Shown here one piece after another: positions 1-11,130 of a stretch of DNA of 11,130 nt; positions within the stretch are counted from its first letter, which is position 1, and each line of letters begins with the position of its first letter. The translations under genes and the position numbers were made by a program. Under the pieces are notes generated by a model, which was given only the letters and a program-made list of their open reading frames with translations, searched no databases and was not told the DNA's origin. The DNA is taken from positions 1 through 11,130 of the forward strand of contig JBILDU010000095.1 of assembly GCA_044352465.1 (NCBI GenBank), in the 5' to 3' direction. Origin of the DNA: Bdellovibrionota bacterium. GTDB taxonomy: Bacteria > Bdellovibrionota_C > UBA2361.

Positions 1-198
1 GAGATCGCTCACGACATCGTCTCCCGGGGGATCTGTCTCGCTGGCGGGGGCGCGCTCTTGAAGGGGCTCGCTGAGCGCCTTCACCGAGAGACCGGTGTGC
101 CCTTCCACCGAGCCCAAGACCCGCTGAGCTGTGTCGTGCGTGGGGTGGGGCAGGTAGTCGACAATCTAAAAGATATGCGGGTGGTCTGTATCAACTGA
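1..198 (+). CDS. mreB: MreB-family actin-like rod-shape protein, C-terminal fragment (5' end outside window)
   Basis: Not in the ORF track. Frame 1 translates to EIAHDIVSRGICLAGGGALLKGLAERLHRETGVPFHRAQDPLSCVVRGVGQVVDNLKDMRVVCIN*, matching the MreB C-terminus (DI..RGI.L.GGGA.L.GL...L..ETG.P...A.DPL.CV..G.G). TGA at 196-198. Confidence 0.92.
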   Translation, partial: EIAHDIVSRGICLAGGGALLKGLAERLHRETGVPFHRAQDPLSCVVRGVGQVVDNLKDMRVVCIN

Positions 199-865
199 CC
201 GCCTTGCTGGGCTTTCCCGCTTCGGCCGGGGAAAGGTGCTGAACGACGTCGGTCGTTCGCCCGATAATCGTATCAGCCTCGTGAAGATATTTTGCCTCGA
301 GCGAGGTGGTGACAGCGAGACAGCGCATGCCCGCGAGTTTGGCGGCGGAGATGCCGAGGGGCGCATTCTCGACGACGAGGCACGCGTGAGGAGATACTCC
401 CAGTTTTTCGGCGCACCGCAAAAAAGGCTCAGGATCAGGTTTGCCCCGCGTGCATTCGTCCGCGGTCACGAGGGCATCGAACGTGTTGAGAAACGGTTCG
501 GTCGCGGGATTGAGCAGGCGGCGGCGCATGCCCCCCGAGACAAGGCCAACCTTGAAGCCTTGGCTGCGAAGTTGAGGTATGAGGGCCTCCACGCCTGGAT
601 AGAACGAGAAGTGGTTGTGCGCTTGGTAGTGCGCGTCTTTCGCTGCACCAACGCGCGGTCCAGCCTCGGGATCTTTGCCGTAACGAGCCAAGATAGTGGC
701 GGCGAGTTCCGCGGTTTTCTTGCCCTCGAGGAGGCAACATTCGGTTCGCTCGGGGGCGATACCGTGTTCCGAGAAGGCGGCTTGCCACGCTCGAAAGTTA
801 TCGTCGATCGTGTCGCCGATGACGCCGTCAAAGTCGAACAGAATCGCCCGTATCTGCGTTGTCAC
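191..865 (-). CDS. HAD-superfamily hydrolase/phosphatase (beta-phosphoglucomutase/CbbY-like, subfamily IA)
   Basis: Motif I ILFDFDGV, motif II VSGG, GKPDPEPF and VVENAPLGI.AA..AGM. GTG start lies 14 nt after the rne stop, so probably co-transcribed. Confidence 0.92.
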   Translation of the reverse strand: MTTQIRAILFDFDGVIGDTIDDNFRAWQAAFSEHGIAPERTECCLLEGKKTAELAATILARYGKDPEAGPRVGAAKDAHYQAHNHFSFYPGVEALIPQLRSQGFKVGLVSGGMRRRLLNPATEPFLNTFDALVTADECTRGKPDPEPFLRCAEKLGVSPHACLVVENAPLGISAAKLAGMRCLAVTTSLEAKYLHEADTIIGRTTDVVQHLSPAEAGKPSKAVS

Positions 866-879
866 GAGCCTGCGCGTTG

Positions 880-2685
880 TTAACGGTTTTGCTTCCCCTT
901 GCCGGGAGTGGTTGGCCTTGCGGCCGTCGTGTCCCCGCCGGTGTCTTTCTCTGCTGTCGGCGCTGCGGCGTCGGCGCTTCCGCCTTCGGTCCGTCGGCGG
1001 AGTCGGGGGCGAAAGCGAAGACGGCGGTGTTTAATCCGATCGTGGCGAGCCTCGGTCGAGCTCTCCGAGGCATCTTTCGCCGCAGTCTGTTCCTCATCCG
1101 CGATCTCATCGAGATCGCCGTCCTCTCCCTCGTCCTCTTCGGGCTCTTCCTTGATCGGTGGCTTCACCGCCGCTGGTGGCGGTGGCGCGACCTCTCCGGG
1201 AGCCAGCTTCTTGGACTCAAGCTCAAACTCGTATTCGTCTTGGGTCAGACGTCCGTCAGCGAGGATGTAAATGTGGACCTGATACTTAGCCTCGAGTCGG
1301 GCAAGCTCGCCCTTCTTGTTGTTGAGGAGGAACAGGGCTGGGCCGGGGGCGAGGCGCGCTTTCACGAGCGAGACATGTCCGACGACGACCGCTGATTGGA
1401 TTTTGCGGAGGACCTCAAGCGCCACGAGCTCAGGGTTCTTCACCTTGCCAGTAGCGTGACAGTGGGTGCATCCGAGGTGGCTTTGACTCGCGAGGGAGGC
1501 GCGGAGCCGTTGGCGCGACATCTCCATGAGTCCGAACTTCGAGATCCGTCCCAATTCTATCCGGGCTTTGTCGAGTTTTAGTGCATCCCGTAGTTTGCGC
1601 TCGACGTTCGCCTTGTGGCGTTTATCGATCATATCGATGAAGTCGATCACGATGAGGCCGCCAAGATCGCGCAGGCGTAGTTGGCGGGCGATCTGATCGG
1701 CTGCCTCCATGTTCGTTCGATAGGCAGTGTCCTCGATGTTATGTCCCGCCGTCGCTTTCCCCGAGTTCACGTCGATCGCGACAAGAGCTTCGAGCGAATC
1801 GATGACGATGGCACCACCTGAGCGGAGTTTGACCTCTTTCTTCAGGGTGTCGCCGACCTGGTCATCGATGTTCGCATACGCGAAGAGAGGCTGCTCGCTC
1901 TCGAATAACTTCACCCGCGAGCGGTAGCGGGGCATCACTTCACCTACGAATTCTTTGACCCGGCGGTATGTCTCCGGATCGTCGATCAAGATCTCGCGAA
2001 TCTCGGGAGTGAAGTAGTCGCGGATAACCCGGGTCGCCAGATCGCTCTCTTTGTACAGCGTCGCCGGGCTTTGGGCGGTCTGCGCTTCGGTGAGGATGCG
2101 CTCCCATAATTTGAGCTGCAACGAGAGATCGCGTGAAAGTTCGCTTAAAGAACGGTCGAGTCCGGCGGTGCGCACGATCATCCCGATGCCGAGTGGCATC
2201 TCGAGCTCTTGGGCGAGTCGGCGTAGGCGATTGCGCTGTTCGCTGTCGCTAATCTTGCGCGAAATCCCACCGCGGTCGCTTCCCGGCATGACGACGAGAT
2301 ATCGCCCCGGGAGGGAGAGGTAGGTCGTCAGGGTTGCCCCTTTCAGTTCGCGTTCCTCTTTCACGACTTGGACTACAATCTCTTGGCCAGCCTCGAGGAC
2401 GTCTTGGATCAACACGCGGCCGTGGCGATCGCCACCCCGACCGTTCCGAAAATATGCCGGATGGATGTCGTTGATCTGCAGAAATCCGTTACGGCTTGTG
2501 CCGATATCAACGAACGCAGCCTGAAGGCTCGGCTCGATACGCGAGATGCGCGCCTTGTAGATATTGCCTTTAAGCTTTTTCCCGACGTGGGATTCAATCT
2601 CGAGCTCGGTGAGGTTGTTATCCTCGGTAATCGCGATACGGCATTCCTCGGGGTGTACCGCATTGATAAGCATTCGCCGATCCAT
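880..2685 (-). CDS. rne: Ribonuclease E/G (Rne/Rng family) with short disordered C-terminal tail
   Basis: N-terminus RRMLINAVHPEECRIA; S1 domain GNIYKARISRIEPSLQAAFVDIG; KGATLTT; catalytic IDVNSG and LRLRDLGGLIVIDFIDM; ISKFGLMEMSRQR; Zn-link CTHC; about 110 aa low-complexity tail. AAGG upstream of the ATG. Confidence 0.95.
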   Translation of the reverse strand: MDRRMLINAVHPEECRIAITEDNNLTELEIESHVGKKLKGNIYKARISRIEPSLQAAFVDIGTSRNGFLQINDIHPAYFRNGRGGDRHGRVLIQDVLEAGQEIVVQVVKEERELKGATLTTYLSLPGRYLVVMPGSDRGGISRKISDSEQRNRLRRLAQELEMPLGIGMIVRTAGLDRSLSELSRDLSLQLKLWERILTEAQTAQSPATLYKESDLATRVIRDYFTPEIREILIDDPETYRRVKEFVGEVMPRYRSRVKLFESEQPLFAYANIDDQVGDTLKKEVKLRSGGAIVIDSLEALVAIDVNSGKATAGHNIEDTAYRTNMEAADQIARQLRLRDLGGLIVIDFIDMIDKRHKANVERKLRDALKLDKARIELGRISKFGLMEMSRQRLRASLASQSHLGCTHCHATGKVKNPELVALEVLRKIQSAVVVGHVSLVKARLAPGPALFLLNNKKGELARLEAKYQVHIYILADGRLTQDEYEFELESKKLAPGEVAPPPPAAVKPPIKEEPEEDEGEDGDLDEIADEEQTAAKDASESSTEARHDRIKHRRLRFRPRLRRRTEGGSADAAAPTAEKDTGGDTTAARPTTPGKGKQNR

Positions 2686-3009
2686 AAACTTCGCCTTTTA
2701 GTGCGAACCAGGAGCCGGCCCTCGGAAAAGTTCCACGACGATAAGCTTTGTCGGAGAGACTTGTATCCGAACCTTGAGGCTGAGTGCTTATCCCCCCGGA
2801 GAGCCCTTGTTCGGCTAGTAAATGGGGGAACACGCGGCCTACACCGAAACCCTCGCGATGGAGGGAAAGGGCGTTAAAATAGAGGCCAGCCTGGTTCATG
2901 TTAAGTGAACAGTAAACGGGTTATGAAAAATCTTAGTCCGAACGGCTACCTGTTAAAGGGGACGTCTCAACTGAACGATACAACCCTATAGCAGCGACTT
3001 CCGAACGTT

Positions 3010-3034
3010 TTTCCGCGGTGTAACACCGCGGAAA
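3010..3034. repeat. Perfect inverted repeat (12-bp arms, 1-nt spacer) in the divergent rne/FHA intergenic region
   Basis: TTTCCGCGGTGT-A-ACACCGCGGAAA. Extends to ACG (3005-3007)/CGT (3035-3037) with a 2-nt bulge. Function (operator or RNA hairpin) unknown. Confidence 0.8.
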
Positions 3035-3194
3035 CGTAAGGCAGGATAACACAAACCGAGCGGAACTTTCTACTTATATAGACGTCTTGGAGTGTTAAAG
3101 GGTGCTTAAATGAGTCCGCTCGAGTAAATCGACCCCTCAAGTCGGTGCAGATGGGGCCGGTTACTAGAACGACGTTTAAAACAAAGTTTAACTT

Positions 3195-3545
3195 ATGGTG
3201 GATACCGAGGGTGCAAGGCTTGTGGTTCTTCGGGGGAACTCCGCTGGCAAGAGCTTTGCGATCACTGAGGGCAAGAACCTCGTCGGCCGGTGGGACCCCG
3301 AGACCGGGGCATTCCCCGAAGTTGACCTTGAGGCTGAGGATGTCGATGCAAAGGTGTCCCGTAAGCACGCTGTCATCGATCGTCAGGGCTCCGCTTGCTT
3401 TATCGAGGATGCCGGGAGCCTCAACGGAACCTACATCAACCGAGGGCCGCGCTTAAAGGCGGGTGAGAGGGTGGCATTAAAGTCGGGTGACGAGGTCGTC
3501 ATCGGCAAGACCTTCTTACGGTTTGAGATGAACGAGTCTCCTTAA
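3195..3545 (+). CDS. Stand-alone FHA domain protein
   Basis: Canonical FHA motifs VGR, VSRKHA, IEDAGSLNGTYIN and LKSGDEVVIG; pThr-binding residues intact. Confidence 0.93.
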   Translation: MVDTEGARLVVLRGNSAGKSFAITEGKNLVGRWDPETGAFPEVDLEAEDVDAKVSRKHAVIDRQGSACFIEDAGSLNGTYINRGPRLKAGERVALKSGDEVVIGKTFLRFEMNESP

Positions 3546-3589
3546 TGGCGCGGGAGTCCGTAGCTCGGAGCTCCGGATTGATTTGCGCA

Positions 3590-3611
3590 GAGAAGGCTCG
3601 CTCAGCTTCTC
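3590..3611. terminator. Possible hairpin between convergent FHA and receiver genes
   Basis: GAGAA(G)GCT-cgctc-AGCTTCTC bulged stem next to the receiver gene stop. No U-tract, so weak. Confidence 0.2.
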
Positions 3612-3612
3612 C

Positions 3613-3993
3613 CTAGGTCGGAAGCCCGTTCTTCGCCAAAAGCGTTTCGACATGCTTTAAGAGCACCGCGGGCTTGCATGGTTTGGTCAGGACGAGGTCA
3701 CCACCCGCATCCAGCGCTTCTTGATGCACCTCGGGATCGTCGAGCGCCGTGAACGCGACTATCGGCACGGTGATCCCTTTGGCGCGGATCTCCTTAATGC
3801 ACGACTGGCCGTTCATCTTCGGCATCATGAGGTCGATTAAGATAACATCGGGCGCTACTTCTTCAACACAGCCCAGGGCTGAGATCCCATCGGCACGACG
3901 GATTACCTCAAAGCCCTTGTCCTCAAAAAGGAGGTCGACGATGTCGAGCGCTGTCATGTCATCGTCGATAACTAGTATCTTTCGTGCGGTCAT
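3613..3993 (-). CDS. Single-domain response regulator (CheY-like receiver)
   Basis: ILVIDDD acidic pocket, phospho-acceptor ILIDLMMP, VAFTA and LTKP; no output domain. ATG at 3993 preferred over GTG at 4029 because GGAGCAGGTGAT precedes it and the domain starts there. Confidence 0.92.
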   Translation of the reverse strand: MTARKILVIDDDMTALDIVDLLFEDKGFEVIRRADGISALGCVEEVAPDVILIDLMMPKMNGQSCIKEIRAKGITVPIVAFTALDDPEVHQEALDAGGDLVLTKPCKPAVLLKHVETLLAKNGLPT

Positions 3994-4345
3994 ATCACCT
4001 GCTCCGTACCCCGGTTGATCTGCATTCACCCGCTACCGGAACACGGGAAAAACATTCACATTCAAATGGATGCGCTTTGATGCTTTAACGTAGCACAAGA
4101 TTTAGCGCCTGAACCGGGGGAGCTTTCGTGCCGAACTTTCGGGGCGCTTATTTTGGTAGGTGAGACGATATTTGGTTCGAACGACAACCTCAGGGCGGCA
4201 TTACGGGTTGCCCCGATGCGAGAACCTTCGCGGCGCAAATTTCTGGAACTTCTTGGGATATCGTATCCTCCAATAAGAAGGTGCCCTACGTCTGTGTGGG
4301 GTGTATGTGCCTACCCGATAGGGGAGCTGCTGGGTTTAACGTGAT

Positions 4346-5686
4346 ATGTTCGCGCTCGAGATAAATTTTCAAGATGGGGTATCCCAGCCGGAGACGATCT
4401 TTATTCGTCGTCCGCAGGCGCTCATCGGTGCGTCCGACCACGCCCATGTGGTGGTCGAGGATATGCGCGACCTCGATTATCAGATCCGGCTCGTGCGGGA
4501 TCTGGGGCGTCGCTTTCGGTGTAAGCCGATGATGGCGCGATCTGAAGCACCGCTCCCCGCTTTTAGCGATGAACTGTACGATGGTTCGGCCACCCTCGAC
4601 CTGGGGAAAGTTCGCCTTCATATTACGGCGATCGATTGCGATCTTCTGCTCAAAGAAAATGAGGCGCCTGATCGAGCGGGCGTGCGGGTTTTACGGCAAG
4701 CCTTCGGGGCCGGAGCGCCGGTCTTTCCGGCGGTGGTCGTTCGGGGAGCCCAGCCGATGGTCGTGTCGTTTACTCCGGAACAGCCGATATACATCGGTCG
4801 CTCGAAGCAGTGTGCTTTGCGCCTTGATTCGGCAGATATATCGGCGCGGCATGCACGCATGGGCTATGAGCACGGTGAGTTTTGGATCGAGGATCTCGGT
4901 TCGACGAATGGCACGTTTGTGAACGACCAGCAGATCTCTGGTCGGGTGAACGTGCCCGCCGGGGAAACGATCGTATTGGGGCGAGAGGTCGCCGTCCTCG
5001 GGGTAACCTCCGAGGAGCAGATCGGACGAATGGTGCACGCTCCAACGGTCGTCGCCCGCCCGGTACCGCAGGAGACGGTGCTCTTCCCTGCGCTGGTCTC
5101 GCTCTCGCAAGTCGCCCGTCCAGCGCGGGTGCTGCTCAAGCCGGGAACGAAAGTAAGTATCGGACGGGATCCCAGTAGCGACATGTGGCTTGGTGCACCG
5201 CATATCTCAAGGCTTCACTGTGCAGTGACGATGACCGATACCGGGTCACTCGCCGTGAGCGACCACAGTACAAACGGGACCGGCTACGATGGCGGGGTGC
5301 TGAGGAAAGGGGATCTGCTGAATGTTGGCGCTACCCCCCGGGTGTTTGATTTCGGTGGCGGTGTCACGGTGGGATTATGTTTCACCGAACGTGAGGAAGA
5401 GACGTTTCGAGCCGCCGCCGGAAATTTACGGGCGTTCGCGCCACCGCGTGAGGTGGAGCCTCCGGCTCCCTGGGCGAAGGGGGAGGTCGCGGTGCGCCCC
5501 CGTGATGCCACTGCGGTTGCAGAGACCGGGGCGACGCAGCTGAAATCGGCTGGATTGTTGCACCGACTCGGTGAGCTTTATCGAGGTGTCGGGCTTGTCG
5601 GTAGGCTCGCCATGATTGCGGCGGTCGCGGTGCTGGCCGTCGTTCTCGTGGTGGTGGTGAATCTATTGATCCCGGTATTTAGTTGA
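4346..5686 (+). CDS. Multi-FHA domain protein with C-terminal transmembrane anchor (possible SctD/CdsD analogue)
   Basis: Two clear FHA domains (IYIGR..ISARHA..EDLGSTNGTFVN; SIGRD..ISRLHC..SDHSTNGT), a possible degenerate N-terminal FHA (ALIGASDHAHVVV), and a terminal hydrophobic helix LAMIAAVAVLAVVLVVVVNLLIPVF. Confidence 0.88.
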   Translation: MFALEINFQDGVSQPETIFIRRPQALIGASDHAHVVVEDMRDLDYQIRLVRDLGRRFRCKPMMARSEAPLPAFSDELYDGSATLDLGKVRLHITAIDCDLLLKENEAPDRAGVRVLRQAFGAGAPVFPAVVVRGAQPMVVSFTPEQPIYIGRSKQCALRLDSADISARHARMGYEHGEFWIEDLGSTNGTFVNDQQISGRVNVPAGETIVLGREVAVLGVTSEEQIGRMVHAPTVVARPVPQETVLFPALVSLSQVARPARVLLKPGTKVSIGRDPSSDMWLGAPHISRLHCAVTMTDTGSLAVSDHSTNGTGYDGGVLRKGDLLNVGATPRVFDFGGGVTVGLCFTEREEETFRAAAGNLRAFAPPREVEPPAPWAKGEVAVRPRDATAVAETGATQLKSAGLLHRLGELYRGVGLVGRLAMIAAVAVLAVVLVVVVNLLIPVFS

Positions 5687-5745
5687 TTTTTAGAGCAAAG
5701 GTTTTCGCCGCTCGTTGCAGCGGTACTTTTTAGGAGCGTTGAATC

Positions 5746-6984
5746 ATGGCTACAGATAGCACAGAGCTGACTTTCGTGCGTTGCCCGTCGTGCCGGAGCC
5801 TGGTGCCCGCGGTATCGACTCGGTGCCGAATGTGTGGAGCAACCCTCGATGCGACGGCCGCCGATGAGGGCGATAAAGAGAAGAAGTCAGGGCGGGTGCG
5901 TCAACGTACGATGTCGGCACCCGATAGTGAGCTGAGCGCTACCGCAAGTCAGGTTCGTGAGGAGGCACCACCTCCGCCGCCGCCACCATCAAGCTCGGGA
6001 GCCTCGGCTGCGACCGACCTTGAGGACGATCCACTCGGTGACTATCTCGATTCTATCGATGAGGTCCCGGCGGTAAAAGCTGAGCCGCCTCCGGCGCCAG
6101 TGAAGCCTGCCGCTCCGCCGCCCCCACCGGCTGCACCGCCGGTGACAGCGCCGGTGGCGGAGAGTCGGTCGACGATCGCTGCTGATATCGACCTCGATGA
6201 CGATCTTGATATTGAAAGCGCGCCCCGTGAGAGCGCGGAGCGCCCCAAGGTTGTTGTTGAGACCGGTGGTAGGCGCCCGTTTGGTCAGGGCAAGCCGGGG
6301 GGGCTCTCTTTTAGCCGGCCCCGTGAGGATCGACCGCGCGATGAGCGGCCACGTGAGGAGGTAAAGCCGGTAGCGGCGCGACCCGCGCAGCCACCGCCAG
6401 CCCCACCGCGGGCGCCATCTCCCACTCCGGAGCGCGCCGAGCCTCAATCCCGCGAAGTCCAACCGAAGCGACCGGAGAGTCGGCCTGAGCCCCGTCGAGA
6501 GGAACGGCGGGAGGAGCGTCGAGAGGAACGGCGAGAGGAACGGCCACGTGAGACAGCGTCTCAAGCCCAACCCCACGGTGGGCGTCCCGCTCAACCTCAG
6601 GCTCGTGCGAGCGAAAGCTCCCGGCGGGTTGAGAGTGCCGCTGGAAGGCTGTACGGTTGGCTCGTCAGCTATGCTGACCCGGATGGTAAATCGATTGAGT
6701 TACGTGAAGGAAAGTTCTTCGTCACGGGGAATAGCCTCAAAGAGAGCGACCTCATCGTGAATGATAAGAGTATTTCAACCCCACATGCGTTGGTCTCTGT
6801 TGGGGGTGAGACCGGTTTGCGAATTCAGGATTTGATGAGCGATCGCGGGGTTTTCCTTCGCCACGGTGAGAGCGGGGCCTATCAGCGCCGCGAGGAGCCG
6901 TGTACGGTGGAGCATGGCGACTGGGTACGCTTTGGAGATGTTGAATTTCTGGTGTGCCTGATCGCATATCCAGGCGTACGGTAG
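5746..6984 (+). CDS. Zinc-ribbon / Pro- and charge-rich disordered linker / degenerate FHA domain protein
   Basis: CPSC-x10-CRMC at the N-terminus; long Pro/acidic/Arg-Glu linker; C-terminal GWLV..ISTPHA..IQDLMSDRGVF..HGDWVRFGDVEF FHA fold. AGGAG RBS upstream. Confidence 0.85.
   Translation: MATDSTELTFVRCPSCRSLVPAVSTRCRMCGATLDATAADEGDKEKKSGRVRQRTMSAPDSELSATASQVREEAPPPPPPPSSSGASAATDLEDDPLGDYLDSIDEVPAVKAEPPPAPVKPAAPPPPPAAPPVTAPVAESRSTIAADIDLDDDLDIESAPRESAERPKVVVETGGRRPFGQGKPGGLSFSRPREDRPRDERPREEVKPVAARPAQPPPAPPRAPSPTPERAEPQSREVQPKRPESRPEPRREERREERREERREERPRETASQAQPHGGRPAQPQARASESSRRVESAAGRLYGWLVSYADPDGKSIELREGKFFVTGNSLKESDLIVNDKSISTPHALVSVGGETGLRIQDLMSDRGVFLRHGESGAYQRREEPCTVEHGDWVRFGDVEFLVCLIAYPGVR
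6316..6360 (+). repeat. In-frame 15-bp degenerate tandem repeat x3 (RPRED/RPRDE/RPREE)
   Basis: cggccccgtgaggat cgaccgcgcgatgag cggccacgtgaggag. Confidence 0.7.
6493..6540 (+). repeat. In-frame 12-bp tandem repeat x4 encoding (RREE)4
   Basis: cgtcgagaggaa cggcgggaggag cgtcgagaggaa cggcgagaggaa. Confidence 0.85.
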
Positions 6985-7017
6985 CGTACACTGCATAACC
7001 ACCAAGAGGGATGGGTA

Positions 7018-7875
7018 ATGGTAGTTTGGCGAACGATAGCGATGCTCGTGGTGGCGGTTTGGCTCGCAGCGTGTAGCTCGACGCCGATCGCCCAAGACAT
7101 CGCCCAAAGTCAGGCCAACGAGATCGTGGCGTTGCTCGCCGACAACGGAATCAGCGCGGTGGCCCACAAAAGTGGGGGTGGGCAAGGCCGCTATACCGTT
7201 GAGGTTGCGGCCGAGCACTACACCGCCGCGGTCTCGTTGCTCCATCGCCACGGCTTACCAGGGGAAGTGAAGCGCTCCTTCGCTGATATGGTCGCCCCGC
7301 AGGGGCTTATTCCGAATTCCCGCGAAATGGAGGCGCTTCGCCTTGATCGAGCTCTGGGGGTCGAACTCGAGGAGACCTTACTTAATTATCCCGGTGTCGT
7401 CGCCGCGCGGGTGATCGTGCGCTCGAGCTTCCTTAAAGAGGGTGCGACGCCAGGGGTATCCGCAGTGATTCAGCACCGCGCTGAAAGCCCGGTGAACGCC
7501 GAGGCTTTAAGTGCAGTTATCAGTCGCGCGGTCCCAGGTGTTGCACCGGAGCGAATCCTTGTTGCCCTGGAAGTTGCGGCGCCCCGTGGTGGTGGAGATA
7601 GTGGTGTCGAAGGGGCCGTAAATCTTGCGGGTGAGGTGGTACGGATTCCGCTTGTCCCCTTTCTATTCTTACGCGTTCCGAAAGACGAATATAATTATTT
7701 CGTTTTTGGATTAGTGGGTGGTCTGCTGGTCCTCGGGATTGTTGGTGCGATCGTCGGCTATTGGTGGGGATTTTACCACCGTGGCAAAGGTGGATTTGAA
7801 GAGAATGGGGGAGAGCCCCGACCGCTCCGGCTTGATCGAACGCGCCGGGAGATCCCGGAGATCGAGGGAAGGTAA
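7018..7875 (+). CDS. sctJ: Type III secretion inner-membrane ring lipoprotein, SctJ (YscJ/HrcJ/EscJ) family
   Basis: Lipobox LAAC; QANEIVALLADNGI; AAVSLLHRHGLP; SFADMV.PQGLIP..E..R...ALG.ELEETL....GVVAARV; C-terminal TM helix plus cytoplasmic tail. At 285 aa it is too short for FliF, and FliF is not a lipoprotein. Confidence 0.9.
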   Translation: MVVWRTIAMLVVAVWLAACSSTPIAQDIAQSQANEIVALLADNGISAVAHKSGGGQGRYTVEVAAEHYTAAVSLLHRHGLPGEVKRSFADMVAPQGLIPNSREMEALRLDRALGVELEETLLNYPGVVAARVIVRSSFLKEGATPGVSAVIQHRAESPVNAEALSAVISRAVPGVAPERILVALEVAAPRGGGDSGVEGAVNLAGEVVRIPLVPFLFLRVPKDEYNYFVFGLVGGLLVLGIVGAIVGYWWGFYHRGKGGFEENGGEPRPLRLDRTRREIPEIEGR

Positions 7876-7884
7876 CGGATACCT

Positions 7885-8106
7885 ATGGATACCCAACGGT
7901 TTCGAAATCTGCCCCCGCGACAACGCGCCTTGGTGGCGTTAGCGGTACTCCTCGATGGTCGTGAGGGTTCGCTTTATCTTGAGAACGATTCGCTCAACGG
8001 CCCGGCTTTGGCGCGCGCCGCGGGGGATCTGTCCGGTCTCGAGCTTGAGCTGCGGTTGCCGTTCGCGGGGACGTTGTTGCGACAGGCTTTACGCGAGGTG
8101 AAGTAA
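7885..8106 (+). CDS. Small hypothetical protein in the sctK/fliG position; N-terminus resembles FliG N-terminal helix
   Basis: 73 aa ORF tightly packed in the operon (9-nt and 6-nt gaps). NLPPRQRALVALAVLLDG is reminiscent of FliG-N (L.g.qKAAiLL..Lg). The CDS is likely real; the family call is tentative. Confidence 0.55.
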   Translation: MDTQRFRNLPPRQRALVALAVLLDGREGSLYLENDSLNGPALARAAGDLSGLELELRLPFAGTLLRQALREVK

Positions 8107-8112
8107 TCCCCG

Positions 8113-8454
8113 GTGGTGGACGACGGAGCGAACGGGCAAGAGGAGTTGGGGCGATTACTCGCGGAGCTTCTCGTTGAGCTTGGTCGACGGGAATCGGTTG
8201 TCGCTTCGCTGGAGGGAGATCTGCGGCGGTGCGAGGAGCAACTGCGCGAGATGTCGGGAGAGCGCGGCGTGCGGCGGGGGGATGCCCGGCGATTGATCGC
8301 CGCGGAACAGCTTCGTCGGAGGCTCACGGGAGATGCCCGTAATCTTCGCAAGCGGCTCGCTGAGGCGGTCGCCGATGTGGAGCGAGCGCGCGAGCGCCGG
8401 GCGGTGCTCGAGGCGGATATTGAATCAAGCGTAGCGCTTGAGGAGACGGAATAG
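8113..8454 (+). CDS. Coiled-coil protein, putative SctO/FliJ-like stalk
   Basis: 113 aa, R/E/L/A-rich with two long predicted helices, located immediately upstream of sctQ. Assignment is by composition and synteny only. Confidence 0.55.
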   Translation: MVDDGANGQEELGRLLAELLVELGRRESVVASLEGDLRRCEEQLREMSGERGVRRGDARRLIAAEQLRRRLTGDARNLRKRLAEAVADVERARERRAVLEADIESSVALEETE

Positions 8455-8456
8455 GG

Positions 8457-9494
8457 ATGGAGTCGGAAAATCACACCGAGGGCACGAACCTCTCCCCGTG
8501 GGAGCCTGGGCGCTTTATGCGTACCGCTTCCGCGAGTGAGGTAAAGTTGTCGCGTGGATTTCTCCGGTGCCGTCCGGAGAGATGGTTTCCTGGGTTCGCG
8601 GCGCAGTGGCTCCCGCTGGGTCATTCCCTCGGGGTTGAGATCAAGATGATCGAGGCAAAGCCGGTACTGCATTCTCCTCTTGAGCAGGCGGCAAGCTTTG
8701 TCGGTTCGATCGATGGTGAGGCGATCGGATTCTCGATTGATCCCTCCTCCGCGCGAGTCGTGACCGAAGCGATAGCCCCTGGTGTGATGCGTGGAGCGGA
8801 CGAGGGGGCCGGCTCGGTGGTGCTCGAGTACCTGGCTCGGCGTCTGCTGACGAGCTTAGCCGCCGCGTGGACGGGGCCGCAGTCCTCGCTTGTACGGTTC
8901 GAGCCGGAGATGAAGCTCGACGAAGTGGGCGCGGTCGGAGACGTCCGGATAAGCTTCTCCGTGAACGGAACACCGGCATCTGTCGTCGTATCGCTCGGAC
9001 GCTTCTTGGTTGAGCGGCTCGATAACCTTTGGCGGCGGCAGATCCATTCAACCGCCCGAGCGGTCGAAGCGGGTAGTGTCGTCGCGCTGGAGATCGCGCA
9101 GCTCGCTGTGCCCCCCTCGATGCTCGGTGATTACCTCAAGAGTGGCACCCTTATCGACCTTGAAGCGCGGGCGGGTGACACGATGACCCTGCGCTCCGGC
9201 ACCAAGGCGTGGCAGTTAGTGCGGGGGTGTGTTTCGAATGGCAACTACGCATTCGAGATGATAGCGGCGGGCGGTCCCTTCCCGAGTCTTCCTGAGGGTA
9301 CGACCCGGCTCTCCTTCAGCCTCGGCGCGACAAAGCTCGACGGCACCGTCATCGCCGAGCTCGGTCAGTCTGGCGCGATGTGGGATACGGCTATCCCCGC
9401 GACCGATCGGGTTGAGCTCCTTATTAACGGGGAATCGGTAGGGGAGGGGCGACTCGGCCTCTACGAGGGACGCTTTGCCGTGATGGTGGCCTGA
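8457..9494 (+). CDS. sctQ: C-ring/sorting-platform protein, SctQ / FliM-FliN family (SPOA domains)
   Basis: C-terminal SPOA RLSFSLGATKL...VELLINGESVGEGRLGLYEGRFAVMV, preceded by a second degenerate SPOA (VALEIAQLAV..LKSGTLIDL); located upstream of sctR. Confidence 0.85.
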   Translation: MESENHTEGTNLSPWEPGRFMRTASASEVKLSRGFLRCRPERWFPGFAAQWLPLGHSLGVEIKMIEAKPVLHSPLEQAASFVGSIDGEAIGFSIDPSSARVVTEAIAPGVMRGADEGAGSVVLEYLARRLLTSLAAAWTGPQSSLVRFEPEMKLDEVGAVGDVRISFSVNGTPASVVVSLGRFLVERLDNLWRRQIHSTARAVEAGSVVALEIAQLAVPPSMLGDYLKSGTLIDLEARAGDTMTLRSGTKAWQLVRGCVSNGNYAFEMIAAGGPFPSLPEGTTRLSFSLGATKLDGTVIAELGQSGAMWDTAIPATDRVELLINGESVGEGRLGLYEGRFAVMVA

Positions 9495-9616
9495 GCTCGT
9501 TGCGGAAGGATTCCGCATCGCCTGGAACTGCTCAAACCTGCCGCACTTTGGTCGATCGTCCTTGGGCCAAAATAAGGGATAGCCAGCACCGGGAGCGTTC
9601 ACCTATCATCCTCGAT

Positions 9617-10213
9617 ATGGATCTCTCTCCCTATCTTGCTGGTATCATTGCGCTAATTCTTTTCACCGCGTTTGTAAAGATAGCCACCGTGCTGAATATC
9701 GTGCGGGTGGGCTTGGGTCTCGACGGGGTCGGGTTCGGCGTTTCGATTCTTGCTGTGGCGATCGCGCTGGCCCTCGTATCCGTTTCCCCCGAAATGAGGG
9801 CGTTGGGTGGGATCGATGCGTTCTTCGGGGGGGGCGGGCCGAGCCGACTTTCCGGATTCGAGGAGAAGATGGCGCCGTTTCTTCAGCGTCACGCTGACCC
9901 CGGGCTGCTTGAACGTTTAGCCGGTTTGGTTCGTGAGGGACAGCCGCAAGAAGGTGTTGCGCCGCAGAATGGTGGTGTCCTTATTGCAGCGTTTCTTTTG
10001 ACCGAGCTCAAAGAGGCTTTTGAGCTCGGGCTTATCGTGTTGGTGCCGCTCCTCGTGATCGATCTCCTCGTGGTTCATACGTTGATGTTGTTGGGCGTTA
10101 CCCAATTGGCGCACGTCGTCGTGGCGCTTCCTCTCAAGATTTTGCTTTTCTTCGCAGTCGACGGTTGGGGGCTCATCGCGGAGAAGCTTTTGAAGACGTA
10201 TACGGGGGGCTAG
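9617..10213 (+). CDS. sctR: Type III export gate protein SctR/FliP family, divergent
   Basis: TAFVKIATVLNIVRVGLG; FLQRHA; LIAAFLLTELKEAFELG; LVIDLLV; LPLKILLFFAVDGW. ATG at 9617 preferred because the 39 codons from TTG 9500 are not SctR-like. Confidence 0.92.
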   Translation: MDLSPYLAGIIALILFTAFVKIATVLNIVRVGLGLDGVGFGVSILAVAIALALVSVSPEMRALGGIDAFFGGGGPSRLSGFEEKMAPFLQRHADPGLLERLAGLVREGQPQEGVAPQNGGVLIAAFLLTELKEAFELGLIVLVPLLVIDLLVVHTLMLLGVTQLAHVVVALPLKILLFFAVDGWGLIAEKLLKTYTGG

Positions 10214-10218
10214 GCGGC

Positions 10219-10452
10219 ATGGAACCGATCCTTATCGAGGGCCTCAAAGCGATATTTCTCTCCGCGGTGCCGGTGCTGGTGGTAGTGGTCGTCGCAAGTC
10301 TCCTCGTTGCAGGACTGCAGTCGGCCTTGACGGTGAATGAGCCGGCGCTCGGGTATGCGGTTCGAGTTGGCGCGTTAGTCGCGGTAGCATACCTCCTCCT
10401 CCCGTCGATTATTGAAACTCTCTCTGCTCTTGCATTACAGGCATGGCGCTAG
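10219..10452 (+). CDS. sctS: Type III export gate protein SctS/FliQ family, divergent
   Basis: 77 aa helical hairpin P.L.......LLVA.LQSALTVNEPALGYAVR, aligning by eye to QAxTQIQEQTLxFxxK. ATG 5 nt after the sctR stop. Confidence 0.85.
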   Translation: MEPILIEGLKAIFLSAVPVLVVVVVASLLVAGLQSALTVNEPALGYAVRVGALVAVAYLLLPSIIETLSALALQAWR

Positions 10453-11060
10453 TGCCCCTTCTTATCGCCATCGGTCTCCTCGGTTTGATGCCGATATGGT
10501 TCGTGCCAACGCTGGCTTTGATGCTTGCGTGGTGGAGCATGCATCCCGGTAGCTCGCTCAGCGAGGTGGCGCTCATAGGGGGGGCCGTTGGGCTTGCTGC
10601 ACCGCTGAGTGTCGGGCTTGCAGGTGCAATCCTCGACCGAGTTTGTGTTGCAGGTGCGTTAGTCCATCGGGGCGGAGTCGCCCCGTTGTTTCGAACGTGT
10701 GGACTCGTGCTCGGGGGGGCAATCCTGTTTCAGTCGAGCGCCCCCTTCGAATTAATGGTGATGGTTCGTGATCTGATGGCCCGGGGTGACACACTTGATC
10801 TTTGGCGGGTGGTTGCCAAGGTGGGTGCAGTGGTTTGCTTCTGTGGCGGGCTTCTCGCGCTCGTAGCTCTCGGAGCCATCGTTCTTGTTGAGCTTCCGCT
10901 GCGGTGGTGCACGTCGGCGTCTCGGGTTGCCCCGCTTGACCTCTCCTTGAGCGCTCTGCGGCCGTTAATCGTCGTGGGGGTGGCCGCGGTTCTTTTTCAT
11001 CTCGCCACGGCTTTTGTGCTCCGAGAGACGGCACCAGGCCTCCTCGGGGGGATACCATGA
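10443..11060 (+). CDS. sctT: Type III export gate protein SctT/FliR family, highly divergent and short
   Basis: Polytopic hydrophobic 205 aa protein between sctS and sctU. Residual AGAILD (AGxxID) and VELPL...LSLSALR (cf. D..LG...fsls.piK). Overlaps sctS by 10 nt. Mainly a synteny call. Confidence 0.65.
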   Translation: MALVPLLIAIGLLGLMPIWFVPTLALMLAWWSMHPGSSLSEVALIGGAVGLAAPLSVGLAGAILDRVCVAGALVHRGGVAPLFRTCGLVLGGAILFQSSAPFELMVMVRDLMARGDTLDLWRVVAKVGAVVCFCGGLLALVALGAIVLVELPLRWCTSASRVAPLDLSLSALRPLIVVGVAAVLFHLATAFVLRETAPGLLGGIP

Positions 11061-11130
11061 CCGAGCGGACCGAATGGCCGACCCCTGAGAAGCTCGCACG
11101 GCTCCGTGAGGAGGGGATCGTCCACTACAG
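11057..11130 (+). CDS. sctU: SctU/FlhB export switch protein, N-terminal fragment (runs off window)
   Basis: Not in the ORF track. ATGA overlap with the sctT stop; translates MTERTEWPTPEKLARLREEGIVHY, matching the EKTExPTxKKLxxARxxGxV N-terminal motif. Confidence 0.85.
   Translation, partial: MTERTEWPTPEKLARLREEGIVHY

Follow-up and report, generated by a model that had tools for sequence, protein, structure and literature searches.

Across a whole uncultured freshwater bacterial lineage, whose database records carry the labels Bdellovibrionota, Oligoflexia, or Deltaproteobacteria, a row of ten genes related to type III secretion systems (T3SS) is preserved. In the explanation that we favor as reasonably probable, the products of this row form the part of a T3SS-derived apparatus that lies in the inner membrane and cytoplasm, a core without a needle or secretin of its own, which would be switched by phosphorylation and coupled to a Tad pilus. 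The row itself is neither self-sufficient nor a stand-alone system. The evidence comprises gene identities, conservation, genetic linkage between the two modules, canonical residues in the FHA domains, kinase motifs that are intact in one protein and dead in another, and a complex predicted for an 84-aa protein (o84) and a TPR protein.

The window, the 11,130-nucleotide stretch of DNA that was analyzed, is one entire contig. As first described, ten co-oriented genes occupy positions 4346..11130 on the forward strand in the order P1, P2, SctJ, a 73-aa open reading frame (o73), a coiled-coil protein (cc113), SctQ, SctR, SctS, SctT, and the start of SctU, tightly packed with intergenic spacings of 2 to 59 nt where they do not overlap. 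The row is chromosomal and lies amid core genes, in keeping with the setting beside rne and mreB that had been proposed for it. The features of the window are as follows.

1-198: 3' end of mreB
191-865, reverse: HAD hydrolase
880-2685, reverse: rne
3195..3545, forward: small single-FHA protein of 116 aa (Pfam FHA, 53 bits)
3613..4029, reverse: CheY-like receiver-only response regulator (Pfam Response_reg, 87.9 bits)
4346-5686, forward: P1, tail-anchored triple-FHA protein (Pfam FHA, 100 bits in two stretches; Yop-YscD_cpl, 59 bits)
5746-6984, forward: P2, Zn-ribbon–FHA protein (Pfam FHA, 27 bits at residues 328-397)
7018-7875, forward: SctJ-type inner-membrane ring lipoprotein (PF01514, 54 bits; TIGR02544, 97 bits, not reaching the cut-off of 162)
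7885-8106, forward: o73, a conserved, family-less helical protein of 73 aa
8113-8454, forward: cc113, coiled-coil protein (Pfam, only DUF7491, weak, 16.7 bits)
8457-9494, forward: SctQ-type sorting-platform protein with a C-terminal SpoA (FliN-like) domain (FliMN_C, 33.8 bits at 285-344)
9500-10213, forward, probable start 9617: divergent SctR of the FliP family (FliP, 107.7 bits)
10165-10452, forward, probable start 10219: divergent SctS of the FliQ family (Bac_export_3, 30.4 bits; fliQ, 21 bits)
10443-11060, forward: polytopic membrane protein at the SctT position (called from position and a predicted FliR-like fold)
11057-11130, forward: first 24 codons of sctU, read from the translation and cut at the contig end

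The initial annotation had regarded the row as T3SS derived and needle-less, and both points are borne out. SctJ, SctQ, SctR, and SctS were identified through Pfam and NCBIfam, SctU through a profile, and SctT through its fold; all of the row's components score under the curated NCBIfam cut-offs. Needle, rod, and secretin genes were found neither in the row nor after it. SctJ has the lipobox LAAC, a C-terminal transmembrane (TM) helix, and a short cytoplasmic tail of variable sequence. The o73 protein, with no match in Pfam or NCBIfam, is present in 38 of 39 loci with 11 invariant columns; its AF2 model (pLDDT 91) has three to four helices, and a fold search with it gave no informative match. 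The coiled-coil protein varies from 85 to 174 aa, was recovered in most loci by iterative search, and from its position could possibly be a SctO/FliJ-like stalk.

The export gate looks degenerate: the Met-rich loop of SctR is replaced, SctT and SctU evolve fastest, and the switch domain of SctU is missing. The top NCBIfam match of SctR is NF009438 at 104.5 bits, under the cut-off of 179. In an alignment of 21 orthologues, SctR retains the PF(V)VIDLLVA and VDGW motifs and has G-x-x-Q where the Met-rich loop, a feature of FliP/SctR, is expected. The assignment of sctT stands on position and predicted fold and fails at the level of sequence, where Pfam matched none of eight orthologues, hhalign gave a probability of 0.1, and no PDB profile matched. 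With an AF2 model of pLDDT 79, the top three Foldseek matches were FliR chains (E of 0.2 to 0.5, TM score of 0.46 to 0.53) and the top eight VIA matches were FliR/SpaR chains (Z of 9.8 to 7.5, 169 to 181 residues aligned), the VIA support for a FliR-like fold amounting to Z of 9.8 to 7.3 over 170 to 181 residues at an rmsd of about 5 Å; the protein is FliR/SctT-like solely by predicted fold. The start of sctU overlaps the stop of sctT as ATGA, and its truncation is an assembly artifact and not biology, because the window is a whole contig. The gene resumes about 20 codons further on, on contig C33, where positions 2-523 correspond to positions 72-215 of 335 of Bac_export_2 and the match ends. 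The same-genus orthologue is 217 aa long and ends where the cytoplasmic domain begins; by synteny, SctU is about 217 aa long, without the C-terminal switch domain.

That C33 follows C118 is shown by L055, a contig from the same genus, together with G018, G020, and G012. Inspection of the downstream DNA, which had been suggested as a search for sctV, sctN, and sctC, revealed only the short SctU, o84, the TPR gene, and two sigma-like genes; sctV, sctN, sctL, sctC, and sctF were all absent downstream of the row. The o84 and TPR genes are fused into a single 235-aa open reading frame in one genome, G023. The modeled o84–TPR complex scored 0.87, and the best control scored 0.01; of 157 solved complexes, 116 came up to that mark, as did 2 of 215 mismatched pairs. 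At least 93% of contacts were shared between runs, and the pLDDT of the partners was at least 78. The pair is a predicted complex resembling a chaperone and its cargo.

P1 begins with an FHA-like module that is degenerate, continues with two canonical FHA modules and a variable linker, and ends in a TM helix formed by the last approximately 30 residues, with 0 to 1 residues beyond it in about 30 orthologues. In FHA2 and FHA3, the GR...SxxH...NG residues show no variation. All 37 matches of the P1 profile in the PDB were FHA domains, among them GarA/OdhI, Rad53, Rv0020c, and EmbR, which we take to be phosphothreonine readers, and the labels YscD, PrgH, MxiG, and EscD were absent among these 37. 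By sequence, the FHA domains of P1 are of the canonical phosphothreonine-reader type. Placed at the position of sctD, P1 looks like the cytoplasmic half of SctD (FHA plus one TM helix) without the periplasmic part. P2 has a Zn-ribbon (N-terminal CxxC...CxxC), a long disordered linker rich in Pro, Glu, and Arg, and a C-terminal FHA domain, the first two read directly from the translation. Upstream, the gene for the CheY-like protein is divergent from P1, and an orthologue (56 to 76% identity) lies immediately 5' of P1 in all eight fetched loci extending that far. The 116-aa FHA gene is a frequent neighbor, not a universal one; several loci, L048, L050, L053, L071, L086, L089, and L108 among them, have an orthologue adjoining the row.

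Conservation of the row is far beyond chance. SctQ has an orthologue in 40 of 41 relatives; within the phylum-level group, which covers more than 30 families, it was found in 115 of 124 genomes (71/73 of those of high quality). The gene order recurs in 40 distinct loci. Where enough upstream sequence is available, SctJ is present in 37/38 loci, P2 in 29/29, and P1 in 28/28, so that the proposed association with FHA genes is a fixed one and their linkage to sctJ holds in relatives; among loci with enough flank, o84 is found in 26/29 and TPR in 27/29. The row is under purifying selection, with dN/dS values against same-genus orthologues, at dS near saturation, of 0.04 to 0.40: 0.04 for o73, 0.06 for SctJ, 0.09 for SctQ and SctR, 0.14 for SctS, 0.18 for cc113, 0.22 for SctT, and 0.40 for SctU, the last two being the fastest evolving, with o84 and TPR each within 0.04 to 0.09. 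SctR is absent after SctQ in 13 of 39 loci. In genus g11, 13 of 36 genomes, one of them 99% complete, give SctRSTU scores at the level of paralogues only, and those without the row's SctRSTU still carry the SctV of the Tad operon. The genomes missing these genes, a sizeable minority, retain P1 through SctQ, o84–TPR, and SctV; therefore, export via this gate is not essential to the conserved function. The system is not flagellar, because G023, which lacks flagellar-type FlhA and FliP, retains both non-flagellar sets together with an SctN-like ATPase.

In all five genomes examined (the own genome, G080, G018, G023, and G051), sctV directly follows tadC within a Tad/Flp operon that has the order CpaE, Flp pilin, CpaB, CpaF, TadB, TadC, SctV, and membrane pseudokinase. 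In the taxonomic order to which the window belongs, the row and the Tad operon are unlinked. In the own genome, contig C47 encodes CpaE, CpaB, CpaF, TadB, TadC, a 714-aa FHIPEP protein, and an 818-aa protein resembling a kinase and also has a Flp-type pilin open reading frame. In the distant genome G051, the Tad operon runs into P1-P2-SctJ...TPR on one strand, about 26 kb in total. This type of SctV occurs in at least 95 of the 124 genomes and forms a separate, well-supported clade that includes none of the 32 NCBIfam-certified SctV representatives; on that comparison with the 32, the designation of a new family is plausible for SctV. Beside the Tad operon are encoded a Hanks Ser/Thr kinase, another FHA protein, and a PP2C. 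The kinase lies 5' of CpaE (Pkinase, 180 to 188 bits, in 3/3 genomes tested), and the PP2C gene is within the G051 cluster; in the own genome, contig C114 ends with a PP2C and C47 starts with the C-terminal portion of the kinase. The Hanks kinase has the Lys/HRD/DFG motifs intact, and the 818-aa family lacks all three. A single non-flagellar SctN/SctL pair, linked to neither, is available elsewhere in the genome for the two non-flagellar sets, and the only two secretin genes of the own genome are in pilMNOPQ-like and gsp-like rows. The T3SS core and the Tad pilus probably work as one machine; their physical coupling is suggested by the gene order of G051 and by co-occurrence.

The losses of SctRSTU bear on an alternative that we judge unlikely, namely, that no protein is exported now and that SctV, SctJ, SctQ, and the FHA proteins act as a scaffold, regulator, or proton-driven energizer of Tad while SctRSTU are being lost. 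It would account for the persistence of the remaining genes, the replaced Met-rich loop of SctR, the SctU without a switch domain, the relaxed constraint on SctT and SctU, the location of SctV within the Tad operon every time, and the failure to find a linked ATPase. However, SctR and SctS, where present, are under strong purifying selection, an o84–TPR pair such as an exporter would have is fixed in the row, and the genomes without the row's SctRSTU have a second SctRSTU set that could substitute.

The initial annotation had instead read the row as a minimal self-contained T3SS family with FHA proteins in the structural place of rod and needle, a view to which we now give little credence. The row is indeed compact, co-oriented, conserved, free of needle, rod, and secretin genes, and, in its own taxonomic order, unlinked to other secretion genes. 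Against this, no T3SS is known to function without SctV, and the row is accompanied by a dedicated SctV type that is contiguous with it in G051; SctN and SctL likewise lie elsewhere. P1, cytoplasmic and tail-anchored, has no periplasmic part and cannot stand in for a periplasmic rod or needle, and its FHA domains are of the signaling type. That the row has no present function and is decaying, left over from an ancestral T3SS or from a second set of flagellar export genes, is most improbable: the subthreshold scores, the SctT unrecognizable from sequence, the truncated SctU, and the loss of SctRSTU in some lineages would fit decay, but the open reading frames are intact and in fixed order in 40 loci, SctJ, o73, SctQ, SctR, o84, and TPR have dN/dS values of 0.04 to 0.09, 115 of 124 genomes from more than 30 families carry the row, and it is kept by a 1.8-Mb genome without flagellar FlhA or FliP.

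The phospho-switched, Tad-coupled core that we favor would be made up of an SctJ ring, SctQ pods, a very divergent SctR/S/T gate, a membrane-domain-only SctU, o73, and the coiled coil, with P1 anchored by its tail in the inner membrane, its three FHA modules in the cytoplasm, and P1 and P2 acting as phosphothreonine readers. We infer the order of events, along with the coupling and export activity, as follows. The kinase would be activated by a signal, probably cell or surface contact perceived via the pilus or the pseudokinase; the FHA domains of P1 and P2 would read phosphothreonines on machine components; and the FHA proteins would recruit or lock the SctJ/SctQ/SctV platform beside the Tad platform. 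Cargo such as o84, held by TPR, would then be exported over the inner membrane and passed to the pilus or periplasm, and PP2C would reset the switch.

Several parts of this apparatus have counterparts in known systems. Compared with canonical injectisomes (Ysc, Inv-Mxi-Spa, Hrp, and others), it has homologous SctJ, SctQ, SctR, SctS, SctT (by fold), SctU (membrane part), and SctV, the sctQ-R-S-T-U order, and a TPR chaperone gene adjoining a small partner gene, whereas SctC, SctF, SctI, tip, and translocon were not found, the periplasmic ring of SctD and the autocleavage domain of SctU are lacking, all components fall under NCBIfam cut-offs, and the SctV clade holds no certified SctVs. Like the SctD family (YscD, PrgH, and MxiG), P1 has cytoplasmic FHA followed by a single TM helix, a gene beside sctJ, and a Yop-YscD_cpl match; unlike it, P1 lacks any periplasmic ring-building domain, has three FHA modules, retains phosphothreonine-binding residues in FHA2 and FHA3, and matches PDB chains not labeled SctD. 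The FHA domains of injectisome SctD are reported to lack these residues, and chlamydial CdsD is an SctD with extra FHA domains.

As in the threonine phosphorylation control reported for other envelope machines, T6SS with PpkA/PppA/Fha1 (cited in PMC8460266) and T7SSb with its EssB pseudokinase and FHA domains (PMC11217815), genes for a Hanks kinase, PP2C, and FHA readers accompany those of a secretion machine, and a membrane pseudokinase may be a structural or sensing part; here, in contrast, the machine is derived from T3SS and Tad, and its readers take the form of a triple-FHA protein with a tail anchor and a Zn-ribbon–FHA protein. The needle-less T3SS* of Myxococcus xanthus (mxan_2434-2464, the "Myxo" NF-T3SS of Abby and Rocha 2012), which acts with the Tad-like Kil system (PMC10433427, PMC12075869, PMC3459982, PMC8460266), is similar by description: it is T3SS derived, lacks secretin, needle, and translocon genes, has SctJ, SctQ, SctRSTU(V), and TPR (LcrH-like) chaperones, is paired with an FHA-rich Tad-like pilus machine, as the row appears to be, and is chromosomal and vertically conserved. 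According to two reviews, co-occurrence of T3SS* and Kil is restricted to Cystobacterineae (PMC10849154, PMC12428579), whereas the present row belongs to a different, uncultured lineage. Here sctV is in the tad operon, with everything in one cluster in G051, while the M. xanthus machines are described as separate clusters; sctN and sctL are outside the row; a periplasmic domain is missing from the SctD-position protein and the C-domain from SctU; kinase, pseudokinase, and PP2C belong to the cluster; and no secretin lies beside the Tad part, where Kil is described as having KilC. New here are the sub-lineages without this SctRSTU, the pairing of o84 with TPR, and an SctV clade that stands separate from the certified members. 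By analogy with Kil/T3SS* of Myxococcus, the apparatus may have a role in contact-dependent killing.

The bin to which this contig (C118) belongs spans 3.13 Mb in 170 contigs and is 94.9% complete, and the window is the whole of C118. Its ten genes from 4346 to the contig end are all on the plus strand and tightly packed, with intergenic gaps of 2 to 59 nt or overlaps, as the initial annotation had described.

Genes of the row (C118, 4346-11130, + strand, in order) and of the o84-TPR pair (C33), with dN/dS by Nei-Gojobori against same-genus orthologues; dS was 1.0 to 2.1, near saturation, so the ratios are rough
P1, tail-anchored protein with three FHA-like modules
P2, zinc ribbon-FHA protein
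SctJ: 0.06
o73, 73-aa protein: 0.04
cc113, coiled coil: 0.18
SctQ: 0.09
SctR: 0.09
SctS: 0.14
SctT: 0.22
SctU: 0.40
o84, 84-aa protein (C33): 0.07
TPR protein (C33): 0.06

The third gene matches YscJ_FliF in Pfam (54 bits) and the SctJ model of NCBIfam (97 bits), and the 345-aa protein at the SctQ position ends in a FliN-type SpoA domain (Pfam, 33.8 bits). SctR (FliP, 107.7 bits) and SctS (Bac_export_3, 30.4 bits) score above the Pfam cut-offs, and the best NCBIfam match of SctR is to the EscR/YscR/HrcR subfamily (104.5 bits). Because every NCBIfam match of the row proteins falls below its curated equivalog cut-off, we regard them as very divergent members of their families. None of the row's small ORFs matches a Pfam family. 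No rod, hook, or FliG genes were found within the row, and the flagellar gene set lies apart from it on contigs C117 and C60. The setting among core genes was also confirmed, with the 3' end of mreB, a HAD hydrolase gene, and rne upstream of the row, together with genes for a small FHA protein and for a divergently oriented CheY-like receiver, the latter adjoining P1 in all eight loci fetched. A promoter and terminator scan of positions 2600 to 4500 of the window gave nothing above shuffled expectation.

o73 was considered as a FliG-N-like adaptor for the tail of SctJ, and this candidate was dropped as unsupported. An o73 profile search of the PDB gave no match; the top Foldseek match is a FliG chain, but with an E value of 3.4 and a probability of 0.14, and a wide VIA search returned unrelated helical proteins (best Z, 5.1). 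The cytoplasmic tail of SctJ is poorly conserved.

P1 matches the Pfam families FHA (100 bits) and Yop-YscD_cpl (59 bits). The second and third of its three FHA-like modules keep the Gly-Arg, Ser-x-x-His, and Asn-Gly residues in 9 of 9 aligned orthologues. The P1 profile had 37 PDB sequence matches, all of them FHA domains, and no chain labelled YscD, PrgH, MxiG, or EscD was among them. We recognize in these matches GarA/OdhI, Rad53, Rv0020c, EmbR, and Rv1747, which we take to be phosphothreonine readers, and a weak match (26.6 bits) is presumably the FHA domain of chlamydial CT664. The single transmembrane helix of P1 occupies its final ~30 residues, with 0 or 1 residue after it in ~30 orthologues; since the helix stands at the very end, P1 is predicted to be tail anchored and wholly cytoplasmic. 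Compared with the SctD family, it shares the cytoplasmic FHA-fold domain and the single transmembrane helix and is without the periplasmic ring-building domains. PF16693, the periplasmic ring domain, had no match genome-wide in a search run without a positive control. Judged from its predicted topology, P1 resembles the cytoplasmic half of SctD, stands at the sctD position, and could not build a periplasmic ring beyond that. P2 consists of a four-Cys ribbon, a Pro/Glu/Arg-rich linker of ~270 residues, and an FHA domain (27 bits).

The gene at the sctT position encodes a 205-aa membrane protein for which none of eight orthologues has a Pfam match. A profile comparison of this protein with the PDB was discarded, as it gave only chance matches to light-harvesting proteins, and hhalign against a two-sequence profile (FliR and the SctT of the genome's second set) gave a probability of 0.1. 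An AlphaFold model built from 19 orthologues (pLDDT, 79) had FliR chains as its top three Foldseek matches (E, 0.2 to 0.5; TM score, 0.46 to 0.53). In the VIA search, matches to FliR/SpaR had Z values of 9.8 to 7.3, a level not decisive by itself for helical bundles; the eight best rows were all FliR/SpaR chains (Z, 9.8 to 7.5; rmsd, ~5 Å), aligned over 169 to 181 of the 205 residues. On the basis of the predicted fold and its place between sctS and sctU, we accept this protein as a probable SctT.

The final 74 bases of the window are the start of sctU, the ATG of which overlaps the sctT stop. Contig C33 opens inside an SctU-like ORF that covers positions 72 to 215 of the 335 in Bac_export_2 and then stops; it is followed by genes for an 84-aa protein (o84), a 144-aa TPR protein, and two sigma-70-family proteins. 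The end of C118 shows no overlap of 11 to 60 nt with other contigs. The order SctT-SctU-o84-TPR-sigma-sigma is found on one contig in the same genus (L055) and also in the genomes G018, G020, and G012, and by this synteny, on which the adjacency rests, C33 would continue C118 over a gap of ~20 codons. A complete SctU of the same genus has 217 aa and stops where the cytoplasmic domain of FlhB/SctU would start. SctU orthologues have 157 to 284 aa in 14 of 15 loci, the exception being a 360-aa ORF (L074) that overlaps the sctT call. From these lengths and this end point, SctU is without the C-terminal autocleaving (NPTH) switch domain. The row stops after the TPR gene, so that the full complement of type III secretion genes does not lie just downstream: nothing similar to sctV, sctN, sctL, sctC, or sctF was found beyond it, and no SctI was identified.

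Two further observations touch this region. A stand-alone ORF elsewhere in the genome matches FlhB/SctU in the C-terminal (switch) domain alone (52 bits) and could supply the domain absent from the truncated SctU proteins. The two sigma-70-family genes are divergent, with weak FliA/WhiG-like matches, and are possibly dedicated regulators of the system; such a pair is present also in G001, G018, and G051, and in G030 it lies ~6 kb away.

C101:25280-25492 (-), stand-alone FlhB/SctU switch domain
C33 (L013):1701-2516 (-), sigma-70-family gene
C33 (L013):2689-3582 (+), sigma-70-family gene

The genome contains three FHIPEP genes.

C117, flagellar FlhA, adjoining FlhB and FliR
C168, 605-aa short form, adjoining a second SctJ
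C47, 714-aa form (SctV)

The gene order on C47 is kinase C terminus, CpaE-like ATPase, CpaB/RcpC, CpaF-type ATPase, TadB, TadC, SctV, and then a kinase-like protein of 818 aa and a thioredoxin-like one, with an ORF for a Flp-type pilin (G-ATLVEY motif) between cpaE and cpaB. The Pfam matches (AAA_31, RcpC, T2SSE, and two T2SSF) make up a Tad/Flp (type IVc) gene set in one operon; its TadA-family ATPase scores 210 bits, below the cut-off of 373, and no RcpA/CpaC-type secretin was found inside the operon. SctV stands directly after tadC and before the kinase-like gene in all five genomes examined (our own, G080, G018, G023, and G051).

In G051, which belongs to another order and is assembled in three contigs, the Tad/SctV operon and the row lie on one strand within ~26 kb. 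The first half encodes PP2C, an FHA protein, a Hanks kinase, CpaE, CpaB, CpaF, TadB, TadC, SctV, and the kinase-like protein, and the second half encodes P1, P2, SctJ, o73, the coiled coil, SctQ, SctR, SctS, SctT, SctU, o84, and TPR. This contiguity argues that the row of the window makes up one half of an ancestral cluster and the Tad/SctV operon the other. The proposal that the row is a minimal type III secretion system (T3SS) by itself did not hold, as its dedicated SctV lies outside it, in the Tad operon, and the row is half of a composite.

The gene upstream of cpaE encodes a complete Hanks kinase (Pkinase, 180 to 188 bits, in 3 of 3 genomes) that retains the Lys, HRD, and DFG motifs. The 805- to 831-aa protein encoded after SctV has none of the three, contains HEAT repeats, and is, given the absence of all three motifs, a predicted pseudokinase. 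In our own genome contig C114 closes with the PP2C gene, and C47 opens with the C terminus of the kinase. Gene placement would thus assign the kinase, the phosphatase, the pseudokinase, and at least four FHA proteins to the system. The phosphothreonine control suggested in the initial annotation is well founded at the level of sequence, with conserved FHA residues and a Hanks kinase and PP2C alongside. A paralogous Hanks kinase, 46% identical to that of the Tad cluster, is located beside CpaE-like, receiver, and CpaF-like ORFs (C134:9507-14584), which may be a second kinase-linked Tad-like locus.

A profile of the Tad-linked SctV scores at least 612 bits in at least 95 of 124 genomes, compared with 560 to 587 bits for flagellar FlhA. 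The C47 protein itself scores 571 bits with hrcV and 523 bits with FlhA, both below cut-off. NCBIfam labels on 65 near representatives place 32 above the cut-off for SctV and 2 above that for FlhA; a further 1 has FlhA as its best match, and 30 are intermediate. We built a tree (LG+gamma, FastTree) of 146 sequences, comprising 139 of the 150 best representatives (≥600 aa) and 7 from the present analysis, and rooted it on the FlhA group. The Tad-linked SctVs form a 65-leaf clade (support, 1.0; stem, 0.43) containing none of the 32 SctVs that pass the cut-off; the sister clade, of 70 leaves (support, 0.72), includes all of these as well as the SctV of C168, and both clades together are apart from FlhA (support, 0.94). 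The sample is biased toward the neighbors of the query, with Myxococcales and Chlamydiales sequences not identifiable within it, and in such a sample the Tad-linked SctV appears as a separate clade, sister to that of the certified SctVs.

The remaining components are scattered. The only non-flagellar SctN-like ATPase of the genome and a FliH/SctL-like gene are located at C107:1361-3403 (-). The SctN-like gene scores 409 bits with TIGR02546, below the cut-off of 605, and the neighbors of the two genes are MurJ and flagellar hook genes (fliK/flgD/flgE-like ORFs). SctN and SctL adjoin neither non-flagellar set in any of five genomes. The single-contig genome G080, in which neither FliI nor SctN was found at a 1e-60 threshold, was left out of the ATPase counts, several of its row genes being broken in the ORF calls. 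Neither FlhA nor FliP of the flagellar type was detected in G023 (1.8 Mb; 92% complete), a genome that retains the Tad/SctV operon and the SctN-like ATPase as well as both non-flagellar sets. Secretins had only two matches in the 94.9%-complete genome, in gene rows that we read from gene order and N-terminal motifs as pilM-N-O-P-Q-like and gspD-E-F-pseudopilin-like; no secretin gene lies beside either half of the system. PF09392, the needle protein SctF, had no match in this genome and likewise none in the control genomes.

An orthologue of SctQ is present in 40 of 41 relatives across 21 families of the order, and by profile SctQ was found in 115 of the 124 genomes that make up the phylum-level group, which all belong to one class, and in 71 of 73 high-quality genomes. 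The public records of these genomes are all metagenome-assembled genomes (MAGs), labelled as Bdellovibrionota, Oligoflexia, Deltaproteobacteria, or Pseudomonadota bacterium. All 35 related loci retrieved likewise come from MAGs. The 120 homologues listed are all from MAGs of close relatives, and no cultured member was seen among the records and homologues listed. Atlas matches were to generic SctQ or SctV clusters only. The 21 sequencing runs listed with the stretch, 20 of which hold part of it, are all lake or freshwater metagenome DNA from 16 studies, and none of the 21 is an RNA run.

Across 40 distinct loci, of which only those with sufficient flank were counted, the retention of P1 is 28 of 28, with P2 in 29 of 29, SctJ in 37 of 38, o73 in 38 of 39, TPR in 27 of 29, and o84 in 26 of 29, one "absent" o84 being fused to its TPR gene. 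The linkage of FHA genes with sctJ proposed from the single locus is therefore kept in relatives. Judged from this retention and the dN/dS ratios, the row appears to be functional and ancient, neither a relic nor an island. In one genome (G026; loci L051 and L092) no SctJ ORF was detected between an unusually long P2 (556 aa) and o73, and P1 is without the terminal transmembrane helix; this locus may be a rearranged or fused variant. Six genomes of one family of the same class (f28, G052 to G057; 82 to 96% complete) are without the Tad-linked SctV type, with SctQ weak or absent, and that family may have lost or replaced the system altogether.

SctR has intact PF(V)VIDLLVA and VDGW motifs, with G-x-x-Q in place of the Met-rich loop of FliP/SctR. 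Constraint is weakest on SctT and SctU. No SctR follows SctQ in 13 of 39 loci, and in six of these (L075, L076, L079, L080, L084, and L085) o84 comes directly or within ~60 nt after SctQ. With an SctR-type profile, 13 of 36 genomes of the genus g11, including ones that are 99%, 95%, and 94% complete, have paralogue-level scores only (~1e-36, compared with 1e-60 to 1e-76), and family f6 behaves likewise; the score threshold is fuzzy in other orders, and the loss figures apply to g11 and f6. The genomes with paralogue-level scores retain the Tad-linked SctV type at 839 to 871 bits, as well as SctQ.

A second, better-conserved non-flagellar set occurs in the same genome and parallels the myxobacterial "long" and "short" loci. 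Its part on C136 includes a better-scoring SctR (158.6 bits) along with SctS, SctT, and the membrane part of an SctU (261 aa), after which come a PAS-GAF histidine kinase, an FlhB-C-like ORF that stands separately, and an FHA protein; its part on C168 includes the second SctJ and the 605-aa SctV.

C136 (L014):1792-4476, 7755-7979, and 8225-9238, second non-flagellar set
C168 (L016):7575-8432 and 10061-11878, second non-flagellar set

This set is outside the present finding, yet it bears on how the loss of the gate is read: either the second SctRSTU set substitutes for that of the row, or the conserved function needs no row gate. The loss of the row's SctR with SctV and SctQ kept is the main evidence for one reading, in which T3SS-derived parts have been repurposed and no longer export anything, and we consider it unlikely. 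The same loss enters another reading, which we put forward tentatively and as doubtful, that of a hybrid nanomachine. Here a T3SS sorting platform and an SctV ring would be bolted onto a Tad pilus platform, the circuit of kinase, pseudokinase, PP2C, and FHA proteins would be the switch, and the SctRSTU channel would be dispensable and lost in several sublineages. Cargo such as o84 would move onto or through the Tad pilus, not a needle.

o84 has 10 invariant columns in 26 sequences, and its gene always immediately precedes that for TPR, with which it is fused in G023 into a single 235-aa ORF. A model of the o84-TPR complex scored 0.87, compared with 0.01 for the best control; of 157 solved complexes, 116 attain this mark, as do 2 of 215 mismatched pairs. 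Contacts agreed by at least 93% between model runs, with a partner pLDDT of at least 78. In the model, the conserved P-L-L-x-L-L-P stretch of o84 (residues 14 to 30) and its C-terminal helix lie on the TPR surface. The fusion and the predicted complex support binding between the two. The TPR protein exceeds the cut-offs of TPR Pfam families, whereas its matches to the SycD/LcrH model TIGR02552 (29.6 bits, against a cut-off of 104.8) and to SctY (28.5 bits, against 70) are weak. In the comparison of o84 with the PDB, the only matches were due to the TPR portion of the G023 fusion. We infer that the pair may be a chaperone with an early substrate or an SctV-binding adaptor.

The closest known counterpart is T3SS*, the needle-less T3SS of Myxococcus. 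PMC3459982 describes this "Myxo" NF-T3SS as basal, with long and short loci, without secretin, SctF, tip, or translocon, and "only present in Cystobacterineae". According to PMC10433427, mxan_2434-2464 encode SctD, J, I, Q, RSTUV, N, and L with LcrH-like chaperones, and the clusters of the Tad-like Kil system carry FHA proteins. Kil and T3SS* colocalize at prey contacts, and how, or whether, they make up a single machine is given as open in the 2025 literature (PMC12075869 and PMC12428579); recruitment of T3SS* depends on Kil, and how both work together is posed as a question (PMC12075869). Their co-occurrence is given as confined to Cystobacterineae in PMC10849154 and PMC12428579, and PMC11509652 extends the T3SS* annotation to Bradymonadia.

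By the definition in PMC3459982 and PMC10433427, the present system is like T3SS* in gene content, with no secretin, needle, tip, or translocon genes found for it and with SctJ, SctQ, SctRSTU(V), and TPR chaperones kept, and it is classed on these sequence grounds as a needle-less system of the Kil/T3SS* type. Unlike in T3SS*, the row ends at TPR, SctV lies in the Tad operon, SctN and SctL are elsewhere, and there is no full SctD. It differs from the Kil/T3SS* kind also in the genetic interleaving of the two machines, the tail-anchored SctD-like FHA protein, the truncated SctU, the lack of a secretin gene by either half, the separate SctV clade, and the natural loss of gate genes. Compared with an injectisome, the SctR/S/T gate and a dedicated SctV are present, whereas the SctU switch domain and the SctC secretin are absent. 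In contrast to a flagellar T3SS, the row has no rod, hook, or FliG genes and is kept in G023, a genome without flagellar-type FlhA/FliP. Among the openly accessible article texts searched, none describes a system resembling a T3SS in lineages of the Bdellovibrionota type, and none places sctV within a tad operon. The row thus appears to be half of a Tad/T3SS composite with a built-in threonine phosphorylation switch, in a lineage previously without a known example, and by analogy with Myxococcus the system might act in contact-dependent killing.

If the hybrid reading is true, the system would be a new class of secretion apparatus and an ancestral-like genetic blueprint of the Kil/T3SS* partnership of Myxococcus. 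A second, deeply separate and uncultured lineage appears to keep the pairing of Tad with a needle-less T3SS, compared with the one suborder of the reviews. Here the pairing is written in the gene order, with sctV within the tad operon and, in one genome, a single cluster that includes the switch of kinase, pseudokinase, phosphatase, and FHA proteins. The "one machine" idea becomes testable through defined partners (SctV with TadB/TadC, the FHA domains of P1 and P2 with phosphopeptides, and o84 with TPR), and the lineages without the row's SctRSTU set are natural experiments. The early, pre-injectisome history of type III secretion would also be widened.
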